Source: Chrysomallon squamiferum
Taxonomy: Eukaryota > Animalia > Mollusca
Reading direction: 5' to 3'
Length of the DNA: 64,000 nucleotides
Assembly: GCA_012295275.1 (NCBI GenBank)
Contig: CM022665.1
Location: 38,688,001 to 38,752,000 of the forward strand
The notes under the pieces are model-generated. The model made no database searches and was not told where the DNA came from. It was given only the letters and a program-made list of their open reading frames with translations. This document shows positions 1 through 64,000 of the stretch, piece after piece; the stretch's first letter is position 1; each line of letters opens with the position of its first letter. Position numbers and translations under genes: made by a program.

Positions 1-1415
1 TTTGCGGTTTTGCATTAAGCCATCACATCTCAAGAGCTGCACTGCGGAGGCCTTGTAAAGGATTCCTGATTGTGGCAGCTTACTAGATAAAGTAATTTAG
101 TACTTGTCTTCTATAATGAATGTCAAGATACTTGTTCATATACTAACGATATATTATTTTTTTCCCAGGCAGGGCCTACTTTTTTTTTTTTTTTTTTTCG
201 TTCTTGCAATGACTCATTGCTCTAGTAGCCAAAGATCGCCAACCTCTCCATAAGGAAAGCCAAAATGAACACATGTTGTTTTAATAATATAAACTGTTCG
301 AGTGTGTACGTTCGTCTGTGTTGCTCTTCATAATGCCGGGTCGCTAACAGCACTCCACGGAATAGGATAAGGAATAGGGATTAAGGAATGATGGAGAGAC
401 AGGAAGAGACAGAGAGTCAGAGACAGCTAGCTCTCGGTCAACGAACTTTAGGAACAGACGACATGAATGTGAAAAAAAAAAAAAAAAAGAAAAAAAAAAC
501 GACAGAAATAATTTAGCGAGCGTAATAAGTAATGAGATCAACATAAAACTGTTGAAATTGATATGGAACAACACAATGTTGACGATAGAAAGCAAATAAT
601 AATACAACTCGTTTTGTAATTTAGGTAATAATTACAGTAAATTAACTTTGCTAATTGAAATGAAGAGGAAATAACAATTACATTTTTTTTTTTTTAATTT
701 ATTATGGGTCGTTCACTCTCACATTCTCTCTGTGCGAGTATGTATCTCTCTCTCTCTGTTTTTATGAAATCTTAATTTAATGTCTTTTTCACCTTAATTA
801 TCCAGTCGTTCACATCAATTTATTAAACGATCGATTGTTGTTTAACCCCCCTCCACACTCAGATAAAAAAAAATTCAAAAACAATTCCTGTATTTAAATT
901 AAACTTTAAAACATGAAAATACAAAATCATTCTAAACCGCGTTAACAAATACATTACTTAGTGTTTCAGAGAAATAAGCTATTCAAGAGTACTTGGAGCT
1001 GAAATTCAAGATCACCCTGCAACGTGTTGAAAATTTCAGTTATTTAACATTTTAAAGTGATTATCATCACGTGCAGGTGAAGTCAATTCTTATTATTAGA
1101 CACAGGTGAAACACAACATCATGCTCCGCCGTGCTATAAAAATTTGGGGTAAACGTGATTATCAAAATCAGTGTACCGTGACACGGAGTCTATTGTCTGG
1201 TCACCTCTCTGGCCCTTTTACAAAGTACTGACTAATATGTGGATATAGAGGTCATCGACTGTGCGTTACAGATATACAGTTATCTCATGTCAGCATTCTT
1301 TAACCGCTTTACACTGATAGATCTAATTTTTATTTGTTTTATTTTCAAAAACTTTTCGAAGTAATAATGTCCATTGTGAACGGTTTTTTTCTATTATGAA
1401 AATTTTAACCAACAC

Positions 1416-1449
<34 letters not shown>

Positions 1450-1811
1450 GTCGAAATATTTCTATGTCCTATGCATGTACAGACAGATAATTCAACTATA
1501 TTTTATTATATAGACTGCTTAAATGTATGGATTGTCTATCATATTAATTGCTGTTATTATTATTATTATTTTTTGAAGTTTTTCTTTTGTTAAATCACCC
1601 CCCCGATGTTCCCCTTACGTGTTCACACATGTACAGAAGTTAACACAAGTGTATACTGTTCTACAGTTAGAAGTGTACAGTCTTTGAAAGATATATTAAA
1701 ATATGCAGTTATTAAAAGATTTGTTTTACAAGAATGATTTAAGATTTCTAAGATTTTTTTTTTTTTTTTCTACCCCAGTACTCATTCAAAATTACAAATT
1801 GGTCATTGCAT

Positions 1812-1846
<35 letters not shown>

Positions 1847-2373
1847 TATTACTGGAAATACATTTTTTTTTTTTTTTTTTTTTTTTTTTGTCACAGAATT
1901 ATATAAAACTTCTAAAACTTTTTTTAATATCTTTCTGGGGATTCCACCCCCCTCCCTTCCCCGTCATTTATTAAAATTTTCAAATTTACTCATTATTTTG
2001 GTCTAATAACAACGTTGACACATTTTTTGAATGTAACAATATTTCTATGACACCGTAATCAAAAGGATAGTCACAGGATTGGCCCCTTTATTTTTTCTTC
2101 TGTCCATTTTATTACTTTCAGTATGACAAATGATTATTTTTATCTCAACAAACTCAACAATTAGGTTAAAACAATATTCATGGGTGAATCTTAAAAGAGT
2201 GACGCAACCCCAAATTAATTTTGATGACCGATTCTTTTTTTTTCTTACCCTTTCAGTGAATGTGATTTTATTTCAAAAGTTGTATTTATCATAATTTTAT
2301 TTGCCCTTTTCTGAAAACCAATGATCCACTCCTGATATTTCAGTATTTTAACATCAGTGACAAAGTTTGTTTG

Positions 2374-2404
<31 letters not shown>

Positions 2405-3630
2405 CTTCAGTTTCGAAATATTACAGTCGTACAACACAAATTCCAAGGACACATTAAATTTCTTCTTCTTCAAAGAAAAAAAAACAACAACTCGATTTCA
2501 TGTTGATAGAAAAATTGATCAAGAATTTCGTTTACCGTTCTGGGCGAAAAGACTAACAACGCGCGAGTTGTTTCTTGTGGTTTACTTGTCGTGGTTTCCC
2601 AAACAGGGAAGCCACTACGGAGAGTAAACAAAACGCTGGCGAGGTATGAGTCAGATCGTAAGTGAAAACTGGGTCAGCGTTCCGGTTTCTCCCATCAAAG
2701 TGTCGGACTGACTAAGATCCCAGTAACGTAGATTATTCATAACTATTAACCTACTCCGTATACACACAAAAAACCGTTTAATACTCTCTGTCTTTCAAAT
2801 AAATGATTTCTACGTTTCCGAGTAACTGGGTTACTGTGTGAGTACGAGAAATTAAAATAATAATACTTTAGAAAGTTAGAAGAAAAAAGAAAAGAAAGAA
2901 GAAATAGGATGATGAAAGAAAGAAAGAAAGAAAGAATAAAGAACCCGAAGAAAACAGGACAAAAGAATGAAATGAAAAGAAATGTACATTTACGTGAGAT
3001 AACGGTATTACATCACATTTGTTCATTTCAGTATGTATTATCGGTAAGGTAAAAAAAAAAAAAAGAAAAGATGTTCATTTCAGTATGTTAAAGTCATTAC
3101 GAACTGGTTGTACATGAAATAAACAATGATACGAACATGTTTAGTTTTATAAACATTAAAAAAAAAAAAAAAAAATCATCTGATTATTTGAAAAATGTTC
3201 ATTTCATTATCCTAAATACGTTTCGACTTATTTACTCTATGTGAAATAAACATGGATATGAATTATCATTTTCTTATCACTTCACTTAAATCAGCTGATT
3301 ATTTCTCATGTGTGTATGAATCATATATACATTTGCTTAGAAGGTTTGTAGATATAATTCTTAATGTAATGGAAACAAGTCTACTCTGTACACCACAGCT
3401 TAAACATTTCGATCGATTACACAATTACATTATTACAGTATTATTATTACATTTTTATTACAGTTTTTAACCGAGTTTTGTATTTAATTATTTTTGATCA
3501 TATTAAAAGTCATTATTATTTTTATTTTGTAAAAATCGTATATCAGACCTAATGATTTTTTTTTTTACAGGTATTTTTTACTAATTAACATTCTCTCTAT
3601 ATTTTCTCTTCATTCTTCTTTTCACTTCAT

Positions 3631-3633
<3 letters not shown>

Positions 3634-3714
<81 letters not shown>
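3634..3714. repeat. (CT)n followed by (CA)n microsatellite
   Basis: Directly visible. Confidence 0.95.
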
Positions 3715-3722
<8 letters not shown>

Positions 3723-3788
3723 CACATACAAGCCACATATTACAGTAGTTATTACATGAAGTATAATGGGTTTTTTTTTCCTCCTTAC

Positions 3789-4413
3789 CTTTCAAGACGA
3801 ATGCCTCTTTTCCTTCCCTGAGTAGAACGGACAGGACACACTTCAAGCCGTTGTCAAGAGCCGAGTCCTGCAAGTCAGTGGTGTGTTCGTCATATATCAC
3901 AATTTGTGTGCGTTTATTATTGGCTTCTCTGGACGATATGAGTTCCGCAATGTTTAACTTTCCCTGCTCCAGCCTCTTTCGACTAATTCTGTCCGAACAG
4001 CTGACGTTCACGGCACCCTGAATGTGGTTCCTGTTGTAAGCCACAAAGGGTCGACAGTCCAGAACAAGCACGGGTTTGGATTTCGAGATTTTCGAAGCAA
4101 GTTCGTGTGGCAACATCGTCCTTGCTGATAAACACGTCTTCTTGCCGGCAAACGAGCTGGCCAGAGGAAATGACATCGGGTCGAGTTTGCACTTTTTCCG
4201 AATGTGGTAGCAGTCTTCTGGTACCGCCCCTTGCGGGCTGCCCAACGACGAGATATCTAACTTCAGGCCGATTTTTCTTCTGTCCGGTAAAGTCTGATGA
4301 GTAAAATGAGTAGGTCGTAAAACCTCTACTTCTCCCGATTCAGGCATGGGTTCAGCTGATATAGTATCCACAAATACACTTGACTTAAGCCAACGGAACC
4401 ACGACCATACCAT
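3789..4413 (-). CDS. DUSP10: Dual-specificity MAPK phosphatase DUSP10/MKP5-like, first coding exon (N-terminus plus rhodanese/Cdc25-homology MAPK-binding domain); catalytic exons lie outside the window
   Basis: Translation VLDCRPFVAYNRNHIQGAVNVSCSDRISRKRLEQGK...LLREGKEAFVLKG matches the DUSP10 CH2/KIM region (DCRPF..YN..HIQGA..I.C.D.ISRRRLQQGK). Phase-1 donor AAAG|GTAAGG with the intron starting at 3788. The start is ATG 4413 or ATG 4347 (MPES...). Confidence 0.9.
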
Positions 4414-4641
4414 ATAGCCGGTGGTGATAAACTAGAACGTATATCCCACAAGTCGCGGTGATATAATTATGTAAATAAACTTTTTTTTTTTTTTTCTTTT
4501 TTAAAAATATAAAACAGAACTCTTTCCTCTCTTCCGCTGTCCTCTCAAACACAAAAAAATCACCCAAACGTTCACAGCAACGACACTCCCAGACGAATTG
4601 TGTACAGTCTTCTTTTTTTTACACCATGTCAGTCTGTTTTG

Positions 4642-4647
4642 TTTATA
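4642..4647 (-). promoter_or_regulatory. Candidate TATA box for DUSP10
   Basis: TATAAA on the minus strand about 230 bp upstream of ATG 4413; motif match only. Confidence 0.35.
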
Positions 4648-4795
4648 ATCAGCTGCTAAACAGTCATCATACCTCCAACTACCGTCTCTCTCCGCCGCAA
4701 TCCACGTACTAAATGAGTGAGCAAAGAGCCATGAATGAATGATATTGCAAGCGCCTCCTCGTGGCAGAAAAGAGATGATCTCATCGCTGGTGTCT

Positions 4796-4840
4796 CTATT
4801 TTTAGACCGTCCAATCAGAACGCGGCGGAGGTTGACATCA
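4796..4840. promoter_or_regulatory. DUSP10 proximal promoter module: MEF2 site, CCAAT box and Jun/ATF2-type site
   Basis: CTATTTTTAG 4796-4805, CCAAT 4811-4815 and TGACATCA 4833-4840 inside a CpG-rich island upstream of the first exon. Confidence 0.6.
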
Positions 4841-5487
4841 GTGAGTCGTCGATTTCCGCATGCACTCGGTAACTGCGTTCGTCGTTGCTACGAACGCGGG
4901 CTGCAACACAACAAAGGTTTTCGGCGAAAGATCTCGGTACAAGCAGACAACAAACAGACAGACGAAGCGTCTCGGCGGGCTTTTTCTCTACATGGTATTT
5001 AAACACACAACAAATTCAACTGCGTGTCCTTATAACATATGCACTGACTGTATAAAGCACGTTAACTCTCTTTGTGTGTTTTGTTTGCGGTGATAAATAA
5101 CGAGGCAGTCATTTTAAAAAAAATATATATTACTCATAACGGACACTCATGCAGGCGTGACTTCTGACAAAGCGTTTTGTCTCATTGTCTCTATTGTCCG
5201 GCACTGTCCAGTCAGTCAGTCTGACCGGAGTTTGATTCATAATCACGTTAATTATATTAAAATATTATCTCATTCTGAATGTCTGTGACAAAATCAGGTT
5301 ATATACGTTGTCAGTATTAGTAGAAATGTATTCATAAATTAACAGTAACGAGGATGATGATGATATCACTAATAATAATAATAATAATATTAATAATAAT
5401 AATAATAATAATAATAAGTTGTGTAGTAATTGTAATGGCAGTAATGGTGCTAACAGTAGTTAATAGTAGTAGTAACAGTAACAGTAA

Positions 5488-5531
<44 letters not shown>

Positions 5532-5603
5532 ATACCATAGTAGTTTTCGTCTGAGTTATAGTTTACTGCGATTATTTGTAACAATAATAACAACAATAAC
5601 ATC

Positions 5604-5652
<49 letters not shown>

Positions 5653-6727
5653 TAAATCAGGATTAATTATCCAGGATCAATGTTAATTAAATCAGGACGA
5701 AATCACTGATTATACAGATGTTTTACGTCAGATTTGTTTTACTACTGGTCGAAGTTTTAAATCTCAGATATATGAAGATCAAACCGCGTGGATGGACAAT
5801 GTGTTGTTATGTCTTAGTCCAAACTGTGTATAAAAAACTGTGACAGTGATTCTCATTTTCCGTAACAGAATAATTATAGAACATGATATAAAGTGTAAGA
5901 TAATTTTTATGATGACTAATATTTATTCAAAATAATTTGACGTAGTATTTGTTTCCGTATTTTTTTAAATAATTTTAAATTTTTTTTTTTTATATATACA
6001 ATAATTTGACAGAATAGTACATAATTGATTTTATTTTTTTCCATTTAAAAGAAACGTATTTTTCAACAGCAACATTGTTGTTGTTGTTGTTAATTCATTT
6101 TTTTTTTTTTTTTTTCCAAATAGATAATTATTATAACAAATACTTGCTTTACATAATAATAATAATTTCATTATCGTTATCACAATTTTTCTCTCTCTTT
6201 CTTTCTTTCTTTCTTTCTTCTTCTTCTTCTTACTACTACTACTACTACTATTATTATTATATTTTTTGTATTATTCTCTCTAATTTTTGTTTCCTTTTTC
6301 TTCTTGTTTTTTTTTTTGTTTCTTTCTTTCTTTTTCTTTTTTTTTTCTTTCCTTTCCTTTTTTGAATAGATGAGATACTTAATTACACTGGTATATTTGA
6401 TTATAAACAATTATCTGAAATGGCCTGCATTCTAACAACTGTCTAGAACATTACACGTATAATTATATTGCTGACTATCCTTGAACAGAAAGTAGTAAAC
6501 AAGACACATGCAATACACGGAATTCGGTCATAGGAAGTTACGTCGCTTAATTGTAGAGGGTTACCGTCAACTATAACCACTTTTCGAGAACAACAACAAC
6601 AACAACAACAACCACGTCTACAACAACAACAACTACTACAACAACAACAACTACAACAACACCTGAATAAGGGATGGGTAAGGGTAATTGGCTGTATAGA
6701 TGACACTAAAATAATACGTTTTTAACG

Positions 6728-6763
<36 letters not shown>

Positions 6764-8425
6764 AAAAATAAATATTATGGTTACCAAGATTCATTTTCGA
6801 TATTTATTTACTTAATCAGGGTGGGTACAGGATGTTAAAAATAGAGCGTTGTCTTCAATTTTTGAGTTCATGTAAAAAATTGTTTATCAATCAATAAACT
6901 GGTAATTCACGCATCGATGGCATTATCGCCTATTGATCTGTTGATAATTATGTTGAAGAAGAAAAAGAAGAAGAAGAAAAAAAAAGAAGAAGAAGAAAGA
7001 GGAAAATTCGAGACTTAGCATGTTAAAATGTAAATAATCTATTTTGGAACATCCTTGGTATTTCCCGGTTTCGAAAAAAACAACCCCGAATATATTACGT
7101 AAAACTCTTTGTGTTGCATGCTAGCTATATAAATAGACACAAGGGTATTTCTCTTCGCTCTATATTTGTTCAGGTAAATCTATACATACACCAGAGGGTG
7201 TTTGCGTTATTCTGACAGCGTCAAAAATAGAACATTCTGACACCTACTTAATATTATATACTATTAAGTGGACTGGTTAGGTCTTACAACTTGAAAAATG
7301 GGTTTATAAATAAAACTTACGTTGACTAGTAATCTGGAAATTTGTAAAATTAAAGTATATGTAGTAGTAGTTGTTGTAATAGTGGTATTTGTGGCAACAG
7401 AGGTAATAGTAGAAGAAGTAGTTGTACTAGCAGTAGCGGTAGTGATTGTGATAGAAATAGCAATAGTAATAGTAGTGGCTGTGGTAGTGATAGTAGAAGG
7501 AATAGTGGTTATGGCAGTCGTTATGGTTGTAGTAGTAGAATAGTTGTAGTAGCAATATTAGTAGTAATAGTGATAATAGTTGTAATTATGGTAGTAGTAG
7601 CGAAAGAAATAGTGTTTGAGGTGGAAGTAGTTGTAGCAGTGACTGTGGCAGTGGTAATGATAGTAGTGGTATTAGAAATAATAGCAAATGTGACAGTTTT
7701 CGATACAGAAAATATATAAAAGCATCTAGGTTTATTGGACACATTTTAAATTATGTACAAATTTTACACAATGTATTTCTTTTTGTTGTTTTTTTAGAAA
7801 ATTCGGGCTTGATTAATGTTTGTTTCATAGTCACAAACGTTATTATTTTATTTTAGTGAGTAGTGTCTTCACTCGCACTTTTTTTTTTCTCAGAATCAAA
7901 CACACACGATGTCTAACGCACTCTGTAACCCAGAATTAAAATCTGGGGGAAAGGTTTCTAAATAGAAAGCTGATGAAATATCGTAATCCTTCAATCCAAA
8001 AGGAAATTCCTGCAGCGATCCGAACTGAACGTCTGCTCCATCTCCTCTACATCTACGTGTGAGACTGAGCTCGTCATCACAGACACCAGCAGCTACCACG
8101 GCGTCCCCGCTGTTGCAGTTATGACTGACACGGCGCATCGCTGCTTAGGCAGACACCGTCTCAGCTGTTATTTTTCTTGTTCAGTTTGATCACGTAACAA
8201 GTGAAAAGATAACTCGAGTTTTCTCAGCGTGGTTTCACTAATTTTGATTACATATGGCAGTTTAGGGGACTGGTAGTAATTACTGTTTTTACTATTAATA
8301 GAGTATGTCTTTTTCACTTGTTCTTATCTGTACGTACGTGTACATGTTTGCCGTCTACAGAATGTTTTTTTTATGTGTTTCCTTGTCATTTATTATTTGT
8401 ATGATTTAACACGCCTGTTATTATC

Positions 8426-8485
<60 letters not shown>

Positions 8486-8513
8486 TTTAAATATAGTAGT
8501 AGTAGCGTAATAT

Positions 8514-8569
<56 letters not shown>

Positions 8570-9359
8570 ATAGTAATAATAATATGAAAGTACGCAGATA
8601 TTTAGTTACATCAGTTCTATATTTAGTATTTTGATTTTACATAATAAAAGTATTAAACTAATGGTAAAACAAATTTTGATTCGAATTTTTCAAAATTATA
8701 ATTCTTTTTTATCTTACATTTTCTCCTATCTTTCTTTTCGTGTACGTGCCTGTCTGTCTGTCTGTACTGGATTTCTTTCTTTAATACATGTAAACAAACA
8801 CACAGACACACACACTTAGACACACACACACACACACACTCAGACACACACACGTACCCACATAACCACATACACACATACAAATATACATACACATATA
8901 CACACACACACATATACATACACATATACACACATACATACAAAGCATATATATATATATATATATATACACATACATATTTACATACATAAACACCCAC
9001 ACCCACACACATACACATTCACACATAGCCTCAGTGTCGCGAGTTTCAAATTAGTCATCAAGTGGACACTTAAGCCAAACATTCTTTTCACCATTACTAT
9101 TTAAACAATTTGTTATATCACCACTGCATATTCTTAATGCTCCAATTGCTGCATATAAAACCAATCCACGACTGTAGGCGTACTACTTATACAAACATTA
9201 ATGCATGGGTGGAAGTTTTAAATGACAAAAGGCGGGCAAATTACATCATTTAAAAACGATTGTAGCGGAAAATATCAAATTCAGTATCAATAATTAAAAA
9301 CCGCATCATCCGGAAACGATTATAACTGAACGTATCAAATTTAGAACTGACTGTTTAAA

Positions 9360-10110
9360 ATTAATAAAGTAAAGTTACCTCGTTCTGATAAGGAAACTGA
9401 AAAGAAGGCATTTTATTCTTTGTCATATTTAGTATTAATCTTTTATAAGTAACTGATAAAGATTACCTCTTGCTATAAATAAAATTTACAAGTGTTAATG
9501 ATCAGTATTAGTGTTTAAATTACAAAGTAAAAATTACCTGATGCTAAAAACGAAACTTAAAAGAACTGAAAATCAAACTGCTTTATCTGTTATATTTAGT
9601 GTTGATCATTTGCCCATTATTAAAGTGAAACTTTTTAAAATAATTAAAGAAGAGGGCATTTTAAGTGTTACATTCGAAATAAATCATTTGAAATAATCAA
9701 ATAAAAGTTGCCTCGTTCTCAAACTAAAATTTAAAAATATTGAAGAACAAAGGCGTAATATCTGTTTCCATATTGAGTAGTACTCATTATTTAAAATTAG
9801 TAAAAAAAAAAAAAAAATTTAATAAAAATAAAAAAAGACACCTCATTCTAAAAACGAAATTTAAAATAATTAAAAGAAAAGAATGGCATTTTATCTGTCG
9901 TTGATTTCCATGCTCATCATTTAATATAACAAAAAAAAAAAAAAACCAGATTTAAAATTATCAAAAAACAATGTGTTTTATTCGCTTTGTCATACCGGGT
10001 GCTAATTATGTAAAATGACTAAACAAAAGTTTCCTCATTCTAAGAATGAAACTTAAAAAAGTATCGAAAAGGAAGTTATTTTATCTGTTATCATACACAG
10101 TATTAATCAC
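9360..10110. repeat. Degenerate AT-rich tandem repeat, unit roughly 80-130 bp
   Basis: Recurring aaagttacctcgttct...aaac/tt..aaaa...ggcattttatctgtt...agtattaatca-like blocks, at least six copies. Confidence 0.65.
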
Positions 10111-11134
10111 TGAAGGGGTTTTTATCTCTGAGTCAAGGTTACTCACGTGGGAAAGGTCGTGGGATTAAAGTAGGTGTGAGGGCTCTAAGGCGTTTTAGCA
10201 TATTTCATTTTCATTGAGAGAAATAGGCACATAGAACCATGTGTGTTTTAGGTGATCAAATCAGAATTTAAAAAATTATACTGTACAAAAGATTACTGTT
10301 TGGGACGGAGTGTTAAGCTCCTGAGTAATTATACAGAGACATAATAAAACCATACAGCAGTGGTTGTAGAGAATCACTTCGTAGTGTGATAAGCTAAAAT
10401 GGTCAGGCAAGTAAGAGAAGAAAAACACGACACTCCCCTTCACAGCCCGCTCCCATATAACACGTCTTTACTGATTTATCAGTGATTAATAACTCTAATA
10501 CATATTTATATCTTTAATATATTATATACGTTTTAATTTTTAATTAATTAATCTATTATTATTTTTTTATTTTTTTTTTAAAGTTTTTTTTAAAATTATT
10601 ATTATTTATTTTTTTTTTTTTTTAATGTTTTTTTTTTTCTATTATTATTATTATACTATTATAAATTTTCATTACTTTGGTCATTACAGAAATATTAACT
10701 AATTTATATATTTTACGTATATAAATTTACTTTTTTATGTTTTCGTTTTCTTTTCACCTTTTTTTACAATATTTAGTTTCAGTTAAATGATGTTTTCATA
10801 ACAATTTTAATTCAATAATTCTGAGTCAAATTACGATATGTAACAAAGAAGCGAGGAATACAAAAACATTATTAGCATGCGTGACAAGAAAACACAGTGA
10901 CGTGCAAATAATATGTCTTAAGTGATCTTCCCTGAACAAATTAAAAAAAATGAATGAATGAACGAACGAAGTTTTAACTAACAATATCTCTCTATTTTCT
11001 GTTTTTATTTAATAGTATTATGATACTGATGATGGTGATGATTATTATTATTGTTGTCGTTGTCGTTGTTATTTATATATTTATTTATTTTTATGAACAT
11101 GATTGCTAATTAATTAATTAATTAATTTTTTTTT

Positions 11135-11174
<40 letters not shown>

Positions 11175-11388
11175 TATTTATTTGTAGTAAAGGTTTATTT
11201 TTATCAGTCACTTGATTCTATGCAAATAATACGAGAGAGTAAAACAGATATGTAGCAAAACTTAAAGTTATATACAAACAGAAGCATGAACATTTTGATA
11301 TGTCATTTCTTTTCTTTGGATTTCTTTCCTTCTTTTCTATCTTTCCTTTGTCTTTTTTCTTTTTCTCTTTCATTCTTGCTTTTCTTTT

Positions 11389-11431
<43 letters not shown>

Positions 11432-11718
11432 CAAATTTTTCTTTCACTATTTTTTATATTTTTTTTCTTCAATTTTTAAATTCATTTATTTTCAACCAGT
11501 CTTTAATAAAAGACCGTTAATGCAATAAATTAAAGTGCTACTAGTACTAATTAAAGGGGGTCGTTGCTGTCTTCAGCTATTGCGTAACGAAATGGCTCTT
11601 GTTACAAAAGAATTCTTCGGCGATCGCTCGATCATATAAAAACGATAATACGATTAATACCATGTTGTATTTTGCTCAAGCGAAACTGACATGCGAGGCA
11701 GAACAATTAAAATCAGCT

Positions 11719-11726
11719 TGACGTCA
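11719..11726. promoter_or_regulatory. Perfect CRE (TGACGTCA) in a CpG-retaining island
   Basis: Exact motif; function untested. Confidence 0.35.
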
Positions 11727-13519
11727 ATTGGTGTTTGTGTCTGGCGATATTATTGAGTACTCCGTACAGTTTAACTAGTTTTCACTGATTACATGTCATT
11801 AAGGTAATTAATTCAAACAAGTCTGTGATTCAACATTGTACAGTGATGACTAACGTCCACACGTACTTGCTGTGAGAAAGTGTTTACCCTGGTCATGCTT
11901 ATTTTCATTTCATTCCCTTGTAATTTCTTTTTTTTTTTTTTTTTTTTTGTTCATTATATACATTTTATATTTTGTTACTGTTTCGTTGTTTTGGATTTTA
12001 AAAAAATTTTCTTTCTAATTATTATTATTATTTTTTTAAAATTTTGTTGTTGTTATTGTTCTTGCTGTTGTTGCTGTTGTTATTATTGTTGTTGCTATCA
12101 TAATTTTTATTATTAATATTATTGTTATTATTATTATTGCTGTTGCTGCTGCTGGTGTTGTTGTTACTGAACAAAGGGTTATTTTTTTTCTCTCATAAAG
12201 ATTGATTGTTTATCAGTTATATTAAACATAAATCTTAATAATTAAAAACTTCAGCTGATTTTTCACAATTCAGTATCCAGTGCTTTATTACAGTGTATTT
12301 ATTTATGTGGTTTGTATTAATATAACATATTTTTTCTCTTTTTGTTATTTTTCTTCTCTTTCTTTCTTTCCTTCTTACTTTTTTTTTAGTTAGCTTATTT
12401 CGTTATTTAATTATTTATTTACCCAATTTTCCAAACTATTAAACGAGGACTGATAAAACTTTAATTCTTTTGAAAAAAAACAAAAAAACAAAAAAAAAAA
12501 CAAAACGTTATATTTATGTATTTCTCTTCTTTCTTTCTTTTCTTTTAAAAATAAAATAAAAATTTAAACTTTTTTTTAGCTAAAATTTAAACAGAAAGAA
12601 AACGAAGCAAAACCAAAAAAAAAAAAAAAAAAAAAAAAAAAGTATTACTTATTACTTACTACACTATACTTAAAAATAAAATAAAATAAAATAATGGTAT
12701 TTAAATTATCCTGCGATATATATTACACACAATACAATATTCTGCAAGTTTAACAAGTATAACATATACATATATTAGTAGAATAGCATTTATCCGAGGT
12801 ATGAGTAATACAGACACCGCTATCTATCTCTTGATTATATTATGAAAAGAATCAATATATTATATCACAATTTGTCAAGATACGAAACTGTATTCAGTTT
12901 GATGTGCTGACAGGGAGAAACGCAGATGACTAACGAATATTTTTATATCTGTTAAACAGATTATGAAACCAACCTCAAAATGTGTATGACGATAGTTAGT
13001 GTAATGTCGTTATACAGACATAATATTTAAAATACCAAAACAACAGGAAAAAAAATTATAAGAATAAAAAAATAAAAAAAAAAAAAAAAAAAATGAAATA
13101 AAATAAAATGAAATAAAAAAAATGAAAAAAAAAATTAAAAAAAAAAAAAAAATAAAATGAAATGAAATAAAATGAAATAAAAAAAAATTAAATCAGATGA
13201 AATAAAATAAAATAAAATAAAATAAAATAAAATAAACAAATAAAAACATAAAGGAAATTTTTTATTTATTTATTTATTTTTATCTAGGGTTCGCAAAGTG
13301 CATAAATGATATATGGGGTTAAAATCATAACAAAAGTGTGAGACAAACAGAGAATTCAAATTTTTTGTATTTCATAAATGAGATCTGGGTTGAAGTTAAT
13401 ACTACGTCAAGAACCTAATTTCACGTCAGATAACATTACTGAAAGTTCATAGTGTACATTTAATGATAAAAACACTAGTAAAAACGAATACTATGAAAAT
13501 AACAGGAAATGATTGTTGT

Positions 13520-14072
13520 GTGTTTTCATCATAGTAGTCTATTCATTAACTCATATATAGAGTCCATTCATCGATATAGTCATAAATGTAGCGTATTGAT
13601 AAATATGTTAATTAATTTAGTGTTTTCATCAATACATTCCTCTGTGTTGTATATCCGTCTGTATATTCATCAATATATTCTATAATGTAGTGCATTTACC
13701 ATTATTTTTATCAATGTAATGTATTCATCAATACATTTATCATCGTGGTGTATTCATCTGCATATTTATCTGTGTAGCGTATTCATAAATATATTTATCT
13801 ATTAGTATATTTATCAGTATATTTATGAATATAATGCAGTCATCAATATATATATATATATATATATATCTGTGTAGCGTGTTTATGAGTATATTCATCC
13901 ATGTACTGTAATCCCCAGCACATTAATAAATGTAGTATATTCATAATCTACTGATTAATATAGCGAATCTGTCAGTGTATTCATTTCTGCAGTTTATGTC
14001 TCAATATATTCACTGGTGTAGTGTATTTATCAGTATGTGTATTGTATTCATCATTGCAATCTATTCATTACT
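13520..14072. repeat. Degenerate minisatellite (atatattcatc / tgtagcgtattcat-like units)
   Basis: Many imperfect copies of tattcatcaat...tgtagtgtatt. Confidence 0.7.
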
Positions 14073-14074
14073 AT

Positions 14075-14192
14075 GGTGGCTTCTACTTTGCTCGTGGCTT
14101 GTATTTGGGTGGGAGTAGGTGCCAGGACACGAACTCAGTACCTACTTACTTCACCTGCGATGACTTAACCAGTATTACCATCGAGGCTGATT
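14075..14192 (-). mobile_element. Degenerate tRNA-derived SINE head remnant
   Basis: Minus strand reads gcctcgatggtaatactggttaag...aggtactgagttcgtgtcctggcacc: A-box-like TGGTAATACTGG (14169-14180) and B-box-like GAGTTCGTGTCC (14125-14136) at tRNA-like spacing; no clean cloverleaf seen. Confidence 0.5.
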
Positions 14193-15046
14193 ATAGGGTT
14201 CATGGCGGACATCAGTTTTTTTTTTATAACTCACACCTCACGGCGTTGTGTTACTTATTTGTTTTCACTTAGCCGATACTTCAGGGTTCTGCGGTTTCAC
14301 GAGAACTTTTGTTGAAAAAGTGCATCACTAGTTATCTTATTATACATACAGCTTGCACTCGTCTTTCATGTCCCTTGTTGTGGGGTCGATGCACAGTTTT
14401 GTAATGAAGAGCAGTTTGTTCGAATAATTACTCTTTGCTCTTTGATGGGGATGAGTTGCAACAAAATATATACACGTGTATATTCAGATGTCTGTGTGTG
14501 TGTGTGTGTGTGTGTTTTATCTGGACAATCATATCTTTAGATGATTATTTTTTTTAAAAATTTAAATTTATTTTGTCTGAGATTCAGTTTCTCCCCCTCT
14601 TCTCTATTCCCCTTTTTTTCGATCTTAGTCTGATTTTTCTAGACTCATCTTCTGTTCTTTCTTTTCTTGATTATATATATTTTATATATTTTTTTTATCT
14701 TTATTTATTTTGGTTCATTTTATAATAAAATAAAATAAAATAAAATAAAATAAATAAATAAATAAAAAAAAAAAAAAATTATAAATAAAAATTTGTAAAA
14801 ATAAAAAATTAAAAAATAAATAAAATTAAAAAATTAATTTTAAAAAAATGTTTAAAAAGTAAAAAAAAAAAAAAATAAAATAAAATAAAATAAAATAATT
14901 AAATAATTAAATTAAATTAACAAAAATTACACTAACGACTTTTTTTTTTTTTTTTTTACGTTAAGTTTTTATAACTGCCCTTATTTCTTATATTTGTTTT
15001 TACTAATGCTTATTTTTAGGACAATAACAATTAAAACCGACTTGTG

Positions 15047-15078
<32 letters not shown>

Positions 15079-16137
15079 ATCACACAAAACTTTTTTTTTT
15101 GCCCTTTTTGACCTCATATCCTATTTTTATTTCTCTTTCTTCTTTCTTTTTCATTTTTTTACCCCACACGAAGATAATGATTCATCAATATCTACCAAGT
15201 ACAGTAACGAAATTCGACATTTTTTTTTGACGCGTTCTTTCGGAATGCCAAATATGACCGAAAGACATTTCGTGTTATGACTATTAAAAAGAGAATTGCT
15301 TGTTTAAGCTTTGTAATAGACAACTTGTCGCATAACTGGACTTTGACAGTTATATTGTTGTCGTTGCTTTTTTGTTCTTAATGTTGTTGTTTTAATGTGT
15401 TTACTGGAGAAACAGACAATACCTTATTAAAGTCTCATTGTATTAATAAAGGATAAATGTACAGACAGAAATGCAGTAAATAAATAACTAAATATCTTAG
15501 TATGTGCCAGAAGTACAAAGTCATAAAAGTTTAAACAGCTTTTTAATATGTATTTGCGTATCCACTGTGCTCATTTATAAAACATTTAAAAAGCGTCTGT
15601 ATATATACGTATATGTAAATTAGGATGCACGCGTTCATGATAAAATACCAGGATGTACGCCTCATAGGAATAAGGAAAACATGAAAAATAATAATAAAAA
15701 AAAAAAAAATTAAAATAATTGTTTTTTAATGTAATATTTATTTCGAAATATCACGAAAACCGTAATGAATAAAAATATATTTTTATATGAAATTTCCAAA
15801 TTTACACGAAGCGTGAAAATATTTATTGCGAAACAAAAAAAAAAAAATAAAAAATAAAATAAAATAAAATTTCTCTGCCTTTCACTTAACTAAATTTTGA
15901 AAAGATCCTGAAATTTGTTTTAATTTTGTACCTTATGTAACCGCAACACATAAATATGTTATATATAAACATTTTTAAAATCTAAAATTACATTATAGTA
16001 TTACTTTAATTTATGTCTATATATTATAACAATATATTATTAGTTATTAATCAAACATGTTGACGAAAAAAAAAAAAAAAATAATAATAATAATAAAAAA
16101 AGAAAAAAAAAAATAAATAAATAAAGGGTTATAATAA

Positions 16138-16168
<31 letters not shown>

Positions 16169-16698
16169 AAAATAATATATTTACCATCAACAACAACATG
16201 AATACAAAATTCCGAAAAAGAAATAGGGAAAGATAAAAAGATAGAACAAAAGAAATAAAGAAACAAACAAAATACAGAGAAAAGGATAAAATAAATAATA
16301 TGAAATCAAATAAAATGAGAAAAATTTTAACGAAGAAAATAAATGTATCGTATTTTAGAATCACATTGCAGTAAATATTTTGACAAAATCTTTTCTTTAC
16401 GTTTCTTATTTCTGATATTAAAATACAAGTTAATGAATTAACAAAGTCAATCATTTTATTATAATATTACAAAATTATTATTTTTGTCTATTTTATTTTA
16501 TATTTTAATCTAACTTTAATTACATCTCTCGCTCAAATAATTATGCTGTGACGTGTTACCGTAAATAACCTATTGCTCACGATACTTGTGCAAGACGCAA
16601 AAACGTGTACAACTCAGATCACGTGCTTTTTGAATTACTAATGGTTTCTGTTTGGTTTCATAGCTTAATTCGCATTAAGATAATAAATATACCTGACT

Positions 16699-16736
<38 letters not shown>

Positions 16737-17291
16737 GTTTTCTTTTTCCTGCTTACGTTAGTCTTGTATGGTCATTATAAATAGCCTAATCATTATTATT
16801 CAGATAAATCACAGTACTTTCATTTATTTGTTTGTTTTTTCTTTTCTTTATGGTTGCTATTTTAATGATGTTCTTTCTGTCTTTTTTTTAATCATATATT
16901 TTTTCCTTTGTTTTTTTTTTTTAAAATTAAATTTCTTTATTTAAACTGAGCAAACAAAATATTTCCATATCTATACTTGTTTTCATTTTTTCTTTCTGTC
17001 TTTCTTTCTTTCTTTTTTCTTCTTCTATTTTTCTAATTGTCTCTTTTTAATTTATTTAATTTATTTATCGTTGTTTATTTTAAGTATTTATTTTATATAA
17101 AGATATTACTTTCGAACGCTCGGTGACAATAATTTGACAATGGTACAAAAAAATCTAAATATGCAGTGTAGAACAATGTTTAAAGTATCATAATTACATA
17201 AAACAAAAACACACACACACACACAGACAGACACACACATACACACACAGAGACAGATAGACAGACAGACACAGACACACACACACAGACA

Positions 17292-17328
<37 letters not shown>

Positions 17329-17636
17329 CATACACACACATAGACACACACACAAAGTAAATCTCATAAATATTAACACTTCATAAACAATAAACCAGAG
17401 GATTAGAAGATTTTCTTATAAAATAAATATGTCATAGTCCGCGGCTGATTCACCGGGATGTTACACAAACTAATCTGGACATGAATAATCATTTACACGG
17501 AGGTTCAACGTGGCAGATATCCCGTTAGTTTCTAATGGCAACCATGAGTAACTGTACATTTATGAAGCGTAGAAAAATTTCTGTGTTTTGCTTCTTATTT
17601 GAATTCGTCTTATTTATTTTTAATTTTCTTCTTTTT

Positions 17637-17667
<31 letters not shown>

Positions 17668-17973
17668 ATTATTATTTATTTTTTTTTCAGTTAGTTTTGG
17701 GATTGTTTTTATTTTATTTCCTTTCATTTTATTAAACTTTTTTTTTTTGTTTTTTTTTTTTTTTTTTTTTTTTTGTTCTAGTTTTTCTTCTTGTTGTTAA
17801 TTTCATATTTGTAATTTTCTTAATATTTTATATCTGTGTCTTTTAAATTTTCTTCCTATCACAGATTCTATTTCTTCTTCGTAATTTTCTTCACAGATGT
17901 TTTTTTTAAAATACATACTATTTCAGATTAGATTGTCCGCTGGTTAAATTATACGCGCATTAAATGTTATATA

Positions 17974-18083
<110 letters not shown>

Positions 18084-18553
18084 GTATGTATGAAAATAGC
18101 TTAAGTTGATACCTTTGTGTGTATGAAATCAAAACGTCTTTGTTTAAGTTTGCTTAATGAATCATCCACTCATCTCTGTGGACCTTCGTCGGACTCCATT
18201 ACATATAATCTTTAACGATAAATTTTTATTATCTTTGCTTTGTGTTGCTCACGAAGTTGCATTCTAAAATATCTTAGAACCACTCACACAGATATTGCGT
18301 GAAGAGAGCGGCGTTGTGAAGGAAATGATTTTCGTACATAAACAGCTGTAATGCATGACTTCGTTCTCTCGGTGGTAAAGTTTTATCTGAAAGAATGAAG
18401 GTCGCCTAAATGTAAATGTTGTAATATGAGAACTGTTATTATAAACATAAACATAATTATGTACATGCAATCATACTTATAGGAACAGGTATGTACGTTT
18501 AAAAAAAAAAATGCCTCATACATACATAAAATAAATTTTTAATATCCACTATC

Positions 18554-18823
18554 ATATATTATAATACTTTAATTTTCCCTGGCATAGTTAAAATATATAA
18601 TAATTTAATTATTTTGTTTTCCTTTTCTTTTGTCTTATGTTCTCTAGAATAGTTATATAATAATATTTATATTCAATGAGACGCACCAGAATATATTATA
18701 ATACTTTACTTTCCCTGGCATAGTTAAAATATACAATAACTTTTTTTTTTTTTTTTTTCTTTTCTTTGTCTTATGTTCTCTACCACATACAGTTAAGTAA
18801 TAATATTTATATTCATTGAGACA
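18554..18823. repeat. Diverged tandem duplication, two copies of about 135 bp
   Basis: atatattataatacttta..ttccctggcatagttaaaatata...ttgtcttatgttctcta...aataatatttatattca.tgagac occurs at about 18554 and 18691. Confidence 0.9.
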
Positions 18824-19306
18824 TATTTTAACATTAATATTATTTTAACAGTAGTTTTCACTCAAGTATTCAGAGCTTGACGGTGAATGCAAAAACTTTC
18901 ATTAATGACAATATATAAGAAGATTTGTCCCGTTAACAGAACGGTGTGAAACGTGACGCCCTGCCGCTTGTACATACATAGGCTAACAGGCTCTGTATAT
19001 CTGTTTAATGTCTCTCTTCTTTTTTTCAACCCTGGTGTTGGCTCTTTGGGAGTCTTCCCTGTAATTCCAGGCTGAGTCATCGACGACGTTAGTTTACCGT
19101 GACCACAGAAATGTCCTCAGGTATTTCGCTTTTCAAAACAAACTGAAGACACGTTCGTACGTTTGAGAAGCAGAAAACAAAGTAATTGTGAGTCACATGT
19201 TGTGCAGTTGGAGATGTTTGATACGAGGAAATCATAACAGTTTTCTTTTTCCTTTTTTTTTTTTTTTTTTTTTTTTTCCCCCCTTTGGCAAAAAGAAAAG
19301 TATTAC

Positions 19307-19590
19307 ATGCATGCATTACGTAAATACGAACGTACATACATGCGTAAATGGATAGATGCTTATTTACGAACATACATATATGCATATATGCATATATATA
19401 CATATATTATATTCGTACATGTGTGTATATATATATATATATACAACATGCATCTGTACATATACACATACATACATCCATACATCATACATTATACATA
19501 CATAGATACGTACTTACATATATACATACATATACATACATTTATACATACATACATTCATATACATACATACATACATACATACATGCA

Positions 19591-19621
<31 letters not shown>

Positions 19622-19730
19622 TTAGATATATACATACATACATACGTCCGTACGTACATTCATACATACATTTACATTCATACATACATATATACAAACA
19701 TACATACATACATTATATTATACATATATC
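19307..19730. repeat. Degenerate (TACA)n simple repeat
   Basis: Directly visible. Confidence 0.9.
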
Positions 19731-21253
19731 GACAGAGTGAAATGAACAATTATGGCGGCTACCAGCTGTATCAGTTTTGTTTCATTTTCATAATTTGAAA
19801 GAAAAAAGTTTGTTTGACTTTGTTTTTATCGTGCATTGCGAGGCATAGAATATCAGTAATCATGTTAATAATCCTTATATTTAACTTAGTAAACAAATCT
19901 ATCTATTTACATACCACAAATCTAATTATTTATAAATGCCATGCCTATGACATATATGTCTATTATTAGATACATTATATGGCAACATATACATAAACAT
20001 ATGCATTAGTTTTACTTTCATCTTTTCATCTGTGAGTGAACGAATTCAGTGCCAACGGAATGAAAGACTGAAAAGCATAAATAAAAGTTTTACGTGTAAA
20101 GTTTTAAAAAAACTTAAACTTTTATCACAGATATCCCAGATAAGAAATCGTTAACTGGAAATTTGTATTAAAACAAATTAATACTAATAATAAAAATCAA
20201 AGAATCACCAACAAATTACAAAGGCGAAGGTATGCAAGGACTTTAATGTAAACTTCATCTATAAAAACCGTGACTGTCCAGTCTTGTTCGTGTCCTGTAT
20301 ATATAATTACAAGTACAGCTTTGTTCAGCAGAAGGTGTAGTAACATGCTTGACCACATATACTTGGTGTAAACGTTAAACAGCTTCAGGCGTTTAGCAGT
20401 TCGGATATGTCAAGGCTTTAACGACAGTCTGACTAATCTGCAAATACAAAGTAAAGCATTTTTGTCATGTATGACAAACATACAGTTATTTATGATGATA
20501 CATTTTTGTGACAGTTATTAGATTGCTTAATTGTGTTACGTTTTAGGATGAGTTATATATACATACATACATATACACACACACACACACACATACACAC
20601 ATAGACATACACATGCATACCTACATATACACATATACAAACAGAGAGAGAGAGAGAGAGAGAGAACAGTTACTTTGGTTACTAACCATTTCATTGTTAT
20701 TGCGTTTTGCATATTAATTTTCACGTTGTTCTGAATATGTGCGCGTATCAGTGGCATTTCGAGAAACAAAACTAAATAAATGAGACTAAAATCAACCAGT
20801 TATAATTATCTTTACTGACAATTAATACAACATGTTTCAAAAACCTTCACCTTCTTTTTTTTTTTTTTTTTTCGGATCATTCCCATACACGTCCAGTCAG
20901 ATTAGCAAACATGTTTGTAACGACGTCTTCGCTTGGCCCCACAGCGCTGACGACATCGTTTTCACTGTCACAGCGAGCCGACAACGTGGATTTAAGCGAG
21001 CTGTGCCTTGACCAGCGACGCCAGCACAACGACACTGATTGTACAAAAAGGAATTTTGATAGATAGGTGACCGTCTTTAATTGGGTTCCCTGCACATGAG
21101 TCATAACCACGTTATAACGTGACCGAAAATAACCAGTTTATAATCGTTACACGTCGATAAATTAATATCATTTTTAGATAATTGCCTTCACTTGGCCTTC
21201 TTTGAAGAAACTGCAGTATTTCTCTGCCTTCGTTTGTTTCTGTCCGTTTGACC

Positions 21254-21389
<136 letters not shown>

Positions 21390-21520
21390 GATAATCTGCC
21401 TGTCTGACTCTCTCATAAAAAACCCAGCAACCTAGGAAGGAACATATGATTAGCCTTGATAATTTATATATGTACGAGGTCGTATGTGATTTTATTATTT
21501 ATTTTATTTTATTTTATTAT

Positions 21521-21559
<39 letters not shown>

Positions 21560-21919
21560 ATATTATAAAAGAAGTAATCAAGACGAACTTGATCAGACTC
21601 TTTAATTGAATTGATCAATTTGTATAATTTACTAATATTTTACGCTGTTAAGGATTTAACCAATTTTAGATTATGTCATTTATGGGATTTCTTTTTTTAT
21701 GTTGGGTTTGCTATTATGTTAAATTTACGGTTAAGAATGCACTGAGATATTTTGGGTATGAATTATCTGTGTGTAGTTCACAAGATCTTAGTAAATTAAA
21801 CCATTTTTTTGAATTTGATAAGGATGATTGAATTACTTAATGAATGATTGATTAGGGTAATTATCTGCGCTCTGTGTATATTTTTTCAAAGAAAGAAAAA
21901 GAGCGCGTGTATACTTTTG

Positions 21920-22065
<146 letters not shown>

Positions 22066-22906
22066 AAGCAGAGAAAGAGAGATAAAGTGAGGGAGTTAAA
22101 GAAATAAAGAAGAAAGAAGAAGATATAAAAAAGAGAGAGAGACACAGAAAGAGAGAGAAAAAAAAAGATGAAGATCTTGAGAAAAAGAAAGAAAGAATTG
22201 GATGTGTTTTTATCAAATTTAATAACTTTTCAAGGCAAGTATCTATTAATACCTTCATCCTAACTCAAAACATCCCCCGCATCATGCGGCCGTACACCTC
22301 AGGTTCCCACGATCAATTTTTTGAAAAAGCATAAAACTTAAAAGTTAGTTTATTTAAAATATCAGATTACTCAAGCAAGGACACCATATGGCCTTACATA
22401 ACGAAATAATATTGTTTCTCTATTAATCCGTCTGCCTACTTTTTTTTCTATATTAATTACCTCAGGCGCGTGGCTCTCAAGTTACCAATATAAAACTTTA
22501 AGGTGATACGATCTGGTGTTTTGAAATCATAGATGAGGAAATTGGTCTGTCTACCTCGGGCCTGATTGTGTATTTTTATTAGACGCAATTTATCCATCAT
22601 CGCAGAGACTGACTTTGTACCAAGCAACGTGTGATAGAAAAAAAAAAAATTTACAAGAGAAAAGTATTTTTGTGTTATTTGTGTACTGCTGAATTTGTTA
22701 ATCTTATTTTCTTCATCATTGCCTCTTCTTTTTCTTCTTCTTCTTCTTAATAATAATAATAATAATAGTTTTTAACTTTATCATGTTTTGTTTGTTTTTT
22801 AAAACATATTTTAACAAGTTTATTTACTTAGAAATTTTTTGATTTTCGAAAGTTTTTTGATTGTGAAAAGTTTCCTTACCTAAAATCTTGAATTCTATTC
22901 TTTTTC

Positions 22907-22942
<36 letters not shown>

Positions 22943-25300
22943 TATTGGTTTCTTTATTCTCTATTTTTCTCTCTCTTTTTTTTTTTTTTTTTCTTTGTGT
23001 CCTCTTTTCATTCTTTCTTAATGTTTATTTATAACTTACTTTATTTCGTTCTGTCTGTCTTTTTTAAATGTTTTCTTTATTACAGTTTCTTTGTCTTTTT
23101 TCTTTTTTTTTTTTTTTTTCACTTTTTCGTTAAGAAATTATTGTGTATGCTAATTTGCAACAACTGTTTATCAAAACCTATACACTAAATACTTAAAACT
23201 TTTTTTTTTTTTGTTTTACAAATTTGTTATATTATCAATTACATTTTTGATTTGTTTTTTGGTTTTTTGAGAGAGATTATTTCCAAGCCGATTTATCTAT
23301 TAAAAAAAAATTAGAATTTTCAACGAAAAATATCTGTTGATAACTGTATTATAAACTAATGTAATCTAATTTTTATTTCATTAAAGCTGTAATGCTCATT
23401 ATAAAATAATTTGTTTGTTTTTATATTATCTTAAAATTATTTTCTGAAATAGATTTTAAAATAATTTGATTTATGTTTTGATGTGGGTTTTTTTTTTTTT
23501 TTTTTTTTTTTCATTGTTTACTTTTATTCTTTTCTGTCTTCTTTCTTTTTCTCTTTTTTCTTTATTTTTCTTTCATTAATTATTTTCTTTCTTTCTTTTT
23601 TCTTAACTTTCTTTTCATTTTTCTTCTTCCACTTTGCTTTCAAAGAAAACAACACTTTATCATTCAGTTTACATATCGAAGCCAATTTGTATATGTTTAT
23701 TTGTTTAATAAAGATCTGTTTTAAAAACCCCCAACAAAAAAAAAAAAAAAAAACAACAACAAAAAAACAAAAACGGAATGACTCATTTCAGGGACAAAGC
23801 GGTATCGTCAACGACATCCGAACAAAGACAAAATTTAACAGATCTCTTAATGAATGCAGGTGCGATAATAATACACATCACTCATTTGACAGGTAACAGC
23901 GTCAGCCATATTGTTTAAGGTATGACTAACTTGGACAGAACAAAGCGAATTTTGGGGGCTTTATTTTACCGTTTCTAGCTGGAATCGTGAAAACAAAGGC
24001 CGCATCTTTCACACCGCGTCTCTTTGTACGACTACCAAATATGGACAGGTAAAATGTCTACATTCGTCGGCTGCTGGCCAGTTGTTGCGCGCGCTCCTTG
24101 CACGAGCCAGTTTGCGATGACTCACACTCACGTGCAGCCTGCTCGTGCATGGCGCCATTATCACATTAACCAATATCTAAAACGCCTCTCAAAACCTTAC
24201 CGTTTCCTTAATAATTACAAACGTCCAGCTTTGGTTTTTGCATGTCCGGTTCTCACGGTGGGATGCCCCATTATGCGATGGGTTGTCCCAAGTCACGAAA
24301 CACAGCTAATTTTAAATAGCTAAAGAAACTTTAAAGAAATATTTAGAAAGTATAACAAAAAACCACAAAAACTTGTTTTCAATAGGGCTGAGAAAAAATA
24401 ATTAAAATGAACAAACTTTGAAAGTCAAAGAAATGTCCTTACATTTCTTTACAATTTAAAGGGTTTTTTTCTTTCTTTCTTTTTTCTTTTCTTTTTGACT
24501 TCTATAAATGTTTTGTATGTATATATGTATGTATCTATGTATGAATGTATATATGTTTATATGTGTGTATATGTGTGTGTATCTATATATGAAAGTATGT
24601 ATGTACGTACGTATGTATGTTTTTGTCTGTGTATGTGTACGGATGTAGGTACGTATTTTTTTTATTTCTGTCTTTGAGAAAGCACGTTTCTGCCAAAATG
24701 CACCAGCAAATATATACAAATTAAAATGAAGTAAAATTAAAATGAAATCAGCCAACCAACAAACCAACCAACCAACAAATAAATAAATAAATAAATAAAT
24801 AAATAAAACATACATGATATCCCCATCAAACTCAAGCATCTGTGACTAATACAGGAAATCATGCCGTAATGATAATCTTATTAATAACGCAACCACATAT
24901 TCGTCATCTTTTTTGTTACGTTAATTTTTTTTTTTCCTTCTTTCTTTATAAAGTTCTTTGCTCTTTAATCATTAACGGTTCTTTATTTTACAGGTAACAC
25001 AAATAAATCCATCTGTTCCAGTCATTATTATGATTATTATTGTTTTACCTCCTTGTCTATCGAGACAGGTAGTTCGTTCAGGTGTGTTTGACGTGTATAA
25101 AGACATCAAAGTGAGAAAGAGCGTTCTGCTTGCATGAAAGAGAGAGAGAAAAAAAATATTAAATGTGTTTTGTTAATTGATTCGCTACATTATGACAACG
25201 AAACATGTTTGTCACGAATGAAACATGAGTTTCGATTTGGTTCTCGGCGTATTAATTATCATAATTGACTTTATTATTTTAGTGGGATTTCTTTTTCTTT

Positions 25301-25334
<34 letters not shown>

Positions 25335-25919
25335 ATAATTTCTTTCTTTCTTTCTGTGTTTGGTATTTTAATGGGTTTTTTTTTTCTTTATCTTTTTCTT
25401 ATTTATTTATTTACTTTATTTATTTATTTCCTTTGTTTTTTTTGTTTTTTTTATATGCTTTCTAGTTGAATGGGGGTTTTTTTTTTTTTTTTTTTTAACC
25501 TTTCCTTCTTCCTTCCTTTTCTTTTTTCTTTTTTTCTTTGTTTCTTTCTTTTCATTTTTATATACCTTTCTTCTTTTTGTGTTTATTACATTAATATGTT
25601 TATTTCAACTTTTCTTTTGTTTTTCTTTGTTTCGTTTTTACGTCTTTGTTATTTTAATGGGTTTTATTCTGTTTGTTTCTTTTTCTTACTGTTTTTCTTA
25701 TTTCTTATCTTTATTTATTTATTTGTTTTATTTTAATTGCTTTCCTTTTTGTTTCTTTTTACATTTCATTATTATTATTTTATTTATTTTTTCCTTCTTC
25801 TTTCGTTCTTTTCCATTAATTTGTATTACATTTAATGTGTTTATTTCCTCCTTTAGTTCTCTTAATTCGTTCTTTTTTGGAGAAATGAAACCTATAGTTC
25901 TGTAAATCTCTAACCTAGT

Positions 25920-25921
<2 letters not shown>

Positions 25922-25995
<74 letters not shown>
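25922..25995. repeat. (CA)n microsatellite
   Basis: Directly visible. Confidence 0.95.
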
Positions 25996-25998
<3 letters not shown>

Positions 25999-27005
25999 GA
26001 GCTTAGAGTACATTTTCCACAGTATTATGACTGCAGTAAAATTTAATCAGCTACAGGACCTTCATACAGACACAGTAACCCAGATAAACATACAGATAAA
26101 CAAGTACACATTAAACAGACTTATGTCTCGAGTTTCTTTTTCTTTTCTATCTTTCTTATGATTAATCGGAATTTTCTTTGGTATTTTATTTCGTTTATAT
26201 TTATATATATATATATATATACATATATGTATCTTCAGCATTCCATTATTCTTTCTTTCTTCTTCTTCTTCTTCTTACTTGTTTAGTTATAATAGCAGTA
26301 GCTATAATTTTAACAGGAGTTGTAGCAATAGTAGTGATAGTACTAGGAGTAGTGGTAACCGTAATAGTATTAATAATACAGCAACAATAGCACCAGCTGT
26401 AGCAGCAGCAGTGGTAGTAGTATTAGATGTAGTAACAGTGCTAGTTGTTGCAGTAGTAGAAGATTTAGTAATATTGGTAGTATTATTAGATGGGGTAATT
26501 GATTGTAGCAGTAGTAGTTGCAAAAGTAGCAGCCGACACAGTAGTGCTAGCAGTAATAATAAAGTGTAAAAGTAATACGAGTAGCAGCAATAAATGAAAG
26601 TTAGTCACTTGTATATTGCATTGACCTTTTCAGTATTCATCGTAATGACTGAATTATTTTTAAGTCACTGATCCATTCTCGAGAACGAGTGTTTCTGGGT
26701 TCGTTTCTCGTAAAGACAAATAGCTTTATTACGACTGCGAGTCCCGCGGGAACTGCGTGTCACACGGGGCGTGTCCATTCTTCCACCCTATCAATCGCCT
26801 CTGTGTCGCAAATGTGATGTTGACGTTAAAAACAGATCACGGAAGTCAAGCCGCGTTATTTGTCTTGATCAGTTTGTTTTCAGTATAGCTTTCGTAAATC
26901 TGTTTCTCTCTTGTCATATATTAACACAGACTCATACACTCACAGACCGAGAGACAAACAGACAGACATGTAAATAGACATATAGACAGACTGATAGATA
27001 AGATG

Positions 27006-27009
<4 letters not shown>

Positions 27010-27097
<88 letters not shown>

Positions 27098-27189
27098 AAC
27101 GAAAACGAATACCAAAGACAAAACGAATGAGAGCTAGAGATAGAAGCAGAAGAGGAAGAGAGACAGAGGGGGGACGGGCAGACTCAGAC

Positions 27190-27275
<86 letters not shown>

Positions 27276-27305
27276 AAATAAAAAACGAATACCAAAGACA
27301 AAAAA
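27010..27305. repeat. Duplicated unit of (GA)n followed by aaaacgaataccaaagacaaaa
   Basis: Two (GA)n tracts, each followed by the same ~22-mer (near 27102 and 27282). Confidence 0.85.
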
Positions 27306-27934
27306 CAACAACATCGCTTTCCTAAAGCCACAATCATCTTTTTTCTCTATCGCTTCCTACCCCAGTCTTTACCCCTGTTTCTGCACAGCACCGAAGGGAT
27401 TCGCGTTCGCACAAACGGAGATACTGACATGCAGTAATACAATTAGTCAGTTGACATCTGCTTTATAATGTAATTATAAAACACTTGTCATTCAGAAAAG
27501 AACACAGATTTGATGGCGGATACTTCAACGGATTCTTTCTGTCGGATTTGTTTGTTTGATTAGTTTTGATCGGCGCCACATTAGACCACTGGCGACGAAC
27601 AGAGAAGACCGATAATCGTAGTTAGCCTTTTGTGTGTGTTAATATAAAATAAAAAAAACTGGAAAAAAAAAAAAAAAAAAAAACATTATTTGCGTTGTAA
27701 ATGTTCAGTATAATCTTGTGTGGTTTGGCATGTTTAGGACACATGTACGCAAGAGATGTGACATGTATGTATGTATATAATATGTCCTAGTATGTCTCGT
27801 ATATAAATTCACTGATACCGACACACTCATAAAAACATTCACATACATATGTACGCAGATATCTACCTACCTACCTACCTATCTACATACATACAGGATT
27901 GAAAGAAAAAGAAGCAAAATATATGAGAGAGAAA

Positions 27935-28027
<93 letters not shown>

Positions 28028-28407
28028 AGAAAAAATATAAAGAACTATAAGAAAAAGTAAATACAGTTTCGAAAAGAATGAAATGAAAAAAATAATAAAT
28101 ACAGAAAAGGTCGAAAACGATACACACAGAAAAATGAGCGTAAGAAATAAAAACAATGAAAGATGAAAAAAAGGAAAGGTGAAAGAAAAAAGAGATATAC
28201 AGAAATAAATAAAAGAAAGATATTAAAGGCAAAGTATGATATATTTTTTATTTTTATTTTTATTTATTTATTTGTTTGTTTTTAAATTAATGCATCATGA
28301 TATCAATATAACTTGTTACATCACCGTGTTTTTTGGTGTGTAAATTCTGCGTGTCCGCTTTGTTGACTAACTTCACGTGACCTCCGTCATTTACGTCCGT
28401 TACTCAC

Positions 28408-28415
28408 TGACGTCA
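28408..28415. promoter_or_regulatory. Perfect CRE (TGACGTCA) in a CpG-rich island
   Basis: Exact motif, with a CACGTG E-box about 35 bp upstream. Confidence 0.35.
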
Positions 28416-28709
28416 CGTTTTAGGTCTCGCCCGTTTATCACGGCTCGCCTGAAGGTCAAATCAACAATGTGTTGATATAAACATGCAAGAAAATAAAAAA
28501 AAAAAAATGAGACAGAAAGGAAGAAAGAAAATAAAAAAAACATTCGTTTGCTGAAACTAGCAGTACATTGCAACACTAGTACCATTATTACAGCTACTGC
28601 GTCTGCTACTACAACTACAACATTACTAGTACTTCTATTGTTATGACTATAATTATTACTAGTGCTGCTGCTATTGCTACTGCCACTGTCAGAGAACTAC
28701 TATTGTTGA

Positions 28710-28746
<37 letters not shown>

Positions 28747-29148
28747 ATCTATAACCATTTTTATAGAAATTTCGACAGTCACAAATATAACCACTTTTCA
28801 TTGTCTGTTAGTGGATTACTCATAATTACTATTATAGTAATCACTATTATAGTAATCACCTACAGACAAGAGAAAATATATATTATTTTAGATATTAATA
28901 AATCAGAGGGAAATAATATATAAAAGGTATTATTATTTTTAATAATTTTACTGTTACTTCCAGAACTTCTTTCGATACTATATATTAACATTAATATCTA
29001 CAATATTGTTTAACTCATATATTTTCTTTTAACGAATTTCAAGATACTAACACACACACACACACACACACACACAATCACACACACATAAAAATCACAT
29101 ATATATATATATATATATCTTTCTTTTAAAAATATTTATACAGAAGCT

Positions 29149-29184
<36 letters not shown>

Positions 29185-30001
29185 CTTTCTTTCTTTCATT
29201 TAAACATTTATGCAACAATATGCGCATCATGGCCGTCTATATTTCAACGGTCGCCATAAAACTCGTTTTGCTAATATTTGATTATTAGTGTCAGTTGCAG
29301 TGAAAGCTGTCATGAGTTATTCATATAATATTAGTTATGGATCCATAAAGTAGATTATGGACTCTGTGAGTGTCGTTTATTTGCGGGTTTAAGCATACTG
29401 ACCTGCTCAGGATAGGGTTTAATATGAGTCAGAAGTCCTGTGGCTCGATATTTTCACATATTGTTACAGATTGAAAATATCTGACACGAGGCAAGATACT
29501 TTTAGTAACTTGAAATATGATGCTGTGCTCGAATATAAAATTAATAATTTGATGACAGATAGAAGGACGTATTTATTATTGTTAGCGTGATAGAGAGAGA
29601 ATGAAAGGACAAATGCAAGCGTGGAGAAATGTGAAGTTAGTAATAGAGAAAGACAGAGAGAGAGAAAAAAAGAAGAGAGAAAATGAGATAGAAAGGAAAA
29701 AGGAGAAGAAATTGGAAGATAGGGAAAAATCGCAGAAAAAAAGAGAAATAGAAAAAAAAATAACAAAGAGAGAGAAAGAACAAAATGAAGTCAAGGAAAT
29801 ATAGAAAGACAGAGAGAATGAGATGAGAGAGAGAAAAAAGAAAAAGAAAAAACAGAGAGTGTGAGAGAATCAGGAAGAAAAAAGACAAATCTTACATCAT
29901 TAATTATAATTATGTCGAATAAATAAATAAGTAGAACGTATTGTTTTGAATAATAAACATTTACAATGAACTAGTATTTTAACTACACACACACACACAC
30001 A

Positions 30002-30050
<49 letters not shown>

Positions 30051-30234
30051 TTATCTTAAGATCAATGAACTATATACATATCCTCTTTGTGAAATTCAAC
30101 AATAAGCGATAAAATCCAGGTGGTTCTTCTCCTTGAAATATGTGTCAAGTTCATTCTCTGTACGATACTGTAGTTGATTATCTAGCGTTCTTCGTGTCAC
30201 GTTTTACAAATACGTATTTCTTTTATTTACACAC

Positions 30235-30266
30235 GGGGAATTTCCCACCTGTTGTCATCTGATTGG
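30235..30266. promoter_or_regulatory. NF-kB site and inverted CCAAT upstream of the kelch gene
   Basis: GGGGAATTTCCC 30235-30246; ATTGG 30262-30266. Confidence 0.45.
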
Positions 30267-30436
30267 CTTAAACAGGCAACAGCTTCCACGGCGTCATTTA
30301 GTGCACCTATGGAATTACAGAAGTGTATTTTTAGGTAGTAAACATCATATTGCGGAAGAATTTTTTTTTTATTTTTATTTATTTATTTATTTATTTATTT
30401 GTTTGTTTGTTTATTGACCTAACACACACACACACA

Positions 30437-31110
30437 AGTGAAGTAGGTAAAGATACACAAGATATAATTATGTCTATGATGATGTGGAACTGATACTGCT
30501 GTTTGTTGTAACAAAAATTAATGTATCAATGACAGTTCAACTGAACTTTAAGTCTTATTCGTTACAGATTTTATTATTATAAATACGTGTCTGTGTGATT
30601 TATATTTTATTTATTAGTTTATTTATTTGATTTTTAAATCTACAGTTATTTTCAAATTTAAATATATTTAAATATAATGAGGTTGATGATGATGATAATA
30701 ATAATAATAATGCATATATACATACATACACACATACATATATACATTCATACATACATACTTACATAAATAAATAAATAAATAAATAACAGAATTTATA
30801 ATAATAAAAGTTAGTGTCGTTGTCTGTGTTGGTGTTGTTGTTGTTATTATTATTGCTTCCTCATCTACTTCCACTACTACTACTATTACTACTAGTATAA
30901 AAAAAAAATCGTCGCATTAGTAACATCAGTAGTTGTCGTTGAAGTAGTAGCAGCAGTGAAGTAGGTAAAGTAGGTAAATAGAGTAATGATGAGGTTGATA
31001 ATTATAATGATGACTATGATGATGTGACTGATGCTGCTATTTGTTGTAACAAAAATTGATGCATTTCAGTCCAGTTGAATTTTAAGTATTATTTATCAGA
31101 CATTTTCATC
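30437..31110. repeat. Diverged local duplication (copies near 30437-30575 and 30957-31110)
   Basis: gtgaagtaggtaaag...ctatgatgatgtg..ctgat.ctgct.tttgttgtaacaaaaatt.atg.at...ttaagt.ttatt occurs twice. Confidence 0.8.
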
Positions 31111-31368
31111 ATTTACAATTTTTCGTTTCTAACATTTTTGTTGTTGTTGTTGTTGTTGTTGTTGTTTTTGTTGTTTTTTTGTTATTGTTGTTACTGTTGT
31201 TGTTTTCAATTGATTTGTTTCTTCAGTTTTTCCGTTTATCTCTTTTCAGATAAATCACTGAAGCGTCGGAATATGGGCCTCAGTTAACGATCATAACAAC
31301 ATAGATAAAAAAACAAAACATTAGCATCTTTCATACGTCCCAAATTACGTGTTTTCTAAAAAAAAAAA

Positions 31369-31735
31369 ATGACAACAGAACTCGAACCCATGGCCTCGAA
31401 AACGGTCTTCTGTGATTTTGTGTTGCTATTCGACACCGGCTCTGGAAGCAGAAACGTTTCGTACTTCATGGTGGACCCTTGCAACCCTTCTCGTATTTTC
31501 CCAAAGATGAACACGGCCCTTGTCAAGGTCGTTAAGGACCTAAGCGGTTACAAGAGCGTTGTCAAGGACAACGTCCTGTACATCATCGGAGGCAAAGACT
31601 GGAATACTGGCTTCCACGTGGCCGCAGTGTGGCGATACGATCCCTTGACCAGTGAGTGGACAGAGGCGTCGTCCATGGCAACAGCGAGGTGTCGCTTCTC
31701 TGCTGGAGTTATCGGTGATGATATTTATGTTGTTG
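31369..31735 (+). CDS. Kelch-repeat protein, coding exon 1
   Basis: VLYIIGGKD...WRYDPLTSEW...MATARCRFSAGVIGDDIYVVG kelch motifs; donor G|GTAAG at 31736; upstream acceptor cttttcag at 31249 implies a spliced 5' UTR. Confidence 0.9.
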
Positions 31736-31994
31736 GTAAGACTGCTGTGATTTTTGGTTCTGTTATAAAATAATGACTTTTTGAAGATAAGTATTATAAT
31801 GAACTTTGTGAAGATAAGTATTATAATGAACTTTTTTTTTTTATAGTTCTATTCAGTAAACAAGTCTATTCTTAATTATTAATGTCAGAAGTCACATAGG
31901 ATTCATGAAAATCTATTTAAGCCACAGACTTGGTATCTTGTTCTATTTGACCATTTTCTTAAAGAATAAATCCTGCAATAGGACGTTCAAAAAA

Positions 31995-32036
<42 letters not shown>

Positions 32037-32188
32037 AATTATAATAATAATTCATTCAAGCTTCAGATCTAGAATTAGAGTTAATAACTATTAATCTGTA
32101 GAAGTCTGAAATCTAGAAGCAGATACTGAAAATCGACTAAAGACAACCTAAAATAATTCTTATCCAATACTTTTAAGCCATAAATAAA

Positions 32189-32239
<51 letters not shown>

Positions 32240-33484
32240 TGGAGAAGAAAAATGTTACTACATTATAAAATAAAATAATAATAATTTTTTGTTTTTTTTT
32301 GTTTTTTAAATATTATAATAAAATAAGGAGAAAAATAAAAATATAAATGAAAAAAATATATATATAAAAAGTCAAAGAAAATTAAAATATAAACATAAAT
32401 CGACAGCTATCGCATCTCGACTTTTATTCTTGCGTTATGAAACACAAACCCGGAAATCAATTAACAGTAATGTCACGTGACTTCTAAGTGCCTGAATCAT
32501 ATGCTGGAAGTTAGCTGCTTGGTAATTTGCGAGATCTCAATGGAACAAATTTTTCCACTTTAATTTCCTTCGGGATGCAGGCTTTGCAGGAATGCACTGG
32601 GGCAGAAGACATAGCGATATGCTTCATTACCCCGTGAAAGAATATTTGTTAAAAGAAAGCTTTCCTTTTCGTTTTTTCTTAACATTTCGTTGAGTGAAAT
32701 ATTGTCCGCTGCTTGTAAGGTTATGACGATGAAACATCAGTCACTGATTACAATAAGTCCATATAAACTGAGTCATTTTCTGTGTTCGTTCACACGTGGC
32801 TGGTGACATGAATACTTAATAGAAACTAGATAAACTTTACAAAGAGAGAGTGAGAGAGAAAAAGAAAAAGGCACTGCAGATCAAGAATTAAAATATTATA
32901 TAGAATACATTATATAAAGATTTTTTATAAATATATATATACACTAACACAGGGGATCTCACGGGCACATATACGCAATCCCCCCTACCATACACACACA
33001 TACGATCGTCACCAGCTTTAATTCAGTGATGCCTTTGTGTGATTTTTTTTTTTTGATTTCTTCTCATTCTTAATTTTTATTTTATTTAATTTATATATCA
33101 TTTATCGTAACAAAAATAATTTAATATAATAAACAAAATATTTAATGCTGGCGAGAGAGAGAGAGAGAGAGAGAGAGGCAAAATTAACAGAAACATTTTT
33201 TTCATTTTTATTTCTTCTTCTTCTTCTTCTTCTTCTTCTTCTTCTTTCTTCTTCTTCTTATTATTATTATTATTACCATCATCATCTTCATAGGATAATA
33301 ATTATTAATTTACTTTTTGTATTTATTTATTTATTTATTTATTCGTTCATTCATTTATTATACTTGAGGAAGAATAAATACCCAAACATTTTAAAATAAT
33401 TAAAACAAAAAAAAAAAAAACAGAATTTATCACGCTTGTTTACTGATTACAAACAGTTTATATTCAGTTTTTATTTTATTTCAG

Positions 33485-33671
33485 GAGGTGAGATTGCCAA
33501 GGGGCGCATCACAGACTCGGTTGAGCAGTACAACACCAAGACAGACACATGGACGGAAGTTACCTTTCTGCCCCGGCCCCGGGCTGACCACGCCTGCTGT
33601 GTCCTGGGGGACAAACTCTACGTGTCTGGAGGGATAAGTAATTTGAAGCATCAGTGTTCTGACGTCTTCTG
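33485..33671 (+). CDS. Kelch-repeat protein, coding exon 2
   Basis: tttcag|GA GGT GAG..; GGEIAKGRITDSVEQYNTKTDTW...RADHACCVLGDKLYVSGG; donor TG|GTGAGT; phases consistent with exon 1. Confidence 0.92.
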
Positions 33672-34365
33672 GTGAGTTAATCTGTAGACGTTTGTATTAG
33701 TCCCAAAACTGCTCGAGGCAGATTAGACTCAGATAAAAATGAATAGTATGATTAATGAAAGAAAAAATAATGAATGTATAGAGCTTATAAGGAATTAATA
33801 ATAATTAATTATACTGTACGTTTTAATATAAATATATATATATATATATATAAACGAAACAAAAAAAAACTGAAATAAATTTTTAAAAAGAAAGAAAGAA
33901 AAAAAATATTTTGATAAATAGTTTCTTTTCTTTTCTTAAGAAAATCTCTCTAGATATATATTTGTGGACACAAATCTTATCTGAAAAGTAACTTAATTTC
34001 TGGATGATTTAATTCTCTGAATTAACGAAATCATATACAAACAAATAAAATAATAAACAAACAAACAAACAAATAATTAAATAAAGAAATAAAGAAGAAA
34101 AAAACTCAATTACAGCAGAGTCAGAAATCGCACACGAAAATGAAGAATAATTTGTAACATGCATGCTAAATTAAATTTTTTATCAGCTTGCTAATAATCA
34201 GCTCCATTAGCAATTCAACGATTTTAATAATTTTGTCATTTCACGCTGGCTTTTCTGTTGAGCCATAAATAATAATATTTGTCCAGTTCAAATTTCCATA
34301 TGATTTACAGACGTTATTTGTCTCATCCTGATCCTGGTTTTATTGCTACAACCGATGTTGATTTT

Positions 34366-34396
<31 letters not shown>

Positions 34397-34468
34397 TTTA
34401 TTTATTTATTTAAATATTATTATTATTATTATTATTATTATTTATTTATTATTATTTATTTATTTATT

Positions 34469-34512
<44 letters not shown>

Positions 34513-36432
34513 TTTTAATTTTGTTGTTGTTGTTTTGTTTTGGAAGTATTGTAATTATTATTTTTATTTTTATTTTATTTTAATTTTGTTGTTGTTGTTT
34601 TGTTTTGAAAGTGTTGTAATTATTATTTTAGTTTTTATTTTATTTTTATTTTGTTGTTGTTGTCGTTTTGTTTTGGAAGTGTTGTAATTATTATTATTGT
34701 GGTGTTGTTGTTGTTGTCACTTCTACGGGCATATATAAACCTACTATTACTGTTTCTGTAACTTCTACTAGCAGTTCTGTTATCAGTATATTTTCTTCTT
34801 CTTCTTCTTCTTATCATTATTATTATTATTGTTATCTTCTTGTTGTTGGTGGTGGTGATGGCGATAGTAGTAGTAGTGGTAGTAGCAGTAGCAGCAGCAG
34901 AAGTAGCTGCAGAAACAGAAGAAGCAGCAGTAACAGCTGTTGTAATATAGAGGCAACAGATTTTTCGAATTCGTCAATGTTTACTAACTTGTATGTACAA
35001 ACACTAAAAAAAAAAAAAAAAAAAAAAAATTATCTGAGGCGACATTTATTCCTTCCTTCCCCCATCTCTCTTTCTTTCTTTCTCCATCATTCCCTCTCTC
35101 TTTCTCCATCACTCTCTCTCAGTTTCTGTTTGAGACTCTCTCTCTTCTCCCCCTACCGCTCTCTCTCTCCACGCCCTTTCTGTCTACGAACGTCTAGCTA
35201 CGTCTTCCACCGTCTTCTTCTGTTTTAATGCCAGCGGAGAATGACTAGAGATTTAGTCTCTACTTAACTGGCTATGAACGTGAGAAAATCCTTTGAGCCG
35301 GTTAAAATCACGATGACTCATTTCCAAAATTATAGAATGACAGTTGGATGAATTTTGAAAAAAAAAAAAAGAAAAAAAAAAAGAAGGAGAAAAAAAAAGA
35401 AGAAAAAAAGTCACTTTCTTTTTCCCATTTTTTCATTTTATTCTCCCCCCTCCTCCGTTTAAGATTGATTAGTACAAATCGAAATAGATGGGGGGGGAGA
35501 AAAAAAAAAAAGAAGAAACTATAGCTCGAGGACTTCACTTTTGTATAGGTGCTATTTTGTTGCTTGCACGTTGGTTTAATTTACCTGAAATGTCGTCTGA
35601 CTCATAGTGTTATTATGTTTAGATGATTAAAAAAGAAAATTCTTTCACATCTAACATTCCAATAGTCAGGGATTCTGAAGAAGTGTTGTATGGTATCGTT
35701 TTATTATTAAATATTTTGTTAGGTTTTCTTTCTTTTTCTTTTTTTTTTGTTTTTCTTTTATTTTCTTTTTCTTTTTTCCCTTTCTCTTTTTGAGATAAAA
35801 AACCCAAACTGTACTGTTATTTTAATGGTCTAAATATTATCTATCTATCTATCTATTATCTACCTATTTTTATTTATTTATCTATTTATTAATTTTTCTT
35901 ACTTTCTTTCTTTACTTCTTTCATTTTTTTTTTTTTTTTTTTTTTTTTTATTTAGTGAATAAATAAAACTTTTTATATATTTGTTTTAATTATTATATTA
36001 AATTCTGTTGGCAAGTCAAATACTTTATCATCATTATCATCATCATTTAACAATAAATAATTATTCAAAAAAATATATATAAATTATAAATTTGCAAACA
36101 AACAAATTTACAAACAAACAAACAAACAAACAAATAAACCAATAAATAAATAAATAAATAAAAATCGAAATATACATTATTTTTTTGATGACTCACTAAA
36201 ACATGACCCTGTTTCCGGCTGAAAAATTCTTTGAAATGTACAACAGAGCGGATTTTGTTCTAATATTTCCAAAAAAAAAATAGGTCATATTTTAATCTAC
36301 GCAAAAAGTTAGGAAGTAAGTATGACTGATTTCATTTAAGCTCTTTCTTTTATACTAATTTTTTTTTTTTAAAGAAAGTCTGAAAGAAAGATAGATCTAA
36401 ACACATACACACACGTTTCTAAATCTTATATA

Positions 36433-36468
<36 letters not shown>

Positions 36469-37887
36469 TGTATGCATGAGTGAGAAAGAGATAGCTTTGT
36501 TCAGTGGAAAGAGGACTAATAATGGATGGATAAATAAGTCAAACAAATCAAAGAACAACAGAAAGATCACTAAATAACTATACATACAGACATACAGACA
36601 GTTAGATGACGAATAGACCAAAAGAAAGTCCGTAAAAATCTGAAGAAAAAGGAAGACACTTACAAAAAGAAAAACCACATACAAAAAATCTGAAGAAAAA
36701 AAAAAAAAAAAAAAGAACGAACATGGTGAAAGCAAACATATGTAGACAGGTCACGAAAAATAATTAGAAACCAGACTTATTTTTATTCCTTAAGCTGCCA
36801 AAAGACGGTCACCGCTACACTTGTTATTAATTTTCAACGTTAATCACGTCCTTTCTTTCTTTTTTTTCTTTTTTTTTTTTTTTCAACGTTCGGAAGGGCG
36901 TCAGCCCCAAAGGAAAGAAAAAGAGAGAGAGAAAAAAAAATGACTGTTGTGTGATGACTGGTCTTCGGGGAGCGATTAGCCCACTATCGATGTGACTCAC
37001 TCCCTCTTACCATACCCTCCCTTAGCCGTTCTGGGCCAAAGCACCACTAATCGCAGACACTAGAGTTTACGTCTAAAACAATAAATTGTTAGCATTGTCT
37101 CCAGCGCTTCGAAAAAACAAAAAACAATACTTCTTTCTTCTTTTCTTCCGTTAGCAAAATGTTTTAATGAACAGCGTAACATTTGGTGGAAATTTGGTAA
37201 ACGATAATTGCAAACGAACATGTGTTGGGATTCGGAAAAAAAAAAAAAAACAATTTGCTGACGTATCCAGTTTCAGATTTTTTTTTTTTTTTTTTTTTTC
37301 TGAACGAGCCTATTTTGTGTAAATAATTTATTCAGACTAAATATTAGCTTTAACAACAAAAAAAAAAAAATGCTTAAAAAACATTTATCAGTTGTTGTGC
37401 TTGTTTAAAGAAAGCAAATGTGGCACCAGCTGTGTAAAGCTAAAGGTAGAGCTTAAAGGGGACAGATCGCTTAATAATTTTGAAGGAGAGGGTTTCGGTT
37501 GCGTTTTTTTTTTTTTTTCTCTCTCATTTTTTGTCTTTCTACTGATGATAAGATGTATGAAATTATTTATTTACTTATTTATATATTTTTATATATATAT
37601 ATTTTTTTTTTTTATTAAATTTATATTTCATTTTATTATTTTTTTTAAATACTGATTTCTTATTTTTTTTTTTTTTTTTTTTTTTATAAATTCAGATAAA
37701 ACAATGCCATACAGTTTTAATAGATTTGTTAATAGATTGTTTTAAAATAGAGTTATAGCCAAATTGTATTTACTATATAAGAAAATAATCTAATTTCAAC
37801 TTTAACCATAGTGCGTAACTGAATAAAAAGGTAAAATAAAATAATAAATAATAAATAATTAAATAAACAACGATAATAAAAATAGTA

Positions 37888-37935
<48 letters not shown>

Positions 37936-38195
37936 TTTCTTTCAACAATAAAAAAATATTGTTCATTGCTTGATACTGTAATTTATTCAGTTTCATTTGA
38001 TTTATCTGTCTTTCATTCAGTTCTCTCTTTTTGTTTTCTTTTGTTTTGTAAACCTTTCTTGTCTTAGTTATTATTTGTTTTGATTATTACATTTTACTGA
38101 TATAAATGTAATATATCTATTTTTATATTTATCCATATATATTATGTTTGTTTAGAGGTTTATTTTATTTTGTTTTCGATGTTTGTTGTTTGTTG

Positions 38196-38228
<33 letters not shown>

Positions 38229-38352
38229 ATATATTTACTCTCTCTTTCTTTCTTTTAATTTTTTTTTCTTTTAAAACTAACGAAAAGAGAAAATTCAGGA
38301 GCTTTACTCGAATGTTTGAGATTTGTATCAGCAAGCCATATGGATGATAATC

Positions 38353-38389
<37 letters not shown>

Positions 38390-39506
38390 GTTTAATTTTG
38401 TTTTCTTTCAAAAATTAATTACTTTGACACATTCTTCACTGCCGTCATTAATATTTCAATAAACAAAAACTTGACAGATTCCACATTTTCTCGGAAATCT
38501 CGGACATGACATCGGGGAACCTGGAATTACAGGAAATAACTAACTGGCCCAGCATTTCGCGTCAACTTAAATAACGCCACTTTTTAATAAGGGAAAAAAT
38601 ATATCCGCCTTGTCTGATCGTAAATCCACAAAATTCATAAACCAACGACTTCGTCCACGCGACCGAATCCCTTTAATACTCGCTGATTCAAAGAATATTT
38701 GAATTACAATTCTTGCCTTTTGGTCTTTTATGGACGCAAATGGACTGCATCGCCACGAAGACCGAGAACTAACGACAGGGCTTGACCTCAGGTCAGCCTA
38801 TTGGTTGGCGTGTGAGTCACAATATTAATAATTTGTTTCAATGAACGGACAATGTAAATTAAGTCAAGGCCCCACTGAAGTGCATAGTTCTCTATACAAA
38901 AGTTCTCAATCAGCGTGTGCAGTATGAACTGGTGGTTTTCTTCGGACCTCAATAAAAAGAAATTCTTTGTTGTTTTCCTCCTTTACAAGAACCGCTCTAA
39001 ACAGATTTATTGAGAGAGTCTGACAAGACGTTAAGTTAATTTTCTAAATTCGATAGAGAGGAACTTGAACAAGTTGCCCGTGTCAGTTTGGTTTCACGAT
39101 TATTAGCAAGTTCGTACAGTAATGAATATATCATTATACATGTCTGATCGTGTATATATATATATATAGGGTGTATTTATTTTTATGTATGTATGTATGT
39201 ATATATCCATGTAGCTATATAATTATATATAGGTAGGTAGGTAGGTAGGTAGGTATATATTAGTCAGTATGTGAGTATATTGCTGTGTTTTTCTATATGT
39301 TTGTGTTTTTAATCAGATTATCTATTTTTCATCTATCTATCTTTCTACTCAACCATTAATATAACCTCACATTGGTTCTTAGTCCTTCATCTGCCTGCCC
39401 AAATTTTCCTACACATTCTTTTTTCTTATTTTCCTTTTTCGCTTTATTTGTTTTACTTACACAGTCCATATTTGTCTCTCACAATCTTCCAGCCTCTGAC
39501 TGTGTA

Positions 39507-39659
<153 letters not shown>

Positions 39660-41544
39660 AAATCTCCAAATCTCTTTGTCTCGTGTATGTGCTAACTCGA
39701 TGAACCATTCCAGAATATTTCGTGTGTGACACACTAACTACATGTGTATTACTCTCTTCCTCGGTTTCCTGCGGTTTTGAATAAAGAATGTTCAAACTGC
39801 TAGTCACACTGGTGAGTCACAGGACAACACATGTGGACTAACCATTTGAATAATTCCATTTGGAACCATGTTTGTCTGTTTTTAATATTTTAACTTCATA
39901 ATTACTGCATTTGGTTACAGATAGAAAGGAACTGTGGGATAACGTTGGGATGGGAAAATATTTTTAAAATGACGACTGTACTTTTTCTAAAATTTAAACA
40001 TTCCAGTATTTACAATGAAATTGTAGAAATTTTAATTTTGTTGGTAGGTTGTTAAAACTTTTTTTTTGTTGTTAAAAACAGTTTTGTATTCGTTTATTTT
40101 TATATATAAAGGTGTGAAAATAAGAACCTAATGCAAAACTTGCTAATGTAAATAGTTACACAGTTATATGAACTAATGCGTGCAAATCAGTAAATCCACA
40201 CTCTTAGGCGAACACGTATACACAGATAAAATGACCTGAATGTAAATTATACATTTAAAATATTAATATGTTCTAAAGTTCAGATTCAAACAATTATAAG
40301 TCTTTATAAGCACACTGATGTGTTACTGTTAATTTTCCTGATGTATTCTGAACAAAAATATTTATGTATCATGCATCGGACGTGAATCACTGGAACAAAA
40401 AAACCAAAAAAAAAAAAAAGGTTATTTTCTGAATCAGAATTTACGAGCAGTGGCGATTTTCGGGACTTTATGACATCACTTAATAGCAACAATGAAAACT
40501 GCCCTTCAGAACAAAGTGAAAACAAATTCAGTACTCCGTGATCCCTAAATTGTTTTGTTCGGTATATTTTTAATACGCTGAAGTAATAGATTTTTATTAT
40601 TGTCGCATGTGTTTTCGTTATTGTTTCGTGTTCTTCTGATGAGATGACAGATGATGCGTGCTTTTTTTTTTTGAATAACTATTTTTTAATGAGAGATTGA
40701 CCCCGATCGCTGATAACAGAACAATTTGATTCTTGTGAATCGCACTGCCCCAGGGGTGAGGCACCCAGGGAGCCTCCCAATCCGACCAGCTGGTAAACAC
40801 AGCCTGAACATTTGAGAAAAAAAGAAAGAAGAGGAATTGGCTTCCCCGCAAACAGAACCCCTCGCCGAAACGATGAGATAGTAATTGAATTCAAACATTA
40901 AACTGGAACCGAGCCGAGATTGGTTGTCAGTGCAAACTTTGATAGAATGGAAAACATTAATAGCCTTGGAGAAACGTCTCCTCTTTGACAAACTCCCCAT
41001 TTAAATGAGACAACAGGGGACGTGAGCAAAATCATTAAAACTCATGTTCAAAGAATGATGTGATCGCTGCGTTACGAATAAATCGGTTTCTTTATCGTCG
41101 TGCTGTTTTTCGCTGTCTGACTGTCTGTCTGTTCGTCAGTATGTTTTACTGTGTTTCTTTCTTTCTAACTTTCTGTCTTTTTTTCGTTTTTGCTTACTAA
41201 CTTTCTATTTATTTTTCTTCGTTTCTCTCTGTCAAAACACACACACACACACACATACATACACATATATATATGAATGTATGTTATGTCTCTTAATTTA
41301 AAAACACATCCTATGTATCTACTCACCCACTTACCCACTTATCCACTCATCCATCCATCCATCCACAAACCCATCTACTTTTCTTTCTAATCTTCCATCT
41401 CTTCGTCAACGGAAATAAAAAAATATAAAAATAACTAATATCAAAAACAAAAACTAATCTATTTTTGAATTAAATAATAGAAAAGGTTAGACGATTTAAA
41501 ACAAATTATGAAAATCATATATCACACGGACAAACCACACACAC

Positions 41545-41577
<33 letters not shown>

Positions 41578-44408
41578 TATTTTACGTATATATTTAAATA
41601 TATATATTTCCTCGTTGTTTGAAACAACTAACAGGAAACGATCCCAGTTCCTTAAACACTGCATATCGGAGAACGGTAGCACTAGGTTTCCGAGGCAGCG
41701 CCATGTTCTACGTTGTTGTCAGCATACTTGACATACTTGACACGTCGCAATGTCGCAGTAAGACGGCAGAACGCAGCAGCGTAGTCGCCTTGTTGTTGTT
41801 TTCCCACATTTCCTTACATTGCTTTCGTATGCGTCACTTCTGTTCCACTCGACAATGAAAACAAGTGAAACGACAGGCTAATAAACAGCATTGTTAATAA
41901 CGGCTGCGAGATTATTTCCTCGTTTTGGTATGTTATTAATTTACTTACGGAAAAAAAAAAAGATAAAAATAAAAATAAATTAAAAAATGAGTAAGAAAAG
42001 AATGATTATAAATTTAAAAAAAGGAAAGTTATATTAACGGTAAAAGGAAAAATTAATACGTTAACTGTAAATGTTACAGTTAATTTCTCATACCAGCTGG
42101 CAAATTAATAAAAAGTGATGTTGATAACGTTTGTTAATAATGTCAGTAAACTTTGAAATTTATATTTAGTTGTGTGAAAATGAAAGAGAAAAAGAAAAAA
42201 AGACGTTTTTAATAATAGTAATTTACAAGAAAGATTTTTAGTAACAGTGAAAATGACGGTAAACATTAAGATAACTCTAAAAATGTATTAAGGCGATGAG
42301 TGATTGCTGTTTATTTCGCGTTATCACGTAACGATTCTTGAAATAATGCCTAAAGACATGATCTCCCATTTTAAAAAAAGAAAAAAAAAGAAAAAAGGAA
42401 AAATTTCACAAGTAGCCTGTTTATGGGTTGTTTATTGTTTTTTGTTTTGTTTTGTCGTTCTTTTTATAGTCTGTTTTAATAGCTAATATTTTTTTTTTTT
42501 TTCTTTGTTAATTTCTTTATTTCTTGTTTATTTTGTTCTCTTTCTCCTTCTTATATGGTAGTAATGATACAGTAGTAGCTATAGCAGAGACAATATCAAT
42601 ACAAATGATAGTACAGTCATTGCAACAGTCGTAGTAGTTCAAATAGTATTATAATAATAACATTAGTAGTAATAGTACGACAAGTAGTATAGTAAAACAA
42701 TAGTAACTGTTACATAAATAGGATAAACTATGATATCACAGCTGGAGCAGGAAAAGGACATATTCAGAAACGTTAACCAGTCAACTTGTCCGTATTTGCT
42801 AACTGACTCGTTTAGTTAATTTGTTAGATTTTCTTACTGTTTTGTTCCAGCTTCTTTATTTTCTCTTTTTTCCTTTTTCTATTACATTTTGACTGCGGGG
42901 TGAGATGGGGTGGGGTGGGTATGTTTTTTTTAATTTTATATTTTTCTTGATTTCCTTTTCTTCTTTTTACTTTTTATTTTATATTTATTTGTTTATTTAT
43001 TATTATTATTATCATTATTGTTATTATTATTATTATTCTTTTCTTTTTTTTATTTTATTTTTTTTTTCATATTTCATTTCATACTTCTTTCTACCTTATT
43101 CAGCTTCTTTTTTTTCTTCATCTTCTCTTCCCGTTATCTCCTTTTTCTTCTTCTTCTTCTACGTCTTCTTCCTTTTCACCTCCTTCTTCTTCTTTCTTCT
43201 TCATGTCTTCTTCAAACCTTCCAAATCCTTTTCTTCCTTTTTTTTTTTTTTTTTTTTTTTATCTTGGAAACAAATTTCCATTTATCTCTGTATATTCAAA
43301 TCTTGCATCTTCCTTCCGCCGCAGTTGTAACTTAAAAGTTCTACTATGCCCCGGAGGACTGTGTTGAAAGGAAAAGGAAAAACATCTTTAGCCAGAATTT
43401 TATCTTGTCATGTGGACAAATTATCGTTTAAGCTAAATGGATTCCTCACTAAGGGTCTTGCAACGTTCCTGTATCTGAAAGATAAGGCTAATCAAGACAT
43501 GCCCGTGCAATCAACGACGATTGAAAAGCACTTTGGGATCGATTTTCTCCCGCGAGGTCGATGGCCCCAGGAACAGTCTTGCAATACTGACTAACGAACG
43601 TCTGTGATGACATATTCAGTAACTGGAGGATATATTGAAGACTCTGCTGTTTTTCCACAGAGACACCTGTAGAGAAAATTCCAAGGTTTGGGTTTGAGTC
43701 AGTGTAAATAAAGTTTGTCCATTTTCAGCAGAAAGTTCCGTTGTACTGTGAAAAGATGTCTTTGTCCGCGATTGCTCGAAGTAAATAAATCACATTCTTT
43801 GTAAATATTTTATTTTGAGCGAGTTGGAGCCAAGACAGATATCTCGATGAAATCGTTTTATTCTGGTATATCATGGTATCGTGGTGACTTGACAGCTGCA
43901 TGTGAAACGAGAATCGAAGGACCGTTTGAACGATATTTCTTTACATTTTGAATGAGTGATACTAGATGTTTAATACGGTGTTACATACTACTATGATGGT
44001 ATCAATGATTGAATGTTCTTTAACGATACACTATCACAGTTATGTAAATACTAGCTTTCTCTTACATTTTTGTTGTTCAGTGATGAGAGAAGAAACCAAC
44101 TCCCATATCTCCATGTAGCAAAGCATCTTTTATTATGCACCTTCTCTTAAACTTGAAAATATTGAAGCTGGGCTTTGTGATAAACTAACTGTAGGACCTG
44201 GATGCATCCAAGAGATTTGATCTTGCGTCCTAACGTGGGCCAATAAAACTATACTAGACGAAACAAGACAGAAATATTGATATTTAAGTTTCAAAGATTC
44301 ATTTAAATGCTTATTTATTTATTTATTTATTTATGTATTTGTTTGTTTGTTTGTTTGTTTGTTTGTTTTTATATTTATTTATTTATTTATGTATTTATTT
44401 ATTTTCAG

Positions 44409-44425
44409 GTTATATGACCCTGGCA
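44409..44425 (+). CDS. Kelch-repeat protein, exon 3a (17-nt piece, (W)LYDPG)
   Basis: ttttcag|G TTA TAT GAC CCT GGC A completes TG+G=Trp and gives the kelch WxYDP motif; followed by GTAAAA; read-through stops at TGA 44461-44463. Confidence 0.7.
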
Positions 44426-44578
44426 GTAAAACTAAAGTAGATGAAAGAAGACAGGAATATTGATATTTAAGTTTCAAAGACTAAATTAAATGCTTATTTA
44501 TTTATTTATGTATTTGTTTGTTTGTTTGTTTTTATATTTATTTATTTATTTATTTATTTCTCACAAATGAATGGTCAG

Positions 44579-44665
44579 ATTCTCATGAAGAAGTGCACAT
44601 GCCTCGTGAGCTGGAAAAACACAATATGGTCCCCGTGGGTGCGTCCCAGATATTTCTACTTAAAG
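44579..44665 (+). CDS. Kelch-repeat protein, exon 3b (kelch-like frame extends back to 44563, TNEWSD)
   Basis: Frame reads TNEWSDSHEEVHMPRELEKHNMVPVGASQIFLLKG; donor AAAG|GTAGG at 44666; the in-frame acceptor at 44577-44578 is inferred. Confidence 0.7.
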
Positions 44666-45672
44666 GTAGGTAGGAAAACAATAAATACATGGGGGAAAAG
44701 TATTTTTCTTATTGTTATTAATATTAATATTAATATTAATGTTGTTGTTGTTCTTGCATTAACATTATTACTAGTTTAGTTAATATTTTTGTTTCTACTG
44801 CCACTGTTATTATTATTTATATTAAAACTAGTATCAACAGCAACAGTAATAGTAATAATAGTAATAGTAGCAGTAATAATAGTAGTACTACTACTTATTA
44901 TTATTATCAACATTATTTGTTGTTGCTGGTGTCTTCGTTTTCGCATTGTCTCTTTTTTTCTAAAACCATTTTTCAATTTAAAAATCTAAACACCCAACTT
45001 TTTGTAATTATTTTATGTCTATATGTCATTATACGGGAAACCAAAAATAATTTTCTTCGTTAATAATAGATGGGTGTCTCGTGTGAAGTGTAAATATACT
45101 TGCGAGTATAAATACATAAAAATGCATTATTAATTTAGTACATTTAAACTATGTTTAGCTGCTTTTCAGACAGTGCGTTCAGTAGACTACAGAATTAAAA
45201 CATTAAAAATGTATGTGTCTTTTTACGTTATAACGTCCATTTTGTAAGTCACTGGTATCTAATTTTTATCGCTGTATAATTTCTGAATCTATTAAATTAT
45301 TCATTTATTATTATTATTATTATTATCAGCAGCATGATCAGTATTATTTTTTTAATTTATTTATATCGGTATATATCACTACTACTACTACTGCTACTAC
45401 TAACACCAGTAGTACTATTATTACTTTTACTACTACAACCAGTAACAATAACAACAACAACAACAACAATAATATTTGCACAGATACACTTCAACAGGGA
45501 AACCCAAGGTTTTTGTACAAATCTCTTTTGAAATTTGTCTGAGTCTTTTAAATGGACACAAACAATATTACATTTTATGGAAAGTGAATTTAAACAAACA
45601 GACAAGAAAACATATATAAATAAACGTAACATCAATATACGATCATAACCATACATATTGTTATATTTTCAG

Positions 45673-45831
45673 GTAAAGGCTTTGACAAGGACTGCTATAT
45701 GGAGAAAGATGAAGAGAACATGTTTATCTACAACGAACCTATCGTCAACACCAACTCAAGACATCCACTGTGGGAAACCAACCTCCCCGTGATTCCGAAA
45801 CCTTGCAGCAACGGGGCAGCATTTCTGCTTG
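45673..45831 (+). CDS. Kelch-repeat protein, exon 4
   Basis: ttttcag|GT AAA GGC..; GKGFDKDCYMEKDEENMFIYNEP...LWETNLPVIPKPCSNGAAFLLG; 159 nt, phase 1-1; donor G|GTGAG. Confidence 0.85.
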
Positions 45832-45984
45832 GTGAGAAACAACAAGAACAACAACAACAACAATAATAATAATACCACTACGACTACTACTACTAATAAT
45901 AATAAAAGATAACATCAGTATGCCTAATGGTACCAAAAACACTATGCACTACCAATACAATTTCAAATTGTTTATAATTGTAAT

Positions 45985-46051
<67 letters not shown>

Positions 46052-46675
46052 ATTATTATTAAAAATTGTATCATTTGTAAGTGCATGTTAGAATCATTTT
46101 TATTCAATAAAAATTAAAGGTAAGAAATTAAGTATAGACAGTGACTGATTTAAATGAAAACTTTAAGGGGGAATAAAAGATTCTTTGAAAGGGTGTACAA
46201 TTATGAATGCAAGATAAGACCTAGCAGACACGACAAACGTGTATTAATGTCAGAAATAAGGACTGGTTTGTAATATGGTGGATAAAACGAAAGATGAACA
46301 GGGAAAGAGGTGTATTAAAAAAATATATAAGAAAAGAAAACTGGATAAAAAAATGTCCAAAGTCTTATGTTTCTTAGTTGAATGGCAATAACTGCAATAC
46401 CAAAAATGAGTCAGTTTAGACTACAGCAAGTAGTACCACGAGACTATCTTCACTGGTGCAGTGAAAAAAACGTAGTAATTAACAACATGATGCTGTCCGA
46501 ATCCCGTTAATTATTCAAATGCTGTAGTCAAAAATGCGTTAATTATTAACATGTCGTAGTCAAAAATCCTTTTAAGTGGTAACTTAGTGCATTGAAAAAC
46601 CCCATTAATCCCTAAAAAAGTGAACGGGATGCTGTATCAGCATGTTTTGTTAATGATCGCTTTTTACGTTCTTAG

Positions 46676-46896
46676 GAGATTTTATCTGGACCGTTGGCGG
46701 GAGATGTCACAGCAGAGGCGAGCAGGTGGACGTCGTGCAGTGTTACGACATCATACAACGTCGGTGGCGCGACGTCTTCTCTCTTCCAGAAGGAAACTTC
46801 ACGAACGTGGACGCCTGCAAACTGCGGATTTCTTCAGACAATAAAGACTTTTCCTTGATGGACAGATTTATCTATAAACGATGGATTATGTGGTGA
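46676..46896 (+). CDS. Kelch-repeat protein, last exon
   Basis: cttag|GA GAT TTT..; GDFIWTVGGRCHSRGEQVDVVQCYDIIQRRWRDVF...RWIMW*; AATAAA at 46940-46945. Confidence 0.88.
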
Positions 46897-47095
46897 AAAA
46901 AAGTTTTGTTTCCATTTAAAGTGAATCTGGGTTGCACTGAATAAATATATGTAGTAAGCCCTATTTTATAAAGTATGGAAAAAAAAATAATAATAAAAAA
47001 AAATAAAGCTCGTAATGAACGCCCAAAATGTGAAGTTTTCCCTTCCATCATGTTATGCAGGTTTTGTTTTGTTTTGTTTTGTTTTGTTACTTTTT

Positions 47096-47126
<31 letters not shown>

Positions 47127-49382
47127 CTATTACTACTACTACTATTTGCCAAACCATTATAATGTGACATAAGATTTTAATTATTTCATCTTTTACGGTC
47201 ACAAATAATCTAAAGAAATGAACAAGCTAAATTCCATATTGGAATTCGGATTTGATCTTTGTATAAACTGACTTTTAAACAGATAGTGTATTACAAACAG
47301 TGTTTTCTTTATGCATATATTAAATATTGTTTTCCTATTCTTTGCTCGTTTGTTTTGTTTTTTGTTACAATTACTGCTTCTACTCATGTTTTTTTTTTTT
47401 TTTTAATACTATTACGGTTTCTTTTGTTACTATCAATATTATTAATTTTCTTTTTCTTTTTCATTATTTTATTTTATTTATTTTTTTATTAAAAGAACAA
47501 CAATAACAAAAAAAACCTCAACGAAATATCAATTTTATTAAAGGTAACTTGTCCCACATAATATTACTTTACATGTTTAAAAATGGATTCAAGCCAGTCG
47601 ATTAGTGTATCACCTGTTTCATTTCACAAAGAATTTGTGCTTTTCTGTCTGTGGCAAGGATCTGTGAGAACGGTCGAGTAAGCTTCCTGTTCAGTTATAA
47701 ATATTACACACAAAAAACCCCATACGTCTGACACCTGAAAACATCAGTATTAAAATGTATTGTGATTTCGTTAAGTAAATATTCATTCACTTTAGACTGT
47801 GTACACAGCTGACCACAGTGTTTGTTGAAACACAAACTGATAGACAAGAATGACAAATGTACTGACCGCATGGTGACCTGGCGAAAATCTTCCAGAATAG
47901 CTTTTTATTTTTTGTGTTCTTTTGTGTTGTTTTGTATTGTTCTTTTTTTGTGTGTGTGCGTGCGTTTGTGTGTCTAAATTTTATAAATTTATAAAGTATA
48001 CAGAGATGACAAAAATATGGCGTGGTAAAGGGTATTTTGTACAACAAAGGCCTTTATTGTAAATTTTAACATACACGAAGAGAACAGGTGAAAAAAGGCG
48101 AGAATTTTAGATAAATTTGAAAGATATTTAGTCTGTTTGGATATTACTATTAATTACAGTGAATTATAAAAACGTGATTAAGAAACACGTTATTGGTCAT
48201 ATTTATTTATTGTACCAGAATTTTACGACACTTCAGCTATGTCTTCTACTTAATTATTTCCCGCGAGTTTAAATGTGCAGGTGCGAGGAAATTATTTAAA
48301 ATTGTCTTACTAATGCAAGGGGAATAACCCACTTAAGAAATAATTCAGCAGGTTGTCATTTATTATCCTTCTTTTCGACTCCTTGCGGTCGAAATACTCA
48401 TTATAATTATTCTAAGTCACTTGTTAAAAGGTGTAAGTGAACACTTTCTGTTAGAAACTTCCAGAAAAGTTTGCATGCCCATACTTGTTTTCTTGTTTTT
48501 GTTTTTTTTTTTCTTTTTTTTTTACATTCTCCAACCGGAGTAGGCAAAATAAACAAATAAATAAAATAAGCTTGGACTTTAGTTCTTTGTTTCGGCCTCA
48601 TTAAAACAGTTTCTTATTTAGCTTAAGATATCTCTGTCCTGAAATTAGGTTAAATACTGAAATGGAACGACTGTTTTATGCCAGAATGACCTTGATATAT
48701 TCACTAATGTCTCAGGTCAGGGCCACGCAAATAATCCTATCGGTTTTTTCTGTAAGTAGAACACTTACGTGAATATGTAGTCGCGCAGAATAATCCGATT
48801 TGTGTGGTATAAAACAAACAAAACTATAATACCTATAACATTTAGTATACCTTGAACATCTTTCGATTTATTATTTTTCTTATGGTAGCTGAGGTCTGCT
48901 AAAGAAGCAAAAACTCGAGGTAAGATGTTAAATTCTGCAGATTAGTGATCGTGTTTTTTAAACTAGCATTCAACGTAAATGAGGTTCGAAGATAACCGTG
49001 TTTGCGTGTCAGGGTTTTCCAGTAAACAATGTTGGTGGAAAAAAAAAAGAAGAAGAAAAAAAAAAGATATCAATAACATAATTCCCCTCCCAAAAAAAAA
49101 AAAAAAAAAAAAAAACAAACAACCAAAAATAAACCGTATTAGTGTCAGCCTAAAACGTGTGTGTGTGTGTGTGTGTGTTTCTAAAGTTTATAAATTCATA
49201 AACTATACAGAGATGGCCCAAAGATTCACATTCACAGCTTGCTATCATGCACACAGTCACGTGGCTACATACAAACCACCAACACAAATTTTACCCTATC
49301 TGTGCACACTTTCAAACACAGATAAACCCTAACATACACTCATAACATGACGTTCCAACTTATTTTTATTTCAGTGCACACA

Positions 49383-50927
49383 ATGGAAAGTGAACTACTG
49401 AAAGGTTGTGACTTCAACACAGTGTTTGACCCATTGGTGTACATTTTGACTTCATTACTAACATTGTAGGATACCTGGATAAGGGCCAGTGCATGAAGTT
49501 TGTTATTGACACACTTCATAATCTGTTCTCAAAAGATACATGTCATGAAGCATTATCCATCAGTAGCAGCAGCAGCAGCAAATAGGAGCAACAGTAATAG
49601 TAGTAGTAGTAGTAGTAAAAAAAGCAGGAAAAGTGGCAGTAGTAGTAGTAATTGTAGTGACTGTAGTAGTTGGGTTTCAACATGTGTACCAAACAGTAAA
49701 TGCTCAACACAGATAAAGAAATACACATCAGTTTTTTTCAACATAATAAAATTTTACCTTCAGATTTAATCTGTAACAGATTTCAGACAATAATTTTAAC
49801 CATCATATTTTCTACTGAACAGGTGAAATCAAAGGAAAATGACTGCTGGACATAGGGACTGGACCAACCATTCATTCAGTGATCAGTGCTAGCAAACACT
49901 TTGATGAAATCTATCTGTGATTTTTCTAAACATAACTTGGAAGCTTTGGCACAATGGAAGAACAATTCCTTGCCACACAGCTTTCAAGAATTTTTTCAGT
50001 GTGTAGTAACAAAGGAAGAAAAAGGGTATGTTGTGCAGAAAGGCTTGAAATAAACTTAATTTACATTTAAGTTTCTAGCAATGTATGGTGCATTAGAGAT
50101 GTGAGTTCATATAATTGTTTGCTTACAGATGTGCTGTTGAATTATTACTGCATGGCTTCTATTGGTCTTAGAGAAACTGATAATTTGGAGTGATTTTGGA
50201 ACCAGGAATTCATGAAAACCTGTTGTGTACCTGTACTAAACCTTAGTCTGTAATCTCATTTGGTAAATATTCCTTCAAAGTCATTACTTACATGAAATGT
50301 AAAGGGGGAGGTAAAGTTAAATATATTTTTAAACTAACATAAGAAATGCTTTCAAAAACAACTAAATTATATATCTTGTTTAAACAAGTTTATGCAAAGA
50401 TGTATGCATGGATATTCTTTGCATTAAATGGTAAATAAGTACGTATAACTATTACAGCTGTCTTTATAAAACCTATATCATTTCAGGGAAGATGCCAAAA
50501 CAAGAGAAGAAGAACTGAGAAACAAAGTTAAAGAAATATTTTCACTTGATCTTCTTTCAGATACCTGGCCTGCATTAATATCCAAACAACCTTATGATGC
50601 AATAGTGACATCTCTATGCATAGAAGCAGCTGCCCCCAGCAAAGATGCATACAAGAACATAGCTGAGAAAATTGTTTTTTGCTGAAATCAGGTGGTACAC
50701 TTACTCTCATTGGTATTCTTCGACAAACATTCTACAAAGTCGGAGAACATAATTATTATTGTCTTTGCATTTCTGAGCAAGAAATAAAGGACATTTGGCA
50801 GAGCTGTGGTTTGGATATAGTGATGTGGAAACTTAATCCAAATAATGACAAAGTTGCTGGGGCCATATCCGATAGTCAAGGAATATTTCTGATGATGGGA
50901 AAAGAAAATGAGAATGAAAGACTGTAA
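49383..50927 (+). pseudogene. Unprocessed NNMT/INMT/PNMT-family SAM methyltransferase pseudogene (exon remnants 49375-49535, 49823-50025, 50487-50927; probable 5' UTR exon ending 48919)
   Basis: Motifs FDPLVY, LLDIGTGPTIHSVISA, YDAIVTSLCIEAA, LLKSGG, FYKVG. Lesions: frameshift near 49446 giving TAG 49467-49469; donor reads AT rather than GT at 49536; in-frame TGA 49840-49842; frameshift near 49918; frameshift near 50677. Confidence 0.85.
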
Positions 50928-51027
50928 TGAGCAATTTTTTGTAACTGCCTGTAAATAAATAATTGTAATATTTCTTTAACTGTGTATGTTTGAGAGAGTT
51001 AGAGTAGGTAGGTAGGTAGGTAGGTAG

Positions 51028-51075
<48 letters not shown>

Positions 51076-52648
51076 TTTCTTGCTTTTTTTTTTTGGGGGG
51101 GGGCTTTCTTTTAAAGATTTCATTTTCTCCTTTCAAAATCAAAATTTTATTCATCTTTTAATTTTAGATTTTCTCTTTTATTGTTTTAATTAAAAATTTT
51201 AATATCACAAAGTATATTATGTTTTTCCAAAATTCATAAATTTCTCATTTTTAAATTTTTATTTAACTTCCAACTCTCGAAACTTACCAACCACAAATTT
51301 CCATTTTCAAATTTCAGATTTTTTATTAATAAAACTTCATCAACCACAAGATAACAGAATATCACAAAACAAAATTATAACAATTGTAAGTGATAAAATC
51401 AAATATGTATATAAAACAGTACAAATCTATTAAAAATAAATCAAGAAAACAATAGTAAAAAGGCATATTACAAGACTTCAACCATTTTGTTAACTATTGT
51501 ATTCATTTATTAAGATAATTATCATTCTGTGGGACTGGAATATACTTCAGATTGAATTATTAAAGTAAAAAAAAAAGTAAATATAAAAAATGTATCATTC
51601 ACTGTCATAAAAAAATATATGACAAATTGAAGATAATAAAATAAAATAAAAATGTTTAAAAAATCTATTAAAAAACTTTTCAAATGTATAAAAATAATTG
51701 TGCTCTTTTAACTGCACAATAATATCCGTCACCCCAAAATATGACAAAATATAAAATAAGCTTAAATTAATGCCATTATCAAATGCATGTTTTTCTTCAT
51801 AATCAGTTGAACCCACAGGTATGCTGGGAAACGAGAAGACACAAATTATGTTTAGGCCATTTTCTGAAAACATTACACACAGTGAGAAGAGTGTTCACAG
51901 CCAGACTAAACAAAAATACCAGGAAACGTATCTTTACATACCTACTCTGTCATCAAAATGTTAGTTGTGGTTAAATTTCAAACCTAATTATGTATGTTAC
52001 AGAGTATGATACAAAAAAAAGAAAAAAGATAAGAAAAAAAATCCATTAAAATTATTTACTAGACAAAAACCTGAGGAGTATTATCTAATTAAATACTTGA
52101 TTTAAAATAAAAAATTTAATACAAGGTTCATTGGTAAATGCATTTTTAACCTACTGTTATATTAATTAATGAGTAAAAATATAGTATATTTTTCATTGTG
52201 TACCAGTACAATGCTCATTAAAATGATTTTTCATTTAATGTTAACTATACAGTATATTGTGAAAACTGACTAAATGATCTTACTGGTAGTCTCTGATTTT
52301 AATCAGTGCAGATAATTAGAGATATAATGCATGCTTACATTTCAATTTGATCATCTTGAATAATATCACAAAAATAATAAAAAAAACCCATTAATTGATG
52401 CAAATAAAAAAATAAAAAGCATACTATAGTTCTTAGGCACTGATAGGATTAAAACCCTTACATTATATAAACAATTCAAACAATCACATAACATAATCTT
52501 CTGTTCAAGAATATCTTTGAAAAAAAAGATGTATAAATTATTAATCAAACATCATACTTAGAGAAAAACAACACATAAATGTTGTAACAGAATAACTGAT
52601 TTACTGTGATCTGGAATCATCGAACAAACACTAAACAATTAAAATTCA

Positions 52649-53829
52649 TCAGTTTGCAGAAATTTTACCACCAGTCTTATCATGGACAGAATAGTCCCCT
52701 CTCTGACCACCGGTTTTTAGAACAAGTTTCACATCACTTATCACCATGTCCCGTGTCACAGCTTTACACATGTCATAAATTGTCAGTGCAGCCAAAGACA
52801 CAGCAGTCAGAGCTTCCATTTCCACCCCTGTTTTACCATACATCTTCACTCTAGACTTTATAAGGATGCTGTAACTGTCTTCCAGTAGTGAGAATGACAC
52901 ATCAATTTTGGACAAATTGATATTGTGACAAAGTGGAATCAGTTCTGCTGTTTTCTTGGCTGCCATTATGCCAGCTACTTGTGACACAGAAAACACATCT
53001 CCCTTCTTCATCTTGTTTTCCTTGACTAACATGTAAGCCTGTTCCCCAAGGAAAATAATTCCCTGTGCTTCAGCTGTACGCTGTGTGTCTGGTTTGAGTC
53101 CTACATCAACCATGTTTGCTTTGCCTTGGTCATCAGTGTGAGTCAGACAGGATTCTACGCTGTCTCCATGGTTATTTATATATTTTGCAGAAGAATCAGA
53201 TTTCAGCTCGGCATAATAATTCTTTGATCCCCCCGTCCCAAGAGATTCCCAAATCTGATCCACAGGAAATTTCTGATCAGGAAAATTCTCTTCTACAATC
53301 AAGTCTTGCATGATTCTTTCTCTTCTGTCCAACTCCCAGTAATTCATGCCACAGTTACAGAAGATGTTATCATTTAAATTGCTGCCAGCTATCTTATGCA
53401 GCTGAAATATTTCTTCTGATCCACATCTTTGTCTTCTGTCCATTTCCCAGTATTTAGTGGTCTCATCTATGTTAACATTGTGGTTTCTTGCAAACTTCTC
53501 AGATTTGTCTCTTTCATTTTTAATTGTTGTATTTTCAACACCTTTCATATTATCAGAATCTGACAACTTGGAAGTAGTTGAAAATGTTCTGATGATTCCA
53601 GTGTTTCTGTGGTTACTTCCTTGGATACATGTGAAAATTCTTCCACCGATTAAACCAGCATCACCTTTCATTACAACAGTTTTCAGTTTATTGCTCTGTA
53701 TTAGATAATGACATGAATATAAAAAGTTAGGTAAAAAAGAAAATAAACCTGATTGTTCTATAGAGTTGTGCGCTATCACATTCTGGGATAAATCAAATAA
53801 AATCTTGTTTGTTGAAGGATAAGAAGAAT
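52649..53829 (-). CDS. MOCS1: MOCS1 exon 10: linker plus MOCS1B/MoaC domain (cPMP synthase; domain about 52649-53146)
   Basis: LTHTDDQGKANMVDVG...KKGDV...AGIMAAKKTAELIPLCH...TGVEMEALTAVS.AALTIYDMCKA...KTGG; acceptor tttcag at 53830-53831, in frame with phase-1 donors. Confidence 0.96.
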
Positions 53830-54330
53830 CTGAAATGAACAAACAAATAACATTAGAAACAGAAAATTTTTTTATTTAAAACACTATTCTTTGAAAAAAA
53901 ACATACAATGAAGTGATTTAAAAGTGCTTACTTACAATACTAATAGAAGAAAAAGTGAAAAAGAAAAACAACATGAGAAAACTCAACAAATATTACACAC
54001 CAAATATTAGTGAAATCAACAAAAAGTGTATTTCAATATATGTATAAATTACTGCCATGTAAAAACCTGTTCAGCAGTAAGCTGTATCTTTATTAGTAAA
54101 CACATGGAAATATTTGATTTTTAATTAAGTATTATGCTCATATCCATGGTTCATATAAAATTAATGTGTGAAAAATGATGCAGGGTTTTCTTACCACATG
54201 AAAAGGATGATAAATTTCAAACTGAAGATTAAGTAAGTGAATTTATAAAGAAATTCCCATCACTCCTAATCATAACTGAGTATATTTCACCCACTAATAT
54301 AAATACATACTTGGGTGAGTATAAAGAGCT

Positions 54331-54386
54331 TCACCCACCAATGAGTATCATGGGTCTGTTCTTCATCTTCGATAAATTTAGCATAC
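54331..54386 (-). CDS. MOCS1: MOCS1 exon 9, coding part: MOCS1A C-terminus with GG-stop
   Basis: GMLNLSKMKNRPMILIGG*; internal donor G|GTGGGT after 54339 and distal donor CAA|GTATGT after 54311. Confidence 0.95.
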
Positions 54387-54633
54387 CTGAAAAAAAAAAA
54401 ACATTCATAAACTTCCAAGTCCAACAAAAAAGTTCATAAAAATCAATTTCAGATAATTTATTATTATTTAAATATCAAGAAAAACTATCAGCATTCTCAC
54501 ATCCTCAAAAGCATGTTACTTTATTGTTAGAAAAGGTTGATGTTAAGAGTTTACGCAACAATAAAGCAAAGTTTATGAACTGTATTTATACTCTATGTGT
54601 TTATGACCAGGTGTTAATATTAACACTTCAAAC

Positions 54634-54754
54634 CTGCATGTTGTTTCTTCTTCCTTTTAACAGCTGCTCCAATAATATTCATCATTTCTTCCTCATCCAT
54701 GCCATTTCTCAAAGCATCTCTCAGTGAAATTTCAGCATTGCCATGGAGACAAAC
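54634..54754 (-). CDS. MOCS1: MOCS1 exon 8
   Basis: [16 protein letters not shown]...[10 protein letters not shown]; AG/GT boundaries, phase 0-1. Confidence 0.95.
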
Positions 54755-55360
54755 CTGGAAGAAATAATGGAATAAGTTTTCTGATAAAATAATTATAATG
54801 CATCAGAAGTTGTGTTTTCTTGTGATCACAATGTCTGCCTCTGCAGAATTAATGATGAATGTAACTAATATACAAACCAGATGAAGAAGGATAATAACAG
54901 TTATAATATTTCTTAAACCTGAGTGATGCAGCATTTAAGCATTTTGCTAATATCTGAGATATTATGACACAACGAAACTTGATACCCAAATATGTGTTAG
55001 TTAAAATGGAGAAAAAACACCAGCTTGTCATCATATGTTTTTTTACTAACATATGAGATAAAAAAACATTTATAATGCACCTTCCATTAAACAAAAAGTT
55101 TTTATCTGTGATTATGTTATGGAGATATTTTGTGAAAACTTTCAAATCTTGATGTTATTGTATTATAGCAGTTGTGAAACAGAAACAACCTTTTTAATCT
55201 GTGATCTGTAAACCCCGTATCTAAATTTATGAGAACAGGATTTATTTTATAATATCCACTACAAATTTGAAACACACCAGCTAAAACCATTAAATCAAAC
55301 ACCTCAGTATTTGTACCAAAATTTCTCCATTTTATAATGTTTTATTTTGAAAGATTTTAC

Positions 55361-55471
55361 CTTCAGATTTCCATCTGCTGTGATTCTCAGCCTGTTACAA
55401 GTTCCACAGAAATGTTCACTCATAGATGTAATGAAACCAAACTGACCCTCAAACCCAGGTATCTTGTAAGC
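55361..55471 (-). CDS. MOCS1: MOCS1 exon 7
   Basis: [37 protein letters not shown] (start of the C-terminal CxxC..C iron-sulfur motif). Confidence 0.96.
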
Positions 55472-55478
55472 CTGTATT

Positions 55479-55530
<52 letters not shown>

Positions 55531-56790
55531 GATTAATATTGAAATATATTAAAAGGTTATGAAGTAATAACAGATACGTGAGGTACTCTGGCAAAAGGAG
55601 CACAGATACATTTCTAAAAATTCAAACTTTATGCAAACTGGATAAAAACTGACAAAGATATTGCACTTTTAGTATTCACTACTGCAAAGAAATGAGAAAA
55701 AGGCCATTGAAATTAGTCAACTTGAAGGCAATCCACTCAACAATGCATTTTCAGGCACCTTAAACCATAAATCTCTGAGAAAACAAAATCCTCTGTAACA
55801 GACCAAGTTGTCTAATCATTACAGAAAACTCCAGAAAGGTGTTGCAGGTACTAATTAGGGGCAAGCAGCTGTTGTTAACTGTGAGACAAAAGGCAATTAA
55901 AGCTGCAGGTGTAATAAGCTGGATCTTTGATGTAGAAACAGAAAACAGTTTTCTTAGCTGTATACTTGATGTGATTTGACTGAAAATAAAAGTTACCTAT
56001 CTGAGTTTTGTTGATAGTTTTTCTGACAGAGCTGTTCAACAGCAATAATAAATGAAGTTTTAATACATAAATGATAGTTCAAAAAATCAGAATGATCATA
56101 GCATTTATTTACATGCAGACCATTGTAGGATGCTACTATTAACTGACCAAAACTGCTACATAGTTCATTTTAATATGAGATAACATATCAGATAAGGAAA
56201 GCTGTCATTACAACCGTTCTTGTGGTATATGGCATGTAATGTCTATTCATGCTTGTTTTAGGCAATTCTGCAATTATTTTATCTTAATTAGGCAAGTTTT
56301 ATGAAGGAACGCTTCCAAAAATTTTGAAAAATCTGTTTTCCACTATGGTTTATTAATGCTTACTTCTTTGGGTGAAAGATGAATACTTATTTGATGGTTT
56401 TACACACAAATTCCCAAAACAGTAAAAACTGACCTAATATATTGTAAGACAATTATATCATCATTAACCCATGTAACAAGTGTCTCCTTCTACCAGAGTG
56501 CCTAACATATAAGATTTTAGTTTATAATAATTTGGTGTACAAGAAGTTAGACAAAAATATATCCAAAGTCACATGAAGTACTTGGAAGGGAGATAACCAC
56601 AAAATATTTTATATTACTGATAACCCTGCATTATTTCAAAATGGAAAAAATAAAATAAAGTAGAAAATACACCTTTACATTTGCCATAATCTCAAAACAA
56701 AATAAAATAAAAATTAATAATAACTGACAATTCCAGACAGAAACGATATCATTTATTTTGTCTTAGACTGTTACAGATTAATATAATTAC

Positions 56791-56943
56791 CTTGGTTGTA
56801 TCATTGGGCTGATCCTGCAGTTTATCAACCTGTGGCCATTTTGCTTTAATTGTGTTCAGCATCTCTTGATACGGAACCATCTTTTTAAAATTCCACTTGT
56901 TGCCACCAAAAGGCATGTACTCAATAAACCTCACATCAATGTT
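56791..56943 (-). CDS. MOCS1: MOCS1 exon 6
   Basis: [17 protein letters not shown]...NDTTK; 153 nt with canonical boundaries. Confidence 0.96.
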
Positions 56944-58003
56944 CTGTTAAAAAATTATAATAATTAATATATTTATTTTTTCTGATAAAAAAATTTAATG
57001 CTTTAAAAACACACATAAGTAAAATAAACCAAAAAAAAAAAAAAAATTCAAATAGTTAGAAATTTCCTTATTGCTGTACACAATACAACCTGAATTGATA
57101 AATTACAAGCAAAATATTTATAACACTAAACAATATTCCACAAACATGAAAAAGGAAACTCAATATAAACCATTCAGTTCAAGTCCAATGTGCAGGCAAT
57201 GTTGTGGCATGTCAGACAAATATTACCTAAATCCTGTATACAAATCAACTAGATCTCAGCTTAATATTAACACAAAATCCAGTGTAGTGTCTCTTCAGAT
57301 ATCTCAAGTTAAATCTTTTCATTAAACTACTTTTAATTGTACAGGAATATCGACTTGAAATGAATTATCAACTGAAATCATGTGTTTAATGATTAAGTTT
57401 CTTTTTGAAAAAGGCATAAAACTATTTTATTTAACAATCTTAGTGACCAGGAAGCAAGTGTTTTGAATTTTGTTCAGTCTAGCATCTGCAATACATGTCC
57501 ATGATCTCTATCCTCAGGACCACAATGGAAATTAAGTGTTTTCTCTTTCTTGTGCTATGCTGGTTTTTTAATGTATCTGTGTATTTTTATGTTATATATA
57601 TTTACATCATTTTACAAAATAAATCAAATCAAATCAAACAATAACATAAGATGTTCAAAATGTTTTGTTTTTTTTCCCCTTTTTTTTTAAAATTTATTTT
57701 TATAAAAATAAAAGAAGTTTAAGAGACAGATTTTTTATTTTGTTTTCTATTAAAGAAAAGAATTAATGAAACTGTCTTTGGTATTAATGTATTATATGTT
57801 TTTGTTTTTCATTTAATGTTTCTTTCTTTCTATATATGTTAAGATGTCACAAAACATCAATAACCACTGAGACTGGTTATGATACTGCTATATTTTATTA
57901 TTACTAAAGGTTGGTTTCTTGAATTAATAAATCATTTTGTCAGATGTACATGAAATTATTTAGGTTGTTTGAACTACTACTATAGACACAGGTTCTTCAA
58001 TAC

Positions 58004-58075
58004 CTTATTTTCAGTCATTGCAACAAAATCACAAATTTCTTCTTCATTGGTGCCTCTCATAACAACACAGTTCAG
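58004..58075 (-). CDS. MOCS1: MOCS1 exon 5
   Basis: LNCVVMRGTNEEEICDFVAMTENK; 72 nt with canonical boundaries. Confidence 0.95.
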
Positions 58076-59072
58076 CTGAAAAATACAATTTACCACTGCC
58101 CAAATTATTTAAATTAAAAGAAATAAAAAAAAATGCTTCTCTCTTTATACATTTTACCTGTAATATTATTATTTATTGATTTTTATTTATTCATAAAATA
58201 AATGAAATAAAGTTAACAATGTTTTTACTTTTAATATTTACATGTGTGTACATTAAATATATTAATTCATTATATTATGTATGCACAGTAATGCTCTGGA
58301 TATTATATAGATTTTCTTTCTGCAGCTGTTGGTTTGCAAGTCTTTACCACATCATTTATGTACTTTTTAACAATTGATGACTCACATGCAAGAAATAATT
58401 AAGCCATGCAATAACACTTCTTAGATATTGTGATCAAACATTTTCCAATACACCTGCATTTTAATACAAAGAAAGAACACCAATATACAGGATTTTACAA
58501 TTTTTGCCTTGTAAATTTGTGCATGAGTCAGTTTCATGATCATTACAGATGTTATTCATTACAGTTCATTTTGATGAAAACCTAGACTTAAATATTTATT
58601 TCATAAAAGTCTCCAATATAATAATCCTCTTTATATTTAATGAAACTTAACCAAATGCAAAACCAGGAGGATTTAGAATGCTTTGCAAAAACAAACTGAC
58701 AAAGCCTATTTTAGCTTTCACAACATCAAATTAACCGCTTTTACTAATAAATTAAACATTTACTATAAATATCACAACATGACAACTTACACATTACCAC
58801 ATAACAAACCCATATTACTAAAATCTAACAGAATGGTAATTTTTTAAAAACGTTTTATTTACGCTTTTTTATGACTGACATAGGTCAACAACCGAAAAAT
58901 AATAGTTGAGTTAAACTCTGTCATTAAATGTAGTTCTATTCCAGCTCTTTATTTTGACTTCTGAATAATTAAAAATGATAACCATTACCAATACACACAT
59001 ACAGTGCTTAATCCACAGACCGCAGAAAGTTTTAGAAAAAAACACACTAAATATCTACTATCAGAGACTTAC

Positions 59073-59305
59073 CTTAACAGGAGAAAACCCAGACTCTAGT
59101 GCTTTATCAATAGCCATGAGTACTCGGTCAAATCCTTTCCTTCTTGTGATGAATTCAAACTTGGCTGGTATCAGTGTATCCAGACTGATGTTTAAGTGGT
59201 TCAGGCCTGCTTCCTTTAGTTGTGTGAGTTTTCTTGTCAGTGTTATTCCATTTGTCGTCATAGCAATGGATTGTAGTCCTTCGGATTTCAAATCATTCAG
59301 ACCTC
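59073..59305 (-). CDS. MOCS1: MOCS1 exon 4
   Basis: IAMTTNG...LNISLDTL...FEFITRRKG...PVK; tandem AAG/GAG acceptor leaves the 5' edge uncertain by 3 nt. Confidence 0.94.
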
Positions 59306-59800
59306 CTTAAATATTATAAATTTTATTGGAAGTATGTTTAAAAAAAAAAAAATAAAAAGTTCTGAAAAAGCCTTTTATTCATTTTATTACTGGTATTCTA
59401 TAATAAGTTTGTAATAATGTATTAGCTTCTCAGCTCTTTCTAATTTTATAATGCACATTCAAATATTCCTAAAAATTCATTAGTTCAAAAATGTAATTGA
59501 AGTAAGGAAATGACCCCAAAGTACTGCATCATATTATGAGAAAATATAGAGTTAAAGAAACATAACAATAATATAATAAGGTAAATAACTCCATTTGTGA
59601 AACTATTATAATAATAACCATCTGTTAATAAAATATTATTTTATTTATTTAGGTAATAATAATAAATAAAAAAATGTGAGTATATGCAATCTCCATTTAC
59701 TGGCAATTAATATAACCAAGAATAAAACTATTAAGTTCACACAGCTTAATAATTAAAACAGGTCACTCATTGAATTGTGAACTCTTGAAATACTGCTTAC

Positions 59801-59968
59801 TAATAACTTCAACTACATCTGGTCTCACTAGAGGCTCTCCACCAGTGAGTCTCAATTTTGTGACCCCCTGTCTTACAAACAGTCGAGAAAGGTCAAGGAT
59901 TTCTTTAGTGGTCAGTAAGTTCTCTTTGGACGTCAGGTCAACACCTTCAGCTGGCATACAGTACTGAC
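59801..59968 (-). CDS. MOCS1: MOCS1 exon 3
   Basis: CQYCMPAEG...[14 protein letters not shown]; completes the radical SAM CxxxCxxC motif. Confidence 0.96.
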
Positions 59969-60972
59969 CTGCAATAAATTATAAACTCAGCTGACATGAT
60001 CGAAAGACAAACACTTTCTTTTATCATTTGTACCTGAAATAAATGGGGCATCAAAAGGAAAATTCAAAATTTTAGTGTTTATTTTGATTACTCTACCTCA
60101 AAAAGAACAAGATAGTTACTAATAAATTAGTATTTTATTTACAACTGTTTCTATGAAGTCCACAGTATTATACAAATTACAATTCTCTTACTGTAAACCC
60201 CACTCTGAAACATTCAGTTTTAATATTAAACAACAGCATATAAAATGATGTCTCTGCTCAGAATAATGTATTCTGATTTAATTTTCACAAATCTAACTAG
60301 TGTAGTGGAAGTAGGTCACACCAGACACTTATATGCATAATAACATGCATGACTGAAATTATTTATCATTCTGAATAATTTCAAATAAATGATGATTTGT
60401 AATTAAAAACAATATCTAATTATATATCTTTAATAATTTAAGTCACTTTGACTCAGAATTAAATATTAATAGAAAAAATTATTTTTAAAGCAGAAATTGC
60501 TGACTTTGACTTTTATTTATTTCAATCCTCAACATGAGAAATTAAAAACAAATAAATAGACACACTGTATATTCATAAATAGATTTGTAAAAAGTTATAC
60601 AGAAAAAATGTCTAACAGTATGAAGCATACTTTGTCTAACAGAAATATTTAATGATACTTTAGCACAAAATTAATTCAGCTAGGATTCATATTGAGCACA
60701 AAAAAACAACAACACTGATTTAAAACCTCATATCTCAAAATAATATTTTGAAACTGTCCAAAGGTTTACACAATTAAAGATTTGGCTGTTGGCCATAACT
60801 GGCCAAAATTTCAACCTAATATATCTAATAGTGTTTGCAAAAGGCCAAAATAAAAATGTATTTGTTGCATAGCCTAAAAAATCAGTATTTGTTGCATAGC
60901 CTGTCTAAAGAATCTTTATTCTTTCATTCTGCTCTACACCAGTTTTATAAACTGTATTCTGAAAATACTTAC

Positions 60973-61108
60973 ACCTCAGATTACATTTCTCTGTCAGTGA
61001 TATTCTTAAGTACGTGTGTTGTCGACCAAAAGTGTCAGTCAAGAAATCAGAAAATGGCCGAACTAAACTTCTATCATCAGCAAGCTGTTTCTCTGAAGGA
61101 GTATCAAT
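60973..61108 (-). CDS. MOCS1: MOCS1 exon 2
   Basis: [24 protein letters not shown]; donor T|GTAAGT. Confidence 0.96.
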
Positions 61109-61699
61109 CTGTATAAAAATATTTGTAAAAATAAAAATAAACAACTGTCTGCAAATCAAATATCTATGCTGATAGTGATAGTGTACAATGTAAAGAAGTG
61201 TGCAAACATTAATTTTTTAAATATTGTACTAGCAACGGTACTATGTAATGACCATGTCAATCAACTTCATTGAATAAATTAAAAAAGCAATAATTTAAAT
61301 AAGCAAGTTATATAAAAATGTATTATTTTGTGTAATAGTTTTACTTTATTATCGTATTTTTTCATTGCAGTTTAACAGCTTAGTCTATTGAGGGAATGTT
61401 CTGTACAGACACTGAATACATTTTGTACCTGATGCAAGTACATCAGGGCTTAGCTCGATCTGTTAATCATAAAGTTATGTTATAACAAACAAAAATAAAT
61501 AAAAATAAAAATAAAAAAAAAAAAAGACATTCAAGTTGAAATTACTTGACAACTAGTTCAGGTAGTTGAAACGCAATAGATTTTAAACATTTTGATTCTA
61601 TCAATCAAATGTTCATATTTAAATGTCTTGACTTGTGAAAATAAATGTTAATTTCTTTAATTATTTATTTTTTTATTTATCTGTCTATTTTTACTGTAC

Positions 61700-61837
61700 C
61701 TTAGGTGACACGTTACTAAACGATGCCAAACTTCTGTAGTTCTTCAGCGTGGAGCTGTAAGATTTTACTGCAGGTATCCTAAAACTTGAAAAAACATTTC
61801 CAAAGTTTGTAAATCTAAACAGAGCGGACTTCGCCAT
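61700..61837 (-). CDS. MOCS1: MOCS1 exon 1, putative mitochondrial presequence
   Basis: MAKSALFRFTNFGNVFSSFRIPAVKSYSSTLKNYRSLASFSNVSPK: R/K/S-rich with no acidic residues; donor AAG|GTACAG; exons 1-9 total 1188 nt, giving a 395-aa MOCS1A. Confidence 0.82.
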
Positions 61838-62776
61838 ATTTATCTTAACATGAACGGATAAAATCTACTGCATCAATGTAAACAGTTCAGAGAAATGTGA
61901 AATGCTGCTGTCGTCTGTCGCACTAACATTGTTCAGCAACATCGATTTAAATGACAACACTTCACTACAGCGGTTTCGTTCTTAGTAATTTCTACCATAG
62001 TCGAAGCATCCTGCTACTGATAGACGTCAAGGCTAAAGAAATACTATTTTTGTTTACCATTAAACAAAGCATGTATTCGTTAATAGTAGACAGAGTTGTT
62101 ACATGATTTAATATAGACAGATTCGTTACGATAGAAAGAACAACATACCAAATTTGTTTAAACTAGCAGCTATGAACATAATCTTTAAAACTGATTTGAT
62201 AATAAAGGGTTATAATGATTTCAAAATATATTTATTGATTAATACCATTTATTATATAAACACTTAGTGACTTACATACATGCGGGCACGCACAAGAAGA
62301 CAGACACATTTCGGATTTCCATTTGACTCAGAATTTTAAAATTTTGTTTTATTTATATTCAAAATATTGATTAACATGAATTAAAATAAGAGTTTTAAAA
62401 AGTTTATAAAAAGCTAGCACTGTAAACATATGGTTCTGTATTTTAAAAAAAATGATGACGAGAACAACAACAAAAAAACACATTTGTTTTTGGGGATAAA
62501 CTTGTAGCTTTCATAATTCTTATGTCCATTTTAATTAATATTTGCATTGGTATGGGCATTAATTTACAGAAATATTCCCAAAAACATAATCATGAATTTT
62601 TCACATTTTCAGTTGATAAACTGTCGCTCATTTAAAATATAAAATTGTTTTTAATAATAAAATATACAGATAATCGTTTCTACAGGAAATGAGCTACTTT
62701 CCAATTATACGGAGACGCAGTTATCGCCCTTCCATTTATAAGCCTGAGCATAATCGTGTTCAAATTTAGTTTTATC

Positions 62777-62811
<35 letters not shown>

Positions 62812-63385
62812 AAGAAAAAGAAAGAAAAAGAAATAAAGAAAAGAAAAGAAAGAAAGGAAAAAAACCTGAAGAATTCATATTCTAACATGTTTATACTGCT
62901 TTAAGCGAAAATATATATTTTGCAAAATAAATAAATAAATAAATAAATAAATAAACACAAATTAAAAAATAATAAAAAAATAAAATAAATATTTACTTTT
63001 GTTATTATTTTTTTCACGAGATTTACAACATATTTTATCAAAAATACAAGTATGTTACAAAAAGGTAGATTTGCAAGTTAACTTTACTGCAAAAAAAGAA
63101 AAAGAAAAAAGATAATAATAATAATAATAATAATAAAATCTTCATTTATTTCAAAAATGCTTTTTAAATATGGTTAAGAAATTAAAACATCATCGTTATT
63201 TACTGAACGTTGTTTTGAAGGGAGATAACCCGTGAGACATTAAATGTCAACATTCCCACTTTTTTTTTTTTTGCAGTTTTTCCATACTTAACAGAATAGC
63301 AGATGACATTTTAAAACAAGACAGACAAACATAAATAAATAAATATTCTTCTTGTCTATTCAGTGGTCCACGAAACTGAGTGCAT

Positions 63386-63386
<1 letters not shown>

Positions 63387-63481
<95 letters not shown>
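63387..63481. repeat. (CT)n microsatellite
   Basis: Directly visible. Confidence 0.95.
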
Positions 63482-63484
<3 letters not shown>

Positions 63485-64000
63485 TTAACGTCATTACATT
63501 TATTTATATATTCATTGTTAAATGACAATATTTATTTATTTAATTTTATGTTTTAAAAATAAAATGTGGCTGTTATTGTTTAAAGTATTATTATTTAAAT
63601 CTACATCAGTGATTATAATTATTTATATCACAATTTCTCAAGAAGTAGTATTCTTTTACTGATTGACTAAATGACATCGATCACAATAGATACTTTATCA
63701 TTATATACATCATCATCATCATCATAACTATTATTATTATTATTATTATTATTGTTGTTGTTGTGCATAAGGTTATTTTACATAGTAATTTACACATAAA
63801 TACACACACACACACACATACACATAATTCACTTTAAATTCGTTTCACAAAATGAGTCGTTCTCTATTCTTTTATATTACTATTTTTGCTGTTGCTTTCC
63901 TTGATGTTGTTTATTCTCTTCTTTTTCTTCTTCTTATCTTTATTATCAACATCATTATCGCAGATTATTCTTGTTGTTCCAGTTGGTGCTACATATACTC

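What the first reader, a model, noticed from the sequence alone, without database searches (positions are those of the whole stretch)
54277..54348. Mutually exclusive hairpins over the two MOCS1 exon 9 donors: candidate RNA splice switch
Seen (pre-mRNA sense): AUACUCAUUG|GUGGGUGA AGCUCUUUAUAC UCACCCA A|GUAUGUAUUUAUAUUAG UGGGUGA AAUAUACUCAG. One UCACCCA (54312-54318) is complementary to two UGGGUGA copies. The first overlaps the internal donor and the MOCS1A stop (54331-54337); the second is in the intron (54287-54293), part of a duplicated ATTRGTGGGTGAA..TATACTCA block. Hairpin 1 (7 bp, 12-nt loop) masks the fusion-producing donor. Hairpin 2 (7 bp, plus AGUAUG:UAUAUU inside and UAUA:UAUA outside) buries the distal GUAUGU donor and frees the internal one. 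Inference: competing folds could set the MOCS1A:MOCS1AB ratio and so balance the two enzymes of Moco step 1. I know of no description of such a switch. Caveats: hairpin 1 can also extend via AUACU:AGUAU onto the distal donor, the intronic copy offers a third GUGGGU donor or decoy, and no folding energies were computed.
Basis: partly seen in the sequence, partly recalled or inferred. Interest (0 to 1): 0.75.

Follow-up and report, generated by a model that had tools for sequence, protein, structure and literature searches.

The report
Local repeat at MOCS1 splice donors
This is an invertebrate copy of the well-known two-in-one MOCS1 gene for molybdenum-cofactor synthesis; three short complementary repeats sit over its alternative splice sites, but they are missing from the distant animal genes compared and are likely a local duplication that at most nudges splicing, not a regulated RNA switch.

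Summary
The triad is the only one in 64 kb; shuffles give 0.1. The gene is a standard animal MOCS1, probably from a mollusc. RNA contigs from 4 of 4 runs (one study) use the distal donor; fusion forms are in frame but were not seen. The switch as proposed fails in folding models. When hairpin 2 forms, the internal donor is not freed: it pairs with the upstream Pro-Met codons and stays paired in 90 of 90 context and temperature runs. Hairpin 2 dominates at 37 C, yet the donor it buries is the one seen used. None of 105 other MOCS1A ends, 29 of them animal-type, has the triad, but none is a close relative. The scan noted MOCS1 splice genes on other DNA, not this triad.

The parts
54634..54754 (-). 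MOCS1 exon 8; its donor is phase 1, so skipping exon 9 would fuse in frame to MOCS1B (type III)
   Evidence: RNA joints in 4 of 4 runs (read with the cut +2); GT-AG register; frame
54311..54386 (-). MOCS1 exon 9 as spliced in the type I (bicistronic) transcript, 76 nt
   Evidence: Joints 54384/54632 (cut +2) and 53829/54311 in X1-X4; register
54350..54355 (-). ACCCAT (end of the Arg codon, Pro codon, start of Met codon): 5' arm of helix H0, predicted to pair with the internal donor
   Evidence: Folds; largely imposed by the peptide, no covariation signal
54333..54338 (-). Internal donor GTGGGT inside the Gly-Gly codons; use would give the in-frame MOCS1AB fusion (type II)
   Evidence: Sequence; open frame to the MOCS1B end; not seen in RNA contigs
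54331..54337 (-). First TGGGTGA, holding the MOCS1A stop TGA (54331-54333); 5' arm of hairpin 1
54312..54318 (-). TCACCCA, exonic; shared arm of hairpins 1 and 2
54305..54310 (-). Distal donor GTATGT, 28 nt after the internal donor; the donor used in all RNA contigs laid
   Evidence: 4 of 4 runs, one study
54277..54298 (-). Intronic degenerate direct copy of the exon end, with the second TGGGTGA (54287-54293) and a weak donor-like GTGGGT (54289-54294); 3' arm of hairpin 2
   Evidence: unchanged in run X5
53830..54310 (-). Intron 9, 481 nt, GT-AG
   Evidence: skips 481, ends CT..AC on the + strand
52649..53829 (-). Exon 10 coding part: linker and MOCS1B (MoaC domain)
   Evidence: ORF; PF01967 E 2.6e-55; covered by RNA contigs

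Best explanation
The site is the standard two-donor exon 9 of an animal MOCS1 gene, its distal donor is the one seen in RNA contigs, and the three repeats are likely the remains of a lineage-restricted short duplication plus a short inverted copy that would change donor choice little. Shown: the gene structure, use of the distal donor (MOCS1A with its Gly-Gly end), open frames for both fusion routes, and absence of the triad in distant orthologues. Predicted by folding: the internal donor is paired in every state (with the upstream Pro-Met codons, or in hairpin 1), and the distal donor is cheaper to open in every context tested, most of all in nascent RNA before the intronic copy is made. Inferred: MOCS1B comes from minor use of the internal donor and/or exon 9 skipping, as in other animals; the intronic block arose by replication slippage and TCACCCA by a template-switch-type event; both are tolerated because the copy is a poor donor and its use would still give MOCS1A.
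For: Distal donor in 4 of 4 RNA runs. Internal donor unpaired at most 0.22 in 90 of 90 runs. Opening cost favours the distal donor in 6 of 6 full contexts (by 0.5-5.2 kcal/mol) and by 6.6-8.6 kcal/mol in 6 of 6 nascent fragments. Among 105 unique MOCS1A ends, 0 have a direct copy of the donor of 6 nt or more within 60 nt and 1 (L050) has a 7-bp Watson-Crick partner. A distal donor 15-47 nt downstream is common without any triad (12 of 22 animal-type representatives; 7 of the 12 are GTAYGT with a non-G before it, like the window), and its predicted pairing there is 0.34-0.90 against 0.80 here. The intron block aligns better as a direct copy (score 25) than as an inverted one (14); 4 of 901 adjacent 44-mer pairs elsewhere in the window reach that score. 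No Rfam match to E 1. Template switching can make such hairpins without selection (PMC5453318, PMC8794818, abstracts).
Against: The triad is unique in 64 kb and sits exactly on the two donors. At 10 C hairpin 1 passes 0.2 in 15 of 30 contexts. By duplex energy with the U1 5' end the internal donor (-9.2) looks stronger than the distal one (-4.0), although consensus counts say the reverse (4 of 7 against 5 of 7); so structure may be needed to explain distal use. No close relative was available, and contigs drop rare forms, so isoform ratios are unmeasured.
Confidence: 0.6

Rival explanations
1. Static or kinetic tuning. The repeats arose by accident but now set the isoform ratio. As the RNA is made, hairpin 1 would first mask the internal donor while the distal donor is open; about 25 nt later the intronic copy would capture TCACCCA, bury the distal donor and leave the internal donor held only by H0. 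Early U1 binding gives MOCS1A, late binding gives more fusion. No signal is needed.
For: Prefix folding: hairpin 1 at 0.62-0.78 for RNA ending at 54310-54295, hairpin 2 at 0.91-0.99 from 54285 on (37 C). The opening gap falls from 6.6-6.7 kcal/mol (nascent) to 0.5-2.1 (full) at 37 C. Hairpin 2 stretch z -2.70.
Against: The internal donor never becomes the more open site. No such arrangement in 105 other loci, which keep a donor pair or tandem donors without it. The time window is about 25 nt of transcription, likely around a second (rate recalled, not from a call). No fusion junction seen.
Confidence: 0.25
2. Regulated RNA switch: temperature or an RNA-binding protein shifts the hairpin 1/hairpin 2 balance and so the MOCS1A:MOCS1AB ratio.
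For: Hairpin 1 median probability rises from 0.02 at 37 C to 0.07 at 20 C and 0.20 at 10 C over 30 contexts. Regulated splicing of the orthologous step exists in Neurospora nit-7 (PMC7232280, passages).
Against: The low-temperature balance swings from 0 to 0.99 with the chosen ends, so it is not a robust prediction. Neither state frees the internal donor. No conservation at distance, no Rfam match, no ligand-binding-sized fold, no condition-dependent RNA data.
Confidence: 0.07
3. The intronic copy acts through sequence, not structure: a weak third donor or U1 decoy 44 nt after the internal donor. Its use would give a MOCS1A-only transcript, so it would be nearly silent.
For: It keeps GTGGGTGA intact; splicing there leaves MOCS1A unchanged; U1 duplex -5.7.
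Against: Only 3 of 7 consensus positions, and the -1 G of the original is an A. No contig uses it. It is paired in hairpin 2 in most folds.
Confidence: 0.08

Closest known systems
Human/animal bicistronic MOCS1, exon 9 splice types I-III (Mayr et al., bioRxiv 10.1101/429183, passages read; PMC9607355, passages read; Gray and Nicholls 2000 not held, seen only as cited)
   Same: MoaA part ending Gly-Gly-stop in a short exon 9, internal donor in the Gly-Gly codons, distal donor, MoaC in exon 10, both fusion routes in frame.
   Different: The donors are 28 nt apart (human type II lacks 15 nt). There is an exonic complement and an intronic copy of the donor, not found in 105 other loci. Human proportions are quoted as 41% type I, 55% type III, rest type II; here only type I was seen, in shallow contigs.
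Neurospora crassa nit-7 (PMC7232280, passages read)
   Same: One locus gives the A protein or the AB fusion by splicing around the Gly-Gly-stop; the ratio can be regulated.
   Different: nit-7 works by intron retention and responds to nitrogen status; here donor choice, with no evidence of regulation and no intron 9 cover in RNA contigs.
Donor-sequestering hairpins and competing RNA pairings: tau exon 10 (PMC6720520), SMN2 exon 7 (PMC1802598), MALT1 (PMC9348792), Dscam1 (PMC12962786), all seen as search listing with abstract start only; LMNA competing donors (bioRxiv 10.1101/376343, abstract)
   Same: A short stem predicted to cover a 5' splice site, with two donors competing.
   Different: By their abstracts these rest on mutations, probing or conservation. 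Here there is prediction only, no conservation at distance, and the alternative fold does not expose the other donor.
Short template-switch and slippage products (PMC5453318, PMC8794818; abstracts)
   Same: Local inverted and direct repeats that form hairpins and are absent from distant relatives.
   Different: No ancestral or sister sequence was available, so the mutation event itself was not reconstructed.

Membership tests
Animal bicistronic MOCS1 | Radical SAM (MoaA) coding exons ending in Gly-Gly-stop | tested here: met
   PF04055 on one upstream exon, E 1e-10; type I frame ends in Gly-Gly
Animal bicistronic MOCS1 | MoaC domain in the last exon of the same transcript | tested here: met
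   PF01967 E 2.6e-55; single contigs join exons 7-8-9-10 in 4 of 4 runs
Animal bicistronic MOCS1 | Type I transcript (stop kept, distal donor) | tested here: met
   Joint 53829/54311 in X1-X4
Animal bicistronic MOCS1 | Fusion transcript by internal donor or exon 9 skipping | tested here: inconclusive
   Both are in frame to the MOCS1B end; neither junction is in the contigs, which drop rare forms. Annotated fusions in other molluscs have the internal-donor form (P0003, P0006, P0007, P0011, P0059) or lack the exon 9 peptide (P0015, P0018)
RNA-structure splice switch | A stable helix over a donor | tested here: met
   Hairpin 2 median probability 0.97 at 37 C, z -2.70; prediction only
RNA-structure splice switch | Two exclusive folds of similar energy | tested here: inconclusive
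   Hairpin 1 above 0.2 in 1 of 30 contexts at 37 C, 5 of 30 at 20 C, 15 of 30 at 10 C
RNA-structure splice switch | The alternative fold exposes the other splice site | tested here: not met
   Internal donor unpaired at most 0.22 in 90 runs; never cheaper to open than the distal one
RNA-structure splice switch | Conservation or covariation of the arms | tested here: not met
   0 of 105 distant loci carry the triad. Close relatives were not available; run X5 is identical but too close to inform
RNA-structure splice switch | A trigger, and rescue by compensatory mutation | not testable with these tools
   Needs minigenes, probing and condition series
Known structured RNA family (riboswitch or other) | Match to an Rfam covariance model | tested here: not met
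   0 matches to E 1 in 53700-54900

The most novel reading that the evidence does not exclude
A lineage-specific, co-transcriptional RNA timer on MOCS1: hairpin 1 shields the fusion donor while the distal donor emerges, then the intronic copy flips the fold and narrows the gap, so that elongation speed or water temperature sets how much of each Moco step-1 enzyme is made.
Probability: 0.08. Interest if true: 0.65.

Novelty: new member of a known kind. Interest (0 to 1): 0.22.

Why it matters
How animals balance MOCS1A against MOCS1AB is not explained in the papers read here, and I found no paper on a hairpin at MOCS1 exon 9 (the key 2000 paper and most subscription journals are not held). A proven structural control would give a first cis-acting mechanism and an example of a switch born from one small duplication. 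On present evidence the site is an ordinary MOCS1 exon 9 with a local repeat. The more useful by-products are the survey of donor layouts, with a 4-nt tandem-donor layout in some animal-type loci, and a cheap minigene test.

Tried and rejected
No genome is held for this window, so no genome-wide donor model or paralogue check. Gray and Nicholls 2000 (PMC1369970) is not held. Pattern scans of genome contigs and viral contigs gave 0 loci. Tandem Repeats Finder found nothing at score 30. Rfam gave nothing. H0 as a conserved, selected mask: pairing in 29 animal-type loci beat uniform synonymous recoding (0.67 against 0.52, 24 of 29 higher), but against codons resampled per column it did not (0.69 against 0.64, 14 of 22, p 0.18), and Pro/Ile third positions showed no covariation; rejected as unproven and largely peptide-imposed. 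Stop-codon readthrough to MOCS1B: rejected, the type I junction is out of frame and stops after 18 residues. The overlapping +4 GT: out of frame with MOCS1B here. Polymorphism test: X5 has no difference over 54247-54418, but its contig over 54105-55400 has 16 listed substitutions and 3 gaps in about 1060 intron letters, so an unchanged 34-nt intron stretch is expected about half the time; uninformative. Absence of fusion junctions and of intron 9 cover in contigs is not evidence of absence. In one search the background scan included the locus itself and the exon 7 donor was out of register; both were redone. No look-alike earlier finding by place.

Full report
Observation. The minus strand holds TGGGTGA at 54331-54337 and 54287-54293 and TCACCCA at 54312-54318. 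The repeat finder gives both inverted pairs (12 and 18 nt between arms), a 13-nt direct repeat 44 nt apart and three ATACTCA copies. Single 7-mer inverted pairs are at chance level in this window (26 against 23.3), but the triad is the only one in 64 kb (0.1 expected, maximum 1 in 40 resamples). It needs only two events: one inverted 7-mer and one duplication of the exon end.

The gene. Upstream exons encode a radical SAM protein and the last exon a MoaC domain. The best named relatives of the last exon are molluscan MOCS1 proteins, so the organism is probably a mollusc (inference). Four RNA runs from one study, kept as contigs at depth 9-25, each hold a contig joining exons 7, 8, 9 and 10. 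Exon 9 is 54311-54386 and ends at the distal GTATGT donor: the type I transcript, with the stop 20 nt before the last junction. The internal donor and exon 9 skipping both give open frames to the end of MOCS1B; readthrough and the overlapping +4 GT do not; the intronic copy would give MOCS1A again. No contig shows a fusion junction, but contigs drop rare forms. Of 120 fetched proteins, 34 include the end of exon 8; 16 continue through the exon 9 peptide into a non-Gly residue (the internal-donor form), 13 lack that peptide motif, 5 continue with Gly. These are gene models, not checked here. In humans the three types are known, quoted as 41% type I and 55% type III (bioRxiv 10.1101/429183, passages).

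Folding. Hairpin 2 is the minimum-energy fold of the 101-nt region with probability 0.96-0.99 in five contexts of 101 nt or more; only the bare 72-nt finding gives hairpin 1 a share of 0.32. The two states are therefore hairpin 1 (internal masked, distal half open) and H0 plus hairpin 2 (both masked). Over 30 contexts at each of 10, 20 and 37 C the internal donor is unpaired with median 0.01-0.02 and maximum 0.22. The step 'hairpin 2 frees the internal donor' is not supported. Against my reading: hairpin 1 exceeds 0.2 in 15 of 30 contexts at 10 C; scrambling the intronic copy widens the distal donor's opening advantage by 2.9-5.6 kcal/mol in 6 of 6 settings; and nascent RNA ending at 54310-54295 favours hairpin 1 (0.62-0.78 at 37 C) before hairpin 2 takes over. 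The distal donor stays cheaper to open in all 12 native settings. Donor strength is ambiguous: consensus matches are 5 of 7 distal, 4 of 7 internal, 3 of 7 copy, whereas U1 duplex energies rank the internal donor first (recalled motifs, G-U pairs inflate the value, modified bases not modelled). In the spliced type I mRNA hairpin 1 is predicted at 0.98 and covers the stop codon; I see no consequence, since the downstream frame does not reach MOCS1B.

Conservation. The pattern fixes GGTGGRTRA, so loci with other codons are missed. By my rule 33 have an intron at the animal position, 79 are continuous (mostly fungal-looking, some cDNA-like) and 6 other. After removing 13 duplicates, 105 remain (29, 71, 5). 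None has a direct copy of the donor of 6 nt or more within 60 nt; one, L050, has a 7-bp Watson-Crick partner, predicted paired at 0.01. These are distant genes (MOCS1B identity 43-56% in the 10 animal-type loci that reach it), so this rules out deep conservation only. Among 22 animal-type representatives, 12 have a candidate distal donor 15-47 nt after the internal one (picked by my pattern, not RNA-confirmed), 8 have a strong GTRAGT overlapping the stop, 2 have neither; predicted pairing of the distal donor ranges 0.34-0.90, so 0.80 here is not unusual. H0-like pairing is common (mean 0.68) but is explained by the peptide and column codon use. A DNA-like run from another study is identical across the triad but differs at under 2% of intron sites, too few to inform.

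Origin. The intronic block aligns to the exon end as a direct copy with 20 of 22 letters matching and one 5-nt gap (score 25; inverted alignment 14). Two of 5792 other 44-mers reach that score, and 4 of 901 adjacent 44-mer pairs elsewhere in the window do: real, and not rare as a class. Template switching is a published neutral source of short hairpins (PMC5453318; PMC8794818; abstracts only). The event was not reconstructed.

Mechanism and rivals. Most likely (0.6) the repeats are passengers on a conventional two-donor exon: the internal donor is weak or masked by codon-imposed pairing, the distal donor is taken most often, and MOCS1B comes from minor internal-donor use or skipping (inferred). 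Next (0.25) is unregulated tuning by the fold sequence hairpin 1, then H0 plus hairpin 2. A regulated switch (0.07) and a decoy donor (0.08) remain open.

Literature. Regulated splicing of this step is known in Neurospora nit-7, by intron retention (PMC7232280, passages); Drosophila also makes short and long forms (PMC5817353, passages). PMC4528330 held only the citation. PMC9607355 (passages) restates the human forms. No paper held all of MOCS1, hairpin, exon 9 and splice; none of the 15 listed of 488 papers mentions MOCS1; two searches listed none on RNA structure at this exon by title or abstract start. Gray and Nicholls 2000 could not be read and may discuss donor layouts, including the tandem one noted in passing. 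No supplements were read. Rfam has no match.

Verdict. Observation confirmed; interpretation partly supported; new member of a known kind; interest 0.22; novel case 0.08.

Noticed in passing
L012 (match 225-254 +) and L034 (match 1501-1530 -); same donor layout in L031, L038, L039, L048, L059, L077, L083, L088, L092, L107, L116: A different MOCS1 splice layout: a strong GTRAGT donor overlaps the stop, 4 nt after the internal donor, with no distal donor. In L012 and L034 a candidate exon 10 acceptor begins with GTGA, so the +4 donor would rebuild Gly-Gly-stop and the internal donor would enter the MOCS1B frame (316 and 265 open codons). Found in 2 of 13 such loci; L039 and L038 did not fit clearly and 7 or more have short flanks. 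No RNA check; I could not check whether it is already described.
   Followed up: partly
window 54350-54355 with 54333-54338, and 29 animal-type loci: The conserved Pro-Met...Ile-Gly-Gly codons are self-complementary, so the internal donor is predicted paired upstream in most animal-type MOCS1 genes (mean 0.68). No selection signal beyond codon use, but it may be a built-in brake on the fusion donor.
   Followed up: partly
12 animal-type loci (for example L029, L033, L040, L053, L080, L101): Candidate distal donors are often GTAYGT with a non-G before them (7 of 12), as in the window, and all lie within 47 nt of the internal donor. This looks like a conserved suboptimal donor kept close to the stop.
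   Followed up: partly
window 53649-53651 region (first in-frame ATG of exon 10, 178 nt after the MOCS1A stop in the type I mRNA): Two short out-of-frame ATG frames precede an in-frame ATG that opens 340 codons of MOCS1B; re-initiation from the type I mRNA is possible in principle.
   Followed up: no
window 50470-50927 (+): NNMT/PNMT/TEMT-family methyltransferase gene downstream of MOCS1, tail to tail; the domain continues across two adjacent reading frames at about 50667-50685, so a frameshift, assembly error or tiny intron is possible.
   Followed up: no
window 55827-55864, in an upstream MOCS1 intron: A short stretch matched by many unrelated RNA contigs with loose ends in all four runs: likely a fragment of a dispersed repeat.
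   Followed up: no
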